IMG/VR virus record: IMGVR_UViG_3300046777_002716
Location: 1-64,000 of that record
Length of the DNA stretch: 64,000 nt
Strand: one strand, 5' to 3'
Source of the DNA: a virus
Positions 1 through 64,000 of the stretch are shown one piece after another. Made by a program: the position numbers and the translations under genes. The notes below the pieces were generated by a model that was not told the origin of the DNA, made no database searches, and was given only the letters and a program-made list of their open reading frames with translations. The stretch's first letter is position 1; every line of letters starts with the position of its first letter.

Positions 1-622
1 CATAAACTTTTTTACCATTAATTACTTTTTTGTAAAATTGTTCGAAACTCCTGTACTGGTAATGTCTAATTCCAATTAAATTATTAACTCTTTTTCCCGG
101 ATGATTTATGATATCATGATTTCCAATTTCAAGGTATGATCCAGGAAATTTTCTAAAGGCAACTGACGGAAATGAATCTGAATTTTTTTTCTTATAACAC
201 ATAGACTTTATTGGATTTTTATCATCAGTATCATTTTCTGTTGGAATAAAGTCTATAACTTCGGCAACAAATATATCACCATCAGATTCTTTTAAAACCT
301 TTCCCAAAGTTTTTCCTTCTATTTTAGAATACCATATCTCATCAGCATCAATGGGAATAATAATATTAGCTCCCATTTTGTAACAGCGTGAGATCCACTC
401 ATTCATTTTATCTGGTTGATAATATGCAAATTCATTATCATCAAACACCGTTATATTATCATATTTCTCAGATAATTCAATAAGTTTTTCTCTAGTTCCA
501 TCTGACGATAAATTATTAGATACAAAGATATGATCAATATCCTGTGTTTCCAAGTACTCTATATTATATCCAATGATGTCAATCTCATCCTTGACCATCA
601 TTACCGCAAACACTTTATTCAT
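1..622 (-). CDS. Glycosyltransferase family 2-like protein (3' end runs off the window)
   Basis: Not in the ORF track. ATG at 622 overlaps the TGA of the upstream ORF and reads MNKVFAVMMVKDEIDIIGYNIEY...SNNLSSDGT...IPIDADEIW (GT-A fold with a DxD motif). Confidence 0.75.
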   Translation of the reverse strand, partial: MNKVFAVMMVKDEIDIIGYNIEYLETQDIDHIFVSNNLSSDGTREKLIELSEKYDNITVFDDNEFAYYQPDKMNEWISRCYKMGANIIIPIDADEIWYSKIEGKTLGKVLKESDGDIFVAEVIDFIPTENDTDDKNPIKSMCYKKKNSDSFPSVAFRKFPGSYLEIGNHDIINHPGKRVNNLIGIRHYQYRSFEQFYKKVINGKKVY

Positions 623-1275
623 ACGTTATTAATGGGATCGTAAACATGTCTTCCATCACCAATATGACTTACAGTCTTATTCTTTAAAGATACTGTATAG
701 TACTCCTTTTTATTGTATAATAATCCAACATCTTTTTCTGATTTACCAACTACTGGTTTTATTTCCTCATATGCAGAAAATTTAAACAAATTTGGATTGT
801 AAGTAAATCCAGGCCACCCATTATATCCAGGAATTAGTATACTAAATTCAGATTCCGTACCTTCCTCATAAACTTCATCTTCGGTTGGATGAGGACTATC
901 CTTCCTAAAAGTAACCTGAATGATATTATCATATTTTTCTAGAATAGGAATACTTCTAGAAATAAATTCACCATCATCAAAATACCAATCATCCTCACAA
1001 TGAAAAACATACTTCGTCTTAACGTAAGAGTATGCTTTATCAATGCTTGCAGGTTGACCTAGTTTTTCTTGATTATAAAGAACTGTCCAATTCTTAAGAT
1101 ACCCATTTTCATTTTCTTCTTTTAATTGTGAGTACCATTCTTGATCAGTTGAGTCATCAATTAAAATTTTTGTCGGAATTTTATCAAGGGTTTCTTTAGG
1201 TATAGACAAGATAGTTTTTTTTAAAAGATCTGGACGATTACAACTCGTCAAAACCATAGTTACGTCAGTATACAT
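619..1275 (-). CDS. Glycosyltransferase family 2
   Basis: LTSCNRPDLL, LIDDS and FHCEDDW motifs of the GT-A fold. Confidence 0.75.
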   Translation of the reverse strand: MYTDVTMVLTSCNRPDLLKKTILSIPKETLDKIPTKILIDDSTDQEWYSQLKEENENGYLKNWTVLYNQEKLGQPASIDKAYSYVKTKYVFHCEDDWYFDDGEFISRSIPILEKYDNIIQVTFRKDSPHPTEDEVYEEGTESEFSILIPGYNGWPGFTYNPNLFKFSAYEEIKPVVGKSEKDVGLLYNKKEYYTVSLKNKTVSHIGDGRHVYDPINNV

Positions 1276-1294
1276 AACATCTCTCCAATTTTAT

Positions 1295-1906
1295 TTACAG
1301 ATTTATTTTATGAACGTGAGTATAATCAACATATTCTTCACAGATATCAGAGTATCCAGGTTTTTGCCATGCTAAATGTGGGTTAACAACATATGCATTA
1401 ATAGATGATTGAATATTAGCATATACAACATCTAGTGGATCCTTTGTTATTGATAAAATATTAATCAATGGATCAAACATGTTATTACGAATTGCATAAC
1501 AATGTGCTGAATATGAATAATTTAATTTATAAATTCTTTCATTTATTTTATTTGGTTTTTGTATATGATTAGCACCCAGAAAGATCATATTCCAATTATC
1601 AGGAACTAATTTCATACACTCATCAAATTGATTAGAAAAATCATCACAAAATTCCACATCATCTTCTAAAATCATGACAGAAGAAAGATTAGATTCTTTT
1701 GCCATTTTAATGACACTAAGTTGAGATATTAAACATCCAATTTGACCTGGAAGTAATGGAGGAACTTGATCTACGATTTTTCCATCAACTGCAGAAAATC
1801 TTTCCGCAATAATATTATGTTTTACAAATTCCTGCTGACAATCACTCCAACGATCGGTTCTTTTATCTAAATTAATACAGTAAATTTTATCAAAATAATT
1901 ATTCAT
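1295..1906 (-). CDS. Glycosyltransferase family 25
   Basis: IYCINLDKRTDRW, RFSAVDG, IGCLISQ and ILEDDV motifs. Confidence 0.85.
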   Translation of the reverse strand: MNNYFDKIYCINLDKRTDRWSDCQQEFVKHNIIAERFSAVDGKIVDQVPPLLPGQIGCLISQLSVIKMAKESNLSSVMILEDDVEFCDDFSNQFDECMKLVPDNWNMIFLGANHIQKPNKINERIYKLNYSYSAHCYAIRNNMFDPLINILSITKDPLDVVYANIQSSINAYVVNPHLAWQKPGYSDICEEYVDYTHVHKINL

Positions 1907-2534
1907 TTGGTGATGTCAGTAAGTGTGATTTAATATACAATGCATCTCCCCAGGTTCCACCAGACCAATCAGTTTCAACTCTAATTATATCATATTTTTG
2001 TAAGTATTCATCGAGATCTTCAATTAAAGCATTATTTTCATAAACTTCATCACGATTAACTTCACAATAAACATAATCAATATATTTTAATGTATTTTCT
2101 CCACCCTTCAAAACTTCTAGTTCATAACCTTGAACATCCATGTTGATAAAATTACAGTTAGTAATCTCAAATTGATCTAATTTTTTGACTTCAACTTCTT
2201 CCGTTAATGGAAAACTAACATCTGGATGTTGTGTTAAATGTACTTTAGGTTTAAGAATAGAACTACTTTGTTTTTGATTACTACTAACATACATTGTAGC
2301 AAATCCTGGATTAGATCCAAGAGCCACTTGATATCCTTGTATATTTGCATTTAAATGTTTTACATTCTCTTCCAAAATACTAAAATTTTCACAAAGAGGC
2401 TCAAACAATACAATATCATTGATATTATTATTGACATATTCTGGTATTTCTTCCCCGTAGTGTGCTCCAATATGAATAATTCCTTTAATATTCATATTAT
2501 ATTTTTTAACCATTTCTGAAAAACTAATTAACAT
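1899..2534 (-). CDS. FkbM family SAM-dependent methyltransferase
   Basis: IHIGAHYG, FEP and INMDVQGYELEVLKG motifs; likely start MLISF at 2534. Confidence 0.85.
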   Translation of the reverse strand: MLISFSEMVKKYNMNIKGIIHIGAHYGEEIPEYVNNNINDIVLFEPLCENFSILEENVKHLNANIQGYQVALGSNPGFATMYVSSNQKQSSSILKPKVHLTQHPDVSFPLTEEVEVKKLDQFEITNCNFINMDVQGYELEVLKGGENTLKYIDYVYCEVNRDEVYENNALIEDLDEYLQKYDIIRVETDWSGGTWGDALYIKSHLLTSPNE

Positions 2535-3325
2535 TGTACCCACTCCTTACAATAAAGATCATCTGTATTATGCGTTAATGGTGGACCAAACCATTTTTTT
2601 GGTGCTACTACTTTTTTACTATTAGATAACCATGCTCCCCACCAACTAAATGAACTATTACAGATGATGTGATTATTACATTTAGATTGAAGATATAAAT
2701 CAACGGCAGTATTGTTTTCTTCAGACATGGTGAATCTATTTGATTCAAAAATTTTCTGACTTTTACACCATTCAATATCATCAGAAAATACAATTACTGG
2801 AATATCATTATCAAAGTGACTCAATGCTAACTTATAATAATTAATATCCTGTACTGGGTGATGCGAATAATTTAGATAATCTCCTCTTCTAACATGTAAC
2901 GATAAAATATCAGAATCACCAAACTCAGATTCTAATAACTCATCACAAGGATTTGATATTTCTTCGATGAAAGTAAAATCATTTTTTAATTCTTCCTTGA
3001 TATGATTGAAATATTTTTCAGTTTGAAAATATCCGAAAAGATCTACATTATCTGGACAATTATTCCAGATATTCTCATCAAAATTAAAAGATGATTCTTC
3101 AATCATTATATTGTCGGTGATTTTTCTTTCCACTTCTGGTAATTTAAAGCACTGAAAAATATTAAAATCAGATCTGGCACAATTTGGATCCCTAGTTCCA
3201 ACAAAAGAACTTGGTGGTAGACAATATTCATAATTAAATTTTGATGCTATTCCCCGCAAAGAAGCATATTGGAACATTTGATTTCCAAGTCTACCAAGAT
3301 TGCCAATAGAGTTGTTAGATATCAT
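2528..3325 (-). CDS. Alpha-1,2-fucosyltransferase (GT11)
   Basis: GRLGNQMFQYA, SLHVRRGDY and NSSFSWWGAWL motifs. Confidence 0.9.
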   Translation of the reverse strand: MISNNSIGNLGRLGNQMFQYASLRGIASKFNYEYCLPPSSFVGTRDPNCARSDFNIFQCFKLPEVERKITDNIMIEESSFNFDENIWNNCPDNVDLFGYFQTEKYFNHIKEELKNDFTFIEEISNPCDELLESEFGDSDILSLHVRRGDYLNYSHHPVQDINYYKLALSHFDNDIPVIVFSDDIEWCKSQKIFESNRFTMSEENNTAVDLYLQSKCNNHIICNSSFSWWGAWLSNSKKVVAPKKWFGPPLTHNTDDLYCKEWVQC

Positions 3326-3381
3326 AAATTAATAGCAAACATTTAAAATATATTTTACTACATTTAAAATATATATTGAAT

Positions 3382-3408
3382 AAAAAAGAGAGGTTTAAAC
3401 CTCTCTTT
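3382..3408 (-). terminator. Rho-independent terminator
   Basis: AAAGAGAGG-TTTAAA-CCTCTCTTT followed by a U-tract on the minus strand. Confidence 0.7.
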
Positions 3409-3424
3409 AAAATATTTTAAATAG

Positions 3425-3565
3425 ATAATTTTTTTACTGGAAATTATAAACCAGGCGGAGAAAGAATTCCCCATCCGCACCACCAATCCTTGAGAGAGAT
3501 TGGAAACTCATAAGAGGGTCATATTTGACTCCACCAGGGCAAGTTTTAAGTCATTCCTGGACTAA
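3425..3565 (-). ncRNA. Multi-pseudoknot structured RNA resembling the cyanophage manA/wcaG RNA motifs
   Basis: Minus strand AGTCCAGGAATGACT...CCCTGGTGGAGTC...GAGTTTCCAATCTCTCTCAAGGATTGGTGGTGCGGATGGG...CCGCCTGGTTTATAATTTCCAGTAAAAAAATTAT contains three H-type pseudoknot-compatible modules. The family assignment is from memory. Confidence 0.6.
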
Positions 3566-3782
3566 GTAAAAGTTGGGTTAGTTTTGTAATCTCACTAAAA
3601 CTAAAGAATACACATAAAATAAGTACATCCCACAATTTTAGTTTAATTGCAAAAGGTACTGTAAGTAATCCCCCAATACACTTTATTAATAACCCATTTT
3701 TAAAATCTCCCCATAACATGATTTGATAACCAAATATGAGAAGAATATTCCCAAGATATCTTAGGATACTTGTTTTAGACAT
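3546..3782 (-). CDS. Small membrane protein (likely start MSKTS at 3782)
   Basis: Three hydrophobic segments; the annotated upstream extension overlaps an RNA module. Confidence 0.6.
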   Translation of the reverse strand: MSKTSILRYLGNILLIFGYQIMLWGDFKNGLLIKCIGGLLTVPFAIKLKLWDVLILCVFFSFSEITKLTQLLLSPGMT

Positions 3783-3783
3783 A

Positions 3784-3828
3784 AGGGGGTTGCTACCGAC
3801 CAGTACTTTTAAAGTCTCTCCGTGACTA
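3784..3828 (-). ncRNA. Second manA-like pseudoknot module
   Basis: AGTCACGGAGAGACTTTAAAAGTACTGGTCGG has the same AGTC-N7-GACT-TAAAA-CTGGT pattern as 3535-3563. Confidence 0.5.
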
Positions 3829-3829
3829 T

Positions 3830-4072
3830 TTAATCCCAATCTTCAATGTCATTTTCATCAATATAGCATGGTTGATTAGTTAACCATTTTGCATATTCGA
3901 TGTCTTCCATTGCTAATGAACATTGCATTGAATTATCGAATAAGTAAACGTCATTCCACCTTTTAGAATAGTAATCTTGCGTTTGAAGGCGATAATCAGG
4001 TTTGCCATTTAATTCAATAATTCCCTTTTCGACAAATCTAAATCCTTCTCGTTCTAGAAGAATTTTTGTCAT
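3830..4072 (-). CDS. Hypothetical protein (cyanophage type)
   Basis: 80-aa ORF, ATGA-coupled to the upstream ORF. Confidence 0.7.
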   Translation of the reverse strand: MTKILLEREGFRFVEKGIIELNGKPDYRLQTQDYYSKRWNDVYLFDNSMQCSLAMEDIEYAKWLTNQPCYIDENDIEDWD

Positions 4073-4284
4073 GCAACTTCAACCGATTCTAGATCTTGAT
4101 AGAGATACTCCATTAGAATTTCATAATCATCAAGAGGATCACCAGAAAATACAACCCCTTCATTTTCATAGAAACGGCGTACCTTTTTATAAAGTTTCGG
4201 ATTCTTTACATCAAGATAGAAATCACCGTTAGCAGCACCACGAAGGGTTTGAACGTCTTTCTTGAATTTAGCGATCAGAGACAT
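4069..4284 (-). CDS. Hypothetical early protein (cyanophage type)
   Basis: 71-aa ORF directly below a consensus sigma70 promoter. Confidence 0.7.
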   Translation of the reverse strand: MSLIAKFKKDVQTLRGAANGDFYLDVKNPKLYKKVRRFYENEGVVFSGDPLDDYEILMEYLYQDLESVEVA

Positions 4285-4307
4285 TGTTTTGTGTTGTTTG
4301 CTCTAGT

Positions 4308-4360
4308 ATTATAAGGGTTTGAACTTGTTGTGTCAAGTGTGCCAGTTTTGGAACTGGCAC
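4308..4360 (-). promoter_or_regulatory. Early sigma70 promoter with upstream palindromic motif
   Basis: GTGCCAGTTCCAAAACTGGCAC, then TTGACA-17 bp-TATAAT. Confidence 0.8.
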
Positions 4361-4432
4361 TCGGGGTGGAGAGGATCGAACTCCCGTCTTCATCTTCCCA
4401 AAAGATGCCGTCTACCGCTGACTTACACCCCG
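4361..4432 (-). tRNA. tRNA-Pro(TGG)
   Basis: Cloverleaf; CATCT-TTTGGGA-AGATG; GTTCGATCC. Confidence 0.9.
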
Positions 4433-4550
4433 TTGTGCCGTTATTTAGTTCGGTGTACAATCATTATACCTATAACAGGAACGATTGTCAAGAGGTAACA
4501 AAGGATAAACAAAAACACATTATTATTTAACAAAGTTGCTATAAAATGAC

Positions 4551-4742
4551 TCATTTGTTTAAAAATTTAAAAAATTCTTCATTGATTACTTTATCAAGTT
4601 CAGTCAATTGATATCTAGTAAAATCCCAATTATCTAAAATTAACTTATCAATAAATCTATAAACTTCTGTTGATATTTTAATTTTCTGCCTATAAAAAGA
4701 ACTAAGTATGAATTGTCTTTTTTGCCAAACCTCATCTTTCAT
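4551..4742 (-). CDS. Hypothetical protein
   Basis: 63-aa ORF, ATGA-coupled to the upstream small ORF. Confidence 0.55.
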   Translation of the reverse strand: MKDEVWQKRQFILSSFYRQKIKISTEVYRFIDKLILDNWDFTRYQLTELDKVINEEFFKFLNK

Positions 4743-4888
4743 TTTTCGTCACCAAGATACTTTGCTAAGGGATCTTTTTTAGTTTTTACTATTTCAACCG
4801 CTCTCTTATAGAACATGTTTTCGGTGTTACCAGAAGATTCGAAGGTTTCCTTGATCTTCACCCAATTGTTATAGGTGTGCTGATCCAT
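4739..4888 (-). CDS. Small hypothetical protein (49 aa, MDQHTYNNWVKIKETFESSGNTENMFYKRA...)
   Basis: Below the track cut-off; open frame whose stop overlaps the next ATG. Confidence 0.7.
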   Translation of the reverse strand: MDQHTYNNWVKIKETFESSGNTENMFYKRAVEIVKTKKDPLAKYLGDEK

Positions 4889-4914
4889 AAGATTATAAGT
4901 TGAATACTACTAGT

Positions 4915-4958
4915 TATACTAGTAGATAGTTTGATATTGTCATGTTTGTGTTGATACA
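4915..4958 (-). promoter_or_regulatory. Candidate NtcA-activated promoter
   Basis: TGTA-TCAACACA-AACA, then 22 nt, then TAGTAT (GTA-N8-TAC-N22-TAN3T with one mismatch). Confidence 0.4.
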
Positions 4959-5001
4959 AAAATATAGATTAAAAAAATCTAAAATTTTGTAGTATTTGTA
5001 A

Positions 5002-5083
5002 CGGAGAATAATAGAATCGAACTATCAGGTGTTACCCTGGCATCGTTTTCAAGACGATTTACCGACCATCGGTGCTATTCTCC
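5002..5083 (-). tRNA. tRNA-Ser(TGA)
   Basis: ATCGT-CTTGAAA-ACGAT, long variable arm, G73. Confidence 0.85.
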
Positions 5084-5122
5084 ATATTTTGAATATCCCA
5101 AATGTTTTGCGTAGTGACAATA

Positions 5123-5380
5123 TCAGCGGACTTCAAAATCTAATCTTCTTACTTTACGTTGACGCCTTGCTTCTTGAAATGCAAGATCTTCGTTTGTAAG
5201 TAATCCAGATTTTATTTTATTATTTAGAGAGTTTAGCATGACTATCTGTGATAAGTCAACTGCAGAGATCTTATTACCCCTAATAGTTGCCATATTTGGG
5301 CATCCACATGAAACTGTTTTCGTATGATGCCCTTCTATCTCCCTGTTACAGGATCTGCATCTAATTCTTATATTTTCCAT
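5123..5380 (-). CDS. Small Cys-rich (Zn-binding) hypothetical protein
   Basis: CRSC...SCGCPN motif. Confidence 0.7.
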   Translation of the reverse strand: MENIRIRCRSCNREIEGHHTKTVSCGCPNMATIRGNKISAVDLSQIVMLNSLNNKIKSGLLTNEDLAFQEARRQRKVRRLDFEVR

Positions 5381-5399
5381 TTTTAATTATAAAATTTAT

Positions 5400-5837
5400 T
5401 TATTTTTCAGTGAAAGATCTTAAAAACCAAACAAACTTACCGTGTGCCTCGTTTAAATCATCAAGTAGATTTGTAGTTCCTCTTGAATTAAGTTCTTCTG
5501 CAACTTTTGCTGCTTCACTAAACATATCTATAAGAGTTTTATGGTCATCAAGTAGGTCTTTAATCATTTCCATCTCAGATAGACCACTCTTTGCTTCTGA
5601 AACCCTTGATACTTCAGAAACCCTTGAAAGAGCACTAACTGGTTTTGCACCAAGAAAACGAATATGCTCCGAAATTCTATCAACTTCTTCAAAGAGAGCA
5701 TTATACTGCTCACCAAATAAAGTATGAATTTGATAAAAATCAGGTCCACTAATGTGCCAATGATATACCCAAGTTTTTTGAAAAAGAACAAAAAGACTTG
5801 CCTGAGTATCAGATAAAATCTTATATAGTTTTTCCAT
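5400..5837 (-). CDS. dps: Dps/ferritin-like protein
   Basis: HWHISGPDFYQIHTLFGEQY...VDRISEHIRFLG ferroxidase signature; late promoter TATAAATA at 5858-5865. Confidence 0.9.
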   Translation of the reverse strand: MEKLYKILSDTQASLFVLFQKTWVYHWHISGPDFYQIHTLFGEQYNALFEEVDRISEHIRFLGAKPVSALSRVSEVSRVSEAKSGLSEMEMIKDLLDDHKTLIDMFSEAAKVAEELNSRGTTNLLDDLNEAHGKFVWFLRSFTEK

Positions 5838-5868
5838 TATACCAATTAATTTTTAGGTATTTATAATA

Positions 5869-5940
5869 TGGGTGATGACGGGATTGAACCGCCGGCCGCC
5901 TCAATGTAAACGAGATGCTCTACCGCTGAGCTAATCACCC
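5869..5940 (-). tRNA. tRNA-Val(TAC)
   Basis: GGGTGAT acceptor; TCTCG-TTTACAT-TGAGG. Confidence 0.9.
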
Positions 5941-5947
5941 AAAAAAG

Positions 5948-6112
5948 TCATGATTGACTTAGCATATACTCTACAGTATTAGCAATGTCATTCATAGCAG
6001 CACGAAGATCTTTTTGACCTCCAGATTCTTGCTTAATAATTGGTCGTGAAGAATCAGTAAGAGTCCAACGCCATTCATCAGCATGTTCAGAGTACCATAA
6101 TTTAATGTTCAT
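5948..6112 (-). CDS. Small hypothetical protein (54 aa, MNIKLWYSEHADEWRWTL...)
   Basis: Open frame below the track cut-off, overlapping the upstream ORF. Confidence 0.6.
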   Translation of the reverse strand: MNIKLWYSEHADEWRWTLTDSSRPIIKQESGGQKDLRAAMNDIANTVEYMLSQS

Positions 6113-6260
6113 TTTTCTGATACTCCAGTTTAACCCAATTTAAAAGCGCATTATAAGAATAAATTGCCGCTTCATTGCACTTATTCTTTTCCATATCATA
6201 GATATAGAACTCAAGTGCTTCAATGACCATTTGTCGGTCTTTTTGTGAAATAAGAGACAT
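6102..6260 (-). CDS. Small hypothetical protein (52 aa, MSLISQKDRQMVIEALEFY...)
   Basis: Open frame below the track cut-off. Confidence 0.6.
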   Translation of the reverse strand: MSLISQKDRQMVIEALEFYIYDMEKNKCNEAAIYSYNALLNWVKLEYQKNEH

Positions 6261-6294
6261 TGCTGAAAGGGGAGGTTTCCCTCCCCAAGTTACA

Positions 6295-7179
6295 TCAGAA
6301 CTTGAAACCTAGACCAGTGGTGAATACTGGAGAGTATGCACCGTTGGTAGCACCGTAACTGTTAGCAGCATTGGTGGTAGGGAACTTCAGGTCAGCGAAA
6401 CCAACCAGAGAGTTGGTGATACGACCTTCCAGACCCACGGCGAGAACAACTTGACCCTTCTCACCCACAGCGGATTGGAAGTTAGCAGCGGTGTTGTTCA
6501 CGAAAGGAACTTGATAACCCACACCAGCGTACAGGTTTGCCTTGCTCACACCAGAAGCAGCACGGGCGAGACTCCAATCATAAGAAACTAGAGCACCACC
6601 AGCGGCACCGATTTGACCAGCAGGAGTACCAACGAAGTTAGCATAAGGACGGACGGCAACAGCATTTTGGTTGCTGAAGGTACGCACTGCATAACGACCT
6701 TGGATAGTACCACCAGACACGGTACGGTTCTCGGTGTAACCATTACCATCAACACCCTGCTTGTTCAGGAGAACACCAGCACCCAGGTAGTTACCTACGC
6801 CTTGTGCTTTCTGAGCAGAGGCAACTTCCAGAGCACTCACACGGGCGTTGGTGGCACCCAGTTCACGGGAGAACTCAGCACGGAGAGCAGCAGCGGTTTG
6901 GGCATCAGCAGCGGTGTAGAACTCGGTGATGCGGTCCAGGCAAGCATTAGTCAGGGCAGCGAGTTCAGCACGAGTAGCGGGTTGACCAGACTGGAAAGTA
7001 CCATTGGGATAACCAGCAACACAACCATAACGGGCAACAAGATTAGAGATCGCCTGATAGGACCACTCAGTAGGTTGCACATCACGCAGTTGAGAAACGC
7101 TAGTGACTTGTGCCATAGCAGGAGCAGCGATAGAAGTCGCGGCAACTACACCAGCAGTAATAATATTTTGAAAATTCAT
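6295..7179 (-). CDS. SLH-domain outer-membrane protein with a cyanobacterial Som/porin-like N-terminus
   Basis: Signal peptide (AMA|Q); QVTSVSQLRDVQPTEWSYQAISNLVARYGCVAGYPNGTF is the Som-type SLH start; amphipathic beta strands; terminal Phe. Confidence 0.8.
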   Translation of the reverse strand: MNFQNIITAGVVAATSIAAPAMAQVTSVSQLRDVQPTEWSYQAISNLVARYGCVAGYPNGTFQSGQPATRAELAALTNACLDRITEFYTAADAQTAAALRAEFSRELGATNARVSALEVASAQKAQGVGNYLGAGVLLNKQGVDGNGYTENRTVSGGTIQGRYAVRTFSNQNAVAVRPYANFVGTPAGQIGAAGGALVSYDWSLARAASGVSKANLYAGVGYQVPFVNNTAANFQSAVGEKGQVVLAVGLEGRITNSLVGFADLKFPTTNAANSYGATNGAYSPVFTTGLGFKF

Positions 7180-7235
7180 ATTGTATTAATAATTACAACT
7201 ACGAGGTTTATTTAGACGCCCTGAGTATTAGGGCA

Positions 7236-7307
7236 AGCGGCATATCGGATTCGAACCGATGACATTCAGCTTGGAAGGCTGACGTTCTACCACTGAACTA
7301 ATGCCGC
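7236..7307 (-). tRNA. tRNA-Gly(TCC)
   Basis: TCAGC-CTTCCAA-GCTGA. Confidence 0.92.
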
Positions 7308-7310
7308 AAA

Positions 7311-7356
7311 TGGTGGGGAGAAATAAATCTCCCAGCACACTTCTTTCACACGGAAG
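7311..7356 (-). ncRNA. Small RNA with its own sigma70 promoter (GUGUGA 5' motif, ends ...CCACCA)
   Basis: TTGACA (7382-7387)-17-TATAAT (7359-7364), then CCGTGTGAAAGAAGTG and a GGGAGA/TCTCCC hairpin. Confidence 0.45.
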
Positions 7357-7386
7357 GGATTATAAGACAAACTTTAAAGTTTGTCA

Positions 7387-7460
7387 AGCCCCAGACAAGA
7401 CTTGAACTTGCGACCTGAGCTTTACAAAAGCCCTGCTCTATCCAACTGAGCTACTGAGGC
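7387..7460 (-). tRNA. tRNA-Thr(TGT)
   Basis: GGGCT-TTTGTAA-AGCTC. Confidence 0.92.
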
Positions 7461-7464
7461 AAAG

Positions 7465-7559
7465 GTGCCATGAGTGTCCACGGCACACCAGACACTTGGT
7501 TGTTTCGGATATGATGGTCCCGAAACTTATGATAGAATCGGAAATTTCCAACCCTATCA
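7465..7559 (-). ncRNA. Structured spacer RNA (two hairpins plus an H-type pseudoknot)
   Basis: TGATAGGGTTGGAA/TTCCGATTCTATCA; GTTTCGG/CCGAAAC; AGTGTC/GACACT crossed by GTGCCGTG/CATGGCAC. Confidence 0.5.
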
Positions 7560-7560
7560 A

Positions 7561-7633
7561 CTGGGGCGGCAGGGATCGAACCTGCGACCTAGATGTTAAC
7601 AGCATCCCGCTACTACCGCTGAGCTACACCCCA
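7561..7633 (-). tRNA. tRNA-Asn(GTT)
   Basis: GGATG-CTGTTAA-CATCT. Confidence 0.92.
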
Positions 7634-7675
7634 ATGTTTATTTTATAAATAAGATTAGCAGTTCGTGTTAATCTT

Positions 7676-8020
7676 ATGAAATGTGCTTGGCATCTATGTT
7701 TAGAAGAAGCAGTACTTTACAATGGCAGAGGCAAGTTTTGCTCCAAACAATGTAAAAACAAGTATCATGTAGACCAGAGAAGAAAGAAACTCAAGCAAGA
7801 CAGTATAGCATATAAAGGAGGTGCTTGTCAATGTTGTGGTTATAATCGTTCTCACTGGGCATTAGAGTTTCACCATTTAGACCCTAAAGAAAAAGATTTT
7901 CATTTATCTAAAGGTGGTCATACTAGAAGTTGGGAAAAAATCAAAGAAGAATTGGATAAATGTATTCTAGTATGTTCTAACTGCCATTCCGAAATTCATC
8001 ACGGAATTCGTGAATTATAA
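7676..8020 (+). CDS. Free-standing HNH homing endonuclease
   Basis: FCSKQC Zn knuckle; CQCCG...LEFHHLDP...CILVCSNCHSEIH; late promoter TATAAATA at 7644-7651. Confidence 0.85.
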   Translation: MKCAWHLCLEEAVLYNGRGKFCSKQCKNKYHVDQRRKKLKQDSIAYKGGACQCCGYNRSHWALEFHHLDPKEKDFHLSKGGHTRSWEKIKEELDKCILVCSNCHSEIHHGIREL

Positions 8021-8030
8021 TGGAATGTAA

Positions 8031-8073
8031 GGGAAAGGAGTGCTCTTGGGCGAACCCGCAGGATCACTTTCCC
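8031..8073 (-). ncRNA. Hairpin spacer RNA with a UUCG tetraloop
   Basis: GGGAAAG...GGG-TTCG-CCC...CTTTCCC. Confidence 0.4.
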
Positions 8074-8075
8074 GA

Positions 8076-8148
8076 TGGAGAATAGGAGACTCGAACTCCT
8101 GACCTTCGCCTTGCAAAGGCGCTGCTCTACCAACTGAGCTAATTCCCC
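8076..8148 (-). tRNA. tRNA-Ala(TGC)
   Basis: GGGGAAT acceptor with G3-U70; GCGCC-TTTGCAA-GGCGA. Confidence 0.93.
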
Positions 8149-8149
8149 T

Positions 8150-8225
8150 TGGGAGCGAGAGGGTGGAATTGAACCACCTACCTGAGGCTTATGAGACCTC
8201 CGTGCAACCGTTACACCTCTCCGCA
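8150..8225 (-). tRNA. tRNA-Met(CAT), initiator-like, with a bulged acceptor stem
   Basis: GAGGT-CTCATAA-GCCTC; mismatched first pair; one extra nt in the 3' acceptor strand. Confidence 0.75.
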
Positions 8226-8269
8226 ATGCGTTTATGACAATCATAAGGTATATATACCAGATTGTCAAG

Positions 8270-8343
8270 TGCCCGTGATAGGAGTCGAACCTACACTGTA
8301 TGGATTCTAAGTCCACCCTCTCTGCCAGTTGGAGTACACGGGC
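8270..8343 (-). tRNA. tRNA-Leu(TAG), short variable loop
   Basis: GTGGA-CTTAGAA-TCCAT. Confidence 0.88.
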
Positions 8344-8344
8344 A

Positions 8345-8402
8345 AGATGGATTAAGTGTGATATACCTCATAAGGATATAACAGGGACCTAACCTCTATC
8401 TC
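8345..8402 (-). ncRNA. Promoter-proximal hairpin RNA
   Basis: TTGACA-17-TACTAT promoter upstream; GGTTAGGT/ACTTAATC and ATAT(CC)T/AGG-TATAT nested stems. Confidence 0.4.
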
Positions 8403-8437
8403 TTTATATAGTAACAAATTCTAAAGAATTTGTCAAG

Positions 8438-8511
8438 CGTCCTCTGCAGGATTTGAACCTGCGACTTCTTCGTTCGTAGCGAAGCACTCTGTTCCACTGA
8501 GTTAAGAGGAC
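8438..8511 (-). tRNA. tRNA-Arg(ACG)
   Basis: CTTCG-CTACGAA-CGAAG. Confidence 0.92.
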
Positions 8512-8516
8512 AAAGG

Positions 8517-8589
8517 CACCCTCGGTAGGATTCGAACCTACGACTAATCGCTTAGAAGGCGAATACTCTAGCCACTGAGTTACGAGGGC
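8517..8589 (-). tRNA. tRNA-Arg(TCT)
   Basis: TTCGC-CTTCTAA-GCGAT. Confidence 0.9.
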
Positions 8590-8593
8590 ATTT

Positions 8594-8667
8594 TGGCGAA
8601 GGATGAGGGATTTGAACCCCCACTAACAGTTTTGGAGACTGTCGTGCTACCATTACACTAATCCAAC
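8594..8667 (-). tRNA. tRNA-Trp(CCA)
   Basis: ACAGT-CTCCAAA-ACTGT; encoded CCA; two U-U mismatches in the acceptor. Confidence 0.85.
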
Positions 8668-8689
8668 ATAAGTTCCTCAAGATGAGGAA

Positions 8690-8777
8690 TACCAGCCGAG
8701 GGTATCGAACCCTCCCAAAGGCCCTAATCTGGGGCAAATCGCTTATAAGGCGACTCTGAACACCTGTTCTGACTGGC
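8690..8777 (-). tRNA. Atypical tRNA with a TAT (Ile) anticodon, long variable arm and reduced D arm
   Basis: GTCGC-CTTATAA-GCGAT; GCCC-CAGATTA-GGGC extra arm; GAAC-AGGT-GTTC D arm. Confidence 0.75.
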
Positions 8778-8800
8778 GATTATTTACTCATAAAGAGCAA

Positions 8801-8879
8801 TACTCCACCTCAGACTTGAACTGAGAATCCGAAGAAGTAGATTTTGAGTCTACCGCGTTTACCATTTCGCCAGTGGAGC
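8801..8879 (-). tRNA. tRNA-Leu(CAA)
   Basis: GTAGA-CTCAAAA-TCTAC. Confidence 0.9.
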
Positions 8880-8906
8880 GTAATTATACAAACTTTAAGT
8901 TTGCAA

Positions 8907-8979
8907 TACCCGTGGTCGGATTCGAACCGACACTGTAGAGATTTTAAGTCTCCTGTCTCTGCCGTTGGACTACACGGGC
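8907..8979 (-). tRNA. tRNA-Leu(TAA), short variable loop
   Basis: GGAGA-CTTAAAA-TCTCT. Confidence 0.88.
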
Positions 8980-8983
8980 ATAG

Positions 8984-9056
8984 TGCTCGATGAGGGGATC
9001 GAACCCACCTATATCCGATTATGAGTCGGGTGCTTTCACCAGATAGCTAATCGAGC
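8984..9056 (-). tRNA. tRNA with a CAT anticodon (probably Ile2, lysidine type)
   Basis: CCCGA-CTCATAA-TCGGA resembles the bacterial Ile2 anticodon arm. Confidence 0.8.
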
Positions 9057-9065
9057 AGTGTTAGG

Positions 9066-9158
9066 TTTTCAAGGTTCGAAGTGGTCTCTCAACCACCCTC
9101 TTAGAATAACACCAAACCCAGTCTGGGTCAAGTGGGTTGTGCCAGTTTGGGAACTGGC
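9066..9158 (-). promoter_or_regulatory. tRNA-operon promoter with palindrome, boxB-like hairpin and rrn boxA
   Basis: GCCAGTTCCCAAACTGGCAC; TTGACC-17-TATTCT; GTGGT-TGAGAG-ACCAC; GAACCTTGAAAA. Confidence 0.7.
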
Positions 9159-9160
9159 GA

Positions 9161-9234
9161 TGTCCGTGAGAGGATTCGAACCTCCAACACCTACCCCCTC
9201 AAGGTAGTGCCTCTTCCAGTTGGGCTACACGGAC
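9161..9234 (-). tRNA. tRNA-Leu(GAG), short variable loop
   Basis: CTACC-TTGAGGG-GGTAG. Confidence 0.85.
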
Positions 9235-9237
9235 GAG

Positions 9238-9309
9238 TTCCAGAACTAGGATTCGAACCTAGACAAACACAGTCAAAGTGTGTTGACCTGCCAGTTAGTC
9301 GATTCTGGA
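9238..9309 (-). tRNA. tRNA-Gln(TTG)
   Basis: ACACA-CTTTGAC-TGTGT; U1-A72. Confidence 0.88.
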
Positions 9310-9328
9310 TTGAAATGGGATTACCCCA

Positions 9329-9664
9329 TTAGTAATATGAAAATGATGCAGAAGTAGCAGTAGCAGTGTCTGTAGCATCATCATCATCTTGATGTTTACG
9401 ATTTTTAAAATACATAAACAAAGGTGATTTTTCGGTTGGAACTAGTACATCAGACCAAAAAGATTCTCCTGACGAACATTGATAAAGAACATCACCCTCA
9501 TAAGGAATCATAGCAACAGCATTGCAAGAATTGTCTTTAATGTAATTATATTCTTTATAATATACTGGACGATTTTTTGCTGCTTGCATAGCAAACACTG
9601 GTTCACTGATTCCAAAAATAATCAAAAACAGAAAAAATAATTTAATGATAAATTTCATAATCAA
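9329..9664 (-). CDS. Hypothetical secreted protein inside the tRNA array
   Basis: N-terminal signal peptide (..EPVFA|M); two Cys; acidic/Thr-Ala tail. Confidence 0.6.
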   Translation of the reverse strand: MIMKFIIKLFFLFLIIFGISEPVFAMQAAKNRPVYYKEYNYIKDNSCNAVAMIPYEGDVLYQCSSGESFWSDVLVPTEKSPLFMYFKNRKHQDDDDATDTATATSASFSYY

Positions 9665-9697
9665 TTGTAGTTTGTTTATTATCTCAAAAGAGATAAG

Positions 9698-9773
9698 AGT
9701 TCAGGGTGGGATTTGAACCCACGGTGAAAGAAGTTTTGCAGACTTCCGCATTCGACCACTCTGCCACCTGAAC
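9698..9773 (-). tRNA. tRNA-Cys(GCA)
   Basis: GAAGT-CTGCAAA-ACTTC; U73. Confidence 0.9.
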
Positions 9774-9776
9774 ATA

Positions 9777-9849
9777 TGGGTCTGGTGGGGTTTGAACCCA
9801 CAACTTTTCGGTTAAGAGCCGACTACTCTACCAATTGAGTTACAGACCC
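9777..9849 (-). tRNA. tRNA-Lys(CTT)
   Basis: GTCGG-CTCTTAA-CCGAA. Confidence 0.9.
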
Positions 9850-9852
9850 AAG

Positions 9853-9924
9853 AGCCCTTAGTGAGAATCAAACTCACGACCTCATTCTTACCAAGAATGC
9901 GTTCTATCACTGAACTATAAGGGC
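9853..9924 (-). tRNA. tRNA-Thr(GGT)
   Basis: CATTC-TTGGTAA-GAATG; A19/U56 variant. Confidence 0.85.
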
Positions 9925-9926
9925 GG

Positions 9927-9998
9927 GGTGCCATACGAGATTTGAACTCGTCTACCCAGTTTCACAAACTGGTTCCTTAACCACTAGGATAATGGCAC
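9927..9998 (-). tRNA. tRNA-His(GTG)
   Basis: CCAGT-TTGTGAA-ACTGG; C73; no genomic G-1. Confidence 0.85.
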
Positions 9999-9999
9999 A

Positions 10000-10073
10000 T
10001 GGCAGTAGATGGATTTGAACCACCGACCATAGGAATATGAGACCCGTGCTCTACCAAACTGAGCTATACTGCC
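10000..10073 (-). tRNA. tRNA-Met(CAT), elongator-like
   Basis: GGCAGTA acceptor; CTCATAT loop on a weak anticodon stem. Confidence 0.8.
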
Positions 10074-10076
10074 AAA

Positions 10077-10161
10077 CGGAGAGTAGAGGATTCGAACCTC
10101 TGGTGCTGTTACACACAAGACCTTTCCAAGATCTCACCATAAACCACTCGGACAACTCTCC
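10077..10161 (-). tRNA. tRNA-Ser(GGA)
   Basis: AGATC-TTGGAAA-GGTCT; long variable arm. Confidence 0.9.
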
Positions 10162-10165
10162 AAGG

Positions 10166-10254
10166 CGGAAGTGGTTGGATTCGAACCAACGGTGCCGATT
10201 ACTCGACACGGAATCTTAGCAGGATTCTGCGATAAGCCTCTCTGCCACACTTCC
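10166..10254 (-). tRNA. tRNA-Ser(GCT)
   Basis: GAATC-CTGCTAA-GATTC; long variable arm. Confidence 0.9.
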
Positions 10255-10257
10255 AAG

Positions 10258-10350
10258 TTGATAAGGGCACCTGTCCGAATTTAAAGTGCGCTTGGGTCGT
10301 TTAATCCACCGCCGTCACACTAATGTTTGGTGGCGATGGACCCTTATCAA
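10258..10350 (-). ncRNA. Three-way-junction spacer RNA
   Basis: 10-bp closing stem TTGATAAGGG/CCCTTATCAA; TCCATCGCC/GGCGGTGGA; GCACTT/AGGTGC. Confidence 0.6.
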
Positions 10351-10364
10351 ATCCCCGAAGGGAA

Positions 10365-10436
10365 TTGGAACGGTGAGATTTGAACTCACGACTTCTGCGT
10401 TATCAGCACAGCACTCTACCACTGAGTTACATTCCA
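10365..10436 (-). tRNA. tRNA-Ile(GAT)
   Basis: CTGTG-CTGATAA-CGCAG. Confidence 0.9.
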
Positions 10437-10440
10437 TCGA

Positions 10441-10554
10441 AGTAAGAGACACTAGTATCATCTTACCTGTTTCAGTTTTCGGACTGAAAAACCTATCACT
10501 AACCAACCTAAGTTTCATAACGGAGGAAGTGAATCTCCGTGACCATAAAGGTCA
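10441..10554 (-). ncRNA. Multi-hairpin spacer RNA
   Basis: TGACC/GGTCA; ACGGAG/CTCCGT; TTTCAGT/ACTGAAA; GTAAGA/TCTTAC. Confidence 0.45.
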
Positions 10555-10556
10555 AG

Positions 10557-10630
10557 TGGGAACACACAGAATTGAACTGTGACCTCATGTTCTTCAGACA
10601 TACGTGCCGACCAACCTACACCATGTTCCC
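10557..10630 (-). tRNA. tRNA-Phe(GAA)
   Basis: TATGT-CTGAAGA-ACATG. Confidence 0.85.
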
Positions 10631-10635
10631 AAAGT

Positions 10636-10713
10636 TTGGAAATTCAGGAATCGAACCTGTCGGGCAGTAAGGGCGATCAACTCCCCACTTTCCTGTGTTC
10701 CACACATTTCCAA
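10636..10713 (-). ncRNA. tRNA-like RNA (acceptor and T arm, no canonical D or anticodon arm)
   Basis: TTGGAAAT/ATTTCCAA; CAGG-TTCGATT-CCTG; TGTG-GAA-CACA; AGTGGGG/CCTTACT. Confidence 0.6.
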
Positions 10714-10714
10714 G

Positions 10715-10788
10715 TCGGAATGACAGGATTCGAACCTGCGACATCTCGCTCCCAAAGCGAGTGCTCTACCAAACTGAGCTACATTCCG
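10715..10788 (-). tRNA. tRNA-Pro(TGG)
   Basis: CTCGC-TTTGGGA-GCGAG. Confidence 0.93.
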
Positions 10789-10865
10789 TGGTCTGAGAGG
10801 CAGGATTTGAACCTGCGACCTGAGCGTTCCAAACACCCAGCTCTACCAAACTGAGCTACTCCCAG
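10789..10865 (-). tRNA. tRNA-Pro(TGG), third copy, with encoded CCA
   Basis: GGGTG-TTTGGAA-CGCTC; A37 instead of G37. Confidence 0.85.
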
Positions 10866-10868
10866 AGG

Positions 10869-10940
10869 TATTCCTAACGGGATTCGAACCCGTGCTACAA
10901 CCTTGAAAGGGTTGTGACCTAACCGCTAGTCGATAGGAAC
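10869..10940 (-). tRNA. tRNA-Glu(TTC)
   Basis: CAACC-CTTTCAA-GGTTG. Confidence 0.92.
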
Positions 10941-10942
10941 TT

Positions 10943-11118
10943 GAGAGAGGGGTATCCCACACGAAGTTACTTACGGATCACGCTTCGTAGCCTTATGGAT
11001 CCTGCCAGGGTCAATCTGGTGCCTAGGAATCCCTCTCCAATTCCAGTTATCGCTACGTCATTTCTTACCTAACTGGCAACCTTCAGAATGACGTGGAGAT
11101 TCGTACTGATGATCTCCA
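10943..11118 (-). ncRNA. Large double-pseudoknot spacer RNA(s)
   Basis: ACGTCATT/AATGACGT crossed by CCAGTTA/TAACTGG; GGAGAGGG...CCCCTCTC enclosing GGATC/GATCC crossed by ACGAAG/CTTCGT. Confidence 0.6.
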
Positions 11119-11119
11119 A

Positions 11120-11192
11120 CGACCCTATGGGAATTCGAATCCCAGATTCCTACTAGACAGGTAGGCGTGATAGACCACTTCACTATAGGGCC
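11120..11192 (-). tRNA. tRNA-Asp(GTC)
   Basis: CCTAC-CTGTCTA-GTAGG. Confidence 0.88.
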
Positions 11193-11195
11193 ATG

Positions 11196-11268
11196 TTCAC
11201 CCGAGCAGGATTCGAACCTGCATCTCTTTCCATGGAAAGACGACATACCATTAGCCGCATCGGATGAA
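11196..11268 (-). ncRNA. tRNA-like RNA without a 7-nt anticodon loop
   Basis: TTCATCCGA/TCGGGTGAA acceptor; CGGC/GTCG D arm; palindromic TCTTTCCATGGAAAGA; perfect T arm GCAGG-TTCGAAT-CCTGC. Confidence 0.7.
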
Positions 11269-11270
11269 GG

Positions 11271-11361
11271 TGGGAGAGGAGGGAATCGAACCCCCGATGG
11301 TTCTTATGTAACGGTTTTACAGACCGCCGCCACACATATTGCCGACAGTAGCCACTCTCCC
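11271..11361 (-). tRNA. tRNA-Tyr(GTA) with an enlarged D loop
   Basis: GCGGT-CTGTAAA-ACCGT; long variable region. Confidence 0.85.
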
Positions 11362-11399
11362 AAATAGTTTATATTTAACGACCGAACTAAAACGGTCAA

Positions 11400-11471
11400 T
11401 GGGTCTGGTGGGATTTGAACCCACAACTTCCAGGTTAAAAGCCCGTTACTCTACCGTTGAGTTACAGACCC
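11400..11471 (-). tRNA. tRNA-Lys(TTT)
   Basis: ACGGG-CTTTTAA-CCTGG; body nearly identical to tRNA-Lys(CTT). Confidence 0.9.
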
Positions 11472-11485
11472 ATAAAAGGTTTAGA

Positions 11486-11668
11486 TTGTCAAGGTGCGAT
11501 TGTCACTGGAAGATAATGTTTTATCCAGAGGCCCAAGATAAATCTTAGGACTTAGACTGATGCTAGAAGCAGAGCAGTGACTTGTGGTGGTCTCTCAACC
11601 ACCCTTTAAGAATACCACTCTGTCCGTTAGGGGTCAAGTGGGTTGTGACACTTAGAGAACTGTCACAA
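11486..11668 (-). promoter_or_regulatory. Main tRNA-operon early promoter with palindrome, boxB-like hairpin, structured insert and boxA
   Basis: TTGTGACAGTT..AAGTGTCACAA; TTGACC-17-TATTCT; GTGGT-TGAGAG-ACCAC; GCACCTTGACAA. Confidence 0.7.
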
Positions 11669-11673
11669 GCAAC

Positions 11674-11708
11674 AAAAAAGGGGAGGAAACTTTTGGTTTC
11701 TCTCCCCT
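11674..11708 (-). terminator. Attenuator terminator upstream of the tRNA array
   Basis: AGGGGAG-A-GAAAC-CAAAA-GTTTC-CTCCCCT-TTTTT; its 5' arm is also complementary to CTCCCCTGT in the leader ORF. Confidence 0.85.
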
Positions 11709-11732
11709 GTCTTTTTGCTTTTATGGCAGTTA

Positions 11733-11834
11733 CTACATCTGACCTACCATACTCGCAAACAGGGGAGCACCCTCAATATGCCAATAGCGGCAATCGAGAA
11801 TACTAAACTGTTTTGTGGGCATTGGGTAAGACAT
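11733..11834 (-). CDS. Putative attenuator leader peptide MSYPMPTKQFSILDCRYWHIEGAPLFASMVGQM (33 aa)
   Basis: Late promoter TATAAATA at 11856-11863, AGGT SD-like site, ATG at 11834, tandem TAG TAA; overlaps the antiterminator. Confidence 0.75.
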   Translation of the reverse strand: MSYPMPTKQFSILDCRYWHIEGAPLFASMVGQM

Positions 11835-11887
11835 TGTTTTCGACCTAAGTGTTATTATTTATAATACTTTTATTTTTAAAAGTCAAG

Positions 11888-11962
11888 CGTCTCAGGTTGG
11901 ATTCGAACCAACGACTCACGCTTTAGAAGAGCGTTACTCTAATTCCACTGAGTTACTGAGAC
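11888..11962 (-). tRNA. tRNA-Arg(TCT), second copy
   Basis: ACGCT-CTTCTAA-AGCGT. Confidence 0.9.
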
Positions 11963-11967
11963 AAGAG

Positions 11968-12042
11968 ACCTCCTGGTTTGTGCATCGTTGAGAGGCATAG
12001 GAGGGGAAGGACTTATGCGAAGTTTGGACCTCCGCCGCCTAT
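11968..12042 (-). ncRNA. Promoter-proximal structured RNA
   Basis: TTGACA (12072-12077)-17-TATAAT (12049-12054); GCGGAG/CTTCGC and CCTCCT/AGGAGG stems. Confidence 0.4.
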
Positions 12043-12073
12043 GAGGATATTATAGGGTATCAGGAGCGGCGTG

Positions 12074-12265
12074 TCAACCCTTTGCTTCCTTACGGGCGTT
12101 ACGCTCCTCAGTAATCTCGCCTCTACGTGCCTTGACGAGTTTGGCAACTTCCTGAAGTGCCTTACGGGCACGGGTGCCTGCTGCGTTGTTTCCACCAGCA
12201 AACTTTTCGTCTTCTACTTTCCAAGCTTCAACAGCATCAAGTAGTTGTTGTGATGTTTCAGACAT
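12074..12265 (-). CDS. Histone H1-like (Hc1-type) small basic protein
   Basis: EKFAGGNNAAGTRARKALQEVAKLVKARR motif; GGAG SD before MSETS. Confidence 0.65.
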   Translation of the reverse strand: MSETSQQLLDAVEAWKVEDEKFAGGNNAAGTRARKALQEVAKLVKARRGEITEERNARKEAKG

Positions 12266-12302
12266 AATAATCTCCAATAAAAATAAGATATGTGTATATA
12301 TG

Positions 12303-12710
12303 CTAGTTTTTAGGGCAGTTTTCTATCCAGGGGGCACATAACCTCATTTCACCACCCAAAGATTTACATTCTTCAGTATAGCAAACAGAAGAATCTACTG
12401 GTTTCTCGGAGAATATTGGAGCAGGAACTTCTGCTGGTTTTTCGCCAGTCTGTCTCCAATAATCCTCAATTGCTCTATCAACATCCCTCTTGATTCTCCT
12501 ATCCAGTTTTTCTGGGTCTTTGATTATAAAATCGTTGAGAATAGTTTGAGGAAAATGTCTTCTTTGGATTTCATCAAATAAGTCCCAAATCTTATTTTCA
12601 GAAATACCCGTGCATTGAGAGAGTGCCGCAATAATAGAAGATAATACTATACCAATTATTACGTACTGCTTTATATCTGGTTTCTTGTTGCCAAAATTAA
12701 ATTTGAACAT
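12303..12710 (-). CDS. Hypothetical membrane-anchored protein
   Basis: N-terminal TM helix; C-terminal Cys cluster. Confidence 0.65.
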   Translation of the reverse strand: MFKFNFGNKKPDIKQYVIIGIVLSSIIAALSQCTGISENKIWDLFDEIQRRHFPQTILNDFIIKDPEKLDRRIKRDVDRAIEDYWRQTGEKPAEVPAPIFSEKPVDSSVCYTEECKSLGGEMRLCAPWIENCPKN

Positions 12711-12753
12711 AAAAAAGGGGAGGTTGCAGCACTCCCCTTATTTATTCAGTTTT

Positions 12754-13425
12754 TTATACTTCAGTGAGAATCATTTTGTTCGCATAGTTATAGGCATAAT
12801 CTGTGCGAGCACCATGATGACCCCAACGAATCCACTTACGGGCAAGACGCATATAGTCATTGATTGTACGACCAGGAGTCTTCATATGTCGTTCAATCAT
12901 TCTCCAGTCAGACTCATTTAACATATAGTCAAGTTGAGTTTCAAGACTGGATGGATTAGCGCCGATTTTGGTAGCGTGTCTTCCAAGACCATTATACCTG
13001 GCAGAATCAGTCCATTGAATTAGACCATATCCACCACTCCTACAACTGTGATAGGAAACTCTAGCACCACCTTCACAAATATTCGGAATGAATGTTGATT
13101 CCTGCCTAATGTTACCCATAATGGTAGCAAGGGCATTTTTGTCATAAATTCCACGGTCTTGCAGGAATGCAAGAGTACGGGATTCATATTTATTACACCC
13201 TTTACAAATAAGTCGCTTTTCTTTTGGTTTTTCGGGAGCAACCTCGCGGATTGCTGTCTTCTTTTCATCTACAAGATCAAACTCTTTAATAATCGAATAA
13301 GGTGCCTTTTCCTCTATTGGAGGAGGGGGACCTTGCATCTTGTAGTTGACGAATGGCAGTGAAGCCGTACTGGTTGTAACCGATGCCAAAAGGGGAACGG
13401 CTACAGTTGTAAAGTTAAAAAGCAT
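12754..13425 (-). CDS. Phage-tail-lysozyme-type cell wall hydrolase
   Basis: ATIMGNIRQES...GYGLIQWT...R...LETQLDYMLNE motif; N-terminal signal-like region. Confidence 0.75.
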   Translation of the reverse strand: MLFNFTTVAVPLLASVTTSTASLPFVNYKMQGPPPPIEEKAPYSIIKEFDLVDEKKTAIREVAPEKPKEKRLICKGCNKYESRTLAFLQDRGIYDKNALATIMGNIRQESTFIPNICEGGARVSYHSCRSGGYGLIQWTDSARYNGLGRHATKIGANPSSLETQLDYMLNESDWRMIERHMKTPGRTINDYMRLARKWIRWGHHGARTDYAYNYANKMILTEV

Positions 13426-13436
13426 TTAAGTTAATT

Positions 13437-13550
13437 GAATTCGGCATCCGTATAAAAGATGGGGTACACCCTTTTCTCAAAGGGCATCTTCCACGGCTCT
13501 AAGTGTCACGATCAAATTCTCATAATAAAAAGAACCTGCTCATAACAGGA
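13437..13550 (-). promoter_or_regulatory. Structured 5' leader of the hydrolase gene
   Basis: GAATTTG/CGAATTC; CCGT-GGAAGATG/CATCTTTT-ATACGG; CCCTTT-GAGA-AAAGGG; TTGACA-17-TATTAT promoter just upstream. Confidence 0.5.
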
Positions 13551-13636
13551 TTTTCATAATAAGTTAATATTTAGTATTTGTCAAGTGTTCGGTTTTCTTA
13601 CTGGTATATCTAAATACAAATAAACAGCAATCAACA

Positions 13637-13828
13637 ATGGCGCGTGAGTGGAATACTCCAAAGCGTGAACCTTGGAACGCACCAATACACCAAATATTAA
13701 AGGCGATAGACAATCATACAAGATTGTGGATGGAAACTGGAGATCTATGGCACAGAGACCAAGCAGAGTACCTTAGATCTTATGTTAATGAATTGAAAAC
13801 CTGGATACACAAAGAAGAGGGTCGTTAG
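13637..13828 (+). CDS. Hypothetical protein (cyanophage type)
   Basis: 63-aa ORF; late promoter CTAAATA upstream. Confidence 0.7.
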   Translation: MAREWNTPKREPWNAPIHQILKAIDNHTRLWMETGDLWHRDQAEYLRSYVNELKTWIHKEEGR

Positions 13829-14295
13829 GACCTCCAGAGTTTTCCTTCTGCTTTCCTTCGTCTTGCAAGTCCCGCCTCAACGTCAGTACCAGGATCTCTA
13901 TAAAGATACAAAGCATTGGGAACTTTATCCCATTCCTTGTTTTTCAAGACCCGTGTAATAGTATCAAAGTTAGGAGCACCATAGAAATCTGCACCAAGAT
14001 TGTAAGCAAAGCAAAGTAGAGCCCCTCTTTGATTGTCATTCATTTCCCCCCAATAAGGTATTTTCCTGAGTTCTGGAAGAAACTCATTTTGGATTTGATA
14101 ATCAAATAGGTCATCTGCTTCTTTTTGTGTAATCTTTTCTCCCAGTTTGAAAGGAGACCCACCCTTTTTACGGGTACTTCCCCATCCTACAGTATAAGGT
14201 TTTCCTTTCGTTTTAGGGTCTGGATAGGCAACTAAATGACAATTTTCAAATTCTTTGATGAGTTCTACTCCAGATTGTGGAATAGAACTATCTAC
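13825..14295 (-). CDS. GH24 lysozyme domain, reachable only in the -1 frame of the upstream ORF
   Basis: Frame open from 14295: VDSSIPQSGVELIKEFENCHLVAYPDPKTKGKPYTVGWGST...GLARRRKAEGKLW; no ATG/GTG/TTG before 14043. Confidence 0.85.
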   Translation of the reverse strand, partial: VDSSIPQSGVELIKEFENCHLVAYPDPKTKGKPYTVGWGSTRKKGGSPFKLGEKITQKEADDLFDYQIQNEFLPELRKIPYWGEMNDNQRGALLCFAYNLGADFYGAPNFDTITRVLKNKEWDKVPNALYLYRDPGTDVEAGLARRRKAEGKLWRS

Positions 14296-14984
14296 TTTTT
14301 TACTGGTTCGAAGATTCTACCCCACCCGTCATTGCCTGCAGGGCACCATCTACGGGCAAGTTCTGAACGCTTGTAGACTGCACCCTTACCGTTCGCTACG
14401 GCACCCGTATATCCGTCATTGAGACTGCCATAGGGGTCGTTGACAACATAATCCCCATTTGGTGTCTTACCAATGACTACAACCATGTGCCCACCAGTAG
14501 GTGCAGAAAGAGGACCCCTGTGTAAGATACCAATAACAACAGGTCTACCGTTGGATAATTCACGATCAAGATCAGAAAAAGTAAGATTGTAACTAAAACG
14601 TGAATTGAGACCATAACCTTGTAGAACACGGGTTTGAACCGCATGATCTGTTGTATCACCAATTGCGAATACTTTGCGAATGTATGCATCATCGCCTTTG
14701 GGTCCTACGAGTGTGCCTGGTTTAATATACTCAAGACACATCGCACAGGCAGATGAATTACAGGTTCTATTTGCGTCTCTATAATTATCTGTCTGTGGAT
14801 AAAATGGTACAGTAAGAATATTGTTCTTTGGAGGTTGTACTTTGGTCCTATAGACCTTCACCCACTCTGCGGTATCATCTAGGAATAGACCAGGCAAAGC
14901 ATTTTCAAGAATCTCAACTGCTTTAACGTGATTAGGATTCTTCTCGTCGTAATACTTGAAAAAATTGTGGAGGTCGATTTTCAT
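14292..14984 (-). CDS. Peptidase C39-like protein (N-terminal part of a frameshifted endolysin)
   Basis: VPFYPQTDN...TCNSSACAM...GGHMVVVIG...VNDPYG (Cys-His-Asp); ends GTA AAA AAG TAG. Confidence 0.8.
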   Translation of the reverse strand: MKIDLHNFFKYYDEKNPNHVKAVEILENALPGLFLDDTAEWVKVYRTKVQPPKNNILTVPFYPQTDNYRDANRTCNSSACAMCLEYIKPGTLVGPKGDDAYIRKVFAIGDTTDHAVQTRVLQGYGLNSRFSYNLTFSDLDRELSNGRPVVIGILHRGPLSAPTGGHMVVVIGKTPNGDYVVNDPYGSLNDGYTGAVANGKGAVYKRSELARRWCPAGNDGWGRIFEPVKK

Positions 14985-14985
14985 T

Positions 14986-15165
14986 TTAGTCCTCTATGTA
15001 TTCTAATGAAAGAATCTCGTGTTCTAAGATATCAACATTAAACCACTCTTTAAATTCAGATTGGATTGCATATGCATCATCAAGATCACCTTCATCACAT
15101 AACGTATGTATGCGGTCCACTGCCCAATCATGGGAGTGACTTAGAACCTCTTCGAGAATAGTCAT
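14986..15165 (-). CDS. Small acidic hypothetical protein (59 aa)
   Basis: MTILEEVLSHSHDWAVDRIHTLC...; CTAAATA late promoter upstream. Confidence 0.6.
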   Translation of the reverse strand: MTILEEVLSHSHDWAVDRIHTLCDEGDLDDAYAIQSEFKEWFNVDILEHEILSLEYIED

Positions 15166-15247
15166 CAGTATTTAGGAATGACACTAGACCCAACTCTAAC
15201 ACAAGTTACCCCATGAGGCAAGGATAAATAAAAAAATAAAAGGAATT

Positions 15248-15685
15248 ATGACTTGGAAATATAATGGTGAGGACTTTATTGAAGTTCCTAAAAAAATGGA
15301 AGGTTTTGTTTATATAATTACCAATATTACTAATGATAGAAAATATATTGGTAAAAAACATTTTTGGACAAGACAAAAAGATAGAAAAACTGGTAGAAGA
15401 AAAACTAAAGAAAGTGATTGGAAAAATTATTATGGTTCTTGTGATGAATTAAATGAAGATGTAAAAAATCTAGGTAAAGATAAATTCATTAGAGAAATAT
15501 TATATCTTTGTCCTCATAAAAAAAGTATGAGTTATTATGAAACCTATGAACAGTTTACTAGAAATGTTCTTATGGATGAAAGTTATTACAATACAAATAT
15601 TGAAGGTAAGTTCTTTGAAAGTGAAAGAACCAATATTTATGAAGCAGTTCTCAAGAGTACCTCATTAGATTTCTTAGTGTCTTAG
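15248..15685 (+). CDS. GIY-YIG nuclease family protein
   Basis: GFVYIITN...RKYIGKK...YYGS...E...YYNTNI. Confidence 0.8.
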   Translation: MTWKYNGEDFIEVPKKMEGFVYIITNITNDRKYIGKKHFWTRQKDRKTGRRKTKESDWKNYYGSCDELNEDVKNLGKDKFIREILYLCPHKKSMSYYETYEQFTRNVLMDESYYNTNIEGKFFESERTNIYEAVLKSTSLDFLVS

Positions 15686-15705
15686 AGAAGCTTATAACCT
15701 ATCCA

Positions 15706-15773
15706 TCAACCGGGACAAAGGTAGTCTAGACAAAAAAAGGGGACTTGTCAAGCCCCCTAGATTATGTTATAAT
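15706..15773. promoter_or_regulatory. Bidirectional promoter cassette, copy 1
   Basis: Minus strand TTGACA-17-TAGACT followed by ACCTTTGTCCCGGTTGA; plus strand TTGTCA-17-TATAAT; matches 53803-53871. Confidence 0.6.
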
Positions 15774-15783
15774 ATCTGTATAA

Positions 15784-17190
15784 TCACCTTACATCAGTTA
15801 CATAATACTCAATAAGATCATCCCATGAGTATTCTGAAAGATTATACCCTTCACTTAGAAGAGAATTAACCCACTCTTGAACCTCTTCTGCAAGCAGAGT
15901 ATCATTATAATCATCAATAATATTTTTTACTGCACTTTCATCCATTTCTAACATAATATAATTTGCTTCTTCAATAGTATCCGCATGACCATAATTAATT
16001 AGATATTCAAGAATAATATCATAAGACTCTTTTGTTGTTTCTTTTTCCATTTTTTTCTTTAATCTTTCATTTTCCTTTTCAATATCTGCCTTTACACTTG
16101 CAGCATCAATCTTTGCTTCTGGATTACCAGTTGTTGGTGTTTGATCTTTCTTTTCACCAGGTGCTGGTTTATCTTTCATCTTTGAAATTTCTTCATATCC
16201 AGATTGACCAGGTTTTACCTTAGTAGCAAGATTTGGATGAAGTCTTGCCCACTTTTGCATTGGAGTTTCACCCGAAGTTTCTTTCTTAGATGCTGGTTTA
16301 GGTGCAGTAGATGCTCCTCCACTTGATGATCCTTTAGAACCATCACCACCGCCAGCAGCACCACCAGAAGATCCAGATCCACCACTTGTTGTTAATGAAG
16401 GTAAAGATATATTTGGTAATCTAATTGTCGGTACTTTTATATCACTTGAAGCACTGGTAGTTGATTTTTGTGGTGCTGCTGGTTTAGAATCTTCTCCAGA
16501 ACCTGCTAGTTTTGCACCAGTATATCCAGCAAGAACACCAGTTCCAGCAACTAAAGAACCCTTGGCAAGATCTTTTACACCCTTAACTGCCTTAGAAATT
16601 CTTGCCTGCTTAATTAGTTCAGTTGCCTGTTTTGGAGATAGATTACCAGTTGGAACCTTGATTCCTGCCTTTGATGCTTTAGATCTGGCAAGTCTTTCAA
16701 CTGCCTGAGCAGTTTTGTTAATATTGGGGCTTTTAGCAAATTGTTTACCAATTCTGCGTTCAACACCAGCAGATGCTGCCTTTTCTACACCTTTCTTGAT
16801 TAGATTTTTCGTACCTTTAGCGGCCTTAACTGCAGCACCTGCACCTCTAGCAAGAAGACCTAAGAAACCACCTGCCTCAAGAATTGTAAACTGCTCTTCA
16901 ACAAATTCGTTATGTACAATCTCTTCAGAAATTGTAGTAACATCACTCATTAAATATTTTTCCAGAATATCTAATTCGTCAGAATTTGCTAGAAATTTAA
17001 CAACAGTCTCTGCAGTATAACCCTCAGAGAACATTGATAAAGATACTGAAAGAATAATATCTTCCGCTAAATCTGCTACTTCCTCATCATAGTATTCAGA
17101 TTCTTCATTTAAAAAATCTTGGTCACTAATATGAATTTGCTCATATAAATGACCAAGATCGTTGATAAAATCTTGAGAAATTTTAGACAT
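15784..17190 (-). CDS. Putative internal virion protein (acidic termini, basic low-complexity core)
   Basis: ILEYLINYGHADTIEEA and EWVNSLLSEGYNLSEYSW motifs shared with paralogues; late promoter. Confidence 0.6.
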   Translation of the reverse strand: MSKISQDFINDLGHLYEQIHISDQDFLNEESEYYDEEVADLAEDIILSVSLSMFSEGYTAETVVKFLANSDELDILEKYLMSDVTTISEEIVHNEFVEEQFTILEAGGFLGLLARGAGAAVKAAKGTKNLIKKGVEKAASAGVERRIGKQFAKSPNINKTAQAVERLARSKASKAGIKVPTGNLSPKQATELIKQARISKAVKGVKDLAKGSLVAGTGVLAGYTGAKLAGSGEDSKPAAPQKSTTSASSDIKVPTIRLPNISLPSLTTSGGSGSSGGAAGGGDGSKGSSSGGASTAPKPASKKETSGETPMQKWARLHPNLATKVKPGQSGYEEISKMKDKPAPGEKKDQTPTTGNPEAKIDAASVKADIEKENERLKKKMEKETTKESYDIILEYLINYGHADTIEEANYIMLEMDESAVKNIIDDYNDTLLAEEVQEWVNSLLSEGYNLSEYSWDDLIEYYVTDVR

Positions 17191-17232
17191 CTTTATAATT
17201 AAAATACTTTTATATGAAAGTATTTATTAAAA

Positions 17233-18438
17233 TCACTTGCCAGGTTGGAATTTAACTCCAAGTGCTTTATTTCTTGCAGTATCTGATGCTCTTGCTTTTT
17301 GAAGTGCTTGCTGTGCTTTCGCGGCATCATGCTTTTTGTATGCTCCAGCAAAAAGTGTTCTACCAACTCTTTCTAATGGATTAGAAGATGTTTTAGCAAG
17401 TGATTGAGCACTTGGTCCTGCTTTATAGACTGCTTTACCACCTTTGAATGCAAGATGTCCAGCAGTTGATTGACCGCCTCTTTGAACTACACCAGTCTTA
17501 GCAAGTTGAACTGTTTTTCTTTGTGATCCAGAACCAGTTGACATAAATGCTGGTCCACCTGGTTTTTTCTGACTGAATGTAGTATTGCCACCAATACCTT
17601 TAACTGCAGTTCCTGCTTGACGCTGGCGATTTGCAGTTGCCATTGCTTTTCTTTCTCTTGCATTAGCACCAGCAACAGTATCAAATGCTTTTTCGGCCGC
17701 AGCAGCGCCTGCCAATGCGCCAGCAGTTCCTGTTACAGCACTACCAATTCCACCACCACCAATCGCTCCAGCAGTTCCTCCTAAAAGACCACCAGCAGCA
17801 ACTGTAGCACCTTTTGCCAAAGATCTTGCCCAACCAGATCCCTTTGCTCTCTCATCCGCTGTAGAAAGTGCAGTATCAAGAGCTGCTGATGCTGGTCCAG
17901 CAATTTTACCAATCTTTGCCCATTTTCCTGCTGGTTTTGCTATTTGTGGAGTTTGAGTAGTTGGTGGTTTTCCTTGACTTGGTACATTTCTTACTCTTTC
18001 AGTTCTTCCAGCACCAGAATTCCTATAAGGTCTTGATGATCTACCTGAAGATGTAGAACTTCTTTTTGGTCCAGGAGAAGATTGAGATTGTTGTGGATTT
18101 TGTGGGGGTGGTGGGGGAGGAGTACCACCTCCAGATCCTCCAGAAGGTTGCTTAGGAGGTGTTTGAGTTCCTTTAGGTGGTGGAGGAGGTGTTTGAGTTC
18201 GTGCCTTATTTCCAGATCTTATATCTTCACCAGAAACATTAGTTTTTTTTGCTCTATTCTTTAATAATTCTTCTTTTGCCTTTCTTCTAGCTTCTTGGCG
18301 AGACTTTTCTTCCCAATTGGGATCTCTCCCCATTTTAGCTTCACGACGACGAATCCTTTCCTGCTCTTCGGGATCAATAGTCGCATAATCTTTAACAGAT
18401 TCTCTTGCTTCAATTATAAACTCGTTAAAACTCTTCAT
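17233..18438 (-). CDS. Putative internal virion protein with a capsid-targeting-like N-terminus
   Basis: MKSFNEFIIEA resembles T4 IPIII MKTYQEFIAE; Pro-rich and Gly/Ala-zipper regions. Confidence 0.6.
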   Translation of the reverse strand: MKSFNEFIIEARESVKDYATIDPEEQERIRRREAKMGRDPNWEEKSRQEARRKAKEELLKNRAKKTNVSGEDIRSGNKARTQTPPPPPKGTQTPPKQPSGGSGGGTPPPPPPQNPQQSQSSPGPKRSSTSSGRSSRPYRNSGAGRTERVRNVPSQGKPPTTQTPQIAKPAGKWAKIGKIAGPASAALDTALSTADERAKGSGWARSLAKGATVAAGGLLGGTAGAIGGGGIGSAVTGTAGALAGAAAAEKAFDTVAGANARERKAMATANRQRQAGTAVKGIGGNTTFSQKKPGGPAFMSTGSGSQRKTVQLAKTGVVQRGGQSTAGHLAFKGGKAVYKAGPSAQSLAKTSSNPLERVGRTLFAGAYKKHDAAKAQQALQKARASDTARNKALGVKFQPGK

Positions 18439-18521
18439 TGGAATTTTTACTTTTTAGATATTTATGAAAAAAGAGGGATATTAACTCCCCCCTTAACTAT
18501 TGTTGTCGATAAGAAAAAATA

Positions 18522-19631
18522 TTAAACTCCTTCAAGTTTCCCCATTGATCTAGCAGATTGTATTGCTTTATATAATGCCTGACCAGTATTTTGTTTTCCT
18601 GGAATTTCAGCATGTGCAGATCCAGATCTTTTAGCATTCTCTTTATCAAATTTATCTCTAACATAATCAATTCTAGCAGTTTGCTCAATAATATTAGATC
18701 TCCACTCTTCACTCATATTTGCCATAATTTGTAGTGCAGATTCCTCACTATCGGCATAACCTTCATCAAGAAGATGACCTTTGATTACATCAAATACATC
18801 GAAGTCTTGTTGGAGAATTGCTGCTCTAGTTGGAGCAGTTCTTTTTGCAGGTGCTGCAGTTCTAGCAGCAAGATTTGGAGTACTTGGTGCAAATGCTGTT
18901 GCAGTTCTTTGTGCTGCTGTTTGCTGTGCTGCAACTTGACTTGGTGCTTGTCCAGTCTGATACCCGAAAGTTCTTTGCATCAAAGGATTTGGAGTTTTTG
19001 CCTGAGTAGATAGCATTGTTGGAGTACCAATTGATGTTCCAACAGGTTTTACTCCAGTTGCACCAGTATAAGATGTTGTTGATGATGCTGCAGGTTTAGG
19101 TGCTGCTGTAGCACCTCTAGAAGGTTGTGCAGCAGGTCTAGCAGCAGCGGCAGGTCTTTGTTGCGCTTGAGTAGCGGGACGGGCAGCAGGAGCGGCAGAA
19201 GGTCGTGCTGGAGCTGCAGGTCTTGCTCCAGGTCTTTGGAAGATTGGTGACATTCCTGGTTGTACTGGTCTACCATTAATTTGGAATCCACCCTTCCCAA
19301 CAGAAAGACCTCTTTGTGGGGCAGCGGGTCTTGCTCCAGGTCTTTGGAAGATTGGTGACATTCTGGTTTGTCCAGATTGAACTGGTCTGCCACCAATTTG
19401 AAATCCACCAGGTCCAATGGAAAGACCACTTTGTGGTGCCTCATTCAAATAGTGCTCATACATCTCTTCCCAGGTATATTCACTTAAATCGTGACCCTCT
19501 CCAACAAGTTGATTTACCCAGTTTTCAAAATCTTCTTTGATTTGCTCTTCGGTGATTTCTTCTTGTGGTGAATAAACTGAAGCGTATGCCTCCATCAAAT
19601 CACTTACCTGGTGCGATGTAATTCTTTCCAT
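18522..19631 (-). CDS. Putative internal virion protein with an internal repeat
   Basis: GLS(I/V)GxGGFQIxGRPVQ..MSPIFQRPGARPAAP repeated twice; shared acidic motifs; TATAAATA promoter. Confidence 0.6.
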   Translation of the reverse strand: MERITSHQVSDLMEAYASVYSPQEEITEEQIKEDFENWVNQLVGEGHDLSEYTWEEMYEHYLNEAPQSGLSIGPGGFQIGGRPVQSGQTRMSPIFQRPGARPAAPQRGLSVGKGGFQINGRPVQPGMSPIFQRPGARPAAPARPSAAPAARPATQAQQRPAAAARPAAQPSRGATAAPKPAASSTTSYTGATGVKPVGTSIGTPTMLSTQAKTPNPLMQRTFGYQTGQAPSQVAAQQTAAQRTATAFAPSTPNLAARTAAPAKRTAPTRAAILQQDFDVFDVIKGHLLDEGYADSEESALQIMANMSEEWRSNIIEQTARIDYVRDKFDKENAKRSGSAHAEIPGKQNTGQALYKAIQSARSMGKLEGV

Positions 19632-19695
19632 TTTGGTTATTACTTTTATTTTTGATACAAGTATTTATAAAAAAAGAGGGTCTAAGACCCTCTTA

Positions 19696-19857
19696 TCACT
19701 TTACATCATCATTTTTCTTTCCTAACCACTCTTTCTCATAATCATAATCACCAAACAAATATTCATCATTTTCTGCCGCTTCTTTGTATGCGTTCAAGAT
19801 TTCCTGTTCGCACCACTCATCATAATTGGAATCCTGAGAAAGTATCTTTGGTAACAT
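19696..19857 (-). CDS. Small acidic hypothetical protein (53 aa)
   Basis: MLPKILSQDSNYDEWCEQEILNAY...; TAATG-coupled. Confidence 0.6.
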   Translation of the reverse strand: MLPKILSQDSNYDEWCEQEILNAYKEAAENDEYLFGDYDYEKEWLGKKNDDVK

Positions 19858-20270
19858 TAGATTATATTAATTCCTGGTTCTAATAATTTATATTCTTTTC
19901 CATTATAAGTAACTCCAGAGTAATATTCAGTATCATTTAGTACAGAAAACATATTATATTTTCTACTATCTTTAAATGGGGTTATATCTATCAAATCTCC
20001 ATAAGTATTTTTCCAAATGCTATGATATATTGCACACCCATAGGTTTCATCATCAATATCTGTAATTAAATAATAACCACTTATTTTTTTCCCACCATAA
20101 GTATTCACGTAATGATTTACATTATTGTGGCAGTTTGCATCAACACATAATGGTTTAGATACTACAGGAACTTTTAACAAAGTATTAGAGAACTTGCAAT
20201 ACTCCTGAAGTTTTACCACACACTTATCTTCTGGTAATGATATTCTAAACTTTCTCAATACTCCATCCAT
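19857..20270 (-). CDS. Hypothetical protein co-inserted with the GIY-YIG endonuclease
   Basis: Likely start MDGVLRK; NCHNNV...HSIW...DITP motif. Confidence 0.55.
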   Translation of the reverse strand: MDGVLRKFRISLPEDKCVVKLQEYCKFSNTLLKVPVVSKPLCVDANCHNNVNHYVNTYGGKKISGYYLITDIDDETYGCAIYHSIWKNTYGDLIDITPFKDSRKYNMFSVLNDTEYYSGVTYNGKEYKLLEPGINII

Positions 20271-20982
20271 TTTTTCTTGGTCCTCTTCTATCATACTTAA
20301 TTGCGGCACTCATAGTAGCATATGAAATATTTTGAGACTTACAAAACTTTTTAAGTTCTCCAAACACCTCAAATTTTTCTCCAGAAGGACTTGTTAGAAG
20401 ATAAGTTACTGATGTATTATTTTTTCTTCCGTTCTTGAATTGTTCCTTTAATGAAGAACTAATCCTTTCAAGAGTTTCTTTAGAATGTTTTTTTCCATAA
20501 TTTGGATTATTTTCTCCAGAAACTTTTAAAGAAGTTTTTTTCTTACTTTCTTCAGTATGAGATTTTCCAGTAAATCCCATATTCCCTCGTTCTTTTTTTG
20601 TTTCCAATCTTTTCTGGATTTGTTCTTCCCATTTATCCCCATATATTTCTTGATATGTTCTTCCTTTTAATTTTGGTGGTCTTGAATTATCACATATATT
20701 TGTTAATATTCCACTCTCATCATACCTAATTCTGCCATATTCTTTTATCAACTGCTCTTCATAATTATAAGCATCATTTTCATTTTCAAAATATTCAACT
20801 ATTTTAATTTCCGGTTCATATCCGTCTTTTCTTATTTTTTGTATTTTATTATATTTTCTCTTATTCTCACTTTTTGCTCTTGATTTTTCAGACAAATGAA
20901 AATAGACCCTATCATCTTTCCCCTTTCCAACATAGAAAGGGAGATTAACTCTTGGGTCTATTAATTCATAAACATAATACAT
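20245..20982 (-). CDS. Free-standing GIY-YIG homing endonuclease with NUMOD3 repeats
   Basis: YYVYELID..FYVGKG..R..H..E; GKSHTEESK and NPNYGKKHSKET; late promoter within an upstream hairpin. Confidence 0.85.
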   Translation of the reverse strand: MYYVYELIDPRVNLPFYVGKGKDDRVYFHLSEKSRAKSENKRKYNKIQKIRKDGYEPEIKIVEYFENENDAYNYEEQLIKEYGRIRYDESGILTNICDNSRPPKLKGRTYQEIYGDKWEEQIQKRLETKKERGNMGFTGKSHTEESKKKTSLKVSGENNPNYGKKHSKETLERISSSLKEQFKNGRKNNTSVTYLLTSPSGEKFEVFGELKKFCKSQNISYATMSAAIKYDRRGPRKNGWSIEKV

Positions 20983-21043
20983 AAACAACAAACTGAACTA
21001 CAACATTATTTATGTACTATTGTAGTGCAGTTTTTTAAATTAG

Positions 21044-22228
21044 TCAAAGTTTAAATCCAGCAAATGCATTATTTTTCATATCTTGTTTAATTCCACCAAC
21101 CAAATAACTGGTAATTTGCGTTTGCTGTGGGGCTACTTGAACTTCTTTTGAATTAATCCAGTGAGAAGTCCAAGGAAGTGGATTATTCTTTGCTGGAATA
21201 TCATAAAGTGGTTTCAGACCAATTGCCTTCATTCTACGATTGGCAATCCATTCAACATATTGATGTAATAGTTTGTCATTTAGACCAATCATGGATCCAT
21301 CCTTGAATAGATACTCTGCCCAAAGTTTTTCTTGATTTACAGCATTCTCAAAAGTCTTATAGACCCACTGTTCTTCTTCCTGTGAGATTCTCTTCATCTC
21401 TGGATCATCACCCTCTTTCCACTTGTTTAGAATGTTCTGAGTGATAACCAAGTGTTGATTCTCATCACGAGCAATCAATGAGATGATCTTTGCACTTCCT
21501 TCCATAATCTTGAGTTCGCCAAATGCAAAACTGCAAGCAAAACTGACGTAAAAGCGAATACCTTCAAGAATATTAACGTTTGCAACTGCTCTGAACAATT
21601 TACGTTTGAGTTCATACCTTTCTGCCTGTGCGTAGGGAACTGATTCTTGAGCGTGTATCCAAAGATCAGAAGAACCATAATGCTGAGCACTATTGATGAA
21701 GTCATTATATGCCTCAGTTACACTAACTGCACGTTCTAGAATGCGATCATCTTTCAGAATAGTATCAAATACGTCTGAAGGATCCGAATAAACATTCTTG
21801 ATGATATAAGTGTATGAACGAGAATGAATCATTTCCATAAATTCCCAAACTTTCATACATGCTTCTAGTTCGGGAAGAGAACAGTATGGTGCAAATGCCA
21901 TACCTGGACCGCGACCCTGAACAGAGTCAAGCATAACCTGATATTTCAGGTTACTTGTAAAAATATGCTTCTGTTCAGGACGGAGAGTTTGATAATCTCC
22001 ACGGTCTTTTTGGAGGGAGACCTCCTCGGGTCTCCAGAAATAACCCAGTTGCTGAGTAGTTAACTTTTCAAAAATTGGATACTTGTAAGAATCATATCTT
22101 TGAATACCTAGTGGTTGTCCAAAAAACATAGGTTGCTTTTTGGTATCTACTTCCTGAGAATTGAAGACGGTCATAGATTCGACCATATTTTTCTCCTCTG
22201 AATTTGTTTTAAATCTTACAAGACTCAC
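21044..22228 (-). CDS. nrdB: Ribonucleotide reductase class Ia beta subunit
   Basis: FWRPEEV, LDSVQGRGP, EMIHSRSY, LEGIRFYVSFAC and RDENQH motifs. Confidence 0.97.
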   Translation of the reverse strand: MSLVRFKTNSEEKNMVESMTVFNSQEVDTKKQPMFFGQPLGIQRYDSYKYPIFEKLTTQQLGYFWRPEEVSLQKDRGDYQTLRPEQKHIFTSNLKYQVMLDSVQGRGPGMAFAPYCSLPELEACMKVWEFMEMIHSRSYTYIIKNVYSDPSDVFDTILKDDRILERAVSVTEAYNDFINSAQHYGSSDLWIHAQESVPYAQAERYELKRKLFRAVANVNILEGIRFYVSFACSFAFGELKIMEGSAKIISLIARDENQHLVITQNILNKWKEGDDPEMKRISQEEEQWVYKTFENAVNQEKLWAEYLFKDGSMIGLNDKLLHQYVEWIANRRMKAIGLKPLYDIPAKNNPLPWTSHWINSKEVQVAPQQTQITSYLVGGIKQDMKNNAFAGFKL

Positions 22229-24506
22229 AATCTTCCTCCTCTGAATTAAGAATATCGGAAACTAAATCATTGACTGATGGTTTGGATTCTTCCATTTCAT
22301 CAGTTTTAATATCGTAGGTGTTTTGATAGTAACTGGTTTTCCAACCGTACTTATATGTAGTCAACAGATCTTGAGCCATTACTGACACAGGAACTTCGTT
22401 ATCTGGATAATTTTGGGGATTATATGACCAGTTTCCAGAAATCGCTTGATCAAAGAATTTTTGCATAACAGCAACAATATTGATATAACCACGATTGCTA
22501 GGCATATCCCAAAGAAGCGTATAATTGTTCTTAAGTGTTTGATACTGAGGAACAATTTGCTTGAGAGGTCCTTTCTTCGATTTTTTAATGGACAGGTATC
22601 CGCGAGGAGGTTCGATTCCATTTGTTGCATTTGACACAACGGAACTGCTCTCCGATGGCATCTGTGCGGACAGTGTTGAGTTCCTAACACCGTATTGCTT
22701 AACTTGTTCTCTAAGACTCTCCCAATCATACTTTAGTTCATTAGAGACAATTTCATCAACATCTTTCTTATAGGTGTCAATTGGTAGAATACCATTGCCA
22801 TACTTAGTTCTGTGAGAATACTCACAAGCACCTTTTTCTTTGGCAAGGTTTACTGTTGCTTGAATAAGGTAGTATTGGAATGCCTCAGTCAAATCATGAA
22901 CAAGTTTCCAAGCACCTGGATCATCATAATGTTCTCCGTGTTTAGCAAGATAATGTGCTAGACCAATATATCCAATTCCAAGAGATCTACGTGCTCTGGT
23001 AGCAATTTCTGCTGCTTTCACGGGATATCCTTGGAAATCAATGAGTTCATCAAGACTTCTGACAGCAAGATCACAAAGAACTTCTAGATCATCATTTTCC
23101 CTGATCTTTCCAACATTGATTGCACTCAGAATACAGAGAGCAATTTCTCCGTCCGGATCATCAATATGTTGGATAGGTTTAGTGGGTAGAGTAATCTCTT
23201 GACACAAATTGCTCATCTCAACTTTATCCATAAAGGATGAGTGAGAGTTGCAGTGGTCAATGTTCATAATGTAGATTCTACCAGTTTCTGCCCTTTCTTT
23301 CAAGAGGTCTAGGAAGAGTTCTTGAGCACCGATAGTTTTTCTAGGAATAGACTCATCTCGTTCTGCAGCCACGTATAGATCGTCAAATCTATCAGTGCCA
23401 AAAGCATCATAAAGACCAGGAACTGAGTGTGGAGAGAAGAGAGAGATCTCTTCATTCTTAATGAATCGTTCATAGAACAGTTTAGAGATTTGGATGCTGT
23501 AGTCTAACTTACGAACACGGTTATCTTCAGTTCCTTTATTATTCTTTAAGACCAGGATATCTTCTATCTCTTGGTGCCAGATAGGAAAGTGAACTGTAGC
23601 AGAACCACCTCTGATGCCGTTCTGAGTGCAGCATCGGACAGTTGCCTCAAACTTCTTAAGGAAGGGGACAACGCCTGTGTGCTGTACCTCTCCGCCTCTG
23701 ATTTTGCTATTGATGCCACGGATCCGACCAGCGTTGATACCGATACCAGCCCTTTGTGCAACGTATTTGCCAATAGCCATATCACTGCTAAAGATACTAT
23801 CGAGGGTGTCATCAACATCAACGAGAACACAAGATGCATATTGACGAAGTGGTGTTCTGACTCCCGCCATGATTGGTGTTGGGATGTTGATCTTGTGCTT
23901 GCTGATTGCGTCATAATACTTTCTAACGTAATCCAATCGAGTCTCTTTTGGATATTTAGAGAAAATAGTTGCAGCAATCAGAAGGTACATAAACTGAGGA
24001 GTCTCATAAAGTTCCCCAGTACTACGATCTTGAACAAGGTACTTATCAACTACCTGACGAAGACCAGCATATGTAAACAGGTAATCTCTGTCATGATCAA
24101 TAAATGATTGGAGTTTTTCAAACTCTTCTTCGGTATAAAGATTTAAGATCTCCTCATCATAAACTCCCCGTTCAACACATTTACGTGTATGTGTAAGAAG
24201 AGTTGGGCATTCATACATGCGCCCAAATAACTGCTTACGAAGGGCAAAAAGAAGAAGACGAGCAGCAACAAATTGATAATTGGGATGATCCAAATCAATG
24301 AGATCACTGGCAGAACGAATCAGAATCTCCTGAATTTCTGCAGTGGTAATACCATCATAAAATTGGATACCAGATTGCATTTCAACTTGAGATGCTGATA
24401 CTCCTGCAAGATCTTTACATGCCTCATCTACCATAAGGTGAAGTTTGTTCAGATCCAAACTTTCAATTGACCCATTTCTTTTTATTACTTTTGTACCGTT
24501 GCTCAT
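22209..24506 (-). CDS. nrdA: Ribonucleotide reductase class Ia alpha subunit
   Basis: ATP cone (VIKRNG), SCVL, SNLCQEI, MPSESSS and C-terminal CESC. Confidence 0.97.
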   Translation of the reverse strand: MSNGTKVIKRNGSIESLDLNKLHLMVDEACKDLAGVSASQVEMQSGIQFYDGITTAEIQEILIRSASDLIDLDHPNYQFVAARLLLFALRKQLFGRMYECPTLLTHTRKCVERGVYDEEILNLYTEEEFEKLQSFIDHDRDYLFTYAGLRQVVDKYLVQDRSTGELYETPQFMYLLIAATIFSKYPKETRLDYVRKYYDAISKHKINIPTPIMAGVRTPLRQYASCVLVDVDDTLDSIFSSDMAIGKYVAQRAGIGINAGRIRGINSKIRGGEVQHTGVVPFLKKFEATVRCCTQNGIRGGSATVHFPIWHQEIEDILVLKNNKGTEDNRVRKLDYSIQISKLFYERFIKNEEISLFSPHSVPGLYDAFGTDRFDDLYVAAERDESIPRKTIGAQELFLDLLKERAETGRIYIMNIDHCNSHSSFMDKVEMSNLCQEITLPTKPIQHIDDPDGEIALCILSAINVGKIRENDDLEVLCDLAVRSLDELIDFQGYPVKAAEIATRARRSLGIGYIGLAHYLAKHGEHYDDPGAWKLVHDLTEAFQYYLIQATVNLAKEKGACEYSHRTKYGNGILPIDTYKKDVDEIVSNELKYDWESLREQVKQYGVRNSTLSAQMPSESSSVVSNATNGIEPPRGYLSIKKSKKGPLKQIVPQYQTLKNNYTLLWDMPSNRGYINIVAVMQKFFDQAISGNWSYNPQNYPDNEVPVSVMAQDLLTTYKYGWKTSYYQNTYDIKTDEMEESKPSVNDLVSDILNSEEEDCESCKI

Positions 24507-25489
24507 ACTTTCTTCCATTCGTTAAACTTTACTTTTGCCTCTAACCCTTTGTATGTATGTGATTTTAACACATGCATAATTTCTTGTCCAGCAAGAACCA
24601 TATCATTAATATCCTTTTCAATAATTGATTTTGGCCAAATAACTACTTTTTCACCTCTGTCGATGAGTTTGGATATCCTGTTACAGATTTCTTTGTTTCT
24701 AGGTTCATTATCAAGAACATACACAATATCATCGCCCAAATTAAGACTATCGAGTAAAATATCCGATCCGCACATTGCGAGGGAATTTTTGACAAACGTT
24801 GAGTCAAAAGGACCTTCTGTAACATAAATCGTTTCATTTTTATTTACTCCATCTAATCCATAAACTTTCGGCAGACTTTCGTCTAAAATGACTGTAATGT
24901 ATTTAACAGGACTTTTTCCTAATGCACGTCCTTGAAAACCAAAGACTTTTCCATTTTCATCTAATAGTGGAATTACTATTCTAGATTCTTCATACTTTAG
25001 ACTTTTTTCATCAAAAGTATTAATATGAGTATTAACCCATTCTTTAAACTTTTCCGCAAAGTAAAATCTATCTGGATCTAATTTCCTGTCCAATAGATAC
25101 TTTTTTGCAGTCTTATCCTCGGATGCTTTTGGTAGATTTAATTTTTCCTTTTTCTTAAATTCAGGTTTCTTAAACTCAAACTTTGGTTCTTCAACAACAA
25201 AGTTTTTCCCAGTATGACCTTGTTTAAATTTTTCTAGAGTATATTGTTGATGTAGTATTGGATCAAGTTTTTTTAAAAAATTATTAAATGAGAGACTAGA
25301 TCCACAATTATGACATTTAAAGTTACTATTGTTTTTGATGGAGTAAATATACCCTCTAGTTTTACTTTTATTCTTTTGCGAATCACCACAAAGAGGACAC
25401 CTAAAGTTGTATAGGTCAGACTTTACCTTTTTGAATTTTTCAAGTCTAGTAGATAGCAGACCAATGTATTTGGAATCAATTGTGTCCAT
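24503..25489 (-). CDS. gp61: DNA primase (T4 gp61)
   Basis: FRCPLCGDS...KCHNCG; EGPFDS; KDINDM. Confidence 0.95.
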   Translation of the reverse strand: MDTIDSKYIGLLSTRLEKFKKVKSDLYNFRCPLCGDSQKNKSKTRGYIYSIKNNSNFKCHNCGSSLSFNNFLKKLDPILHQQYTLEKFKQGHTGKNFVVEEPKFEFKKPEFKKKEKLNLPKASEDKTAKKYLLDRKLDPDRFYFAEKFKEWVNTHINTFDEKSLKYEESRIVIPLLDENGKVFGFQGRALGKSPVKYITVILDESLPKVYGLDGVNKNETIYVTEGPFDSTFVKNSLAMCGSDILLDSLNLGDDIVYVLDNEPRNKEICNRISKLIDRGEKVVIWPKSIIEKDINDMVLAGQEIMHVLKSHTYKGLEAKVKFNEWKKV

Positions 25490-25537
25490 TCATAATGATG
25501 ATCAGGAATTCTAGACTAACACACTATTGGGTCTTTG

Positions 25538-25969
25538 TCAACGAACTCTTTGATTGATAATTGCTTCCCTATGGACCTGCATCTCACTTGGTGTCCACCA
25601 TCCAGATGCAAGACTGGAAATTGCAGCAGTTAAAACTGCCAAAAGAACTCCACATCCAACAGTCATCCACTTAATTTTACCAATTTCTTTAACTTCTTCT
25701 TCAATTTTATCAATTCTTTCTGATACTGCTTCGTGTTGATCTTTGTTTTCCTTTTTTAGATCATTGATCAGATTAGATATCATTGTATCAGTCTTTGTAC
25801 ACTGTTCTATTCTTTCATCATGAACAGCGAGCATTTTTGAAATACTTTGACTAGTTTTTCCCATGATTTGGATAGCTTCATCTATCTTTTTCATCATGGT
25901 TTCATATGAAGAAAGTCTTTCTTCTAAAACTGCGATTTTGGTGTCTGCAGTTGAATTATTGCTAAACAT
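25538..25969 (-). CDS. Coiled-coil protein with a C-terminal TM helix
   Basis: Heptad pattern followed by a hydrophobic WMTVGCGVLLAVLTAAI segment. Confidence 0.65.
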   Translation of the reverse strand: MFSNNSTADTKIAVLEERLSSYETMMKKIDEAIQIMGKTSQSISKMLAVHDERIEQCTKTDTMISNLINDLKKENKDQHEAVSERIDKIEEEVKEIGKIKWMTVGCGVLLAVLTAAISSLASGWWTPSEMQVHREAIINQRVR

Positions 25970-26023
25970 ATTCGCTATATGGTGTTAGATGTGGGTATAT
26001 AACGAATTATTTTCATCTTAATA

Positions 26024-26269
26024 TTATTTATTCGTTGAATTATTTCTCCTTACCATCCAGTTTTTTCTAGTATTTTTTTGGTAAATATACTTTTTCCTTT
26101 TTCCCAAAATTTGATCATATCCAGCAGTAGGTCCTGGGTCAAATCCTTGAGCACTTCCACCAAAACCCGCTTTATTTGCGGTACTTGCAGTATTCATCGT
26201 TGGTGCTGATCCAACAACACCTTCTTCACGCAAATTTCTAACTATTCCAATAATTCTATTAATGTCCAT
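26024..26269 (-). CDS. Small protein carrying a copy of the gp23 N-arm
   Basis: TASTANKAGFGGSAQGFDPGPTAGYD versus gp23 TASTAGAAGFGGSAQGFNAGPTAGFD. Confidence 0.7.
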   Translation of the reverse strand: MDINRIIGIVRNLREEGVVGSAPTMNTASTANKAGFGGSAQGFDPGPTAGYDQILGKRKKYIYQKNTRKNWMVRRNNSTNK

Positions 26270-26640
26270 TAGATTTCCTGCAGTAGGAGTAAACAGTTTT
26301 TATCTTCCTCAATATTATCAATTTGAGATTTTGGATATTCTGGAAGACGATTTAAAAATATTAAAAAACTTTTGATTAAAGGCCAAAGGTCCCTCTCTAA
26401 ATTATAAAATAATAGAGGAACAGTAGCGTCATCAAAAACATTAAAAAGAACGGTAAGATGATTTAGAATAAGGTGTATTTTTAGTACACCAGTAGTCTTA
26501 TATCTTTTTAATAATCTTTTTACATATTTTATTCGCTTCAAGTCATCCTCAAAATCTTCTTTAGTGAGTGCTTGAGGGTTATTATAGAATTTTATTGCAA
26601 AAAGCAAATAATTATTTTCATTCAATTCATCAAATCTCAT
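26269..26640 (-). CDS. Conserved T4-like phage hypothetical protein
   Basis: FAIKFYNNP...FEDDLKRIKY...LILNHL. Confidence 0.75.
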   Translation of the reverse strand: MRFDELNENNYLLFAIKFYNNPQALTKEDFEDDLKRIKYVKRLLKRYKTTGVLKIHLILNHLTVLFNVFDDATVPLLFYNLERDLWPLIKSFLIFLNRLPEYPKSQIDNIEEDKNCLLLLQEI

Positions 26641-26647
26641 ATACTAA

Positions 26648-27169
26648 TTATTTCTGTCCAGGGAATCTAGGTACATTACCAGTCTGAATACCAGACATAG
26701 CAACAAGTGTTTCTTCTTTAACTCTTAGATTGCCATGGTTATCGACGTAAGTAACAATACCAACCCATCCAGAGTGTGTTACTGCATATTGTGTGTTAAT
26801 TGCTGCAGATGCTCCTGCTTCTGATACACCATATACAAATGCATCAGCATTGGTTCTTGTTCTACTATAATGACTATCTAATGTTAGATATTTTGGTTCT
26901 TGATTGATTGTAAATGAGGTACCAGCAATTGAAGCACCACTAAGCATTGCGGTAGATCCAATTGTTAGTTGTGTGCTACTAGCGATGCTAACAATTACTG
27001 CATCACCATAGTAGGTACCTTCTCTGCTACCAAATCTGATTACATCACCTGTTGCAGCAGCACCAACACTACCAAAACTAGTTCCAGAACCAGTTACAGT
27101 TAAAGTGCTGTAGTTAAGTGAAACGGTTCCACCAGCACCGATATTGTCTTTATTGCCCCAGAGAGACAT
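26648..27169 (-). CDS. Putative virion structural protein
   Basis: MSLWGNKD start, HSGWV and RVKEETLVAM; Gly/Ser/Thr-rich; TATAAATA promoter. Confidence 0.65.
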   Translation of the reverse strand: MSLWGNKDNIGAGGTVSLNYSTLTVTGSGTSFGSVGAAATGDVIRFGSREGTYYGDAVIVSIASSTQLTIGSTAMLSGASIAGTSFTINQEPKYLTLDSHYSRTRTNADAFVYGVSEAGASAAINTQYAVTHSGWVGIVTYVDNHGNLRVKEETLVAMSGIQTGNVPRFPGQK

Positions 27170-27222
27170 ATGCTTTACCTATAAAGTTCTTTTTCTAGTA
27201 ATATTTATAAAAAAAGGAGATC

Positions 27223-27405
27223 TTAGTCGATCTCCTTTTCATTCTTTTTTGTTGAAGTTACTACACGTAAAAAATTTATTACAAATTTATGAACACTGTT
27301 AGCTTTTATACTTGGAATATCATCTAGAAGTTCTGAGATTGCTAACAGTATTGCTAGAGTAATTGTTATTCCCCAGTTGATAAGGATACACTCTAGCAGT
27401 GCCAT
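27223..27405 (-). CDS. Small membrane protein
   Basis: One TM helix; IPSIKANSV; charged tail. Confidence 0.55.
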   Translation of the reverse strand: MALLECILINWGITITLAILLAISELLDDIPSIKANSVHKFVINFLRVVTSTKKNEKEID

Positions 27406-27581
27406 CAGCAGTTCTTAAGAAGTGCAGTTCTTACAAGATCAACCAGTTTGTCGTCAACGTCATTATCGGTGCTCTTTGAGTACTTCTCAAGGAGATATAC
27501 GACAAACTTTTTAACTTCGCAACTCTGCCAGAACATTCCAACAAGACTTTCACCTAATTTTACAAGTACGTTCCAGTTCAT
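27405..27581 (-). CDS. Small protein (58 aa, ...KSTDNDVDDKLV...)
   Basis: GGAGG SD; CTAAATA late promoter; TGATG-coupled to the next ORF. Confidence 0.7.
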   Translation of the reverse strand: MNWNVLVKLGESLVGMFWQSCEVKKFVVYLLEKYSKSTDNDVDDKLVDLVRTALLKNC

Positions 27582-27622
27582 GATTTTCCTCCGTGTGAAG
27601 AGTATCTGATCTATTTAGACTT

Positions 27623-29119
27623 TCAATCCTTTCCAAGAGACTTGTCTGTTGGACCTTGACGGAATTCAGACTTATCACTCTGTCTTGCATGTCTTAATCT
27701 ATCAATTCTGGATCCCATTCTTTCAGATCTTCTCTGAAGTTCTTTCTTCTTTGGGGAATCCTTAACAAAAGCTCTTTGTCTTTTTGTCAGGTCATCTTTG
27801 GCACGAGTAGCAGTACCAATCAAACGAGTTTTGGTTTCTCCCTCACTACGATCACCATGCTTCTGGAATCTTCTTTCTTGTGCTTCTTTGGTTCCCTCAT
27901 CAACCAATTCTACACCTTCTGCAGCAATTACAATAGGATTCTTTACTCCCATTGCTCTTATTTTATTTTTAATAAGATTGGTTGAGGTAGGAACGGATCT
28001 CTTATCCTTTTCATTATCATCACAACCACATTCAGTTTCTTCTGCAACTTTTTTTGCAATTTTAGTTGCAGTGGCATACATTACTTCTTTTCCACGACCA
28101 GGATATTTTTTTTCAAATTCGGAAGATTTATCTTTCATTGATTTAACAATTTCTTCCCTTTTCTTAGTTTCTGCAGATGTTAATTTTTTTTCTTGAATCA
28201 TTTCAAGAAATTTTGAATATCCATTTTCACTGAGGACATTACCTTGAAGTTCAGTGTGTGCCATTACAGTAGTGGTAGGATTTACAACTACTTTATTTTT
28301 CTTGTTTGAAGGAAGAACATCAATTTTCTTTTGATTTGCATCTGGATTTACTTCAGTAGTAATCTCTCTAATATATTCTTCTTTTTGTGTTCTAGAACTG
28401 ATAGCACTACCAATCTTATCTCTTCTATTTTTTAGGTATCCATCGGTTTTATTTACCTTACCATCATTATTGATGTCACTATCCTCTTTTCCAACTGGAT
28501 CGAGTTTACCTGTCTTGGACTTTGCAGTTTGCTCTCCTTTGGTCCTTTCACCTTCATATGGAGTACCGTACTCGGTCATTTCGACAGATTCAATATTTGG
28601 ATTTGCTCTCAATTCATTAATTTTTTGTCTATTGGCAAATCTAACATAAGAAGTACCATTTTTATCGGTTACTCTTACTTTATATTTTCTATCGTTTATT
28701 GAACCTTGAGATGCTTCTTCTAACTGATTTTTTAATTCAGTTTCAGAAACTTTATCAGAATTTTTACCCTCAACAAATACTTTGTATAGAACTTTTGCAA
28801 CTGTACTAGATGCAAATTGTTCAATATTGTAATCTTCTTGTACAGGTCCTTTTCCAAACAGTTTATTTCGTACTTCAGTTTTTTCCATCTCACTCATGGA
28901 ACTATTCTGCATGTACTGGGAGTACGCTTGACGGAGAGGAATTTCTTCCCTTCTAGCACGGTATCTGATATCATAAACTGCCTGTCTAACTCTTTCCTCA
29001 GGGGTTTTACCTTCACCCTTTTTATCTTTATCTGCACCATCTCTACCTTGAGGTGGTGTGGACAGTTTTGCCTGAGGATGACTTCTTACTGGTAGTTCTT
29101 CAGAAATATTTTTTTTCAT
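27623..29119 (-). CDS. Hypothetical charged protein, probably virion-associated
   Basis: [21 protein letters not shown] Ca-binding-like motif; [13 protein letters not shown]. Confidence 0.65.
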
Positions 29120-29136
29120 GAGAAGAAATGATCGTC

Positions 29137-30465
29137 TTACTTTTTTCTATGTTTATTTATAAATTCAACACCATACGCTTTTCCGCCAGGTTGTAAATTT
29201 TTAGAATTTGTCTTTACTGCTCCTGGTGTCATCATTGATGCGTATTTAAAATACCCAGTAGTACCTATTAATGTATTTGGTTTATTGGGCATTCTCATAA
29301 TATTATCATTTCTTACTTCAGTATATTCTTTTAAATCTTTAATCCAAGATTTAAACATCATACCGTTTTCTGTAACGCAAATAAGATAGTTGGTACCACG
29401 TCGAATAATTTTTCCAACCAGTCCAGTATTAAGATTTTCAACAATTTCACCAATTCTAAAAAGATTTTCTTGCAAATAATTCTCTCTTAGATTTTGAAAA
29501 TCAAACTTAGGAGCAATCTCCCAAGTATTGTATCCTTCTTGTTGAATTTCCTGAATTCCCATACCTTGTCTAACAAAATAAAAAAGATCTAATGCTTCTT
29601 TATTTTTTAATTCTTTAGGTAATGCAGATCTGAAAGTAACAAAATCACCCTCTGCAGCAGCAAGTCTTAATCTTGAGGCAGAAACACCCTCAATACCTTT
29701 TCCATCTGGGTCACGATCACCAGCAGAAATTACTTCAATAACGTCAAATTGATATAATTGACCGTTATAATTGTTAGAAAGTTTTTCAAATTCTTTTACT
29801 CTATCAGACCCACCAACAATTCTCACATTAGCATATCCATCATTATGCGCTTTTTTAAGCACGTCAAAAATAGTAATATAATTAACATCATTTACAATTC
29901 TTTCACTATGTTCAGGGAACATTTTTCTCATGAAAGAAATTTTCGTATCAGGATCTAGTGGATTCTTTTTCTTGTCTTGAGAACGAGATGGTACAATAAT
30001 ATAATCACCACCATCTTCCATTGCAGAAAGAGCAGCGGTATCCATTAATTGTTGGTGCCCAATTGTTGGAGGATTAAATCTTCCAAATGCAATAGTTAAG
30101 GTTCCTTTAGTTTTTGGTACAGGAGGAAGAGAAAATAAAGGTTCTTCCTGTGGAATTTGTTCTTGTGACAATTGATATTCTTGAGGAATTTCTTCCTGAG
30201 GTAAAGGTTGTTGAACAGGAACTTGCTGTTGAGGTAGGACGGATCCTGAAGGAATGTTTTTTTCAAATTCGCTTTGCTTTGGATCCTTACCCCCAATATT
30301 TTGCCTTTTATTGAAGTATTTCAGTTGTCCACCCACGGTTTTCGCTTCAAATTCACCAGTGGCCCTATTATACCATCCACCGTGACCGTCTCCAACTAAT
30401 CCAAGACGAGCTGCTTGCACTGATGCGGATGTTGCCTCTACAATAAACTGGGGAAATAATTTCAT
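29137..30465 (-). CDS. Cytidyltransferase-like (HxGH) nucleotidyltransferase
   Basis: [27 protein letters not shown]; N-terminus [11 protein letters not shown]. Confidence 0.85.
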
Positions 30466-30533
30466 TATTACTTATACTATCAGAAATATTTTAAAATAAT
30501 TCTTATCTATTTATTGTTATTTTAATTATCTAA

Positions 30534-30932
30534 TTATCTGATAGGCATAAGATCAAATAATTCTGGATGTAGTTCACCATATTTTCGAATAATTTCTCCA
30601 GACTTTGCATTTGCAAAATTTTCAGTAGAACTACCAACTTTAGAATTTGTTAGTTTTCCTTCAATACTTCGTTTATAATGTACAAATTCATGAGCAAGTG
30701 TTCTCAGTATATCCATTGGATGTCTGTTAATAATGGACAAATAAATTACATTATCTTTTATTTGCCCAAAAGATTTTATTTTCTTTGAGAAATTTGCATC
30801 ATCTATTAAAATTATTGGTATATCATAAGTTATACGCAATTCCCTTTTAAGGAAGACCTTAAATTGATTCAGAATAATATTAAACTGAATGTTTGTAGTT
30901 GGTCTTCCTTTTCCTTTTCCAAGAATGGACAT
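30534..30932 (-). CDS. Zincin-like (HExxH) protein
   Basis: DILRTLAHEFVH...ENFAN. Confidence 0.7.
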   Translation of the reverse strand: MSILGKGKGRPTTNIQFNIILNQFKVFLKRELRITYDIPIILIDDANFSKKIKSFGQIKDNVIYLSIINRHPMDILRTLAHEFVHYKRSIEGKLTNSKVGSSTENFANAKSGEIIRKYGELHPELFDLMPIR

Positions 30933-30946
30933 ATTTTTGTTTTTAT

Positions 30947-31132
30947 TTATTCTTCGCCGATAGCAGTGCCAATTTTTTCATCAAGATCACGAATTACCGA
31001 TCTAATATCATTAATCCTTGGGGGAACTGATTCTTGATTGTAAGTATATCCTTTTTGGGATTCAAAAAGAATTTGGCGGACCGCAGCGGCAGAACGAACA
31101 TCAAGTTCTATGGTTAAAACTTTTTCCATCAA
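30947..31132 (-). CDS. Hypothetical protein
   Basis: 61-aa ORF coupled to mazG. Confidence 0.6.
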   Translation of the reverse strand: MMEKVLTIELDVRSAAAVRQILFESQKGYTYNQESVPPRINDIRSVIRDLDEKIGTAIGEE

Positions 31133-31539
31133 ATGTCACCTACTTCACGATTTTCGCTGTAATATACATCAAAGAAACCATCAGGATAACGCTTCATAAG
31201 TTTATCAATATTGGTTTGAATTACTTCATCAAAAGATACTTCAAGAGCAATACATGCTTGTGCAACATACCATAGGGTATCACCCAGTTCTTTAATTAGG
31301 TGAATTTTAGTTTCTTCATTCCATGATTTTCCTTGGAAAACCAGTTTTTTGACAATCTCCATAAACTCTCCACCTTCTGCATTAATACCAACGGCGGCAG
31401 TGAGAAGGCGCTCAATATTTGCACCTTTCTCATCCAATTCAACCATTCGATCAGAAAGTGCAAGGAAATCTTTAGATGCATCAGAAGTTACGGCATCTAC
31501 AAATTTTTGGTACTTACCGAAATCAACTCGTTGTGTCAT
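31129..31539 (-). CDS. mazG: MazG-family nucleotide pyrophosphatase
   Basis: GINAEGGEFMEIVKK...KELGDTLWY...NIDKLMKRYP. Confidence 0.92.
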   Translation of the reverse strand: MTQRVDFGKYQKFVDAVTSDASKDFLALSDRMVELDEKGANIERLLTAAVGINAEGGEFMEIVKKLVFQGKSWNEETKIHLIKELGDTLWYVAQACIALEVSFDEVIQTNIDKLMKRYPDGFFDVYYSENREVGDI

Positions 31540-32918
31540 GAAAACTTAAATCCTTCGAACGACTTTTTGTGTTTTTTATCTTCTTCATAATCATACTCGG
31601 CATCGTGTCCTTTGTCAAGTATGTCATTTTGTGCTGACTGTTCACAATCATACAGTCGCATTTTAGCACGATCAATTCCAATAACAAATCTCTTGTAAAT
31701 AGTTGGATCGTTATAACGATTCTTTAATTGTTTGACCATAATTTGACCAAGTTGCTCTAACTCTTCTGTAGAAATAAGAGCAAACATAAGGTCAGCAGTA
31801 GCAGGAAGACCAAAAGACTCTGAAGTATCAGTAAGTTCCACATCAGAACTTCCGTAACCAGAGCGAGTAGTCTGGGTAGCAGAAACAATAGGAACATTAA
31901 ATTCTACAGCAAGACCTCTTAGTTCCTCCGCAATTGCCTTAATGTATGAATAAGAATTTACTGAACTATTTGCCTTATGTCTTGAAGAAGCACAGATATT
32001 AAGGTAGTCAATAAAAATAATATCAGGTCTAAATGATTTCTTAAGTGCAAGTTCATTTAGAAGTGCTTTAAAGTGACCAGCATGAGCAGAAGCAGTTGGA
32101 TACTCCTTAATAATAAGAGTTCCTTGAGTCTTTTTGGTCAAATTTGTTACTTTATTTTCAAACATTTGGCGAGGAAGTTCAACCAATTGCTGAATTGGTA
32201 CATTAAGAAGATTAGCATCAATCCTTTCGGCAATGCGCTCCTCTGCCATTTCCATTGTAATGTAAAGAACATTTTTGTTCTGAAGCAATGCGGCACTAGC
32301 TACGTGGCACATAAAAAGTGATTTACCAACTCCAGTACCAGCAAGAGCAATGTTAAGAGTTTTATTTGGTAGACCACCTTTAGTAATCTTATTAAAATAA
32401 TCAAGATCAAACTGAATCTTATCTTCTTTGCGATGATAGAATTCATAACGCTCTTCATAATTCTGAAGATAGTCGTGTCCGATATTATTATCAAAACTTA
32501 CTGAAAGTGCATCGGAGAGAATACTAGGAATTGCATCCCTGTTCTTCTTTTCATTATTGCCATCAGCAATATGAATAGATTCCATTAGTGCAAGATAAAT
32601 TGCACGATCACGACACCATTTCTCAGTATTATCAGTCAACCACTGAGGATCTACTGGTAGATTATTTAAAGAAGAATTAATTTCCCTAATTTCTTTAATC
32701 TCACTCTCAGTAAGATCAGTTCTATTTTCTATTTCAATAGAAAGTGCTTCAATTGTTATTGCCGAACCATAGTTGACAATAAATTTAACAATTTCTTCAA
32801 AAATAACTTTTTCCGATCTGTTTTCAAAATAATTTGGTTGTATGAAAGGTATGACTTTACGGGAGTAATCTTCATTAAATACTAAATTTCTGAGAATAGT
32901 TGTCTCAATTCTTTCCAT
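31536..32918 (-). CDS. gp41: Replicative DNA helicase (T4 gp41)
   Basis: AGTGVGKS, IFIDYL, ATQTTR, DTSESFGLPATAD, KNRY. Confidence 0.97.
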   Translation of the reverse strand: MERIETTILRNLVFNEDYSRKVIPFIQPNYFENRSEKVIFEEIVKFIVNYGSAITIEALSIEIENRTDLTESEIKEIREINSSLNNLPVDPQWLTDNTEKWCRDRAIYLALMESIHIADGNNEKKNRDAIPSILSDALSVSFDNNIGHDYLQNYEERYEFYHRKEDKIQFDLDYFNKITKGGLPNKTLNIALAGTGVGKSLFMCHVASAALLQNKNVLYITMEMAEERIAERIDANLLNVPIQQLVELPRQMFENKVTNLTKKTQGTLIIKEYPTASAHAGHFKALLNELALKKSFRPDIIFIDYLNICASSRHKANSSVNSYSYIKAIAEELRGLAVEFNVPIVSATQTTRSGYGSSDVELTDTSESFGLPATADLMFALISTEELEQLGQIMVKQLKNRYNDPTIYKRFVIGIDRAKMRLYDCEQSAQNDILDKGHDAEYDYEEDKKHKKSFEGFKFS

Positions 32919-33475
32919 TACTTATAGTGCAAATATGTACTCATAATATACTTTGAATTACTTATCGGAGGTTCACCTCGATGGGGATACATCCAAAGCG
33001 GGGGGAAAACCAATAAAGTCCCCTTTTTTGGTTTGATTTCAATTTCTTTAAAAACAGTTTTTCCACCTTCTTCTACATCATTTAAATACCACAAAAAAGA
33101 TAAGTACCTACGAGCAGTTCCATATTCTACCACATCAACATGTGTATCAAATTGGTCTATTCCATTAGGTTCATATTTTTTAATTCTAAATTGCTCTAGG
33201 GCATGATCCTCGGGAAATACTCTTTTATCAACATATTCATAGTACTTATCACGATATTCAAATACTTTTTTAATGATGTAATTATGAACATTGTTTACTT
33301 CAGAACTTATTTCCCTGTTTTCAGTGAAATTAAATTGTAAGAAGTTAGGTTTTCCACTATTATCATGACGTTCATGTTTTTCAGTAACTTGCTCAAATAA
33401 ATTTACTAAAAAATCACAAACATCAGATTCTAAAGAATTTTCATAGATGTGAATGAGGTCTTTAAGTTCATCCAT
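32918..33475 (-). CDS. 2OG-Fe(II) oxygenase
   Basis: HVD...[13 protein letters not shown]...FPP...HRG...KY; likely start MDELK. Confidence 0.88.
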
Positions 33476-34469
33476 AACTGAATTCACCTTGAGCAATCAC
33501 ATCCAATTTTTGCATTACTTCTTCAGTAAAGTACTCTTCTGGATTTGCAAGAATCTGTTTGCCATAGATTTTTTTACCATCAATCTCATAACGTCCTGCT
33601 ACATTCTTCCAGAGTCCACCAATCTCACCAAGTTCCAGAAGACCGTAGTAACGATCAAGACCGCGCTCATCATAATACAGACGGACTTCAACATCTTTGT
33701 TCTCCTTACTCAAACGCGATTTAGCAGTCTTAGCCTTGATAATATTTCCGACCACTTCCGTTCCGTCCTTTTCTTTCTTTTTGCTGAGATAAATGATCGT
33801 AGATGCTGCGTACTTGAGTCCGCTGCCTCCACCCATTTCCTTAGTTGGTACGTAAGATCCGATAACATCATAAGTGTGATTTGTAACGATCATTGGAATG
33901 TTTGCTTGTCCCAACTTCAGAGTAAGCATACGGAATGCACCCTTAATTAGTTGAGATTTAGTCATATCACGTACTTGCTTATCATTCAAAGCATCCGTGA
34001 TTTCCTTGTCTGTTGAAAGCATACCTAGAGAGTCTAGCACAAACATACAAGGTTTACGATCTTCTACTGGTTTTTTAAGATAGATGTCAACTGCCTTCAG
34101 TGCTTTACCACGGAATTCTTCAACAGTGACAACATTAACAACAACCAGACGATTGGTATCAATTCCACGACTTTCTAGAAGAGATTTAGTGATAGCAGCC
34201 TCAGTATCAAAGTAGAGACAGTAACCATCGGGATTAGTATCAAGAAAGTTCTTAACCACGGCGAGAGAGAAAAAAGTCTTTCCAGTAGAAGACTCTCCAG
34301 CAATAGCAGTAATTTTATTCCCAGATACACCACCAAAAATACTACCTGAAACCAGTGCATTAAAAATGTATGAACCTGTATCAACATAAGTTTCAGTCTC
34401 TTCAATTTCAGATGCTAATTTAGTGTAATCCCCACCAATTTCTTTAACAATATCTTTAAGAAAGTCCAT
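33468..34469 (-). CDS. uvsX: RecA-like recombinase UvsX
   Basis: [27 protein letters not shown]. Confidence 0.96.
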
Positions 34470-34606
34470 CAGGTATTCTCCTTTTTCTCTTTATTTAAAT
34501 AGTTCATTTTATAGCACCAAAGTTTTTGGTATAGCGCAACGTCTCCACCTATTCTCAATGCACTAATAATTGCATTAAGTTCTTTTTCGTTAATCGGTAA
34601 TTCCAT
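34469..34606 (-). CDS. Small hypothetical protein (45 aa)
   Basis: [22 protein letters not shown]...; translationally coupled on both sides. Confidence 0.65.
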
Positions 34607-37113
34607 TAAAAGAAGAATGATTCAAGGTTTACAGTTTTTTCAACTTTCCATCCAATTGCATCAAGAATGGACTTAATAGGTTCTACAAAACTCTTTTCAA
34701 ATTGTAATTCATAGTCAATATATTTGTCAAGTCCAAGTTCTTTGGGAAACTCTTGAATGAAAGAAATAATATTTTCTTGAATAATATTAGGTTTTTTCAA
34801 ATAAACAAATTTTATCTTTTCTCCATTATTAATAAGAGAATATTTATTTGTAAGATTTTTTTGCTTTACATAATGATTGAACAACAAAGCACCACGAACA
34901 TGAATAGGGGTACCTTTTAGGTAGATATCTGATGAAGAACTATATTTTTTAACATCAGATACAGTTCTTGGAAATGCAATCTGTTCTGGTGGTAGTTTCC
35001 TAAAATCAGATCTAAATTTATCAATAAATTCAATTACATCATCCTCAGTGCCACTCATTAAAATCTCAAAAGATTTTTTAAGCATCTTACGGCATGGTGC
35101 GGGAGTAGAAGATTTGATTGCCTCAATACCTTTGATTTTAAGTTTAGGTTCCTCATAGCGAACACCCTCACTGTCCCACACACTCAGAATATATCGCTTC
35201 TTTGCAGTCCAAATACCACGTTCAGCAATACATTCACGCTTCATAAACATTTTTTGGTCGTAAGCATTTACATATTTCGCCAGTTCTTGGTAAGAACTTT
35301 CAATATACTTCTCAAATTCCACATTACAGACCTTATCAAGGAACGAAACAATGCTTTGAGTAGTTTTCTCTCTTCCTTTGAATACCTTTTTAACCAAAGG
35401 ACCCATATTGACGTAAAGAGAATCAGTATCAGAAGCAATAACATAATCTACATCTCCACTTTTAAGTATTTTATTCAAATATGAATTCATTTTATTCATA
35501 ATCCAGTTAATGGAAACCTGACCAGAAAGTGTAATTGCCTCAGCATTTGCTAGTTTGAAATAACGGAAATACTGATTGCCAATAGCACCATAAGCAGAGT
35601 TAAGTTGAATCTTCCTCGCCATTTGGATGTTGTTACAGCGAGCAATTTCTTTTTCCAACTCCTTTGTTTTTTTCTTTTCATATTCTTGCTCTGCCGCAAG
35701 CATTTTTTTCTTAAAAATTACACGTTCATTGTAAATCTTCTCCATTAACTCTGGAAGAAATCCACGAATATCCTTGCGATACATTGCACCATTGGCACAA
35801 ACCGCATAATCCTTATACAGTTCAAATGTAAGTTCCTGATTTAGGATCTTATCTACAGTAACAGAGGGATGCTTTTCTTCTATAAGTGTCTCTGGTGAGA
35901 TATTGTATTGCATAATCAAATGCGGATAGAGACTATTCAAGTCAAAAGAAACAACCCAATCATACATTCCAGGAATTGGTTCCTTTACATAAGCACCCTC
36001 ATACTTAGAGTCTTTATCAGTTTTCTCTTTGGGTGGAATTACAATATTCCTCTTTTTTAGGTAGTTGTATATGATGATGTCCCACATCCGTACTTGAGAA
36101 AATACATCAGTGTAATTTACCTTGGCGTCATATGCCATAGTAAGTGCAAGTTCAATCAGTTTCATCTTGTCTTCCAGACGGTCAACAAGTTCTACGTCAA
36201 TGATGTTATATTCTACAAACTTTTGCCAACCCTTGGTATAAAAATCTTTGAATGTCTCGAACTCTGAGTGATCCAGTTTTTGCTGCCCAAGTTCTACATT
36301 TACAATGTGATCTAGTCGGTAAGATTCCTGTGCCTTGTAAGTAAACTTCTTATAAAGATCAAGATAGTCTAACTGAGAAATACCACCAATGTCATAACTA
36401 ATATGCTTACGTCCAGAAATATAAGTTTCAGTTTCTGTAACCAGTCCCCATGGAGACATTCGTTTCATTAATTTCTCACCTAAAATTCGATCTAAACGTC
36501 GAACAAGATATGGAATATCATAAAGTTTACTATTCCATCCAGTTACTACTTCGGGAATATTTTCCTCAACCATCCACCAATTAATAAAATCATATAACAG
36601 ATCATATTCATTAGTAAATGACCTATAAATTACATCATTTCTGGTATTTTTATAGGGACCTAGACCCCAAGTGCGAATCTGTTTGGATGTATAATCTTGC
36701 AATGTAATAAGAAGAACTTCTTCTGCAGCATTTTCTACATCTGGGAACCCATTCTCAGAAGCAACCTCAATATCAATGGTAGTCAGTTTAATTTTACTAA
36801 TATCAAATTTAATTTCGTCTTCCGGATATTTTTCTGAAATATATTGGTAGATATATTTTTCATTACCATATATTTTAAATCCCTCTACATTTTCATATTG
36901 TTTAATAAATTCCCTACAATCCCTAACAGATCCTGGTTGAACTTCTTGAACATAATCACCATCAAGGGTTTTGTACTTTGTTACTTTTTTAGAGGGGACA
37001 AAAAGAGTCGGAGAAAACTTTTCCCGTGTCATAAAATGTTTACCATTTTCATAACCACGAACAAGAAAATGATCCCCGACCATTTGAATATTAGTGTAAA
37101 ATTTTAAAGACAT
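34606..37113 (-). CDS. gp43: Family B DNA polymerase (T4 gp43)
   Basis: IDIEV exonuclease, SFDLNSLYP, KIQLNSAYG, SDTDS. Confidence 0.98.
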   Translation of the reverse strand: MSLKFYTNIQMVGDHFLVRGYENGKHFMTREKFSPTLFVPSKKVTKYKTLDGDYVQEVQPGSVRDCREFIKQYENVEGFKIYGNEKYIYQYISEKYPEDEIKFDISKIKLTTIDIEVASENGFPDVENAAEEVLLITLQDYTSKQIRTWGLGPYKNTRNDVIYRSFTNEYDLLYDFINWWMVEENIPEVVTGWNSKLYDIPYLVRRLDRILGEKLMKRMSPWGLVTETETYISGRKHISYDIGGISQLDYLDLYKKFTYKAQESYRLDHIVNVELGQQKLDHSEFETFKDFYTKGWQKFVEYNIIDVELVDRLEDKMKLIELALTMAYDAKVNYTDVFSQVRMWDIIIYNYLKKRNIVIPPKEKTDKDSKYEGAYVKEPIPGMYDWVVSFDLNSLYPHLIMQYNISPETLIEEKHPSVTVDKILNQELTFELYKDYAVCANGAMYRKDIRGFLPELMEKIYNERVIFKKKMLAAEQEYEKKKTKELEKEIARCNNIQMARKIQLNSAYGAIGNQYFRYFKLANAEAITLSGQVSINWIMNKMNSYLNKILKSGDVDYVIASDTDSLYVNMGPLVKKVFKGREKTTQSIVSFLDKVCNVEFEKYIESSYQELAKYVNAYDQKMFMKRECIAERGIWTAKKRYILSVWDSEGVRYEEPKLKIKGIEAIKSSTPAPCRKMLKKSFEILMSGTEDDVIEFIDKFRSDFRKLPPEQIAFPRTVSDVKKYSSSSDIYLKGTPIHVRGALLFNHYVKQKNLTNKYSLINNGEKIKFVYLKKPNIIQENIISFIQEFPKELGLDKYIDYELQFEKSFVEPIKSILDAIGWKVEKTVNLESFFF

Positions 37114-37367
37114 CAGGTAGTTAATTCAAGATACTTTTCAACAATTTCTGGTTTTGGATCCACAATAGTAAGAATACTATCGGAATGAATCATTAATTCT
37201 CTCTGATCAGTTACTTCGGGCCAAGGAATAAGTTCACCTTGGTCATTAATCTGATATGGGTTAATTAACCTACAATCAGGTTCACCAAGTTCCGATCCAA
37301 CCTCAATAATTTCTGTAATAATTACGTTATCAATCTTCAGTAAAAGACACTTGACTGTTTTGCTCAT
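37113..37367 (-). CDS. Conserved cyanophage hypothetical protein
   Basis: GEPDCRLINPY motif; position before gp43. Confidence 0.7.
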   Translation of the reverse strand: MSKTVKCLLLKIDNVIITEIIEVGSELGEPDCRLINPYQINDQGELIPWPEVTDQRELMIHSDSILTIVDPKPEIVEKYLELTT

Positions 37368-37674
37368 TTAATTTTTCCTCATACATTTCTTTAATCGTAT
37401 CAACTGGTTCTACAATAGTAACAATCCAGTCTGGTGGTACTGGAATCTGTTTATCTTTTGCAAGAACAATCCAAGGAGAAATAGATACTTCCAAATCTCC
37501 AGAAGCATCATCATTTGATTCTACAAGAAGAATTGCCTTACGAACTTCTACCTTATGTGGATTTTCAAATAGATAACCACAAACTTTGTTATCGGAAATT
37601 AGTTCTTTAGCATCGGAAATTATAGTCTCACCAGACTTTAGTAGTGCAAGTTTAATAGACATTTTTTCTGTCAC
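37330..37674 (-). CDS. Conserved cyanophage hypothetical protein
   Basis: MSIKLALLKSGE...DWIVTIVEP; TTGACA-17-TATAAT promoter at about 37684-37712. Confidence 0.7.
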   Translation of the reverse strand: MTEKMSIKLALLKSGETIISDAKELISDNKVCGYLFENPHKVEVRKAILLVESNDDASGDLEVSISPWIVLAKDKQIPVPPDWIVTIVEPVDTIKEMYEEKLNEQNSQVSFTED

Positions 37675-37774
37675 TCTCCAATGATTATAGCAAAAAAATA
37701 AGGGAGTGTCAAACTGGATTGTGCCAGTTCCTCCCTTTGCGGCAACGATATTTGAGGGTAGCCAATTCTATTTA

Positions 37775-37942
37775 TTACTCACCATCAGAACCAGAGTCTG
37801 TATTTTTTGAGCAAACTCTTTTCTTTATCTGCTTATAATAAACAGTTCTACCATAACAATTTTCTTTTGTTGATAATGGTGGGTTTCCAAAATCTCCAAC
37901 TTTTTCTTCAATAGTTTTCTGAAATTCCCGAAACGATTTCAT
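37775..37942 (-). CDS. Small protein with a capsid-targeting-like N-terminus (55 aa)
   Basis: MKSFREFQKTIEE...; overlaps the hsp20 3' end; tandem stops. Confidence 0.5.
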   Translation of the reverse strand: MKSFREFQKTIEEKVGDFGNPPLSTKENCYGRTVYYKQIKKRVCSKNTDSGSDGE

Positions 37943-38372
37943 AAACTTTCTTTTTCTGATGTTCTGGAATAATCTTATTTAGTTTTATGATAAGCATTCC
38001 ATTTTCAAATTTTACATCAGAAATTTTTACATCATCAGAAAGAGTTCTACTCCAAGTAAATGCTCTTTTTGCAAGTCCTTTATGCAAATACTCATCAGTG
38101 TCGGAGGACTCAACTTTTTTAGATTCTACAAACAACTTATTGTTTTCAGTAGAAACTTCGATATCATCTTTCTTATATCCAGCAAGAGCAAACTCCAGTC
38201 TGAACTCCGTGCTGCTTTCCTTTACATAGTTATATGGTGGATAATTTGGAGAAGATTCATTTGCTGTTGCAAATCTCTGAATCCACTCATCCATTCCAAT
38301 TCCCCATCTTGCAGAATCATTTAGTAGTTTATCAACATCAATAGCGTATTTTACAGTTGTTGTATGAAACAT
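37908..38372 (-). CDS. hsp20: Small heat shock protein
   Basis: NYPPYN, EFALAGY, YLHKGLAKRAF, FENGML. Confidence 0.93.
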   Translation of the reverse strand: MFHTTTVKYAIDVDKLLNDSARWGIGMDEWIQRFATANESSPNYPPYNYVKESSTEFRLEFALAGYKKDDIEVSTENNKLFVESKKVESSDTDEYLHKGLAKRAFTWSRTLSDDVKISDVKFENGMLIIKLNKIIPEHQKKKVYEIVSGISENY

Positions 38373-38375
38373 GGT

Positions 38376-38460
38376 TTTTCTCCTTAAGTAAGCGAGTTTG
38401 TAACTTAGGACCCCTAAGGCATCCGTAGCGTATGGGGGGTGCTAGCACCTCTCTCCCATC
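38376..38460 (-). promoter_or_regulatory. Structured hsp20 5' leader (candidate RNA thermometer)
   Basis: GGATGCC-TTAG-GGGTCC hairpin and CTCGCTT-ACTT-AAGGAG pairing over the SD. Confidence 0.55.
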
Positions 38461-38513
38461 AATATTATATATCGAAGAATACAAAAAAGGGGAGTGTTGA
38501 ACTCCCCACAAAA

Positions 38514-38954
38514 TCATTCGGTTTCTTCTACCTTCTTTTTCTTTGCACCAATATTGTATTTGGTTTCAAGAGTCCATTCACCCTTGTCCTTATAAGACAA
38601 TACTTTAATTTGATTTAAAGGAGCAATATCTTGAATTTTTGTCTCATCTACAACGGTAATCAATCCCCAATCTGCAAGAAGTTGCACAATACGATTTCTG
38701 CGCTGTACATCATTTACAGTTAGATTTGCATGTTTACCGTCAAGAGCAAAAAGTTCCTTAAAACTTACAATGAAATATCTACCTTGCTTATGCAAAATAT
38801 GACAAGATTGGTATAGTTTCTTTTCTTTACGAGACGCGACTCCAATTCTAGTCAAAGTTTCACGAACCTTTAGAAAATCATCAGGTTCATTTAAAATAAC
38901 TTCCACCATTTGATCAGGTGTCCAACTCACAACAGGTTCTTTAACAACGCTCAT
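38514..38954 (-). CDS. regA: Translational repressor RegA
   Basis: DDFLKVRETLTRIG..LYQSCHILHKQGRY..FKEL. Confidence 0.96.
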   Translation of the reverse strand: MSVVKEPVVSWTPDQMVEVILNEPDDFLKVRETLTRIGVASRKEKKLYQSCHILHKQGRYFIVSFKELFALDGKHANLTVNDVQRRNRIVQLLADWGLITVVDETKIQDIAPLNQIKVLSYKDKGEWTLETKYNIGAKKKKVEETE

Positions 38955-39337
38955 TTTTTTCCTCCAGTCTCAAATTTTGATTTAATAAAATTAAGTTGTT
39001 CTTTAGTAAGAATCCTCAAAGCGTTTTTTGCCTTTTCATTATTGTAACCATAATATCGTTTGACATATTCTAAGTCTTTGATTTCATCTTTACCGATCCA
39101 AGGAGAAAATCCCCTATTGATCCTCAGACTATTTATAAAAAAATCATATTGCATCTTTTTAGGAAGAAAATGATATTGATTTATTTCATTAACAAACATC
39201 AACCTGTCAATATATCCAGATAGGCACTTATTAATAATATATGGTGAATAATCCTTTTCTGCAGAAGGATCATTATCCATTAAATTTTCTTTTGTTTTGT
39301 TGATTGAATTTAACCAATCTTTTAACTCATAAGTCAT
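38951..39337 (-). CDS. gp62: Clamp loader small subunit (T4 gp62)
   Basis: YSPYIINKCLS, QYDFFIN, YYGYNNEKA; position next to regA. Confidence 0.88.
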   Translation of the reverse strand: MTYELKDWLNSINKTKENLMDNDPSAEKDYSPYIINKCLSGYIDRLMFVNEINQYHFLPKKMQYDFFINSLRINRGFSPWIGKDEIKDLEYVKRYYGYNNEKAKNALRILTKEQLNFIKSKFETGGKK

Positions 39338-40392
39338 CTGATAATCTCCAAATCATTCCCTTGTTTCCAAAGTTCAAGTTCAGTTCTTAAAGTACCTTCT
39401 GCCTTAAGTTTATCGTACCTCTTAGTAGACTTTTTTTTCCACCATGCAATAACCTCTTCTGGTTCATAACCAAATTTGGAAAGATAATACCTTTTCTTCT
39501 CAGTCAAAGATTTGGCATGTTCTATGCATAGATTAAATTCATTTAATTTCGGATGATTTTTTAAAGAGTTTCTAATAATGGAAATCATCTTAGTTTGAAT
39601 CTTCAATTTTTTAGATGACTTATCAGCAGATATAAGTCTTTCTCCACCATTGGCATTATTATTAAACCACCAAAACATTTCCCTAAAATAATCATCATGA
39701 AAAAGAGGAAGAAAATTACTTTCAGTGTCCCCTATGTGTCGGATAAAAGGTTTAAGACCATCATACATGGATACCCCCTTTGTTGTACCGTATAATGAAG
39801 TTGTTTCAAAGTATTGAAGATCAGTTCCATACTTTCCATCAAATTGTCTTTTGAGTTCATTAGAAGATGCCAGTAGTGCAAGAAGTTTTCCACCAAGATA
39901 ATTATATCCAAATGGTTGAACTGGGACAATGTTAAATCCCATAACAAAATTTTTATTAATTGTCGATAATTCAAGCACCTCACCAAAATAATCGTTCCTT
40001 GGTTTAGAGTTGATTGTTGGTGATCCAAATCTAATCACCCCGACAATTTTATTAGTATTATTCTCTACTACAATCCATTTTATTGTCCTACCAGGAATTG
40101 CTTCTTCAATAGGATTAGATGCAGTAGAGTTTAATATTTCAGAATAAAGTTCTTGATTATACTTACTCTTTGGTTTAGAACTAGTATCAACCTCATGTAT
40201 GGAGAAGTCCATATCCATTGGATGAATATTAAAATCCGAAAAAATTTCATCTTCAGGTCCAAACAATTTACCTAAAGAGTTATCTAACCTACTCTTTTTT
40301 ACAAATCTAAGATAATCATCAATACGATTAAATTTAGAATAGTATTGTATAAACTGATCTGCTGCCCAAATTGCATCTTCAATAGATAACAT
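39334..40392 (-). CDS. DUF4338/DruA-like protein
   Basis: GVIRFGSP...VPVQPFGYNYLGGKLLALL...ETTSLYG pattern. Confidence 0.6.
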   Translation of the reverse strand: MLSIEDAIWAADQFIQYYSKFNRIDDYLRFVKKSRLDNSLGKLFGPEDEIFSDFNIHPMDMDFSIHEVDTSSKPKSKYNQELYSEILNSTASNPIEEAIPGRTIKWIVVENNTNKIVGVIRFGSPTINSKPRNDYFGEVLELSTINKNFVMGFNIVPVQPFGYNYLGGKLLALLASSNELKRQFDGKYGTDLQYFETTSLYGTTKGVSMYDGLKPFIRHIGDTESNFLPLFHDDYFREMFWWFNNNANGGERLISADKSSKKLKIQTKMISIIRNSLKNHPKLNEFNLCIEHAKSLTEKKRYYLSKFGYEPEEVIAWWKKKSTKRYDKLKAEGTLRTELELWKQGNDLEIIR

Positions 40393-40393
40393 A

Positions 40394-40981
40394 TCAACTA
40401 ACTAAAAATTTCTTTTCATATTCTAGTAATTCTTGTGGAGTCACAATATAATTACTAACAGGATCTACTGGTTTATTATACCACTGTCTACCATAGTTTC
40501 TGGTAACAAGTTTAATGTCTAGATATTGATATTTTTTATCTGTCGGAACATATACCCGATACTTTCCTCCTCTGTTAGAAGTCAAGAGAGAAAGACTTTT
40601 ATTTTGTTCTGATAAAATATCAATAGTTGTACATGCGGTTTTAAATATTTGCAAATATCTATCATAATCATTGACATAAATTTCATGATTATCCATTAGC
40701 ATCTGATAGATAAATTGCGGGGAATAGCAGTGATCTTTACATATTACCCATTTTGGATCACTTTTCTTTTTCTCTAATGCTTTTTCAGTAATGAATCCAG
40801 AGGGAACTGAAAGAGAATGCACAAGATCATAAAAAGGGCGAGTGATAGATCTAACTGCATCGGTTTTATTTCTATTCTTTCTCCAAAAATCAAGAACCTC
40901 AAGATTTTTAAAATCTAAAAATGTTCTATAGCAATAAACCTCTAGACGAGATTCATTAGTAATAACTTCAATTTTCTTCAT
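40394..40981 (-). CDS. Hypothetical protein
   Basis: 195-aa ORF; DHCYSPQ motif, possibly nuclease-like. Confidence 0.6.
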   Translation of the reverse strand: MKKIEVITNESRLEVYCYRTFLDFKNLEVLDFWRKNRNKTDAVRSITRPFYDLVHSLSVPSGFITEKALEKKKSDPKWVICKDHCYSPQFIYQMLMDNHEIYVNDYDRYLQIFKTACTTIDILSEQNKSLSLLTSNRGGKYRVYVPTDKKYQYLDIKLVTRNYGRQWYNKPVDPVSNYIVTPQELLEYEKKFLVS

Positions 40982-41177
40982 AATCAGGTTTGTTGTACTT
41001 CAAGTATTCATAAAAAGTCAGTTTCATCTCTTTTTGCGACATACCACAGTGCTTTGCTGCGGCAGGAAGAGTCATTTTTGCCCTAAAAAGTGCTTCATTT
41101 GCCTCCTTCACATTTTCGGGAGTAGTCTTTACTGATTCTTCCTTTAGATCCTTATAATTAATTTTGTATGGGTTCAT
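40968..41177 (-). CDS. Small HTH-like hypothetical protein
   Basis: MTLPAAAKHCGMSQKEMK. Confidence 0.65.
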   Translation of the reverse strand: MNPYKINYKDLKEESVKTTPENVKEANEALFRAKMTLPAAAKHCGMSQKEMKLTFYEYLKYNKPDYEEN

Positions 41178-42133
41178 TTAAAAGTACAATCACACATTAT
41201 TTCAGTAAGACATGCCAGAAGATTAATTTCTTGGTCAGCAACAAAACTTGCCTGATATTGATACTTGGCAATTATGAGTACTGCAGAAGCAATGCCAGGA
41301 CCATCTAAGTGCTCATATGCTGAATCATAGATACGACGCAAGATAATGTTAACATCATTGTCAAGGTTTGAACTAACCCATTTACGAACTTCTGGAAAAT
41401 TTTTATCTTTAAGATGTTTAATTAGTTCATTTACTGTAACATCAGAAAATGATGCAAGAATACTACTATCGATTTCTCCATTAATAGAGTGTCTCTGAAG
41501 AACATTGAGTAATCTCCTAGTGTCAGGGAAATGACTCTTGATTAGTTCAACAATAACCTTTTTATCATACTTAATATTCTCTTGATCAAGAATATAGGAT
41601 ACTCTCTTGAAAGTATCCGCCATCATTTGTGGTTTTTGTTCCTTGGGAATTGGAGTGTACTTTAGAACAACACATCTTGACTGAATGGGTTCAATAATTT
41701 TATTCAAATTATTGCAAGTAAAAATAAAACAAACATTGTTGTGTAGTTGCTCAATCACACCACGAAGACAGAGCATTACATCATTAGTAGTACCATCAAA
41801 CTCATCAAAAAATACAACCTTTTTCTTATCACTGAACATTGAAACTGTAGTTCCAAAGTTAATTACCTGATTTCTAATAGTGTCAAGGTATCTTCCTTCA
41901 GATGAACCATTAAGAAATAGTACATCTTGCTTTGTAATTTTGCACAGTGTTTTGATAGTTTGTGTTTTACCACATCCCTGAGAACCTTGAAGGATAAGAT
42001 TCTGATTTAGTTGACCTTCTTTCACTGTGCTAAGGAAAAAATCCTTAACATCATTAGAAAGAATTAAGTCTTCTACTGTTTCTGGTGCCCATTTCTCAAC
42101 CCACAGAAAAGGTTTGTTATCAGTAATTTGCAT
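41174..42133 (-). CDS. gp44: Clamp loader large subunit (T4 gp44)
   Basis: WVEKWAP, GSQGCGKT, DEFD, PIQSRC, FPDTRR. Confidence 0.93.
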   Translation of the reverse strand: MQITDNKPFLWVEKWAPETVEDLILSNDVKDFFLSTVKEGQLNQNLILQGSQGCGKTQTIKTLCKITKQDVLFLNGSSEGRYLDTIRNQVINFGTTVSMFSDKKKVVFFDEFDGTTNDVMLCLRGVIEQLHNNVCFIFTCNNLNKIIEPIQSRCVVLKYTPIPKEQKPQMMADTFKRVSYILDQENIKYDKKVIVELIKSHFPDTRRLLNVLQRHSINGEIDSSILASFSDVTVNELIKHLKDKNFPEVRKWVSSNLDNDVNIILRRIYDSAYEHLDGPGIASAVLIIAKYQYQASFVADQEINLLACLTEIMCDCTFK

Positions 42134-42148
42134 ATCAAAAATTAAAAA

Positions 42149-42586
42149 TCAAAAACAATATTTTTTCAAGACGTATGTAACTTTTTCTTCCTTATCCTCC
42201 ATCCAATATGCTTCATGTTCAAAGTGCCTGTATTCTTTCCCATATTTGGAAACTAATTGATTAATCTCTAGTTCTTTATCTTTAGAGATTGGCATCTTAG
42301 AAATAGGAATTCCAAATTCTAAGATATTACCGAATGAATTTTTACATGATTGGGCAAAATGGACAGATTCGTGTAATAAGGTTTCATTTATTGTACTATG
42401 AATATCCATACTGACAGATTTGATTTTGTCAGTGCAGATATTCATAGTTTTACTTTTTGAATTATACCACCCAAAAATATCATGTTGTCTACAAATTGAA
42501 CCGTTTTCTACAACGTTAATTTTTTTTGAGATTAATTGGTAGACCTCATAATTAATTGGAGTAAGATAAAGTAAAAACTCCATCAT
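42149..42586 (-). CDS. HExxH metallopeptidase-like protein
   Basis: ETLLHESVHFAQSC...EHEAY. Confidence 0.7.
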   Translation of the reverse strand: MMEFLLYLTPINYEVYQLISKKINVVENGSICRQHDIFGWYNSKSKTMNICTDKIKSVSMDIHSTINETLLHESVHFAQSCKNSFGNILEFGIPISKMPISKDKELEINQLVSKYGKEYRHFEHEAYWMEDKEEKVTYVLKKYCF

Positions 42587-43251
42587 TCAAAAGTAGAGTC
42601 TGGTTCCATAGCAATGTAATACTGTACATTAGCATTAGTATTTGTGAACTGAGAAAGAAGTTTTTTTGATACTACTACATCGTAAGCACCGGAGATAATT
42701 TTACTGAGATTCTCAACTTTAAAGTTAAATGTAAACTCCTTGTCAGTTTCACCTACAATGATTGAATATTCATTAGAAGTGTCGGTTTTCTTATCCCGAA
42801 CCACCAGTCTAATAACCCCAGCGTCACCGATAGCAGAAATATCAGGAAGTTGATAAACTGCTGCTGCCTTTACTAGTTTTTCTAGAGAACCATTTTCTAG
42901 TTGGAAACATACATCCTGGGAAGGAAGTTGAATTTCTTTTTCTGGTGGTGAAATAATCACATTGGGGTCTGCATAAAAATACTTTACCCTGCGCTTACCT
43001 TCACGAATAGTAATATAGTTATCTTCAGCAAAATCGAGATCAGGATCTTTATGAAGACTCAAACCATTCAAGAACTGGTTTAGATCATAAATTGCAAATT
43101 CCCTAGGAAATAACTCACTAATTTCTGCTTCTGCGAGAATATTCTTAGCAATAGAAATAGTGCGAAGTTTATTACCCTGTTTTACAAGAATTGATTGATT
43201 AATTCCAGCAAAGTTCTTGAGAATGGTAAGAGTGTTATCAGATAGTTTCAT
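42583..43251 (-). CDS. gp45: Sliding clamp (T4 gp45)
   Basis: LKNFAGINQSI, FAIYDLNQFL, YYIAME. Confidence 0.95.
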   Translation of the reverse strand: MKLSDNTLTILKNFAGINQSILVKQGNKLRTISIAKNILAEAEISELFPREFAIYDLNQFLNGLSLHKDPDLDFAEDNYITIREGKRRVKYFYADPNVIISPPEKEIQLPSQDVCFQLENGSLEKLVKAAAVYQLPDISAIGDAGVIRLVVRDKKTDTSNEYSIIVGETDKEFTFNFKVENLSKIISGAYDVVVSKKLLSQFTNTNANVQYYIAMEPDSTFE

Positions 43252-43274
43252 AGTTTCGTATTAAAATTTTATAA

Positions 43275-43754
43275 TCAGCGGAATTCGGTCAGACCATTAT
43301 CTTTGCGCGAATAATGACCATCGAAGTGAAGCAGAAGCATTGCGTAGTGAATCACTTTAAGAAGATCGCGCTTGTTGCGTCCATCCTTATCACCATATCG
43401 AGAACCATACTTAAGGATGTTTGCCTGACAAAAACCAGGAGCAAGGTCTTTTGCTGCCATCAGGTCAATTGTCTGAATGTCATTGTAACTTTCATTGTGA
43501 CCACAGTAGTGACTACCATAAGTACTGGTCACATAGTCCTCAATATCCTTGAGGATTTTGTCTTCGTTGTATTTCCAGAGATGATTTTTAATTTCGCTCA
43601 TTTTAGGATTGTTAATCAAGAATTCTAGATCGCTATGTCCCCAAGGGGTCATACTTTCGTTAACGGTGGTTTTTTCAATGTTAATCTTATCATCACTACC
43701 AATAGAAAATTTGTATACATTGGTAATGTTTCTTTCTTCTTCAGGTCCAAACAT
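43275..43754 (-). CDS. DUF3310-like conserved phage protein
   Basis: STYGSHY...FCQANILKYGSRYGDKDG...DLLKVIHY. Confidence 0.7.
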   Translation of the reverse strand: MFGPEEERNITNVYKFSIGSDDKINIEKTTVNESMTPWGHSDLEFLINNPKMSEIKNHLWKYNEDKILKDIEDYVTSTYGSHYCGHNESYNDIQTIDLMAAKDLAPGFCQANILKYGSRYGDKDGRNKRDLLKVIHYAMLLLHFDGHYSRKDNGLTEFR

Positions 43755-43794
43755 AATTAGGGGAGGAAGTCATAATTAACCTCCCCCAATTATA

Positions 43795-44952
43795 TCAGAA
43801 TGGTTTAGCGAAGTCAACAGGCGTAGTTGCAGGTTCCACCGATTCGGTACTAGGCATCTGGAAATCCACATCCACCTTGTCATACAGTTCCAGGAAGGAC
43901 TGTTTGGTTTCGTCGTCAAAGCGATTCACACAAACCTGAATTGCTTTTGCCTTATCGTTGAAGATACTGTAGGCACGAATGATGTGAACCAGACGACGAG
44001 TGCTGATGATTTCCTCAATACCACCATCGTAGAAGGTCTTGCGGATGATGTCTGCCCAATCAACCAGACGCTTACAGAAGTTGCGGTCTTCTACACCAAG
44101 GTCCAGAGCAACTCCCTCAAGAATCTTCTGTTCCGCAGAAGGGGCAGGATAGGACTGCTCAAAGGTCACAGGGAAACGCTCAAGGAATGCTTCGTTGAGA
44201 ACGTTAGTACCAATGAAACGACCATCATCAGAACCCTTACCCTTAGTGTTTGCGGTGGCAACTACGTTGAAACCAGGGGCAGGTTTCACAAAACGACCGA
44301 TTTTCTTGAGGAACACACCCTTGCCTTCAAGGATGGATTGGAGACACAGAATCTTGTTAGAGGCAAGGTCAATCTCGTCAAGAAGCAGAATAGCACCACG
44401 CTCAAGTGCTTCAATCACGGGACCGTTATGCCAGGCAGTTTCACCATTCACCAGACGGAAACCGCCAATCAGGTCATCCTCATCAGTCTCGATGGTGATG
44501 TTCACACGAATCAGTTCACGCTTCAGTTGAGCACACGCTTGTTCAACAGCGAACGTTTTACCGTTACCCGAAAGACCCGTAATGAACGTAGGATAGAAGA
44601 GACGGGACTGAATAATTTTTTTGATATCGTTAAAATTACCAAACTTGACGAAGGTATCATCTTTTGTAGGGATCAGATTTTGCTCAAAAGCGGGCATAGC
44701 AGGAGGTGCTTGGAAAGTACGCTCAATTTCTTCCACTACGTCCTGGGTCACTTCCAGATTCCAGCGACCACGATTGGTTTTATATTTTTCAAGGCGACGA
44801 GTAACAGTGGGATAAGAAAGGTTGTTAGCAGCACAGAAACCTTTGATATCACCAGAAGTGATTTCAGTACCAAAACTTTGCTTCAGATTATCGATGAGTT
44901 GTTGTTCAGTCATTTTTTGGCGAGGCATAATGAAGGGTGTTGTTGTTTTCAA
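43795..44952 (-). CDS. cobS: CobS/MoxR-like AAA+ ATPase
   Basis: GLSGNGKT, LLDEID, ATANTKGKG, AFLERF, ISTRRL. Confidence 0.9.
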   Translation of the reverse strand: MKTTTPFIMPRQKMTEQQLIDNLKQSFGTEITSGDIKGFCAANNLSYPTVTRRLEKYKTNRGRWNLEVTQDVVEEIERTFQAPPAMPAFEQNLIPTKDDTFVKFGNFNDIKKIIQSRLFYPTFITGLSGNGKTFAVEQACAQLKRELIRVNITIETDEDDLIGGFRLVNGETAWHNGPVIEALERGAILLLDEIDLASNKILCLQSILEGKGVFLKKIGRFVKPAPGFNVVATANTKGKGSDDGRFIGTNVLNEAFLERFPVTFEQSYPAPSAEQKILEGVALDLGVEDRNFCKRLVDWADIIRKTFYDGGIEEIISTRRLVHIIRAYSIFNDKAKAIQVCVNRFDDETKQSFLELYDKVDVDFQMPSTESVEPATTPVDFAKPF

Positions 44953-45016
44953 CTGAAGTAATTATAACAGGATGGTGGGGAGCGGGATGCTCCCCGTGGA
45001 CGGTTTGGAAAGTGGA

Positions 45017-47197
45017 TCAGGCAACCAACTCCACAAATTCCCCAAGAACTTTTTTGTTCATCTTTTTGCCCTTTAGGGATTTCACAAATGCGGATTTGAT
45101 TTGAGATTTGCTTGCATCATCAGATACAGAGAATTCTGCATCATTAGACAAAGCACTTGCGGAAATACCAAAGTAGGTATGATACCCAGAACTCTTGATG
45201 GAGAAAGTCTTCTCTTTCCTCCAAGAGTTCATTACACGGTCATAGTCATCACCATAATATCCACAATAACGGCGAATGAAACTACCAGAATCACGAGACT
45301 CCAGAACTCGCATACCGATAAAGTTCACGGTAGGAAACTTATCGCGGAGATTGCGGAGAAGAACATCAGTAAAACCGTGATACTCACAGTCCAGAGAGTA
45401 GGTGTTTCCAGTCTTTCGGTCACGGAGGAATGTGGTTGATGGGTTGTAGTGAACCGTACCGATATAAGGTTCCTTCTCCCAACGTCGTTGGACTTCCTTG
45501 TGAACCTTTAGTTGTGATGCCTCACCATCGGTAAGAACCACACACTGAACCTTCTGGAGTTTATTCTCCTTCTGGAATTGTGGAAGAATTTCGTGAAGAG
45601 TAATCAGTGCTTCATTCAGAGGAGTGCCAGAAAGACTCCACCCAATAGGAACACTATAACGCACCCTGTATTGGGCATTATACCCAAAACACTTAGCAAT
45701 ACGATACATATTCATCATCTGTTTTTCAAGGGTCGAACTGTTCACTTTGCTGGTGAGCATATTCATCATAGAGAACCAGGGACCAACCTCCAGAAGACCA
45801 TCTTTCTTCACATAGTAATCTTCGGGCATAATTGCCTTACCGTTTTCATCATAACGAACACGGGGATAATCTGTGGTGAATGCATAAACCTCAAAAGGAA
45901 TACTGACTTTCTTACAGAACCAAATAAGGTTGAAGAGTTGCTTGATGGTATCAAGCATCACATCCTGCATAGAACCAGACCAGTCAAGAATAAAGATAAG
46001 ACCGTGATTCTTACCGTTGGCAAGAGTGGTTACTTTCTTGAAAAGGTCTTCATTGTACTTATAGGTATGAAGTTTGGAGCAATCAAGAATACCAGTACGG
46101 GCAGTAGAAGCACGGGCATAAGAGTCTGCTGCCTTACGGCACTCAAACTCTTTCACCAGATAGTTCACTTCCTTCTGGGCAGAACGCTTGAATTCTCGGT
46201 ACTCTTTATCAACCTCACCAAAGATTTCATCCTTACTATACCCACATCCTTCAAGATAGGATGCCCAAGAATCATCACATGCTTTGTGAATCTCGGTATT
46301 TGAATTGATTACTCGGTTCAGATTCACCTTAGGAATCTCAACATAAGTATTCTCATATCCATTACTATTCATAAGTTCCTTGAGTGCTTCCTCAAGGGAC
46401 TTGACAGTTTTTACATCGGGTTCTTCTGGTTCAGAAGGTCCACCATTAGTAACAGAATCCTGAAGGTCTGAGGGTTTCTTCTGATTGCTACTTTCACCAG
46501 AATTATCTGGGGTAGATTTTTCGTTACCCTGACTCTCATCCTGGTCATTCTCACCTTCCTCCTGGTCTGCAAAATCGGATGCAGAAGAACTACCAGAACC
46601 ACTAGTTTGGTTCTCGTGAGAATCCCAATCAATCTTGGTTTGTTCTTCCTTTTTGTTCTTACAATACTTGTAGAGAACTTCTGCAGCATCTAGGGCATCT
46701 GCAAAAGTTTCGGTTGCAGCAATTTGGTCAATAATTTCCCGCTCCTCATCGGTGAATTGGAGATTCAGATGAGTACCAATTTTGAAATATAGGTTTGCAC
46801 GGTCGGCAAGATTATAGGTGTTCAGGTCATCATCACCAATCTGGAAGAAATCCTGTTCAGCAAGTTCTTTGTAACCACCAAAGAAAGTCTTACCCAGACC
46901 AGCATAACGACGCTTCATCAGACGCTCAATACGAGCATCCTCAACCACATTGACGAACTGAGGAGGAATCTTACGCTCCTTCAACCAATCCTCATCGGGA
47001 GTGTAAAGTGCGTGACCCACTTCGTGACCCACCAGAAGGTCATACACGGTCCCACTCGCCTTCTCCCACATAGGAAGAGTCAGAACGCGAGTATGGACGT
47101 TGAAGCAGGCAGTCTGAACCTTCTTATGCTCAACCACAAGGTCTTCAGTGGCAAGCAGTTTTGCGAGTTGAGACTTGATTTCGTGATTGACGGGCAT
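45017..47197 (-). CDS. Metallopeptidase-like plus vWA domain protein (CobT-like partner of the AAA ATPase)
   Basis: HEVGH, NVVEDARIE, LDWSGSM (MIDAS), GTPL, LTDGE; early promoter motif upstream. Confidence 0.85.
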   Translation of the reverse strand: MPVNHEIKSQLAKLLATEDLVVEHKKVQTACFNVHTRVLTLPMWEKASGTVYDLLVGHEVGHALYTPDEDWLKERKIPPQFVNVVEDARIERLMKRRYAGLGKTFFGGYKELAEQDFFQIGDDDLNTYNLADRANLYFKIGTHLNLQFTDEEREIIDQIAATETFADALDAAEVLYKYCKNKKEEQTKIDWDSHENQTSGSGSSSASDFADQEEGENDQDESQGNEKSTPDNSGESSNQKKPSDLQDSVTNGGPSEPEEPDVKTVKSLEEALKELMNSNGYENTYVEIPKVNLNRVINSNTEIHKACDDSWASYLEGCGYSKDEIFGEVDKEYREFKRSAQKEVNYLVKEFECRKAADSYARASTARTGILDCSKLHTYKYNEDLFKKVTTLANGKNHGLIFILDWSGSMQDVMLDTIKQLFNLIWFCKKVSIPFEVYAFTTDYPRVRYDENGKAIMPEDYYVKKDGLLEVGPWFSMMNMLTSKVNSSTLEKQMMNMYRIAKCFGYNAQYRVRYSVPIGWSLSGTPLNEALITLHEILPQFQKENKLQKVQCVVLTDGEASQLKVHKEVQRRWEKEPYIGTVHYNPSTTFLRDRKTGNTYSLDCEYHGFTDVLLRNLRDKFPTVNFIGMRVLESRDSGSFIRRYCGYYGDDYDRVMNSWRKEKTFSIKSSGYHTYFGISASALSNDAEFSVSDDASKSQIKSAFVKSLKGKKMNKKVLGEFVELVA

Positions 47198-47279
47198 TTG
47201 TTTTTCTCAGTTGCCACTATCATACAAAAAAAGAGGGTGGTTAGACCCTCTCTTGTGCCAGTTTGGAAAGTGGTTCAAA

Positions 47280-48977
47280 TCAATCAAGTTTGTCCAGATT
47301 TGTTTCAAAGATATTATTAATCCAATTACCACCCATTGCATCCATAATTGCCTCTGCAGACTTTTTATCAGAAGCAAAACCTTCACTTAAAAGATAATCA
47401 GTAATTAGATTTTCTGCCATTTTTGTAGTATATTCTTTACCAGCATATTTAAATGTCTTATCTCCACGCTTTCTATAAAATCTAAATGCATCCTCAAATG
47501 TAGATCCAATTTTAGCAGGACCTACTTTTGCACGACTACGAATCCTACCGCTAGGATCCATTGTGTTGTATACATTAGTTTTTATATTCTTTGGTTTTTC
47601 CTCTTTTGGTTCCTGTGATCCAGCAATTCCAGCACCAACGAGACCTGCTCCTGCTGCAATAGGTCCAATTTTACTACCTTTTGGTTTTTTAATTGGAGGT
47701 TCTTTACCAGTTGTAGCATACTTTTCCATTCCTGGATATCTCATATTACCACCTTTTTCCGCAGGTGATAAAGTTGCCCTTACAGTGTGTGTTAAACCAC
47801 TACCAGTTCCACCTTTTCCAGTTGAAGGTTCGGAGGATTTTTTATTCTTTTTAGTGGATGATGTTGAAGAACTGCCAGGAGGTAAAGCAATATCTCTTTG
47901 TGCTTGTCCAGGAAGTTGTTGTGGTTTAGGTGCAGTTGCTCCTTTATTCAATTCTGGTTTTGGTGATTTAGCAGTAGGAACTAATTTTCCTCCAGGTTGT
48001 GCAGGTGTTGGAGATGATTTAGGAAGTGCCTCAGGTTTGAATGTAGGTTTGGATGATGTTTTTCCTGCAGATGGGAGTGCTTTAGGAGTTGGAGAACCTG
48101 GTAATACTCTATTTGGAAGTTTACTAGAAGGACCTTCTTTTGGAAGACCACGTTGTGCTTGAGGTTTTTTAGGGAATTGCTTCCAAGGATCTGCTGCAGA
48201 ACCTTTTGGCATTCTTCCCGCTGTCTTAGAAACTGTCTTAGAGACTGTAGGTGCAGATTTTTGCCCAACATTACCAACAGTTCTAACGATTGGTTGTGAG
48301 AACTGTTTTAAAACGTTGGTTGCCGGTTTTAGTCCAGCCATGTGTCCCATTCCCAATGCCAATGTTGTTGCTAGTGTATCAGTTACACCTCTTTTTGCAA
48401 CATAAGAAGGGGTCATTCCTCCAGATTTTGGAGTTGATGGTTTTGGTGAAGATGCTGCTTGAGATGCTTTTTTCTGAGCAAGCATATCAGCATACTTATT
48501 CGCTCTTTCTGGTGCGGGTGGTTTTCTTTCTGCTCTCGCTTGTCTAATTGCTCTAGTTTGGGTTTCAAATGCTGGTTTGTTAACCTTACTTAACTGTTTT
48601 CCGGTAGAACTAAATCCACCTGGGGTATAACCTTGCTTAACTAGAGTTTTTGCAGGTAGTCCTCTAACTGCAGGTGTTGCTTTCTTAAGAAGACCACCAG
48701 CAGCTTTTAATCCTGCCTTAACTAAAGATAATTTTACTTCAGTAATATATGATTCTTCTAGCAACTGTTCTTCATCATAATATTCCAATACATCTTCAAC
48801 AAATGTTAGTGCAAGATCATTCTCAATAATTAGATCTGCAAAATACTCAGATTCTTCTACAGATTCAAAAATATTATTACTATCACAGAAATTTACAATA
48901 TCTACGAAAAGAGATTCTTCTACATTATAAACATTATTATATGCTTCTTGGAGATCCCTAAGGTGAAATGCTTCCAT
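47280..48977 (-). CDS. Putative internal virion protein (acidic termini, Pro/Lys-rich core)
   Basis: DLQEAYNNVY start and DYLLSEGFASDKKSAEAIMDAM end shared with 15784-19631; TATAAATA promoter. Confidence 0.6.
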   Translation of the reverse strand: MEAFHLRDLQEAYNNVYNVEESLFVDIVNFCDSNNIFESVEESEYFADLIIENDLALTFVEDVLEYYDEEQLLEESYITEVKLSLVKAGLKAAGGLLKKATPAVRGLPAKTLVKQGYTPGGFSSTGKQLSKVNKPAFETQTRAIRQARAERKPPAPERANKYADMLAQKKASQAASSPKPSTPKSGGMTPSYVAKRGVTDTLATTLALGMGHMAGLKPATNVLKQFSQPIVRTVGNVGQKSAPTVSKTVSKTAGRMPKGSAADPWKQFPKKPQAQRGLPKEGPSSKLPNRVLPGSPTPKALPSAGKTSSKPTFKPEALPKSSPTPAQPGGKLVPTAKSPKPELNKGATAPKPQQLPGQAQRDIALPPGSSSTSSTKKNKKSSEPSTGKGGTGSGLTHTVRATLSPAEKGGNMRYPGMEKYATTGKEPPIKKPKGSKIGPIAAGAGLVGAGIAGSQEPKEEKPKNIKTNVYNTMDPSGRIRSRAKVGPAKIGSTFEDAFRFYRKRGDKTFKYAGKEYTTKMAENLITDYLLSEGFASDKKSAEAIMDAMGGNWINNIFETNLDKLD

Positions 48978-49002
48978 TTTTTAAAAATAATTTTTTAGTT
49001 AT

Positions 49003-49140
49003 TTATAAAAAAGAAGCACCCCTTTCGGAGTGCTTTTTCTTGAGTGCTTGGCGTCGTGCCTTTGCTTGTCGGAGTGCTTGCGGTTTGAGTTTTCGCTTCT
49101 GCTCTTTTTTAGAATGGTGATAGCGGTTAGGGACTATCAT
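49003..49140 (-). CDS. Small basic peptide (45 aa, ...QKRKLKPQALRQAKARRQALKKK...)
   Basis: TTGACA-17-TATAAT promoter upstream; ends within a GAAA-loop terminator. Confidence 0.55.
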   Translation of the reverse strand: MIVPNRYHHSKKEQKRKLKPQALRQAKARRQALKKKHSERGASFL

Positions 49141-49179
49141 AATTTTGATGTAGTAGAGGAAATCTATTATAGAATAACA

Positions 49180-49593
49180 CTATTTATTTGTCAAGTGTCC
49201 ATAATATCCCATTTTTTTCATTAAAGCAACCGCTTCATCATACTTATCAGGTTTCACTGCTATGTAAAGATGTTTTCCAATTTTATCCCTATTATTATCA
49301 GATACACTTCCTATCTGCAGATGGTTTGGATTTACACAAAGTTTATTATCACATATATGTCTAATAACTTTTCCCTTTGGAATAATTCCTTTATGAAGTT
49401 CATAAGATACTCTGTGTGCCTTTTTTTGTTTATAATTATCTCGTATTACTCCATATTTTTTATTAACAACTCCACAGATAGTTCCAGTCCATTCCCAACA
49501 ATCATCACCTTTTTTTACATTTTTCCAAAACCTTTCTTCTAAAGTTCCCTGATAGTTTCCACCAACGTGATTATTATGAACTCCTTTAGGCAT
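49180..49593 (-). CDS. Free-standing HNH homing endonuclease
   Basis: CWEWTG..YG..AHRVSY..RHICDNKLCVNPNHL..N. Confidence 0.9.
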   Translation of the reverse strand: MPKGVHNNHVGGNYQGTLEERFWKNVKKGDDCWEWTGTICGVVNKKYGVIRDNYKQKKAHRVSYELHKGIIPKGKVIRHICDNKLCVNPNHLQIGSVSDNNRDKIGKHLYIAVKPDKYDEAVALMKKMGYYGHLTNK

Positions 49594-49645
49594 TTTTTAG
49601 TAGCAGTTATACTTATTTATAAAAATAACACTTCTACTAAAAATA

Positions 49646-51361
49646 TTACAATTCAGTTTTATAGGAAAAACCAGATTTTTTTTCAAATTTTACTGTGCGA
49701 TCAAATTTATCCTGAAGATCTGATTTATGAGAAATTACAAATACATTAGTATCTTTAACAACATATCTAATAATTTTTAAGAATTCATCTGCACCAAATC
49801 CATCAAGTGATCCATCAAAAACTTCATCAAATATAAGGATATTGCAATTTACGGAATTTTTGACTCTCGCCACTTCACGCCAAGCAAACAACAAACTCAA
49901 ATCAATTCTTGCTTTTTCACCTTCACTGAAAGAACTATAAGAAAAGTCTTCGTGAATGGGTGATTTTACAGTCTCGTTGAATTCTTCATCTAGGTGGAAA
50001 TTGATATAAAAATCCATCATTTGAAGATAACGATTTACCTGCTGATTTATGAACGGAAGATACTTTTTGATAATCTTCGTTTTTACACCATCATCCTTGA
50101 GTAGGGAATAGGCAAAATCGTAATAGACGATTTCTTCTTTTTTCTTTGAGAGGTCTTCTATTGTATTCTGGAGATTTGTTTTAAATTCCTCTAACTTGTC
50201 GTGCTCAATATTTCTATTTTCAAGTTGTTCGGCAATAGTTTGAATTTCAGATTCAAGATCTCGAATTTGTCTTTGGTTGAGTGAAATCCGAGTATTGTTT
50301 TGAGAAATCTCATGATTGAGTTTAGTAATCTCCTTAGATATTTCTAGAAATTGACGCTCTCGTTCTTGTTCTAATTTTATAGTCTCCTCAAGTTCTTGAA
50401 AACCTTTTTGGAGTTCCTTTGCCTTATTTTGAGCGTCGGCAATTCTATCTAGGCGAAATCTTTCATCAATGTCTTGAGTACAGGTTGGGCAAACCGTATT
50501 TTCGTTAAAAAACTTATGCTCTTTAGTAATGACAGATACTTTCTGAGATAATTTACCCCTGAGATTATTAAGTTTTACTAACTTTTCTCCAGCACCAATA
50601 AGATCCTCTTGTAGTTGAGACTTATTAGAAATTTCTACCTCTACTTCTGAGTTATGAGACATATGCTCACTAATCTCATCAGTCAACTTTAAAATTTTCT
50701 TCTTATTCGCTTTTATATTAGCGTTTCCACGATTCTCAAGTTCCTCAATAAAGTTCTCTTGCATTCTCATTTTTTCTTTGAGATTTTCCCTAAGAACTTC
50801 AAGAGATTTGATTTGGTCTTTTTGAGATCTGATCTTATCCTTTACTAAGGAATTCATCGCAGAAAAAATGCGAATATCCAAGAGATCTTCAATTACTTCT
50901 CTGCGATTTGCAGTTGTCAACTGCATAAATGGAACGAAGGTACTGGAACCAAGAATTACAATTTGAGTAAAGGACTTATAATTTACCTTTAGAATACTTT
51001 CCTCAAGAATCTTTTGATTGGCGCGATCATCCGCTTCTTTATGAAGGAGAGAACCATTAACTTCGATGTCGAAAACATTTGGTTTAATGCCACGACGAAC
51101 AAGATACTCTCTACTGTTGATAGAAAATTCAATCTCAACGAGACAATCCTTTTCATTTGTCGTATTTACTAATTGGGGTTTATTGATTTTGCGGAAAGGT
51201 TTATTGAATAGTACAAATGTAAGAGCATCAAGAACTGTAGATTTACCTGCACCGTTTGTTCCTATGATTAAATTTGTCTGATTTTTCTGAAAATCAATTT
51301 CCGTCCAATTGTTTCCCGTACTTAGAAAATTTTTCCATCGAATTTTTTTAAATGTTATCAT
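49646..51361 (-). CDS. gp46: Recombination endonuclease ATPase subunit (T4 gp46, SbcC-like)
   Basis: GTNGAGKS, CPTC hook, FSEGEK, DEVFD, ISH. Confidence 0.96.
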   Translation of the reverse strand: MITFKKIRWKNFLSTGNNWTEIDFQKNQTNLIIGTNGAGKSTVLDALTFVLFNKPFRKINKPQLVNTTNEKDCLVEIEFSINSREYLVRRGIKPNVFDIEVNGSLLHKEADDRANQKILEESILKVNYKSFTQIVILGSSTFVPFMQLTTANRREVIEDLLDIRIFSAMNSLVKDKIRSQKDQIKSLEVLRENLKEKMRMQENFIEELENRGNANIKANKKKILKLTDEISEHMSHNSEVEVEISNKSQLQEDLIGAGEKLVKLNNLRGKLSQKVSVITKEHKFFNENTVCPTCTQDIDERFRLDRIADAQNKAKELQKGFQELEETIKLEQERERQFLEISKEITKLNHEISQNNTRISLNQRQIRDLESEIQTIAEQLENRNIEHDKLEEFKTNLQNTIEDLSKKKEEIVYYDFAYSLLKDDGVKTKIIKKYLPFINQQVNRYLQMMDFYINFHLDEEFNETVKSPIHEDFSYSSFSEGEKARIDLSLLFAWREVARVKNSVNCNILIFDEVFDGSLDGFGADEFLKIIRYVVKDTNVFVISHKSDLQDKFDRTVKFEKKSGFSYKTEL

Positions 51362-51614
51362 TTTTGGGAGGAATTACGATATCGTCTGGTGTAATCACGG
51401 CATACTTGTAATTATACAGTTTACAAGTCTTTATGGCAAGTTCATCATCAACTTCAACCACATCCATTTCTTGGTCTTCCTGTTCTTCAACCATTTGGGC
51501 ATATCTAATGGCATCATCCTCCTCTTCAAAAAGAAATAATACCTTATGCCCATATTGATCTTGAACGGCATAGGCACCGTCATCTTTTCTATCTTTAAGA
51601 GTGAGAAGAAACAT
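51348..51614 (-). CDS. Conserved cyanophage hypothetical protein
   Basis: LFLFEEEDDAIRYA; lies between gp47 and gp46. Confidence 0.75.
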   Translation of the reverse strand: MFLLTLKDRKDDGAYAVQDQYGHKVLFLFEEEDDAIRYAQMVEEQEDQEMDVVEVDDELAIKTCKLYNYKYAVITPDDIVIPPKNDNI

Positions 51615-51615
51615 T

Positions 51616-52650
51616 TTATTCTACTTCGCAAGCTTGTTGATATAAATCTTTGAAAATTCCTTTGATAATATTTTTATCATAATTAAATTCAGACTCTTCA
51701 ATATAGCGATTCAATATTGAAAGGGTGTTTTCGTCCTCATCTACTACAAAATCTTCACTTTCCTGGATATCAAAATTCTCTACGATTTTGAGTTCATGAA
51801 CTCCAGAATTGTATAGTTTATCAATAAACTTTTCAAAATCTTTAGGATTTGATTTTTTTCTAACAATAACTTTTACAATTTTGTTCTCGTATTCTGAAGT
51901 ATTGAAAAGTTTGTGGTTGGTATCCTCATAATAGATGTTATGGAATAATTTATAAGGATTATCAATTGGGGTGTGTTCTAGGGTTTCAGTATCAAAGATG
52001 TGAAATCCACGAGTATCATTCACATCATTCCAATACATTTCATATGGATTACCTAGGTAGAAGACCGTTCCATTGTCTGATCTAGTGTGATAGTGTCCCG
52101 AGTAGACACGCTCGAACTTCTCAAATAATTCGCTACCCAAACCATGCTCCATGACGAGGTTTTTATTAACTCTAAATCCATGGAGTTCAAGGTGCCCCAT
52201 CGCACACTTGCAAGATGTCTTTTGAATAAGTTTGAGAGTTTTTTCCTCATTTTGTTGATTAATCCAGGGTAAGAATAGAATACTGAGTCCTTTTATATTA
52301 ACTTCTGTTGGTTCGCTATAAGTTCTAATATTAGAATAAGTTTGGAGAAGAAGTTCTGGAGAATTTACATTATTGGTATTCTTGTAATAAGTGTCATGAT
52401 TGCCAATAATCATATGAACTTCATATTTTTTGAGTGGATCAAATACTACACGCTTTGCCCACTCAAGACTTTGATAATCAATTGATTTGCGACTATCAAA
52501 AGCATCTCCCATATGAATTACTGCTTCCACTCCGTACTCTTCCAATTTGGGGAAAAAAACATTTTTATAAAAAAGTTCAAAGTAATCGTGAAGATGTTTT
52601 GAACCTTTTTTCGCACCGTAATGGGTGTCACAAATTAAACCCACCTTCAC
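51616..52650 (-). CDS. gp47: Recombination endonuclease subunit (T4 gp47, SbcD-like)
   Basis: DTHYG, GDAFDSR, GNHD, SGHYH. Confidence 0.96.
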   Translation of the reverse strand: MKVGLICDTHYGAKKGSKHLHDYFELFYKNVFFPKLEEYGVEAVIHMGDAFDSRKSIDYQSLEWAKRVVFDPLKKYEVHMIIGNHDTYYKNTNNVNSPELLLQTYSNIRTYSEPTEVNIKGLSILFLPWINQQNEEKTLKLIQKTSCKCAMGHLELHGFRVNKNLVMEHGLGSELFEKFERVYSGHYHTRSDNGTVFYLGNPYEMYWNDVNDTRGFHIFDTETLEHTPIDNPYKLFHNIYYEDTNHKLFNTSEYENKIVKVIVRKKSNPKDFEKFIDKLYNSGVHELKIVENFDIQESEDFVVDEDENTLSILNRYIEESEFNYDKNIIKGIFKDLYQQACEVE

Positions 52651-53207
52651 TTTTGCTGCCTCCTACTATTTTCTTTTGCAGTTTTCATAAGATGCTCTTC
52701 ATGAGTAATGATTTGGAGATTATCTGGGTGATGTAGTCCACCCTCAAACAACGGAATGATATGGTCTACATCATACTGCACTCCAGTGGTAAAAGTCAAG
52801 TGCTGTGCTTCTTGATATATTTCTTGTATTTCTCTCAATTCATTTTCAGTAATTTCAATTGGAATACCTTGTTTCAATCTAGCATGTCTTCTTCTTTGTT
52901 TTTCACAACCTACTGCTTTACCTCTTTCAGATTTAGCATATTTTCTTTTGATAGAATTAACTAATTCTCTATTATTTTCACAATATTGTTGTTTCTTTTC
53001 TTTCGTCCTATAAGGTTTCATCAACTTTTCATTATTAAGTTTTTCTAAACCTTTCAATATAGCACAAGGAGCGCAATTATAACTACTAACATATTTTTCA
53101 TAACTGCCACAATATTTACAAGCGGTGGAACCGATATAAGTTTTTTTACCTTCTGCTATTGCTTGCAATCTATTTTGTCTTCCAACACCACTATATTGAT
53201 TAGGCAT
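52647..53207 (-). CDS. Free-standing HNH homing endonuclease
   Basis: CKYCG..CAPC; VDHIIPL..GGLHHPDNLQII..H. Confidence 0.88.
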   Translation of the reverse strand: MPNQYSGVGRQNRLQAIAEGKKTYIGSTACKYCGSYEKYVSSYNCAPCAILKGLEKLNNEKLMKPYRTKEKKQQYCENNRELVNSIKRKYAKSERGKAVGCEKQRRRHARLKQGIPIEITENELREIQEIYQEAQHLTFTTGVQYDVDHIIPLFEGGLHHPDNLQIITHEEHLMKTAKENSRRQQK

Positions 53208-53248
53208 ATTGCTCCAAAATGTTATTGCTATTTATACATTATGGTGCT

Positions 53249-53770
53249 TCATCTGTTTTGGGAACGATAAGATACATTATCCTTGATCGTATTATAGTCG
53301 GAACTGCTCCCAGAAAGCAAACTGTCATCGACCATCATAACTTCATCGAATCCAGTTCTTTCAATAATTTTAGTTTTAATATCTAATTGTTTCTTTTCTC
53401 TTTGAATTCTCCTCAAGAATGCATAATGAATAATCTGAGTAAAATATGCAAAAGGATTTTTAGATTTTTCTGGATCAAAATTGTGAATGTACTGAACACA
53501 GTTTTCAATACCATCAGAAATCATATCATCCCTAAACATGTAATTAACAAAGTTTGGTTTATATGATAAATGAGTGGCAATCTTTAAAAAGCATTCTCCC
53601 AAATAATTAGGAATTTTTGGTTTACCTTCCCAATAACCAGATTTTGGTGGATACTTATCATGCTTTTCAAAGTATAATTGTTCTGCCTTAGCAACTTTGG
53701 TTCGATAAACTATAAGTGCTTCCAACAATTCTTTATTATTTACATAATGTTCTGGTTTTTTCTTGGGCAT
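53249..53770 (-). CDS. gp55: Late transcription sigma factor (T4 gp55)
   Basis: HYVNNKEL, PNFVNY, DMISDG, NPFAYFTQI. Confidence 0.96.
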   Translation of the reverse strand: MPKKKPEHYVNNKELLEALIVYRTKVAKAEQLYFEKHDKYPPKSGYWEGKPKIPNYLGECFLKIATHLSYKPNFVNYMFRDDMISDGIENCVQYIHNFDPEKSKNPFAYFTQIIHYAFLRRIQREKKQLDIKTKIIERTGFDEVMMVDDSLLSGSSSDYNTIKDNVSYRSQNR

Positions 53771-53802
53771 GGCATTGTTCTCAAATAATACATGTTGATG
53801 AT

Positions 53803-53871
53803 ATTATACCACATCTTTAGGGGGCTTGACAAGGTATCAAAATGTGTGTAGACTACCTTTGTCCCGGTTGA
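53803..53871. promoter_or_regulatory. Bidirectional promoter cassette, copy 2 (the minus arm drives gp55)
   Basis: Plus strand TTGACA-17-TAGACT followed by ACCTTTGTCCCGGTTGA; minus strand TTGTCA-18-TATAAT. Confidence 0.6.
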
Positions 53872-53945
53872 AGATAAGTACTAAGAAGCTTTTAAATTTT
53901 AAAGTACTTAAAGATACTTAAGAGAAAATAATATTAAAAAATACC

Positions 53946-54368
53946 TTAAAGATCATCGGTAGAATCCACTTGAAGATCTTTAAATAATCTTTCTAGTCTT
54001 TTTCTAGCATCCTTTACTGATGATAGATATCCCATTTTCTTAGATGGTTTAATCATTCCACTCTCCATAGATGATATACCATCATCATCCATCATTAAGT
54101 AATTTTGATAAACATCTATTAGTTTTTCATCATTACTTTCAGTCATAGTTATAACTTTATCAAGTTTAATCATAAAGAAATCATCATTAGATAATTCCAT
54201 CCATGGTTTTATCTTGACATATTGAGATCTGTTGTTATGAAGTATTTTAATTACAACAGGATTCTGGAGAACAATTATAGGATCTCCATCATTTTCATCT
54301 ATCATGATGAGTGAGAAAATCTCTTCTCCAGATACCAGTTTTAATACACAGTAAAACTCTTCTCCCAT
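53946..54368 (-). CDS. Conserved cyanophage protein downstream of uvsW (Sm-like fold suspected)
   Basis: LKLVSGEEIFS...KPWM...GYLSSVKDAR. Confidence 0.7.
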   Translation of the reverse strand: MGEEFYCVLKLVSGEEIFSLIMIDENDGDPIIVLQNPVVIKILHNNRSQYVKIKPWMELSNDDFFMIKLDKVITMTESNDEKLIDVYQNYLMMDDDGISSMESGMIKPSKKMGYLSSVKDARKRLERLFKDLQVDSTDDL

Positions 54369-55831
54369 TAGTCTTTAATTGGTATAGTTACAATTTCATA
54401 ATTAAAATTCTCTTCAGAATAGATTTTAATTCTTTCTATAAGATGATTTAATGTATAATTTTTTCTAGCCTTATAACTGATGTCATCGGCAATGTCATAT
54501 AATGTTGCTTTGGTTTTGTTATTTCCTTTTCTTAACACTCTGCCGATAGATTGTAGATTTCTAATTCTAGATTTGGATGGAGAAGCAAAAATTACGTTAT
54601 GAAGATTTTTGATGTTAATTCCAGTACTGAAAGTACCGTAAGAAGCAACAATAATCGCATTATTTTCCCTTTCAGTAATTTCTCTTACTTTTTCTCTATC
54701 TTCAACATCAACACCACCATGTACCAGAAATACATGACGATCATCAGTCTTGCTGTTATTTATTAAATCGTAAAGAGGTTTACCGTGACCTTCTACCCTT
54801 GAAAAAAGAATAAGACTATTACCCTTCAAATCTAAGGCAAGGTTTTTGATAAAGTTATTTCTTTTTTCGTGATTAATAATATACTGCACTTCATCTTCAA
54901 AAGTTTCAAACTTATTTGGTTTATGCTTTAGGAGTAGAACTTTAATGTCCAATTGTGCAACATGACCCTTTTGCATAAGTTCATCGGTTCTTATGATTTT
55001 ATAAGAGGGACCAAATAAACCTTCTAAGACCCACTTATGTGTTTGGGATCCATCTAGTGTTCCAGTAAATCCAAAACGATATTTTGCATCAAAAAGTTTT
55101 GTCATTATAGATACTAATGACTTGGATTTAAAATTGTGTGCCTCATCACCAATAACCACATTAAATCTGGAGAAATACTGTTTTGGCAGTTTATAAATGG
55201 ATTGCCATGTAGTGATTATGACTTGGGAATCAGTTTCTCTTTCTTTTCCCGCATAGATTTTGTGGCAGTATGAACCAACATCCCATCCATAATCTGCAAA
55301 ATCTTTATACATTTGTTCTACAAGGGAAGTCGTTGGAACAACTACAAGAATATTTTGCTCTTTCTCAACGTAATATCTTGTTATCGAATAGATCATCAAC
55401 GACTTTCCAGAAGCAGTTGGAGATATCAATAATTTGCGATTATGTCTTAAGGCGTCGTATACTCCCTCAATTTGGTAATCGCGGGGAGAATGTTTACTGA
55501 TAGCAGTCATATAATCTTTTACACCTTCTTTTGAAATCATCTCATTGACTTCAAAAGGAAGACCATAATACTTATTGTCTTTGAAATCGTAAGTATAATT
55601 ATGGTCTTTGCAAAATTTGATTATTTTGTCTAATAACCCAGCATAAATTTCTCCAGTGTTTACATTAAACAAGTAGATAAATCCATCCCACCACTTGTTT
55701 TTGTACGCTGGAGAAAATTTTGCGTTTGGAACTTCAAACTGAAATGCGTCACGAAGTTCATAATATACATGAGGTTCAGATTCTATGTGGAGATAAACCT
55801 CATTCTTTTTTGATATAACCAAATGCGACAT
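54368..55831 (-). CDS. uvsW: RNA-DNA/DNA helicase UvsW
   Basis: PTASGKS, DEAH, TGT, QSIGRVLR. Confidence 0.96.
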   Translation of the reverse strand: MSHLVISKKNEVYLHIESEPHVYYELRDAFQFEVPNAKFSPAYKNKWWDGFIYLFNVNTGEIYAGLLDKIIKFCKDHNYTYDFKDNKYYGLPFEVNEMISKEGVKDYMTAISKHSPRDYQIEGVYDALRHNRKLLISPTASGKSLMIYSITRYYVEKEQNILVVVPTTSLVEQMYKDFADYGWDVGSYCHKIYAGKERETDSQVIITTWQSIYKLPKQYFSRFNVVIGDEAHNFKSKSLVSIMTKLFDAKYRFGFTGTLDGSQTHKWVLEGLFGPSYKIIRTDELMQKGHVAQLDIKVLLLKHKPNKFETFEDEVQYIINHEKRNNFIKNLALDLKGNSLILFSRVEGHGKPLYDLINNSKTDDRHVFLVHGGVDVEDREKVREITERENNAIIVASYGTFSTGINIKNLHNVIFASPSKSRIRNLQSIGRVLRKGNNKTKATLYDIADDISYKARKNYTLNHLIERIKIYSEENFNYEIVTIPIKD

Positions 55832-55864
55832 TCATATTATTATCAGTTACAAATATTTATTTGG

Positions 55865-56296
55865 TCAATTATATCCTGCAGTAAACTTCATGAATTCAAT
55901 CGCATTTTTAATTTGAAAAGTTCTATTAGAAATAGTTTTAATTATCTCCTCAAGAAACCTTAGCATTACATCATAATATTTTACCTTTAATTCAAGTTTA
56001 CTTAGTCTCTCATCGGCGTCCATATGCCTCTGTATGGCGTCCTTTTCTCTTACCTTATACGGAAATGGTTCCTCTACGTAAACCTCTGCTGGCGCCTTTC
56101 CTGTGTAGTAATTATACCGTTCTAACTTAACTCTTTTATATGATTCAGTAGCCTTTTCTCTGAGAAGTGTTATTGTATTGTATATTGTATAATATTTGGA
56201 ATGAAGTTGTGGAATTTTTAAAGATTCATCGTGCAAATTGTCAGGATCGATGACAGAATCTCTCTGCCACATTTCCTGAATTTCATCAAGATTCAT
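55865..56296 (-). CDS. uvsY: Recombination mediator UvsY
   Basis: ESLKIPQLHSKY...YYTGKA...RTFQIKNAIE. Confidence 0.92.
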   Translation of the reverse strand: MNLDEIQEMWQRDSVIDPDNLHDESLKIPQLHSKYYTIYNTITLLREKATESYKRVKLERYNYYTGKAPAEVYVEEPFPYKVREKDAIQRHMDADERLSKLELKVKYYDVMLRFLEEIIKTISNRTFQIKNAIEFMKFTAGYN

Positions 56297-56853
56297 AAAG
56301 GTTTGCCGTTAGTGTCTAGTATATTGTAAATAGTATACTTGAAAGTTGCATCCGCTGTAAAGTACTGGACATCTGGTTGTGTCGCATTAAAATCTAAAGA
56401 TGATAATGATGTAGGATATAAATCTTTAAATTTTACAATAGCGGTAGTTTTGTAATTGCTATTTAATATGTAAAGACTCCCATCACTGAACGCTCTTTTA
56501 GGATCATATGGTTGAAGAGTGTCATCTGGATCAGAAATAAGATCTCTATAATTTTGTGCAGATTCTGGAAAACCAAGACCAGTTATCCAATTGTGGACGG
56601 CCATATAATTTTCCATGTTCTCATCGACCATGAATCTAATACTCAGATCTCCATAAGTGATCTTATCTCCAGGTACATCAATATCTTTCAAATAGTTTGG
56701 TTGCAATTCAGTACCAAGTACGATTTCTGGAATTTTTGCAGAATTAGAAAAGAAAGATATCTTGGGATCTTTTGCAATAGTAAATTTAAATCCTATTGGG
56801 GATAAAAAATTTCTATTTGTAATTTGACCTGGAAATGAACAAGGATTTGCCAT
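56293..56853 (-). CDS. gp3: Tail tube terminator (T4 gp3)
   Basis: NFLSPIGFKF, PGDKITYGDL.IRF.VDEN.ENY, position after gp23. Confidence 0.85.
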   Translation of the reverse strand: MANPCSFPGQITNRNFLSPIGFKFTIAKDPKISFFSNSAKIPEIVLGTELQPNYLKDIDVPGDKITYGDLSIRFMVDENMENYMAVHNWITGLGFPESAQNYRDLISDPDDTLQPYDPKRAFSDGSLYILNSNYKTTAIVKFKDLYPTSLSSLDFNATQPDVQYFTADATFKYTIYNILDTNGKPL

Positions 56854-57023
56854 TATTTCATAGGAATATTAGTTGGTTCTAATTTAAATGTCATCTGACG
56901 GACACCTTTTGATCCGGGTCCAATTTGTCCTTTTCTAGATTTATTTAAATTCTCTTGGGATTTTTTATCTAGAGGAATTACATTCCTAGAAAGATCTTCT
57001 TTAAATTCTTGAAATGATTTCAT
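56853..57023 (-). CDS. Small protein with a capsid-targeting-like N-terminus (56 aa)
   Basis: MKSFQEFKEDLSRN...; CTAAATA late promoter; TAATG-coupled to gp3. Confidence 0.6.
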   Translation of the reverse strand: MKSFQEFKEDLSRNVIPLDKKSQENLNKSRKGQIGPGSKGVRQMTFKLEPTNIPMK

Positions 57024-57041
57024 TTTTATTTTTATTTAGAT

Positions 57042-57069
57042 AAAAAAAGACCCCCTCGAAAGGGGGTCT
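57042..57069 (-). terminator. gp23 terminator
   Basis: AGACCCCCT-TTCG-AGGGGGTCT-TTTTTT. Confidence 0.9.
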
Positions 57070-57088
57070 GGTCCTTGTGAAGCAATGC

Positions 57089-58489
57089 TCACATTAGGTT
57101 TGCAACCTTTACTCTTCTGTAGTAAACGTTGGCGTTGGTGGTTAGAGCACCTTGACCTTGTGCAGCGCCTTCTGCGAATGGGTTTGCAACTAGACCATAT
57201 CTGGTCTTAAATCCAATCTTAGGCTGGAAGCTGTTCTCACCAACCGCACGTACCATCTGTAGAGGTACATATGGGCAGTAGAATAGACCTGCGTCATAAG
57301 GTGAAGAACCCTTATAACCAACAACGTAGAACTGGTTAGCAGATACGTTAGCAGAATAAGGATCGATATAAACCTTATACTTGCCCTGAAGAACACCTGC
57401 GAAGGTGTTACCAGTGTCATCTACCTGGAGGTTTGCGTTGAGTGCAGGGGTGTAATCAAGAACACCTGCCATGGTGAGTGCAGAAGCAACGTCAGCAGAG
57501 CAGAGGATCATGTTACCCTTTCCTCTACGAGTTTGCTGTGCGATAGCGTTAGCATCGCGCTCGATTTGGAAGATTAGACCCTTGAACTTCTCAACAGACC
57601 AACGACCGTTGGAGTCAACGTCGAGGTCGAAAGTACCAGCGGTAGCGGTATTTACTTGAGCACCAGGCTTAGCAACCTTGTAGATGGTACGGATGATTTC
57701 GCGGTTGATCTCAGCAAGAATCTCAGTTGAGAGAATGTTTGCGAGTTCCGCTTCAGCATTCAGACCGTGGATTGCCTTGAGGTCCTGAGCAAGCTCAAGT
57801 GAGTACTCAGCCTTTAGGGCACGTGACTTGGCGGTAACGGTGACTTTCTCGATTGAGAATGCCATCTGGTTGAATGCACCAGATCCACTACCATCAAGAC
57901 CTTCTGCGTCAGCAGTATTCATGCCTTCACCAGCATTATATGCTAGTTGATTTGCAGCAGAAGCATCTAGGATAGATGGGTTAGTACCACCTTGGGCGGT
58001 TGTACCCATACCAACAGCAGCATTGGTGAATCCTGCGGTTAGGGTGCGGCCAGCGTTTTGACCAGAGAATGCGGAATCTACTTCGTTGTAGAAGGTCTCA
58101 TTTCCGCTCTGGTTGTCGTAACGTGAGCGCATTGCGAAGATTAGTCCAGTAGGACCGTTCATTGGTTGAACGCCACACAGATCGTAAGCGATCAGGTTAG
58201 GCATTGAACGACGAATAAGGCTGATTAGAACAGGATCGAAACCTGCAGTAGGACCAGCGTTGAAACCTTGAGCACTACCACCGAAACCAGCAGCACCTGC
58301 AGTTGAAGCAGTGAAGTTGGTTGGGGTCTCATAGAGGAACTCGCGGGCTTCGCGTAGTTCTCTCTCTTGGTTTTCGAGCAGGATAGCGGTTACAGATCTA
58401 CGGTGTGAATCTTTGATCTGATCTAGTCCTTGATAGTCAAGGATAGGAGCCCACTTCTCCTGCAGGTATTCGGTATTGAACATCTGCAT
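57089..58489 (-). CDS. gp23: Major capsid protein (T4 gp23)
   Basis: KWAPIL, GVQPMNGPTGLIFAMR, SRALKAEYSLELAQDL, FYCPYVPL, GFKTRYG. Confidence 0.99.
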   Translation of the reverse strand: MQMFNTEYLQEKWAPILDYQGLDQIKDSHRRSVTAILLENQERELREAREFLYETPTNFTASTAGAAGFGGSAQGFNAGPTAGFDPVLISLIRRSMPNLIAYDLCGVQPMNGPTGLIFAMRSRYDNQSGNETFYNEVDSAFSGQNAGRTLTAGFTNAAVGMGTTAQGGTNPSILDASAANQLAYNAGEGMNTADAEGLDGSGSGAFNQMAFSIEKVTVTAKSRALKAEYSLELAQDLKAIHGLNAEAELANILSTEILAEINREIIRTIYKVAKPGAQVNTATAGTFDLDVDSNGRWSVEKFKGLIFQIERDANAIAQQTRRGKGNMILCSADVASALTMAGVLDYTPALNANLQVDDTGNTFAGVLQGKYKVYIDPYSANVSANQFYVVGYKGSSPYDAGLFYCPYVPLQMVRAVGENSFQPKIGFKTRYGLVANPFAEGAAQGQGALTTNANVYYRRVKVANLM

Positions 58490-58539
58490 TTTTGTTTACC
58501 TCTTTAAAAAAGTTTTAGTTTGACTTTATGATATATAAA

Positions 58540-59700
58540 TCACTTTTTGGCGACTCTGCCAAGAGTCTGAAGATATGCTTCCATCATTGGTGATACTGAT
58601 TCTTGATAAGAATCATTACCTATAGTTGCTTCTTCGGATAAATTCTCAGAGTCATCTCTTTGAGTACCAGTATTTGCTGGGAAGTATGATTCCCTTAGAG
58701 TTACTAGTTTCTCACGATAGTTCTCTTCACAATCAAACTCAACATTTTCCGCAAGAGAAGCGAGTTTGTCTTTCTGAGAAAGTGCTAGACCCTCAGCGAC
58801 ATCTGCAAAAATTACATCAGCAACTGACTCTGCTAATCTTCTATTTAGAGCAACATTTCTTTCGATTTGCTCGTTGAGTTTTTCTTCCATTTCATCAAGT
58901 TTATCTACCATACTCTCGATTACATCATATCTATCTTCAGGGATTGAAACATAATGATCTTCAAAAAGACTCTTCATTCCTTGTAGGAATGATTCGGTCA
59001 TTTCGGTCTTAAGACCGTGCTCAACTGCGAGTGCATTTTCAGAAATCCACTCATCAGCAACATACTCAAGATAAGCATCTACACGCTCAGTGAGTTCTTG
59101 CTTAATGAACTCAACTTCTTCGACAAGTGCTTGCTCATAGGTCTCTTGAAGTTGCTCTTTGATTTCAACAACTTTTGACTTAATAGCAGCTTCGAAAATA
59201 GTGCGTGCTTTTTCTTGGAATTCTTCAGAAAGTTCTTCACCAGCAAGAAGAGCATTAACATCTTCTTCGATGGAGAATTCTTCTTCAACTTTTTCTTCTT
59301 TATCTTTTTTAGAAGACTTTTTCTTATCTTCTTCTTCCTCGTCTTCCTCTTCATCTTCTTCATTATGAGAAGCTTCGGAAACCACTTCTTCGCCGTCTTC
59401 TAGTTCTTCTTCATCAACTACAAGATCTTCACCCTCTTCTTCAGTTTCTTCTTTAACTGCAGCGGCTTTGGCATTTACTACATCTCTAACTTGTGCTAAA
59501 GTTGCAGCAGGATCTTTTAGTTTTGCGGAATCATCATCTGGACGATAATTTTCTGGAGTAGGTCCACCTAGATCTTCCCAAGCACCAGTTTGACCGGGAG
59601 TTGCAACTCCTGATGCATTACCTGATTTGATTGGTTCGGCAGGTGCAGCCCCTTTGGTTACTACGTTTTCCATTTCTTGTAAATTTCTACCAACGGACAT
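58540..59700 (-). CDS. gp22: Prohead scaffold protein (T4 gp22)
   Basis: LSEEFQEKARTIFEAA, VDAYLEYVADEW; very acidic; TATAAATA at 59730-59737. Confidence 0.93.
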   Translation of the reverse strand: MSVGRNLQEMENVVTKGAAPAEPIKSGNASGVATPGQTGAWEDLGGPTPENYRPDDDSAKLKDPAATLAQVRDVVNAKAAAVKEETEEEGEDLVVDEEELEDGEEVVSEASHNEEDEEEDEEEEDKKKSSKKDKEEKVEEEFSIEEDVNALLAGEELSEEFQEKARTIFEAAIKSKVVEIKEQLQETYEQALVEEVEFIKQELTERVDAYLEYVADEWISENALAVEHGLKTEMTESFLQGMKSLFEDHYVSIPEDRYDVIESMVDKLDEMEEKLNEQIERNVALNRRLAESVADVIFADVAEGLALSQKDKLASLAENVEFDCEENYREKLVTLRESYFPANTGTQRDDSENLSEEATIGNDSYQESVSPMMEAYLQTLGRVAKK

Positions 59701-59739
59701 TTTAGATTGATTGTGTTATAATCTATATTTATTTATAAT

Positions 59740-60390
59740 TTAAAGATTTGAAAGAAATTCTTGGAACAATTCAACCTTATGTTCCTGTAGTTTTCTTTCA
59801 TCTACTAGAGTATTAATTCTACGCTTTGTAGATTCTGCAAGTTTTTCGCGGAGAATTCCTCCTTCCCAAACCCACTCTTTACCTTCCATAATTCCTTGAA
59901 CAAATGCATCAGGTGCTGAAGGATCGGCAACGATATCTGCTGCTGTTGCAAGCATGAAATCTTCACCAACAATTTTATGACCTTCGTTGGTCATTTTGAG
60001 TGAACCAACACCACGAGAAGAAACGCCAAGACAAACGCCTTCGGAAATAAGAGATTTTGCAATCTTACCCATAGGGGTCTCAAGAAGTTGTGCCTTACCA
60101 ATAAAATTATTACCTTTTTGTTCTAAGGAAACAATTTTGTGAGAAACTCTGTCTAGATTTACTGTTGGACCATCTGGATGTCCAAGTTCTCCAAGAGCAC
60201 GACCCTTATTGACGAAAGATTCGTTATATCTCTTTACCTCACGGGCAAGAGTTTGAATAGGATACATTCTTCCATTACGGTTGCAAATGTCTCCTTGAAG
60301 GAAAACACCTTCAATATACATTTTCTTTTCACTACCCTTTCCTTCGGTAATGAATTTAACTTGTGAGACTTCTTCGGTGATGAGTTTCAT
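59740..60390 (-). CDS. gp21: Prohead protease (T4 gp21)
   Basis: NRNGRMY, ALGELGHP, GVSSRGVGS, DIVADPSAPDA. Confidence 0.97.
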   Translation of the reverse strand: MKLITEEVSQVKFITEGKGSEKKMYIEGVFLQGDICNRNGRMYPIQTLAREVKRYNESFVNKGRALGELGHPDGPTVNLDRVSHKIVSLEQKGNNFIGKAQLLETPMGKIAKSLISEGVCLGVSSRGVGSLKMTNEGHKIVGEDFMLATAADIVADPSAPDAFVQGIMEGKEWVWEGGILREKLAESTKRRINTLVDERKLQEHKVELFQEFLSNL

Positions 60391-60391
60391 T

Positions 60392-60922
60392 TTACTCTGA
60401 GACTAACTGTACAATTTCGGTTACGCTGACACCACTATTGGTATCTGTTGTATATGCTGATACTTTTACGCTTCTAGCAATAGTTGCCCCAGTAATATTG
60501 GGGTTTGTTATTGAAGAACTATCATAATTAATGGTTACTGATTTTTCATCAGCAGAAACAATCGAATTATGAACTGTATTAATACCAACAGTAGGTGCTC
60601 CCTCAATAGTCACATAGTCTGATAGTAAAAATGGGTTGCCCGCATTATTATCAAAAGTCAGTTTGGTTGTGACACCAGTTGTGATGCCAACAATTTGTTG
60701 TCTTGCAATTCTTTCTTTAAGAACTTCAGCACTATAAGTACTGATATGAAAATCATTTGCTGTTGCAACAGGGTTTGTACCAATTGCAACATAACAACCA
60801 ACTCCACTGGAAGCAATGGAAATTCTAAGATATCCACTCTTAAGGGTAATTGGATTGCTAACTGCAGCAACTCCTGGAGTTACCGCAATATTTTGTGTAT
60901 TTTGAACAATTTTTACTGCCAT
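60392..60922 (-). CDS. Hypothetical structural protein in the head module
   Basis: Beta-rich Thr/Val/Ser composition; lies between gp20 and gp21. Confidence 0.65.
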   Translation of the reverse strand: MAVKIVQNTQNIAVTPGVAAVSNPITLKSGYLRISIASSGVGCYVAIGTNPVATANDFHISTYSAEVLKERIARQQIVGITTGVTTKLTFDNNAGNPFLLSDYVTIEGAPTVGINTVHNSIVSADEKSVTINYDSSSITNPNITGATIARSVKVSAYTTDTNSGVSVTEIVQLVSE

Positions 60923-61113
60923 TATTCGTTATCCCATTCAGATTCTTCCTCACTTTGTTCATTATTATCACTTCCACCAAACATTGAATCTGCTACAATT
61001 GGGCGAGCATTCTCAATTCTTTCAGAAGCTTTTGCAAACAAGATATTTTTAATACTATCAGATACTTCCGCTGGAGATCCATTGGTAGCAATCAAATCGA
61101 TAAGTTCTTCCAT
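60922..61113 (-). CDS. Small acidic prohead core protein (gp67-like position)
   Basis: SDSIKNILFAKASERIENARP; acidic tail; synteny. Confidence 0.6.
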   Translation of the reverse strand: MEELIDLIATNGSPAEVSDSIKNILFAKASERIENARPIVADSMFGGSDNNEQSEEESEWDNE

Positions 61114-61140
61114 AAATTTATATTTTAATTATAATGTTAT

Positions 61141-62829
61141 TTATATTTTCCCACCTTTGGGTTTTGGAATTTCTACCATTGAGGTATCTATTGTTGGTTC
61201 AATAGGAGTTTCACCATTTGCACCTTGTTCTATTCCTGCTGCCTGATCTGGTGGTATTTCTCCTTCTGGTGGTAATGGATTACCATTTTCGTCTACTGGA
61301 GCATTAGGATCAGGAAGAATACCTTTTGCAATTTCATCTTCTATTTGCATATCAATATCAATAATTTCAGCATCAGTTTGACGAAGAATCTTTTTGCGTA
61401 CATACTCTGTTGAATAATATTTTCCAATATATGGTTCAATAGTTGTTGCAAGAGTAAGTCTATTTGTAAGAAGTTCTGCTTCTTTTAGTTCGGCAAAATG
61501 ATTATCATATAGGAAATCATATTGTATATGATCTGAAATTTTTTCCCAATCTTCTGGAGAAACTACATTTTTTAAGAGTAGTTGTGTGCGAAGCATATCA
61601 TTGAATAGATTTGCAAAACGCTTTCTTAAACGTCCAACAAATTTGGAGAACATCAATTCGTCTCTGAGAATTTCTGATGAACGCCCCAGATTAAATCCAT
61701 CTCCTCCACCAGCAATTCTAGATTCGGGAACACCTAGTGCTCTATAAAGTTTCTTTTGAAAGTATTCAATATCCGAAAGTTCTCCAAGATTTTGACCACC
61801 TGGTAAAGTTGTAATTTCTGTTCCTCTTCCACCTTCTCTGCGAGGCAACCAGAAATCTTCAAGCATACTCATGAATTTTCTATCATCACGAACTTCGCCG
61901 GTGTTTGCGTCATATACAAGTTTATTTCTATAGCGAGACATAACCTCTTTGAGGTACTGTTCTGCTTTTACTTTAGGAAGATTACCTACATCAATATAAA
62001 AAATACGACGCTCTGGTGCTCTTGATAATCTATAAATTACCAAAGAATCCTCAATCATTCTAAGTTGGTTGAGGGCTTTGATTGCTTTATGTAGATATGA
62101 TAGTACAGTTCCTTTATTTCTATCTACCAATCCAGAAGAACAATATGTTATGGAATCTTTTGCAATCTTTACTCCCTTTTTAGAACCACCAGTAACTGTT
62201 CCTGATGGAAAATTTGGTGTGGGGGTATAAATGTAGAACTCTTCAATATCTGGAAAACTTTGATCCTCATCTGTAGAGGAAAAGTTTATATTTGAGTAAT
62301 TATTTGCACCATTCTTTTTCTTTTCTTGACGCACATGCTTCAGTTTCATGGGATCAATATATCTAAGTTCTTTGATCCCTTCTTCTGGTTTCTTTTGGTC
62401 GATTACTTTCAGATAAAAAAGTCTACCATCAATATACCAATTCCTGAAAATTTCGTGACACTTTTTATCAAAATCCATCATTTCTTTGATGGATTTGAAT
62501 TCGTCTCTTATTACGTCCTTTAATCTATCGCTTGCATTTAAATTAGATAACTCAATTTCAACTGGTGAATCATATAGATCACTAACAATTGCTTCGTTAA
62601 CGACGTTTTCGATAGCATTATCACACTCTGGATGGAGTGCCATTTCACGATATCTACGAATTAAATCGTATTCAGTCCTGTAAACACCTTCAATATCTAC
62701 ATATTGACCATAAAATCCAGATTGGATAAAATAATCAACCCCGTCCTCATTATTAGGAGGAACGGGGGAAACTATAGATTTGGACTTTTTATCATTATCT
62801 TCAATCGAAAAACCAAAAAGTTTCGCCAT
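61141..62829 (-). CDS. gp20: Portal protein (T4 gp20)
   Basis: YRLSRAPERRIFYIDVGNLP, EDFWLPRREGGRGTEITTLPGG. Confidence 0.98.
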   Translation of the reverse strand: MAKLFGFSIEDNDKKSKSIVSPVPPNNEDGVDYFIQSGFYGQYVDIEGVYRTEYDLIRRYREMALHPECDNAIENVVNEAIVSDLYDSPVEIELSNLNASDRLKDVIRDEFKSIKEMMDFDKKCHEIFRNWYIDGRLFYLKVIDQKKPEEGIKELRYIDPMKLKHVRQEKKKNGANNYSNINFSSTDEDQSFPDIEEFYIYTPTPNFPSGTVTGGSKKGVKIAKDSITYCSSGLVDRNKGTVLSYLHKAIKALNQLRMIEDSLVIYRLSRAPERRIFYIDVGNLPKVKAEQYLKEVMSRYRNKLVYDANTGEVRDDRKFMSMLEDFWLPRREGGRGTEITTLPGGQNLGELSDIEYFQKKLYRALGVPESRIAGGGDGFNLGRSSEILRDELMFSKFVGRLRKRFANLFNDMLRTQLLLKNVVSPEDWEKISDHIQYDFLYDNHFAELKEAELLTNRLTLATTIEPYIGKYYSTEYVRKKILRQTDAEIIDIDMQIEDEIAKGILPDPNAPVDENGNPLPPEGEIPPDQAAGIEQGANGETPIEPTIDTSMVEIPKPKGGKI

Positions 62830-62861
62830 TTTATAAATTTAAACTGCTTATTTTAATATAT

Positions 62862-63452
62862 TTAGTTGATATCTTCACCACCTGCTGATGGAGAATTACC
62901 TTTAATTGCTTCCCACCAGAGAATTTGGAATTCAACAGTAAATTCCTGAATTGTGCTAGTACCATAATCTAGAGCGATTGAACCAACTGCGGTTGGGAAT
63001 ACATCATAAAAATGATATGCTCTAAGGGTAGTTCCGTCACGATCCAATTGATAAACAAATGCATCTGCAGTGTATGCAGTAGGATCTGTTACACCTGTGT
63101 TATCAGAAACTCTATTGATCTTGTTCATCCAGTTCTCAAAAGCAGAACGAATGGCAAAATCTGTATCGTTGATAACTGTTACAGTCCAACTTTCAAAAGA
63201 TCTATCTCCAGCAACTTTTAAAGTACGACCTCTAAAAGGTACATCAATTGGATTTACCTGAGATGCTGGCAAGTTTGCTCCTTTAACTAAGAATCTTGCC
63301 TTATCGAGAACATTAGAGTCTGCTGGAGCAATATCTGGGAAAGAAAGAACAACTTCAAAAAGGTTACTTCTTGCGCCACCACCTGTTAATTTACTTTTAA
63401 AGTCAGTAATCTTCCTTAGTGGAGGTGGATTTAATTGATTTCTGGTTGCCAT
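62862..63452 (-). CDS. gp19: Tail tube protein (T4 gp19)
   Basis: GGARSNLFEV, FRGRTLKVAGDR, WTVTVIND, QLDRDG. Confidence 0.95.
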   Translation of the reverse strand: MATRNQLNPPPLRKITDFKSKLTGGGARSNLFEVVLSFPDIAPADSNVLDKARFLVKGANLPASQVNPIDVPFRGRTLKVAGDRSFESWTVTVINDTDFAIRSAFENWMNKINRVSDNTGVTDPTAYTADAFVYQLDRDGTTLRAYHFYDVFPTAVGSIALDYGTSTIQEFTVEFQILWWEAIKGNSPSAGGEDIN

Positions 63453-63471
63453 AGTTTTTTAAACCTCTAAA

Positions 63472-64000
63472 TTAAAAGTTTCCGATTACTTCTTCAAAGT
63501 CAACACCAGTTTTGGTGGCAATGAAGTTTAGACCAATGAAGTTAATTGATCTTGCTGGTTTGATATAAATGTCAGCAACGAATTCGTTGTTGTCAATAAC
63601 TGCAGCAGTATTATTAGTTTCATCACAAATTACGACATAATCAAAAATACCTCTCTTTGCCTGTACATCACGTAGGAATGGTTCAATAGTATTTACAAAG
63701 TTTGTTCTTGTGATTTCATCATTAAATTCAAAGAGTTGATCTTTTGCTGCTTGTGAAATGGCATTCTCAAGATAAATGAACAGACGACGAACATTGATTC
63801 TGTCAAATGCAGATGCTTTACCAAGTCCAGTTCTGTCACCAAAGAGAATAATTCCTGCTCCAGGAGAGAAAATTACTGGATTAATTCTATTTGAGTACAG
63901 TTTATCTCTTTGTGCTTTAGTTGGATTGTATGGTAATTTAATTGCATTGAGGATCGCACCTCTTGATGTGCCCGCAGGTGAATACCAAGCAAAGTTGTTG
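63472..64000 (-). CDS. gp18: Tail sheath protein (T4 gp18), C-terminal part
   Basis: Not in the track; reads ...SAFDRINVRRLF...FEFNDEITR...CDETNNT...YIKPARSINFIGLNFIATKTGVDFEEVIGNF. Confidence 0.95.
   Translation of the reverse strand, partial: NNFAWYSPAGTSRGAILNAIKLPYNPTKAQRDKLYSNRINPVIFSPGAGIILFGDRTGLGKASAFDRINVRRLFIYLENAISQAAKDQLFEFNDEITRTNFVNTIEPFLRDVQAKRGIFDYVVICDETNNTAAVIDNNEFVADIYIKPARSINFIGLNFIATKTGVDFEEVIGNF

Follow-up and report, generated by a model that had tools for sequence, protein, structure and literature searches.

Host-type hairpin-boxA leaders at the heads of tRNA gene blocks in a freshwater cyanophage

Organization of the tRNA array

The window, that is, the whole stretch of 64,000 nucleotides analyzed here (positions 1 to 64,000 of the 101.9-kb virus record IMGVR_UViG_3300046777_002716), belongs to a T4-like freshwater cyanophage of the Kyanoviridae, whose nearest isolate is S-SRM01 (82.5% identical in polB). 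The G+C content of the phage is about 35%, and that of the likely Synechococcus hosts is well above this value. In a search of sequencing runs, nearly the whole window was recovered only from two freshwater DNA metagenome runs; they are equal in size and may represent the source sample or a single data set deposited twice.

The tRNA array of the phage comprises 35 genes. ARAGORN recognizes 32 tRNAs in the window, and since every one of them lies on the minus strand, the cassettes described below must be read as the reverse complement. Two consecutive blocks of the array are each opened by a promoter, a hairpin and a boxA. Block B (9161..11472, minus strand) runs from tRNA-Lys(UUU) to tRNA-Leu(GAG) and contains 16 ARAGORN tRNAs, two more tRNA-like genes, structured spacers and one ORF of 111 aa. 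Block A (8437..9056, minus strand) consists of seven tRNAs (Met, Leu, Leu, Ile, Trp, Arg, Arg) and ends at the next predicted consensus promoter (8436->8408). Upstream of block B, sequence reading and a terminator scan located an intrinsic-terminator-like hairpin with a T-run (11674..11708, minus strand), which closes a unit made up of a consensus promoter, an abiF-like motif, tRNA-Arg UCU and a micro-ORF of 33 aa; S-PM2 has the same terminator-like element at the equivalent place.

Two promoter-leader cassettes

Cassette A spans 9158-9066 on the minus strand. It begins with the palindrome GCCAGTTcccaAACTGGC (9158->9141), which lies 2 nt past tRNA-Leu(GAG) and is not followed by a T-run; similar imperfect palindromes occupy this position in freshwater relatives. 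The promoter found by pattern scan (9103..9138) is composed of AACCCAC (9138->9132), TTGACC (9131->9126), 17 nt ending in TGt, and TATTCT (9108->9103), with a predicted start at about 9097 +/- 2. The leader hairpin GGGTGGTTGAGAGACCAC (9098->9081) is followed after 3 nt by the boxA GAACCTTGAAAA (9077->9066), 25 nt from the end of the -10 element of a promoter whose start is predicted, and tRNA-Met(CAU) begins 9 nt beyond the box, at 9056.

Cassette B spans 11666-11486, also on the minus strand. The palindrome GTGACA-N10-TGTCAC (11666->11645) is directly upstream of the promoter; this pattern has one match where 0.02 were expected, is kept in marine relatives, and might serve as a binding site or form an RNA hairpin. 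The same pattern scan placed promoter B at 11609..11644, with AACCCAC (11644->11638), TTGACC (11637->11632), 17 nt ending in TGg, and TATTCT (11614->11609); its predicted start, about 11603 +/- 2, coincides with the first bases of the boxB-like hairpin GGGTGGTTGAGAGACCAC(C) (11586..11604, the 18-mer at 11604->11587). The boxA-like element GCACCTTGACAA (11497->11486) is 111 nt from the end of the -10 element, the start again being predicted, and 13 nt before tRNA-Lys(UUU), the first gene of block B, which begins at 11472. Hairpin and box are here about 90 nt apart, separated by an inserted stem-loop of 80 nt (11581->11502) with the closing stem GUCACUG/CAGUGAC, a minimum free energy of -34.2 kcal/mol and a z of -2.1 in folding with shuffles. 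The helix of the insert stops 4 nt before the box, and in this folding model the insert restores a box-adjacent helix to copy B. None of the 49 other distinct leaders of relatives contains the insert. Four RNA-library runs yielded contigs from relatives, one of which skips the 80-nt stem-loop and another of which spans it; the libraries may contain DNA, and such contigs cannot show starts, strands or levels.

The first-pass annotation had described two promoters with a common palindrome, promoter motif and hairpin, followed by a box just before the first tRNA. The cassettes do share CACAACCCAC-TTGACC-17-TATTCT and an identical 18-nt hairpin, on the minus strand, but their palindromes differ in sequence; the order of hairpin and then box just before the tRNA describes copy A, while in copy B the box is so placed and the 80-nt stem-loop intervenes between it and the hairpin. 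What the copies have in common are functional motifs, not promoter spacer sequences. The promoter pattern has two matches against 0.02 expected, the 18-mer with up to three mismatches two against 0.03, and the exact box pattern GMACCTTGAMAA two against 0.04, both at equivalent positions in the leaders. With one mismatch the box alone has five matches against 2.25 expected, which is not significant, so the weight rests on the exact matches and their equivalent positions. A relaxed box pattern applied to the whole 101.9-kb record added one antisense tRNA T-arm and one other match. The box-like match at 9255-9266 on the plus strand was rejected as carrying no signal, being the antisense of the tRNA-Gln T-arm.

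Conservation of the leader among cyanomyoviruses

The hairpin-box element is not peculiar to the phage studied. Among relatives the combined pattern gave 104 matches, 85 of which lie 9-24 nt before a tRNA; 81 of these 85 head arrays that open with tRNA-Lys(UUU) and contain up to 27 tRNAs each. In a sample drawn blind to the box (the bait was the 5′ half of tRNA-Lys, with the box excluded), promoter, hairpin and box accompanied all 42 array-head copies of tRNA-Lys, many of these loci being near-identical, and none of the three was present at any of the seven internal copies. The leader also occurs in S-PM2, S-CREM1 and B3, the latter two with further stems. Conservation upstream of relatives' tRNA arrays, on which the first-pass reading depended, was thus found at every array head sampled.

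Folding of each sequence with shuffles placed the end of the helix 0-5 nt ahead of the box in all 51 distinct leaders (mean z -3.0), which use 15 different stems; the helix is kept while the stem sequence changes. No RNAalifold consensus was obtained from a MAFFT alignment of 49 leaders, because stems of unequal length were misaligned. Searches by similarity returned little since the element is too short: BLAST against isolate phage genomes gave no match with the leader of copy A, only the S-PM2 terminator and palindrome with that of copy B, and B3, B23 and S-CREM1 with the leader of a relative. No Rfam family covers the leader.

The box might be taken for a -35 hexamer (TTGACA) belonging to a second promoter that serves the first tRNA, as TTGACA is present in copy B and many relatives and the internal consensus promoters of the array read cTTGACAA. 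This candidate was rejected on spacing, and its probability is close to nil: the tRNA 5′ end is only 9-24 nt away, and transcription from a promoter so placed would begin within the tRNA itself. Neither copy A nor copy B has a -10 element 16-18 nt downstream, and the hexamer is missing from the variants TTGAAAA, CTAGACAA and ATCGACAA.

A phage-encoded factor, N-like or another elongation or regulatory protein, might instead bind the box, whose likeness to the host boxA would then be partial mimicry. Phage lambda combines its boxA with its own N protein, and in S-CREM1 a small gene annotated as 'transcription elongation factor' lies 1.6 kb upstream of the tRNA array. We consider such a factor quite improbable, given that the hairpin sequence varies over 15 stems, unlike a protein-specific boxB, that the order of elements (hairpin, box) is that of rrn and not of nut sites, and that no candidate protein was identified in the window.

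The isolates S-SRM01 and S-PM2 provide a contrast. Between tRNA-Arg and tRNA-Asn there are 84 nt in S-SRM01 against 4252 nt here; the dense 4.2-kb tRNA block and both leaders are absent from S-SRM01, which has only scattered tRNAs, with no box near any of them. The leader was lost together with the dense array. S-PM2 has one canonical box, GCACCTTGAAAA, at the array head, and its second match to the relaxed pattern, GAACATAGAAAA at 154501, is at the control rate.

The boxA of the likely hosts

The box of copy A, GAACCTTGAAAA, is identical to the cyanobacterial spacer boxA (PMC8461337), and GAACCTTGACAA is the marine picocyanobacterial boxA, as given by the reverse complement of a boxA primer (PMC9769826). 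Both were found in dozens of cyanobacterial rrn loci, each 1-3 nt 3′ of a hairpin, which bears out the first-pass identification of the box as the cyanobacterial rrn boxA. In five picocyanobacterial genomes the 16S leader contains the same box, and so does the 16S-23S spacer. Host spacer boxA reads GAACCTTGA[A/C]AA and lies 1-3 nt 3′ of a hairpin; host 16S-leader boxA reads G[A/C]ACCT[A/G]GA[A/C]AA, GCACC forms included. The box of copy B is one base off the picocyanobacterial spacer boxA and has GCACC in common with the picocyanobacterial 16S-leader and rpsJ boxes. Pattern matches number only about 5-9 per picocyanobacterial genome.

In four of the five genomes a box after a hairpin is also found 85-113 nt upstream of the S10 Pfam match of rpsJ (S10 is NusE); three of these boxes match the search pattern exactly and one, GCTCCTCGACAA, is off at one position. 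This arrangement has a parallel in gamma-proteobacteria, for which autoregulation of NusE by way of boxA has been proposed (PMC5725501). The box upstream of rpsJ argues that it is the Nus site of this lineage and not an rRNA-processing motif. NusB and S10 are encoded in all five genomes, which represent likely host lineages of this uncultured phage; Rho is absent from all five. The textbook role of boxA on untranslated RNA is protection from Rho, and in picocyanobacteria such as these 'antitermination' cannot have that meaning. We know of no direct test of boxA function in cyanobacteria.

In a large subgroup of relatives the box reads G[A/C]ACATCGACAA. The fifth base of this form aligns with position 6 of the lambda BoxA, where a transversion weakens NusB-NusE binding (PMC3177189), and it counts against a Nus reading.

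A leader for RNA stability or processing would need no Nus factors: the 5′ hairpin would shield the primary transcript from 5′-end-dependent RNases, and processing by RNase E or RNase P would be directed by the box, which is single-stranded and rich in A. A 5′-end hairpin is the expected look of a simple RNA-stabilizing leader, for every type of promoter the hairpin begins at the predicted +1, and the box is just 9-24 nt from the RNase P site. We nonetheless judge this unlikely, since it leaves unexplained both the letter-for-letter agreement with the host boxA and the same box at rpsJ and both rrn sites of the hosts, and since among relatives the 9-24 nt spacer on the RNase P (tRNA) side varies freely while the box does not. 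It is very improbable that the element is a functionless remnant of host rrn/tRNA DNA captured with tRNA genes. The host spacer boxA does adjoin tRNA-Ile and tRNA-Ala, but it is downstream of them, whereas the phage box is upstream of tRNA-Lys or tRNA-Met; the box is kept across marine and freshwater lineages with fully diverged flanks, and the two copies in the window share functional motifs only.

A proposed role in tRNA operon transcription

The identity of the box, its rrn-like order and spacing, its conservation at array heads, its disappearance along with the array and the occurrence of NusB and S10 without Rho in picocyanobacteria are the observations from which a role is proposed. The cassettes are probably promoter-leader units whose host-type boxA is bound by host NusB-S10, leading to an rrn-type elongation complex. 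Sequence evidence thereby supports the first-pass interpretation that host rRNA antitermination is borrowed for the tRNA operons; Nus binding, start sites and the effect on elongation are deduced from sequence.

Transcription would start at or within a few bases of the GC-rich hairpin, followed by the 12-nt host-type boxA and, 9-13 nt on, by the tRNA. On emerging from the host RNA polymerase the box would be bound by host NusB-S10, with the adjacent helix perhaps assisting; NusB-NusE has been described as having a dsRNA site that directly adjoins its BoxA site (PMC3177189). NusA, NusG and accessory factors would then convert the polymerase into an rrn-type modified elongation complex, which would be faster, resist pauses and hairpin terminators, and possibly aid RNA folding. 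Such a complex would suit an untranslated run of 0.6-2.3 kb of highly structured tRNA genes, and the internal leader A would allow fresh initiation and re-loading of factors downstream of the ORF by which the array is interrupted. With NusB present and Rho absent, the likely gain would be fast, pause- and terminator-resistant transcription in the rrn style and not protection from Rho.

In a more far-reaching version, which we hold to be doubtful, cyanomyoviruses hijack the rRNA transcription complex by way of boxA, expose a Rho-independent job of boxA and Nus factors (speed, anti-pausing, co-transcriptional RNA folding), and divert NusB-S10 so as to contribute to host shut-off. NusB-S10 would be drawn from host rrn either in cis or by the released hairpin-boxA leader as a decoy. 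The decoy by itself, in which RNase P frees a hairpin-boxA leader of about 40 nt that titrates NusB-S10 and aids host rRNA shutdown, has a low probability. The promoters look strong and extended-minus-10-like, and the leader is very short, removable by RNase P and liable to be stabilized by its 5′ hairpin; the idea is pure conjecture, and the leader tracks dense arrays, not phages generally, which fits a role in cis better.

Codon usage is usually the only context in which phage tRNA arrays are discussed, and to our knowledge the efficient transcription of long, untranslated, structured phage tRNA operons has not been addressed so far. No description of a hairpin-boxA leader was found in the literature on boxA or antitermination in cyanophages or phage tRNA genes. 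If true, a host-type boxA on essentially every cyanomyovirus array would be a second phage route to the Nus factors after lambda N, and one that needs no phage protein. The leader offers a simple handle on the role of boxA in Rho-less cyanobacteria, is short and testable in S-PM2 or S-CREM1, both of which have cultured hosts, and could be used in cyanobacteria as a compact module to drive operons of untranslated RNA.

Comparison with known systems

The rrn antitermination complex of bacteria consists of NusB, S10/NusE, NusA, NusG, SuhB and S4, and its signal is boxB-boxA-boxC. The bacterial rrn leader and spacer have the same order of hairpin and then boxA. Their boxA is in an untranslated leader that follows a strong promoter and precedes structured stable-RNA genes, a setting predicted for the phage box as well, and the phage 12-mer is identical to the own boxA of the likely host lineage. 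The phage leader differs in that it heads a tRNA operon, is about 40 nt long and has no defined equivalent of boxC.

The lambda nut site would be analogous in that a phage boxA in nascent RNA modifies host RNA polymerase through Nus factors. In lambda, however, boxA precedes boxB and the phage's own N protein acts on boxB, whereas the cyanophage order is reversed and the hairpin sequence is not conserved; the leader thus lacks the lambda-type arrangement of a boxA 5′ of a sequence-specific boxB. The order of hairpin and box, the variable hairpin and the lack of a known N-like protein mark the leader as host-type and not nut-type. T4 and the other Straboviridae that infect gamma-proteobacteria are phages of a homologous type whose tRNA/sRNA clusters are transcribed early, and in T4, Vibrio phage VS1 and Aeromonas phage 65.2 a search of these three genomes with the strict gamma-proteobacterial consensus, covering 1.5 kb each side, gave no boxA match with a tRNA gene downstream within 1.5 kb.

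In the cyanobacterial 16S-23S spacer, where the order boxB-boxA-D4 follows the nomenclature of Iteman et al. 2000 (as in PMC8461337), the hairpin ends 1-3 nt before a boxA that copy A reproduces exactly; besides lying on the other side of its tRNAs, the host box has CTGCATA (D4) directly after it, for which there is no counterpart in the phage. The boxA elements upstream of suhB and rpsJ, which serve Nus-factor autoregulation (Baniulyte et al. 2017, PMC5725501), are likewise outside rrn, as are the box and hairpin before rpsJ in four of five picocyanobacteria. Those of suhB and rpsJ repress mRNA genes, whereas the target in the phage is a stable-RNA operon, for which an activating, rrn-like role would be expected.

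Phage affiliation and tRNA content

The virus record is 101.9 kb long in IMG/VR, with a CheckV completeness estimate of approximately 48%, and the window represents its first 64 kb (G+C approximately 35%). T4-type replication genes in the window, all on the minus strand, encode a family-B DNA polymerase, NrdA/NrdB and an SMC-like ATPase. By sequence identity, the polymerase is closest to that of the freshwater Synechococcus phage S-SRM01 (82.5%), with other Kyanoviridae following at 60-68%. Nearly the whole stretch was found in only two freshwater metagenome runs, which are of equal size and may be one data set or the source sample. ARAGORN places 32 tRNA genes in the interval 4361-11962, every one of them on the minus strand. 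Rfam adds three tRNA-like genes missed by ARAGORN, also on the minus strand, at 11272-11361 (long-arm type; phage S-PM2 has tRNA-Tyr at that position), 11197-11266 and 8154-8224, so that the array has at least 35 members.

The two leader cassettes

Two cassettes with shared motifs, as proposed in the first-pass annotation, are indeed present when read on the minus strand: copy A (9158-9066) heads tRNA block A and copy B (11666-11486) heads block B. The stretch they share is longer than had been noted, with CACAACCCACTTGACCC identical in both, and the 18-mer hairpin, the promoter pattern and the exact box (a 12-nt boxA-like motif) occur twice each versus 0.02-0.04 expected. The 17-nt promoter spacers are unrelated in sequence, so the copies have motifs in common rather than a recent duplication behind them. 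In copy A the hairpin is followed by 3 nt, GAACCTTGAAAA, 9 nt and tRNA-Met. In copy B, an 80-nt stem-loop lies between hairpin and box; its closing helix stops 4 nt 5′ of GCACCTTGACAA, with 13 nt from this box to the start of tRNA-Lys. Unlike the two leaders, the promoters upstream of the window's scattered tRNAs are perfect TTGACA-17-TATAAT matches. A role of the box as a promoter -35 element is excluded by spacing.

Surroundings of the array

In S-SRM01, the nearest isolate, the flanking tRNAs occur in the same order as in the window (Arg-UCU, Asn, Thr, Gly, Val, Ser, Pro), scattered among ORFs. The distance from tRNA-Arg to tRNA-Asn is 84 nt in S-SRM01 (L263:8921-9003) versus 4252 nt in the window (7635-11886). 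Missing from S-SRM01 is the whole dense block of approximately 4.25 kb, including both leaders and at least 28 tRNA or tRNA-like genes; presence of the two leaders thus tracks that of the dense block. The relaxed box pattern has one match in the S-SRM01 genome, away from the tRNA-Arg/tRNA-Asn gap and at the control rate. At the distal edge of the block, a small plus-strand ORF (7676-8020) has no more than a sub-threshold HNH and zinc-ribbon match (16.7 bits).

Upstream of the block, an abiF RNA motif (11968-12004, minus; 49 bits versus an Rfam gathering score of 37) lies between a perfect TTGACA-17-TATAAT promoter (12077-12049, minus) and tRNA-Arg(UCU) (11887-11962, minus), and within 9000-13000 a match to S-SRM01 DNA (84%) exists for this stretch alone. 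Between tRNA-Arg and the terminator is a 33-aa micro-ORF, MSYPMPTKQFSILDCRYWHIEGAPLFASMVGQM (11733-11834, minus), without a Pfam match; a micro-ORF at the same place in S-PM2 (L003:2343-2448) has, by eye, the DCRYWHI core in common with it. Block B contains non-tRNA spacers at 10255-10364, 10437-10555, 10631-10713 and 10941-11118 (minus), which may be phage small RNAs. The first folds strongly (-39 kcal/mol, z -3.3), and the third is tRNA-like (acceptor-type stem, GGUUCGAUUCC T-loop), called by no tool. Within the array, directly upstream of leader A, a 111-aa ORF (9329-9664, minus) has a signal-peptide-like N-terminus (MKFIIKLFFLFLIIFGISEPVFA), an acidic Thr/Ala-rich tail and no above-threshold Pfam match. 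Internal consensus promoters at 8436-8408, 8268-8240 and 7387-7359 (minus) begin directly at the 3′ ends of tRNAs; their sequence, (G)C(A)CTTGACAA, resembles the 3′ two-thirds of the box, probably by coincidence of the -35 hexamer. The ORF at 2528-3325 is preceded by a catalogued wcaG RNA motif (RF01761; 3411-3511, minus; 71 bits).

The box in cyanobacterial genomes

The assignment of the box to cyanobacterial rrn boxA is borne out by two publications and by the rrn loci of cyanobacterial genomes. The spacer boxA of cyanobacteria is given as GAACCTTGAAAA (PMC8461337), and the boxA primer of PMC9769826 yields GAACCTTGACAA for marine picocyanobacteria. When species-representative genomes were scanned for the box together with the D4 motif, most of the matches fell in cyanobacterial rrn operons and a few in other phyla. 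Within these cyanobacterial loci, the spacer box lies 1-3 nt after a hairpin, and the 16S leader has a second box. The sequence of this second box is GAACCTAGA[A/C]AA for the majority of cyanobacteria; Synechococcus-type genomes have GAACCTGGACAA or GCACCTGGACAA, and high-light Prochlorococcus has GCACCTAGAAAA.

A hairpin and box are also found between tufA and rpsJ (encoding S10, that is NusE) in four of five picocyanobacterial genomes (L266-L269), in which the pattern matches only about 5-9 times per genome. These boxes read GCACCTCGACAA, GAACCTTGAAAA, GCTCCTCGACAA or GAACCTCGACAA and lie 85-113 nt 5′ of the S10 Pfam match. The tufA-rpsJ hairpin of Synechococcus CS-1330, GGGGTGG...CCACCCC, resembles the phage stem. 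NusE autoregulation through a boxA upstream of rpsJ was proposed for gamma-proteobacteria by Baniulyte et al. (PMC5725501), and the arrangement seen here suggests the same in Rho-less cyanobacteria, for which literature searches turned up no report. Given its occurrence at both rrn and rpsJ, the box is best read, from sequence, as the lineage's Nus-factor site; the boxes of copies A and B both fall within the host range of variants.

Conservation in related phages

Conservation ahead of tRNA arrays in relatives, on which the first-pass annotation had let its idea stand or fall, was found at every array-head tRNA-Lys copy recovered. The layout is the same in S-PM2: tRNA-Arg(UCU), micro-ORF, terminator, palindrome, promoter, hairpin GGTGGGGGAACGAGACCCACC, 1 base, GCACCTTGAAAA, 11 nt, tRNA-Lys and array. 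The array-head box of S-PM2 is its only canonical one, a second, relaxed-pattern match elsewhere being at the control rate. A hairpin-plus-box search of 2.9 million viral contigs found 102 loci, of which an estimated 27 or so could be chance. With S-PM2 and the window included, 85 of the 104 matches are located 9-24 nt 5′ of a tRNA, and for 81 of those 85 this is a tRNA-Lys(UUU) at the head of an array, with as many as 27 tRNAs per array. To avoid circularity, the tRNA-Lys 5′ half alone served as a second bait; it recovered 49 copies, many at loci near-identical to each other, and promoter, hairpin and box were present at 42/42 array-head copies and lacking at the seven internal to arrays.

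Relatives carry distinct forms of the box, namely GCACCTTGACAA, GAACCTAGACAA, which matches one of the host 16S-leader forms exactly, GCACCTCGACAA, which does the same for a host rpsJ form, and, in a large subgroup, G[A/C]ACATCGACAA. Taken together, the data comprise 51 distinct leaders, whose stems come in 15 different sequences (mean z -3.0 versus shuffles), and in 51/51 the helix stops 0-5 nt before the box, while the box-to-tRNA spacer varies freely in length and sequence. Among named isolates, phage B3 (stem GTTGA/TCAAC) and S-CREM1 (GGAGG/CCTCC-based stem) also carry the leader.

Possible function of the leader

It is rather probable that the leader loads Nus factors, a reading in which the role of boxA in cyanobacteria is itself taken by analogy. 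The nascent leader would recruit host NusB-S10 to form an rrn-type elongation complex, and leader A would provide a fresh start and renewed factor loading downstream of the 111-aa ORF (9664 to 9329) that interrupts the array. NusB was detected in all five picocyanobacterial genomes, and no Rho match in these five scored above 27 bits (cut-off 509), so the benefit is read as something other than protection from Rho: it could be speed and resistance to pausing or hairpin termination over packed tRNA structures, and the complex may aid folding as well.

Compared base for base with the E. coli rrn boxA, GCUCUUUAACAA, the copy B box matches at 9 of 12 positions. The matches include the G and C named as key contacts in PMC3177189, and the dsRNA site that adjoins the BoxA site on NusB-NusE in that study is consistent with a helix that abuts the box in every case. 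Against Nus loading, the ACATCGACAA subgroup alters a base aligned with a sensitive lambda position. From the placement of the -10 elements, the predicted transcription start falls on the first bases of each hairpin. A hairpin at the 5′ end could by itself be a stability device, and a stability or processing leader is entertained as an unlikely alternative to Nus loading. Still less likely are a site for a phage factor, a decoy RNA, a remnant and the promoter -35 element excluded above.

Comparison with known systems

No description of a hairpin-boxA leader on cyanophage tRNA arrays was found in the literature. Host-consensus boxA was not found at the tRNA clusters of three T4-like phages of gamma-proteobacteria, and the trait is thus not general to T4-like phages. 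What sets the window apart is a second leader inside the array, an insertion in copy B and the contrast with S-SRM01. The phage element is not a lambda-type nut site, given its reversed order and a hairpin without sequence conservation. By every sequence feature tested it belongs with the rrn-type boxB-boxA leaders, and it would work as they do.

Follow-up and report, generated by a model that had tools for sequence, protein, structure and literature searches.

A Conserved RNA with Two Pseudoknots between tRNA Genes of T4-Like Cyanophages

Results

The tRNA Array and the Interval between tRNA-Asp and tRNA-Glu

The window analysed here, a stretch of DNA of 64,000 nucleotides, comprises positions 1 to 64,000 of the IMG/VR virus record IMGVR_UViG_3300046777_002716, which is 101,897 bases long and was judged to be 48% complete. 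The genome is T4-like, encoding a gp43 DNA polymerase, a gp41-type helicase, an SbcC-like nuclease, NrdA, the gp23 major head protein, and the gp20 portal. The cyanophage RNA motif wcaG is present in the window according to Rfam, and the Synechococcus phages S-CREM1 and S-PM2 have tRNA regions similar to that of the window. ARAGORN identified 32 tRNA genes between positions 4361 and 11962, all of them on the minus strand, and the tRNA genes here lack an encoded CCA. Other tRNAs in these arrays mostly abut one another with gaps of 0–3 nt, and pseudo-tRNAs occur in the tRNA arrays of these phages as well.

The interval between tRNA-Asp(GUC) (11119–11193, minus strand) and tRNA-Glu(UUC) (10867–10940, minus strand), both called by ARAGORN and Rfam, is filled flush by an element of 178 nt that runs on the minus strand from 11118 down to 10941. 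A preliminary description of this DNA had set its limits at 10943 and 11118; the upper end holds, and the lower end was two bases short of its true position at 10941. A promoter-like site lies upstream of the element (11609–11637, minus strand), and no terminator-like site was found within it on the RNA strand. Only tRNAs follow downstream, with no RBS or ORF, and no credible ORF covers the element itself, given that the small mechanical ORFs overlapping it run into the tRNAs. The same tRNA operon contains an orphan abiF RNA (RF03085 in Rfam; 11968–12004), placed flush before tRNA-Arg, and no toxin-like ORF was found near the element.

The element can be divided into a leading hairpin, a first pseudoknot, and a second domain closed by a rod; all parts lie on the minus strand, and RNA positions (i) equal 11119 minus the window coordinate. 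The hairpin, P0, begins 1–2 nt past the discriminator of tRNA-Asp and pairs GGAGAU with AUCUCC around an 11-nt loop (11095–11117; i 2–7 with 19–24). It is followed by an H-type pseudoknot, knot 1 (11043–11094), whose stem 1 of 8+2 bp joins ACGUCAUU(CU) to (AG)A-AAUGACGU (11085–11094 with 11055–11065; i 25–34 with 54–64). The 19-nt loop of this stem holds CCAGUUA, which pairs with a downstream UAACUGG to form the crossing stem 2 (11070–11076 with 11043–11049; i 43–49 with 70–76). A linker, AAUUG (11038–11042), leads from knot 1 to the rod. The 5′ strand of the rod (11024–11037) consists of the P3 strand GAGAGGG (11031–11037), AU, and the P4 strand UCCUA (11024–11028); its 3′ strand (10945–10959) consists of the P4 strand UGGGA (10955–10959), UAC, and the P3 strand CCCUCUC (10945–10951). 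P3 accordingly pairs i 82–88 with 168–174 and P4 pairs i 91–95 with 160–164. Enclosed by the rod are a small hairpin, CCAG-AUUGACC-CUGG (11005–11019; i 100–103 with 111–114), and a second H-type pseudoknot, knot 2 (10961–11002), which is composed of stem 1, GGAUC/GAUCC (10998–11002 with 10975–10979; i 117–121 with 140–144), and the crossing stem ACGAAG/CUUCGU (10983–10988 with 10961–10966; i 131–136 with 153–158). The unpaired 3′ tail, UCAA (10941–10944), ends at position −1 of tRNA-Glu. Every helix named in the preliminary description was recovered on this strand.

The nested minimum free energy of the element is not significant on either strand (z = −1.3 and −1.6), because knots are not modelled in such a calculation, and two serial H-type knots arise, under loose criteria, in 2.9% of 2000 dinucleotide shuffles. 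Considered by itself, the window's sequence is therefore only suggestive of the fold.

A Family Confined to Phage tRNA Arrays

A BLASTN search against 50,697 phage records revealed a single isolate carrying the element, Synechococcus phage S-CREM1, in which it occupies the same tRNA-Asp/tRNA-Glu gap with a length of 175 nt and lies at about OP535465.1:44156–44330. The corresponding gap of S-PM2 measures 56 nt and holds two hairpins; of the element only the first hairpin is kept there, in the form GGAGAU-UU-AUCUCC. Exact-pattern scans over IMG/VR, JGI metagenomes, and 185,579 species genomes, with motifs for four parts of the element (knot 1, its junction with the rod, the rod, and the tip of type A; see below), yielded approximately 55 true loci with 35 distinct sequences, in addition to recognisable chance matches in coding DNA. 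Every one of the true loci is a phage tRNA array in which element and tRNAs share a strand, and the carriers are freshwater or estuarine T4-like cyanophages. Among the 185,579 species genomes, the 20-nt junction motif was absent but for one chance match in a Fibrobacteria MAG.

A tRNA follows the element at 56 of 57 tallied loci, with none called at the remaining one. This downstream neighbour is Glu at 49 loci, Pro at 3, Arg(UCU) at 2, and Ile(GAU) and Leu(CAA) at 1 each; in L100, a member with an unusual first knot, it is Leu(UAA). Where the tail was measured, the next tRNA begins 4–5 nt past P3. Within 160 nt upstream, the same 57 loci contain tRNA-Asp in 33 cases, a pseudo-tRNA in 4, and Tyr and Ile(UAU) in 1 each.

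Family members range from 120 to 190 nt and share one order of parts, namely P0, knot 1, the linker AAUUG, the rod, a tip, the 3′ strand of the rod, the unpaired tail, and the next tRNA. The linker is conserved, yet it lies inside two of the search patterns, and the finds independent of these patterns are limited to L090 (AAUUGA) and L100 (AAAAAG). Three architectures are seen at the tip of domain 2. Type A, to which the window belongs, consists of the hairpin and knot 2 (19 distinct sequences and L100); type B, found in S-CREM1, is a different H-type knot (8 distinct sequences); and type C, with 9 distinct sequences, is a hairpin alone whose loop reads UUUUAAA. Tip types are not tied to particular knot-1 subtypes: L013, for instance, carries the knot 1 of L008 together with a type A tip, and the parts therefore recombine. 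The segment UGCCAG (i 41–46) is complementary to CUGGCA (i 111–116), and the two may form an alternative pairing, of which type A retains only 5 bp and types B and C nothing. AUUCCUA of domain 2 can also pair with the 3′ acceptor strand of tRNA-Glu; this is true in the window and not in S-CREM1, and we regard it as coincidence.

The unpaired tail reads A(U/C)CA(A/U) in 21 of the 35 distinct sequences and AUCU in 10; ACCA is present in 3 (as ACCAU) and AUCA in 18, whereas the window's UCAA is without the leading A. A 7-bp G-rich stem followed by an unpaired A is seen in 33 of the 35, the exceptions being the window (UCAA) and L041 (CAU), the one copy with a broken P3.

Compensatory Changes Support the Fold

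Comparison of these relatives confirms that the RNA specified by 10941–11118 is real and conserved and that it folds with two pseudoknots. Compensatory changes support P0, stem 1 of knot 1, the P3/P4 rod, and one pair in stem 1 of knot 2. In P0, they are apparent from the versions GGGAG/CUCCC, GAGAG/CUCUC, and GGGA/UCCC and from a long GCUAC...GUAGC form. Stem 1 of knot 1 exists in at least six unrelated versions, each complementary to its own 3′ partner and including ACGUCAUUC, ACGCAUUCUUC, CAUCAUC, UCCUUCAC, CCUUCA, and UCCCC; the mean duplex energy is −11.7 kcal/mol for cognate strands as opposed to −7.6 for non-cognate ones. In a model-guided alignment of 33 sequences, 6 of the 11 pairs of this stem show compensatory changes on both sides. 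The covariation score of the stem is 0.213, compared with 0.114 in shuffles (0 of 500 reach 0.213) and at most 0.074 for slid partners, and this alignment-based value understates the pairing because covariance-model realignment (R1, R2) failed to put every stem-1 subtype in one register, which makes the per-sequence duplex table the cleaner measure. In the register-clean subset, pairing of stem 1 is 100%, with two double compensations.

The rod is laid out as a P3 of 7 bp, an imperfect step (an A opposite a C, a U-A pair, and a bulged U), and a P4 of 5–6 bp. Cells of P3 and P4 are 98.8% paired in type A, and four rod pairs have changed on both sides: 7–98 (G-C, A-U, or G-U), 10–95 and 11–94 (G-C to A-U), and 14–91 (U-A to C-G). 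Further versions of P3 are GGAGAAUAA/UUAUUCUCU and GAGGGGG/CCCCCUC, with L039, L053, and L060 carrying a P3 other than that of the window, and in L033 the internal AU/UAC step has become three Watson-Crick pairs. The small hairpin reads CCAGA/UCUGG in L003 and CCAUC/GAUGG in most type A sequences, its three basal pairs being invariant. In stem 1 of knot 2, one pair changes from C-G to U-A within type A (2 versus 18 sequences).

Since at least four helices show compensatory changes and 94–99% of cells are paired (20–33 sequences), we conclude that the fold is under selection. The preliminary description had held that a lack of covariation among homologues would speak against its fold, and covariation is present. 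The distribution of G-U pairs identifies the transcribed strand: U-G occupies 19–86 in 20 of 20 sequences, G-U occurs at 7–98 in 6, and U-G occurs at 17–88 in 9. On the opposite strand these pairs would be A-C mismatches, which places the RNA on the minus strand.

The crossing helices require separate consideration. In the window's subtype both are invariant, CCAGU/ACUGG in knot 1 and, throughout type A, ACGAAG/CUUCGU in knot 2, so that covariation there tests neither of them directly, and the invariance is partly imposed by the search patterns. Support for the window's crossing helices is indirect and comes from three sides. Perfect crossing complementarity of 6–7 bp is retained in all members. 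The type B knot, situated in the same place as knot 2, covaries in both of its stems, with the crossing stems GAGUAG/CUACUY, AAGAUAG/CUAUCUU, GAGUUAG/CUAACUC, and GAGAUAG/CUAUCUC. Finally, in L100, which is the sole independent support for stem 2 of knot 1, the sequence ahead of a domain 2 of type A is unrelated to the usual knot 1 and yet has the same topology: the loop CUGGUAGAUUUU of its hairpin CCUACCC/GGGUAGG pairs with AAAAUUUACCUG just before the rod, giving a crossing helix of 12 bp and of different sequence. A scan for relatives of this knot returned L100 itself alone. Stem 2 of knot 1 could also be drawn longer by bulging out an A; the added pairs are mixed (A-U, G-U, and G-C, also G-G and U-U), and we do not count it as support.

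Both knots of the window carry AAGG(U/C)U just before the crossing strand and GUAAG shortly after it, from which the preliminary description had derived the idea of a repeated module. At these places most relatives have AGAGGUU or AGAGUUU and UGCAG or UGUAG in knot 1, and we have abandoned the idea.

No Correspondence to Catalogued RNA Classes

The element is absent from Rfam 15 and represents an uncatalogued family. Nothing matched it at the gathering score, and a cmscan of 10400–12400 against all 4227 Rfam 15 models, with relaxed filters and E ≤ 10, returned nothing on 10941–11118. The preliminary description had named a match to an existing Rfam family as evidence against it, and there is none; its comparison by eye, which found no likeness to the hammerhead, HDV/theta, twister, or pistol cores, agrees with the absence of a match to any of these covariance models at E ≤ 10.

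The individual classes can be set aside on structural grounds as well. An HDV-like or theta ribozyme was rejected since the knots are serial and of the simple H-type, not nested, and knot 1 lacks P3/L3 or P4. Hammerhead, twister, twister-sister, pistol, hatchet, hairpin, and glmS ribozymes were rejected for want of a model match and of an invariant unpaired core, there being no such core across L100, L033, and tip types A, B, and C. Among tRNAs and tRNA-like RNAs (tRNA, T4 RNA C, YrlA, and tmRNA), ARAGORN and the models RF00005, RF02553, and RF00023 are silent on the element, and descent of domain 2 from a tmRNA or tRNA is contradicted by the absence of a T-arm and of a tag frame. A type III antitoxin (ToxI, CptI, or abiF-motif) was dismissed given that 10800–11300 contains no tandem repeat and RF03085 matches elsewhere only. 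For riboswitches, including the manA and wcaG candidates, there is no model match and no expression platform, and the nucleotides of tip and loops are unconserved; a similarity in building blocks to wcaG was discounted because loops and topology differ.

The genome paper on S-CREM1 reports Rfam matches only (abiF, wcaG, manA, and glnA) and leaves the Asp/Glu gap unmentioned (PMC9964418). In a survey of structured RNAs in IMG/VR, mention is made of a motif with one of its sites overlapping a tRNA-Asp call (PMC10690425).

Discussion

Our comparative analysis revealed a compact RNA family with two pseudoknots that is embedded in cyanophage tRNA arrays and followed, at nearly every locus, by a tRNA gene. 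How would such an RNA come to be released? Given the promoter-like site upstream and the absence of an internal terminator, transcription within the multi-tRNA precursor is expected. Since tRNA-Asp has no encoded CCA, its 3′ end should result from an endonucleolytic cut after the discriminator, and in bacterial pre-tRNAs that lack CCA it is RNase Z that makes this cut. Judging from this arrangement of genes, the element is probably freed by the tRNA-trimming enzymes: a cut after tRNA-Asp by RNase Z or a different 3′ endonuclease would create the element's 5′ end, and RNase P, acting at +1 of tRNA-Glu, would create its 3′ end. The conservation of the tail and of a tRNA start at 56 of 57 loci, whatever the tRNA, supports this processing geometry. 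It is conceivable that the rod itself is a minihelix substrate of RNase P, in which case the element might yield two fragments, one of ~80 nt with knot 1 and one of ~100 nt with domain 2. Short contigs of one RNA-seq library fall on 10946–11094; their ends, strand, and level are not readable and DNA carry-over is possible, so they hint only weakly at expression. The RNA libraries X17, X19, and X20 gave no contig over the element.

What, then, might the RNA do? We rank the readings in the order of an excised RNA acting through its shape, punctuation of the precursor in cis, an aptamer, a ribozyme, and a relic. The first of these, a stable excised RNA that acts by virtue of its shape and possibly serves as a decoy, is our preferred but tentative reading, to which we would give somewhat less than an even chance. 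Knotted ends would render the excised RNA compact, resistant to exonucleases, and stable, and it would act in trans by shape rather than by catalysis or ligand sensing, most likely as a decoy or sponge for a protein. That the architecture is kept and the sequence is free argues against a catalytic or ligand-binding pocket and favours a shape-dependent role. The company of other passenger RNAs in comparable settings (abiF, cyano_tmRNA, manA, T4 RNA C/D, and GOLLD/ROOL) points, by analogy, to action in trans. The 56-nt spacer of S-PM2 implies that the element is dispensable for the expression of tRNA-Asp and tRNA-Glu in a relative. The broken P3 of L041 counts against the reading as an excised RNA of defined shape. 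The preliminary description had offered a novel ribozyme, aptamer, or nuclease-resistant RNA; the novelty of the structured RNA stands and nuclease resistance is compatible with our data, and the ribozyme and the aptamer found no support.

One possibility for an RNA acting by shape is that it mimics the acceptor arm of a tRNA and occupies a host enzyme directed at tRNA or other RNA during infection. The end of the rod loosely resembles an acceptor stem followed by a discriminator A and a CCA-like end. ACCA is found in only 3 of 35 sequences, the rod has 14–15 layers versus the 12 bp of a stacked acceptor and T-arm, and no T-loop is present, and any mimicry is therefore loose. In its most specific form, the proposal would be that an acceptor-arm mimic conserved in shape and plastic in sequence, with its 7-bp G-rich stem and unpaired A(Y)CA end stabilised by the pseudoknots, is delivered by way of tRNA processing and functions as an anti-defence decoy, titrating a host enzyme that acts on tRNA ends or on other RNAs in abortive infection. 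We consider this version unlikely and put it forward as speculation; the exchangeable tips and the variants of the knots could then be understood as the trace of an arms race.

Rather unlikely, though next in our ranking, is that the element works in cis as punctuation of the precursor. A self-folding spacer could prevent mispairing between tRNAs, present the 5′ leader of the next tRNA to RNase P by means of a rigid helix, and/or keep exonucleases and RNase E from advancing along the transcript, and it would have no function after excision. That a tRNA begins past a short, conserved tail with a final A or U at 56 of 57 loci, irrespective of its identity, fits such a role, as do the retention of P0 behind tRNA-Asp even in S-PM2, where the spacer is reduced to two hairpins, and the conservation of architecture with freedom of sequence. 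Yet most tRNAs of the array abut at 0–3 nt without a spacer of this kind, 170 nt with two pseudoknots are elaborate for one, and the element relocates as a whole to further junctions (Arg, Pro, Ile, and Leu).

We think it very improbable that the element is an aptamer, that is, a riboswitch-like sensor that modulates processing of, or read-through into, the downstream tRNAs. Both the size and the pseudoknotted fold are typical of an aptamer, and the same phages carry the candidates manA and wcaG, with manA in the same kind of slot. However, no terminator, RBS, or downstream ORF is available as an expression platform, none of the unpaired nucleotides that might line a pocket is invariant, the tip is exchangeable, knot 1 has been replaced in L100, and riboswitch models are silent at E ≤ 10.

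A new class of self-cleaving ribozyme that assists in cutting the tRNA precursor strikes us as very improbable. HDV-like (theta) ribozymes located behind tRNAs in gut phages would provide a precedent, and our element, likewise pseudoknotted, sits right behind one tRNA and before another. Against this stand the lack of a match to any ribozyme model of Rfam 15 at E ≤ 10, the serial, simple H-type knots in place of a nested double knot, a core that is not invariant (L100, L033, and tips A, B, and C differ), and flanking tRNAs that already supply sites for RNase P and RNase Z. Least credible of all is a functionless relic or selfish hitch-hiker, whether derived from a tRNA pair by decay or inserted as a mobile piece that persists by linkage, for which one might cite the pseudo-tRNAs of these arrays, the broken rod of L041, and the absence of the element from S-PM2, since selection has preserved the helices by compensatory change and no trace of a T-loop or cloverleaf is left.

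The relevance of the family extends beyond its immediate locus. Stable RNAs without an explanation have been familiar from phage tRNA clusters since T4, and the phage RNAs GOLLD and ROOL, found near tRNA islands, are structurally spectacular and functionally opaque; at ~175 nt and with strong covariation, the present family is a compact addition to them. For structural studies it offers a new and clean fold with two pseudoknots, and the existence of a cultured representative, S-CREM1 on Synechococcus CB0101, makes the role of passenger RNAs in tRNA operons directly testable. If the element is a decoy or regulator, tRNA operons would be platforms for the expression and processing of phage effector RNAs. 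If the anti-defence decoy is correct, the tRNA operons of cyanophages, with the orphan abiF RNA alongside, could be general launch pads for RNA-based counter-defence. Should it be punctuation only, it would still define the organisation of a multi-tRNA precursor with more than 30 tRNAs.

Comparison with Known Systems

The nearest counterparts in position are RNA C and RNA D of T4 (species 1 and 2 stable RNAs; rnaC and rnaD in NC_000866), which are non-tRNA species of 119–139 nt. Like the element, they reside inside a phage tRNA cluster on the tRNA strand, the T4 pair being flush with tRNA-Arg, and the element is likewise bounded by tRNA processing sites. Homology was not detected: with the knot-1 model R1 and filters off, the best score in the T4 tRNA region was 8.5 bits (E = 0.3). 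T4 RNA C also possesses a canonical T-arm, which the element lacks.

GOLLD and ROOL are multi-pseudoknot phage RNAs that often occur near tRNA islands and have no known function or protein partner (PMC12286853). They differ from the element in size, GOLLD and ROOL being homo-oligomeric cages of 500–800 nt or more and the element measuring ~175 nt; neither Rfam model matches it.

Among cyanophage RNAs, manA (RF01745) is a structured RNA of ~200 nt with a proposed pseudoknot that has been described as a 5′-UTR riboswitch candidate (PMC2864571). In relatives (L076, L069, and L024), it lies flush between two tRNAs and hence in the same kind of slot as the element, from which it differs in fold and sequence, and its model is silent on the element at E ≤ 10. 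The cyano_tmRNA, too, is flush between tRNAs in relatives.

The abiF-motif RNA is a proven RNA antitoxin that neutralises AbiF toxins (PMC12373285). The element bears no similarity to it, has no tandem repeats and, as judged by the 20-nt junction in 185,579 species genomes, has no known bacterial counterpart. Nevertheless, the orphan abiF RNA of the window (RF03085; an antitoxin of AbiF/Abi_2) is a small, structured, toxin-less RNA in the same tRNA operon as the element, and it may serve as a model for how a passenger of a tRNA operon could act as an anti-defence decoy.

Possible Alternative Pairings and a Broken Copy of the Element

Does the double-pseudoknot RNA have pairing options beyond its two knots? 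On the minus strand, UGCCAG (window positions 11073-11078) shares bases with the 5' strand of the knot 1 crossing stem and is also complementary in sequence to CUGGCA (11003-11008), located in domain 2 at the 3' side of its small hairpin. Five base pairs of this match are retained in every member with a type A tip (small hairpin plus knot 2, as in the window) and none in types B or C, and the two strands may form an alternative pairing. In type C tips, which consist of a hairpin alone (L009:1162-1226, L031:1325-1387, and L039:392-460, in contigs of related phages), the hairpin loop UUUUAAA is nearly self-complementary; judging from this sequence, dimerization by loop–loop contact is conceivable.

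One copy, L041:12644-12805 (minus strand), has a broken rod because the P3 5' strand of the L033 variant (GGAAAGAC), a copy whose rod internal loop is turned into Watson–Crick pairs, meets a canonical 3' strand. Stem 1 carries a mismatch as well, and this copy is probably recombinant or decaying.

The Surrounding tRNA Array

In three relatives, the usual place of tRNA-Asp immediately upstream of the element is taken by a conserved pseudo-tRNA with a 2-nt "anticodon" (L012:671-742, L056:1209-1279, and L090:1761-1832; tRNA-??? in ARAGORN). The window's own array includes three minus-strand tRNA-like genes missed by ARAGORN. RF00005 matches two of them, weakly at 11197-11266 (32 bits) and with 42 bits at 8154-8224; the third (11268-11361) encodes a Tyr-like RNA and shows synteny with tRNA-Tyr in the Synechococcus phages S-CREM1 and S-PM2. 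Also on this strand, ORFs for a ferritin-like protein (5400-5837) and an SLH-domain protein (6295-7179) lie between tRNA genes of the array.

Other Known RNAs

Glycosyltransferase and methyltransferase ORFs form a run at window 619-3325 on the minus strand, and a wcaG RNA (3411-3511, also minus strand; RF01761, 71 bits) lies upstream of it. Cyanobacterial-type permuted tmRNAs (RF01851, 106-113 bits), with tags predicted by ARAGORN as ANNIVAFSRSKSTALV and similar, sit within the tRNA arrays of relatives (L010:129-381, L035:665-928, L069:4662-4917, and also L025:855-1149); none was detected within the window.

Directly abutting the 5' side of tRNA-Arg(UCU) (window 11887-11962) is an orphan abiF RNA motif (11968-12004, minus strand; RF03085, 49 bits), a motif also present in S-CREM1, with no Abi_2/AbiF ORF nearby in the window. 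Since abiF-motif RNA acts as an RNA antitoxin of AbiF (PMC12373285), the window's copy may be an antitoxin decoy carried by the phage.

The manA RNAs of relatives (L076:4701-4908, L069:3858-4065, and L024:2092-2306; RF01745, 98-114 bits) are located not in a 5' UTR but between two tRNA genes, in the orders Arg-manA-Asn, Gly-manA-Val, and Ala-manA-Met with both tRNAs directly flanking, a placing that does not fit the description of manA RNA as a cis-regulatory riboswitch candidate.

Follow-up and report, generated by a model that had tools for sequence, protein, structure and literature searches.

A cassette of about 190 nt, placed behind a phage late promoter and directly ahead of a tRNA array, displays the organization of a leader-peptide transcription attenuator, and we hold it to be fairly likely that it acts as one in a ribosome-dependent manner. 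It was studied in the window, i.e. the whole stretch of 64,000 nt that was analysed, which is part of the 101.9-kb viral record of a T4-like cyanomyovirus whose closest named relatives are Synechococcus phages S-SRM01 and S-PM2. The original prediction had interpreted this region as an attenuator of the tRNA array, and this interpretation was partly supported. Comparison of homologues supported a leader ORF, to all appearances translated, under a conserved late promoter, a conserved antiterminator that is predicted to compete with a conserved terminator, and close linkage to the tRNA array downstream; in S-PM2, RNA contigs extend across the terminator into the tRNAs. A further feature, absent from the prediction, was a pairing between the 5' half and the 3' half of the ORF (hereafter 1:2), corresponding to an anti-antiterminator. 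This pairing is conserved and completes the classical three-way attenuator design. Leader-peptide attenuation is itself classical; what would be new is to find it controlling tRNA genes, in a virus and with a leader devoid of codon runs.

Organization of the cassette and of the tRNA array

All coordinates given here are on the minus strand of the window, where the order of elements was as follows: sigma-70 promoter, match to the abiF-motif RNA, tRNA-Arg, late promoter, leader ORF, terminator, promoter-like site, structured leader and tRNA-Lys(UUU). The first of these is a perfect sigma-70 promoter (12077-12049) upstream of the abiF-motif match and of tRNA-Arg (11962-11887), the latter being the upstream neighbour of the cassette in the window. 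The T4-type late promoter TATAAATA (11856-11863), one of 12 copies of this sequence in the window, 11 of which occurred on the minus strand, has a predicted transcription start near 11850. It is followed by the Shine-Dalgarno-like AGGT (11843-11846), located 8 nt before the ATG within the conserved 5' UTR ACTTAGGTCGAAAACA, and by the leader ORF (11733-11834), which encodes MSYPMPTKQFSILDCRYWHIEGAPLFASMVGQM in 33 codons and ends with TAG (11735-11733), directly followed by TAA.

The ORF and the sequence behind it are divided into segments with alternative partners. Region 1 (11808-11833) comprises codons 1-9, including the start codon, and pairs with region 2 (11743-11767), composed of codons 23-31 and reading CTCCCCTGT-TTGC-gag-TATGGTAGG. 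Between them, the apex hairpin CTCGATTGCC...GGCATATTGAG (11772-11798; -10.3 kcal/mol) covers codons 13-21 and hence the DCRYWHI core of the peptide. Region 2 has region 3 as its other possible partner. Region 3, CTGCCATA-aaa-GCAA-aaag-ACAGGGGAG (11702-11729), provides the 3' arm of the antiterminator, and its GGGGAG doubles as 5' arm of the intrinsic terminator GGGGAGAGAAAC-caaaa-GTTTCCTCCCC plus T6 (11674-11707; -15.6 kcal/mol), which starts at 11707. The promoter, ORF, antiterminator, terminator and apex hairpin listed by the original prediction were all found at these positions.

Between the terminator and tRNA-Lys lies a sigma-70-like promoter, TTGACC-17-TATTCT with a TG-extended -10 (11637-11609), which is part of the array and is given for context. 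It is separated by a structured leader of about 140 nt from tRNA-Lys(UUU) (11399-11472), the first array gene behind the cassette and the head of a run of about 30 tRNAs.

Searching with a degenerate pattern of the DCRYWHI core yielded at least 119 viral contigs, and the 121 matches analysed consisted of viral contigs, S-PM2 and the window's own locus. The cassette was present in at least 116 viral contigs, plus S-PM2, S-CREM1 and one metagenome contig (L124). The first tRNA behind the cassette was tRNA-Lys(ttt) in 104 of 116 loci; its distance from the ORF was mostly 116-280 nt, and many tRNAs on the same strand came after it. Upstream neighbours were diverse: tRNA-Arg (71 loci), tRNA-Ala (14), tRNA-Asn (9) or tRNA-Gly (3), with no tRNA within 400 nt in 15 loci and a contig edge in the remaining 4. 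A constant tRNA-Lys downstream combined with a variable upstream neighbour indicates that the cassette belongs with the array.

Every clade displayed a sigma-70-like promoter. It either follows the terminator, its -10 being a TG-extended TATTCT or TATATT, or overlaps it, in which case the -35 lies in the terminator loop. An extended -10, TGGTATTCT, was conserved in the main clade, and a TTGACA/TTGCAA-17-TATTGT/TATGAT site overlapped the terminator in the clades of L054 and S-CREM1. For the L054 clade, which seemed to leave no room for a promoter, the terminator was considered as sole gate of the array, but this was rejected because TTGACA-17-TATTGT overlaps the terminator there, as does the corresponding site in S-CREM1. 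Since the array has a promoter-like site of its own, the attenuator would add to its transcription rather than be its only gate. The predicted gating of the array was consequently not established, the array not being under the control of the attenuator alone. The terminator could also simply insulate the array's own promoter.

Transcripts of this region could be followed in S-PM2, to which locus L117 is identical over 5,448 nt (L117 288-5735). This stretch was present in four strand-specific RNA libraries of one 2017 study, as assembled contigs that carry neither amounts nor single molecules. The RNA contigs of three libraries began at L117 2896, 2897 and 2920. The starts at 2896 and 2897 lie 6-7 nt after TATAAATA (L117 2883-2890), a weak hint, from one study, at a late transcription start behind this motif. 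The contigs spanned the ORF (L117 2913-3017), the U-tract of the terminator (3073-3078) and the spacer, and extended to tRNA-Lys in libraries X3 and X4 and to tRNA-Asp (3499) in X1. RNA-library sequence is thereby continuous across the terminator into the tRNAs, with DNA carry-over as a possible contribution. Positions 2797-2896 or so of L117, holding tRNA-Arg and the promoter, were uncovered by RNA contigs, a gap that cannot be interpreted.

Translation signature and competing folds

An intact ORF of 31-34 amino acids, with the same promoter and terminator, was found in 117 of the 121 core-pattern matches listed. In an alignment of 79 unique homologous sequences (A1), the late-promoter core ATAAATA and the ATG were invariant, the first promoter position varied in 10 rows, and the 5' UTR was at least 90% conserved. 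The UTR motif AGGTCGAA also occurred in S-PM2 and S-CREM1 and was missing from a small sub-clade. The ATG lies as far from TATAAATA as it does in a normal late gene of the window (the Dps-like ORF at 5837, also given at 5865). ORF lengths (96, 99, 102 and 105 nt) were all multiples of 3; indels of 1-2 nt were confined to the UTR and to positions after the stop codon, and indels within the ORF were in frame. In the main clade, the N-terminal third of the ORF displayed plentiful synonymous change (pS 0.42) and a pN/pS of 0.35. Judging from this value, from the conserved frame and from the fixed ATG with its Shine-Dalgarno-like site, the short leader ORF looks translated. Synonymous change was suppressed in the C-terminal third (pS 0.11), where pN/pS reached 0.97, and it is the RNA that appears to be constrained there, not the peptide.

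The conservation of the core has to be read with care: the pattern search itself enforced DCRYWHI, so that its invariance in more than 110 contigs is overstated. A tblastn search of the phage collection with the 33-aa peptide gave no match, although the cassette is present in S-PM2 and S-CREM1; the query is too short for such a search. In viral contigs, degenerate patterns designed for the variant cores of P0005 and P0006 had no match, and the sole match to a pattern for fixed-length variant cores (L123) was discarded as due to chance, since it lay within an unrelated gene without tRNAs.

Two diverged relatives bear on this point. S-CREM1, which has no genus in its record and for which its authors proposed a new one (PMC9964418), carries the same cassette, annotated as hypothetical protein SCREM1_59, MNTAFIKEDIKFSDYRWYIVETPLCDKSVKLM. 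Its core reads DYRWYI and its apex stem TACC/GGTA instead of TGCC/GGCA, a compensatory exchange accompanied by Cys to Tyr and His to Tyr replacements; this exchange is what supports the apex hairpin. Metagenome contig L124 kept the promoter, the frame, the 1:2 and 2:3 pairings (regions 1 with 2 and 2 with 3), the terminator and tRNA-Lys, and had DCLNGHPNK in the place of DCRYWHIEG. Since the core was altered in both relatives, the DCRYWHI core is in large part an RNA hairpin read as codons.

Structure was pronounced over the whole unit, the 211-nt region folding with a z of -6.55 relative to shuffles. In the window, the antiterminator 2:3 is made of CTCCCCTGT/ACAGGGGAG, TTGC/GCAA and TATGGTAG/CTGCCATA, i.e. 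21 bp and -31.1 kcal/mol, and the terminator pairs as GGGGAG-A-GAAAC/GTTTC-CTCCCC. Both of these larger folds have GGGGAG in common and therefore exclude each other, as predicted. Folding with and without a ribosome-footprint constraint, as proposed by the original prediction, yielded 2:3 when region 1 was masked; otherwise the minimum free energy structure of the full-length RNA was 1:2 plus terminator (-65.4 kcal/mol, against -54.7 for the antiterminated state). In a transcript ending at region 3 and free of ribosomes, 2:3 was thermodynamically preferred (-48.4 kcal/mol). The outcome in the absence of a ribosome would consequently depend on folding kinetics.

Both alternatives were conserved across homologues. 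The terminator, also flagged by a scan of the plus strand, had 97% of its alignment cells paired and displayed compensatory changes in 7 of 11 pairs. For 2:3, 83% of cells were paired, compared to 40-68% in slid controls, and double changes affected 6 pairs and 17 cells, a number of cells reached by none of 500 shuffles. These included TTTGC/GCAAA changing to TTTGT/ACAAA and TATGGA/TCCATA to either TATGGT/ACCATA or TATGAAT/ATTCATA; in L031 and L027 the top of the hairpin was replaced altogether. With region 1 masked as by a ribosome footprint on the core, 2:3 formed in 79 of 79 homologues (mean -27.8 kcal/mol, z from -2.4 to -7.4). Its base stem changed along with the terminator arm from clade to clade: the main clade has CTCCCC/GGGGAG, S-PM2 has TCCCTCC/GGAGGGA, L054 has GCCCCC/GGGGGC, L059 has TCCTCCCTG/CAGGGGGGA and S-CREM1 has CCCCCC/GGGGGG.

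Likewise, 1:2 together with the apex was 92% paired, as opposed to at most 47% when slid. AAA:TTT was changed to AAG:CTT in 7 sequences, 4 of the 6 pairs of the outer helix were changed on both sides, and an alignment-free fold of the nascent leader formed 1:2 in 80 of 80 homologues. The apex stem of 8 pairs was 100% paired in A1 with 6 pairs invariant; A1 alone says little about it because the search pattern fixed these 6 pairs. RNAalifold on 13 diverse members returned 13 pairs with compensatory changes. The start codon lies within the 1:2 helix and, in every clade, the stop codon within the 2:3 loop, even where the upper stem is replaced (L031, L027, the S-PM2 clade and S-CREM1). It is from these two positions that we infer ribosome dependence. 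In Rfam (cmscan, E up to 10), no family covered the leader, the only hits being chance miRNA-type matches in 11652-11739, and neither a T-box specifier loop nor a T-box sequence was matched in this model search.

Leader composition and its match to the array

As noted in the original prediction, the leader ORF uses 19 of the 20 amino acids (N is absent), and its codons 5-19 specify 15 different residues. Among 13,699 windows of 33 residues taken from the window's own long ORFs, the mean was 14.3 residue types, with a probability of 0.0026 for 19 or more, and none contained a run of 15 different residues. The 62 unique leader peptides had a mode of 19 types, and four contained all 20. Yet, with the core and the initial Met fixed, 17.1 +/- 1.3 types are expected and the probability of 19 or more rises to 0.12. 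The idea that amino-acid diversity itself is selected was rejected on this ground, S-PM2, L124 and S-CREM1 having 15, 16 and 17 types, respectively. No residue was repeated in tandem, so a run of regulatory codons was not encountered. The homologues thus kept the short ORF and the covarying stems that the prediction had led one to look for, but their amino-acid diversity was not demonstrably selected.

The relation between the leader and the tRNAs behind it was of a different kind. Codons 1-21 specify 16 amino-acid types, among them all 13 of the first tRNA block (as identified by ARAGORN; the prediction had given 14, its claim that the whole block is covered being confirmed) and all 5 of the second, these two blocks together representing 15 types. 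A random subset of 16 holds those 15 with a hypergeometric probability of 0.001, the cut at 21 codons having been chosen post hoc. The residues missing from codons 1-21 (A, N, G and V) have their tRNAs only in the distal part of the array, behind further promoter-like sites, in agreement with the prediction. Over 72 unique combinations of leader and array, the leader stretch from codon 1 to core+1, which contained 15.6 residue types on average, included the amino acid of 95.9% of the tRNAs at array positions 1-12, compared to 67% of later tRNAs.

The presence of Pro codons in the N-terminal part of the leader agreed with that of tRNA-Pro in the array in 78 of 86 loci. Their joint state changed at least 9 times on a tree of the DNA between leader and array, and independent pairs displayed 6.8 changes in the same direction and 0 in the opposite one (median p about 0.016), on a short and recombining region. 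If short patches have recombined within the conserved middle region, this count may be too high. For F, T, N and L, the association followed the same trend as for Pro and was not significant for any of them singly.

At the level of sequence comparison, Pro tracking and the coverage of proximal tRNAs favour a leader matched to its array. The pan-amino-acid sensing that had been predicted keeps these two observations on its side but loses diversity as a selected property, which is mostly a matter of the DCRYWHI core. A more ambitious reading is that the first 20 or so codons spell out the amino acids of the proximal tRNAs, as a roster, and co-evolve with them, Pro codons being lost where tRNA-Pro is absent; we consider it possible, but would not expect it to hold. 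If it did, shortage of any such charged tRNA, whether through host tRNA decay, anticodon nucleases or starvation, would stall the ribosome and raise late transcription of the very tRNAs that relieve it, which would amount to a multi-input and self-correcting control of the virus's own decoding capacity.

Proposed mechanism, rival explanations and relation to known systems

In the mechanism that we propose, late transcripts would start about 17 nt before the ATG; in the window, early transcripts would also come through tRNA-Arg. Without a ribosome, region 1 would pair with region 2, hiding the AUG, the terminator would form and transcription would stop. With smooth translation up to the stop codon, the ribosome would cover region 2 and the 2:3 loop while regions 3 and 4 are made, and the terminator would form again. 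A lag or stall within roughly the first 18-20 codons would hold region 1 open and leave region 2 free for pairing with region 3, a fold of -31 kcal/mol compared to -16 for the terminator. The polymerase would then continue beyond the promoter and leader that belong to the array and transcribe tRNA-Lys and the genes that follow. This scheme assumes transcription-translation coupling in cyanobacteria. Translation would accordingly choose the fold, slow decoding would raise read-through, and the benefit would be extra tRNA late in infection. As the leader has no codon runs, the signal is most likely overall decoding speed over many codons, weighted towards the amino acids of proximal tRNAs. The phage would probably tune its late tRNA production in this way to the smoothness of ribosome decoding.

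Three rival explanations were weighed, all of which account for fewer of the conserved features than the attenuator. The cassette might be an ordinary small late gene for a 33-aa microprotein, with a terminator that ends the mRNA and shields the tRNA promoter and with folds that stabilise the mRNA or hide the start codon. Such a gene would explain why late promoter, Shine-Dalgarno-like site and ATG are spaced as in a normal late gene, why the N-terminal part is under a pN/pS of 0.35, why S-CREM1 has it annotated as a gene and why the array has its own promoter; the invariance of DCRYWHI in more than 110 contigs also speaks for it, if discounted for its enforcement by the search pattern. We nevertheless regard it as unlikely, because a C-terminal pN/pS of 0.97 with suppressed synonymous change denotes RNA constraint, and because core residues change with the stem pairs in S-CREM1 and are replaced in L124. 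Nor would a plain microprotein gene explain why region 2 changes in step with the terminator's 5' arm over at least four sequence variants, or why the cassette travels with tRNA-Lys only.

Still less probable is a late-expressed, structured small RNA, about 180 nt long and consisting of the long hairpin and the terminator hairpin, which would act in trans or serve as a processing or entry site for tRNA precursors, the frame being incidental or secondary. Base-pairing with covariation does extend over nearly the whole unit, from start codon to stop codon, and attenuator RNAs can act in trans as sRNAs (rnTrpL, PMC7968998). Yet one would hardly expect an incidental frame to be intact in 117 of 121 copies and throughout the diverged relatives, with lengths in multiples of 3, third-position change dominating the N-terminal part and a conserved ATG and Shine-Dalgarno-like site; no Rfam family was matched either. 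A similarly small probability is given to a switch independent of translation, where temperature, a small molecule or a protein such as an antiterminator of the phage or its host would set 2:3 against the terminator (3:4) and where the ORF would only tune folding kinetics. Its two states are real and conserved, 2:3 is favoured without a ribosome at the end of region 3, and the boxA-like GCACCTTGACAA in the leader downstream hints at Nus-type factors nearby. However, neither a conserved unpaired pocket for a ligand nor a match to a riboswitch or T-box was found, and a switch read by ribosomes would be expected to have its stop codon in the 2:3 loop and its start codon within the 1:2 helix, as is conserved here.

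The attenuator reading finds its closest structural counterparts in trpL, hisL, pheL, thrL and ilvL of E. coli and Salmonella and in the pheST attenuator. Like these, the cassette combines a short, apparently translated leader ORF with overlapping 1:2, 2:3 and 3:4 helices and an intrinsic terminator, and its stop codon is placed so that a terminating ribosome prevents 2:3. It differs from them by the lack of tandem regulatory codons, by which classical attenuators are defined as sensors, in a leader of 15-20 different residues, by the presence of tRNAs downstream instead of biosynthetic enzymes or synthetases, by its phage T4-type late promoter, and by a second promoter between terminator and first gene. 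The pyrBI-type attenuator resembles it in having a leader ORF without specific codon runs and would share with it a read-out by the distance between ribosome and polymerase, but the pyrBI ORF runs through the terminator, whereas that of the cassette stops 25 nt before the terminator 5' arm and a separate antiterminator exists. T-box riboswitches report tRNA charging through a choice between terminator and antiterminator, as the cassette would; unlike the cassette, they bind uncharged tRNA directly and need no ORF. In bacteria, uORF-terminator leaders of resistance genes found by Term-seq (Listeria lmo0919, B. subtilis vmlR and bmrCD) sense antibiotics, and any stall in their short uORF, not the shortage of one amino acid, shifts the balance of antiterminator and terminator to read-through, as proposed for the cassette. 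Compared to these, the output of the cassette would be tRNAs, and this in a virus.

The nearest published idea is the trn L-array of Anabaena sp. PCC 7120, where, as proposed for the array considered here, tRNAs of the cyanobacterial world are switched on when translation is impaired. This supernumerary tRNA operon is induced under translational stress (PMC8421152), with TrcR, a repressor protein, in control (PMC10272220); no leader, attenuator or terminator is mentioned in either paper. Papers on the genomes and transcriptomes of S-PM2 and other cyanophages mentioned only late promoters and tRNA numbers, and the RNA-seq study of S-PM2d under P limitation, silent on the cassette, listed small ORFs of another tRNA operon, located near 155 kb. 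Full-text searches found no published description of this element and, as far as they reached, no regulatory logic in print for phage tRNA arrays.

The element is compact and portable to reporters, and two cultured systems carry it, S-PM2 on Synechococcus WH7803 and S-CREM1 on CB0101. Why phages carry large sets of tRNAs, and how these are deployed, is an open question. If the attenuator reading is true, leader-peptide attenuation would be extended to RNA genes, to viruses and to leaders without codon runs. The phage would measure translation performance and adjust its tRNA output, and tRNA carriage would be tied to host tRNA depletion or defence, not to codon usage alone.

The leader and first genes of the tRNA array

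A short way upstream of the tRNA-Lys(UUU) gene that heads the array (11472-11399, minus strand) lies a boxA-like GCACCTTGACAA element (11486-11500; homologues occur, for example, at 3165-3180 of L117, a locus identical to S-PM2 over 5,448 nt), which is itself preceded by a GGTGG...CCACC hairpin. This arrangement was kept upstream of tRNA-Lys in all clades, in agreement with a separate claim of rrn-like leaders made alongside the original prediction. Beyond tRNA-Lys, two minus-strand stretches matched Rfam models and were not called by ARAGORN: a tRNA-like match at 11197-11266 (32 bits) and a weak match to the tmRNA model at 11268-11361 (26 bits). Given synteny with the S-PM2 order Lys-Tyr-Asp, a tRNA-Tyr is expected in this region.

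Upstream neighbourhood and annotation of the cassette

An abiF RNA motif (RF03085) was found on the minus strand at 11968-12004 (Rfam, 49.3 bits versus a gathering score of 37), flanked by a perfect sigma-70 promoter on one side and tRNA-Arg on the other. About 95 nt around this motif are kept in S-SRM01 (L002, about 3430-3505), and an abiF match is also listed for cyanophage S-CREM1 in its paper (PMC9964418). In the S-PM2 record, the conserved 34-codon leader ORF is unannotated and a 357-nt CDS, S-PM2d160 (CFW42354.1; L001, 2449-2805), spans the cassette on the opposite strand; this call looks spurious.

Promoters associated with the cassette

The terminator of the S-PM2-like and S-CREM1 clades contains a nested sigma-70-like promoter, with its -35 box inside the terminator loop and its -10 box immediately past the T-tract (TTGACA and TATTGT at 12160-12188 of the S-PM2-like locus L054; TTGCAA and TATGAT at about 633-663 of S-CREM1, L125). 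In fifteen loci (L006, L014, L026 and others), the 400 nt preceding the cassette contained no tRNA. At least six of these loci (L005, L006, L014, L026, L044 and L053) have an extended -10-like TGCTATATT, which reads TGCTATTTT in L044, immediately next to the late promoter (TGCTATATTACTTGTATAAATA), an arrangement reminiscent of the overlap between early and late promoters that has been described in S-PM2 and RB49. Of the 12 copies of TATAAATA in the whole window, 11 lie on the minus strand (chance expectation, 6.3 copies), a distribution consistent with the main coding strand carrying functional late promoters.
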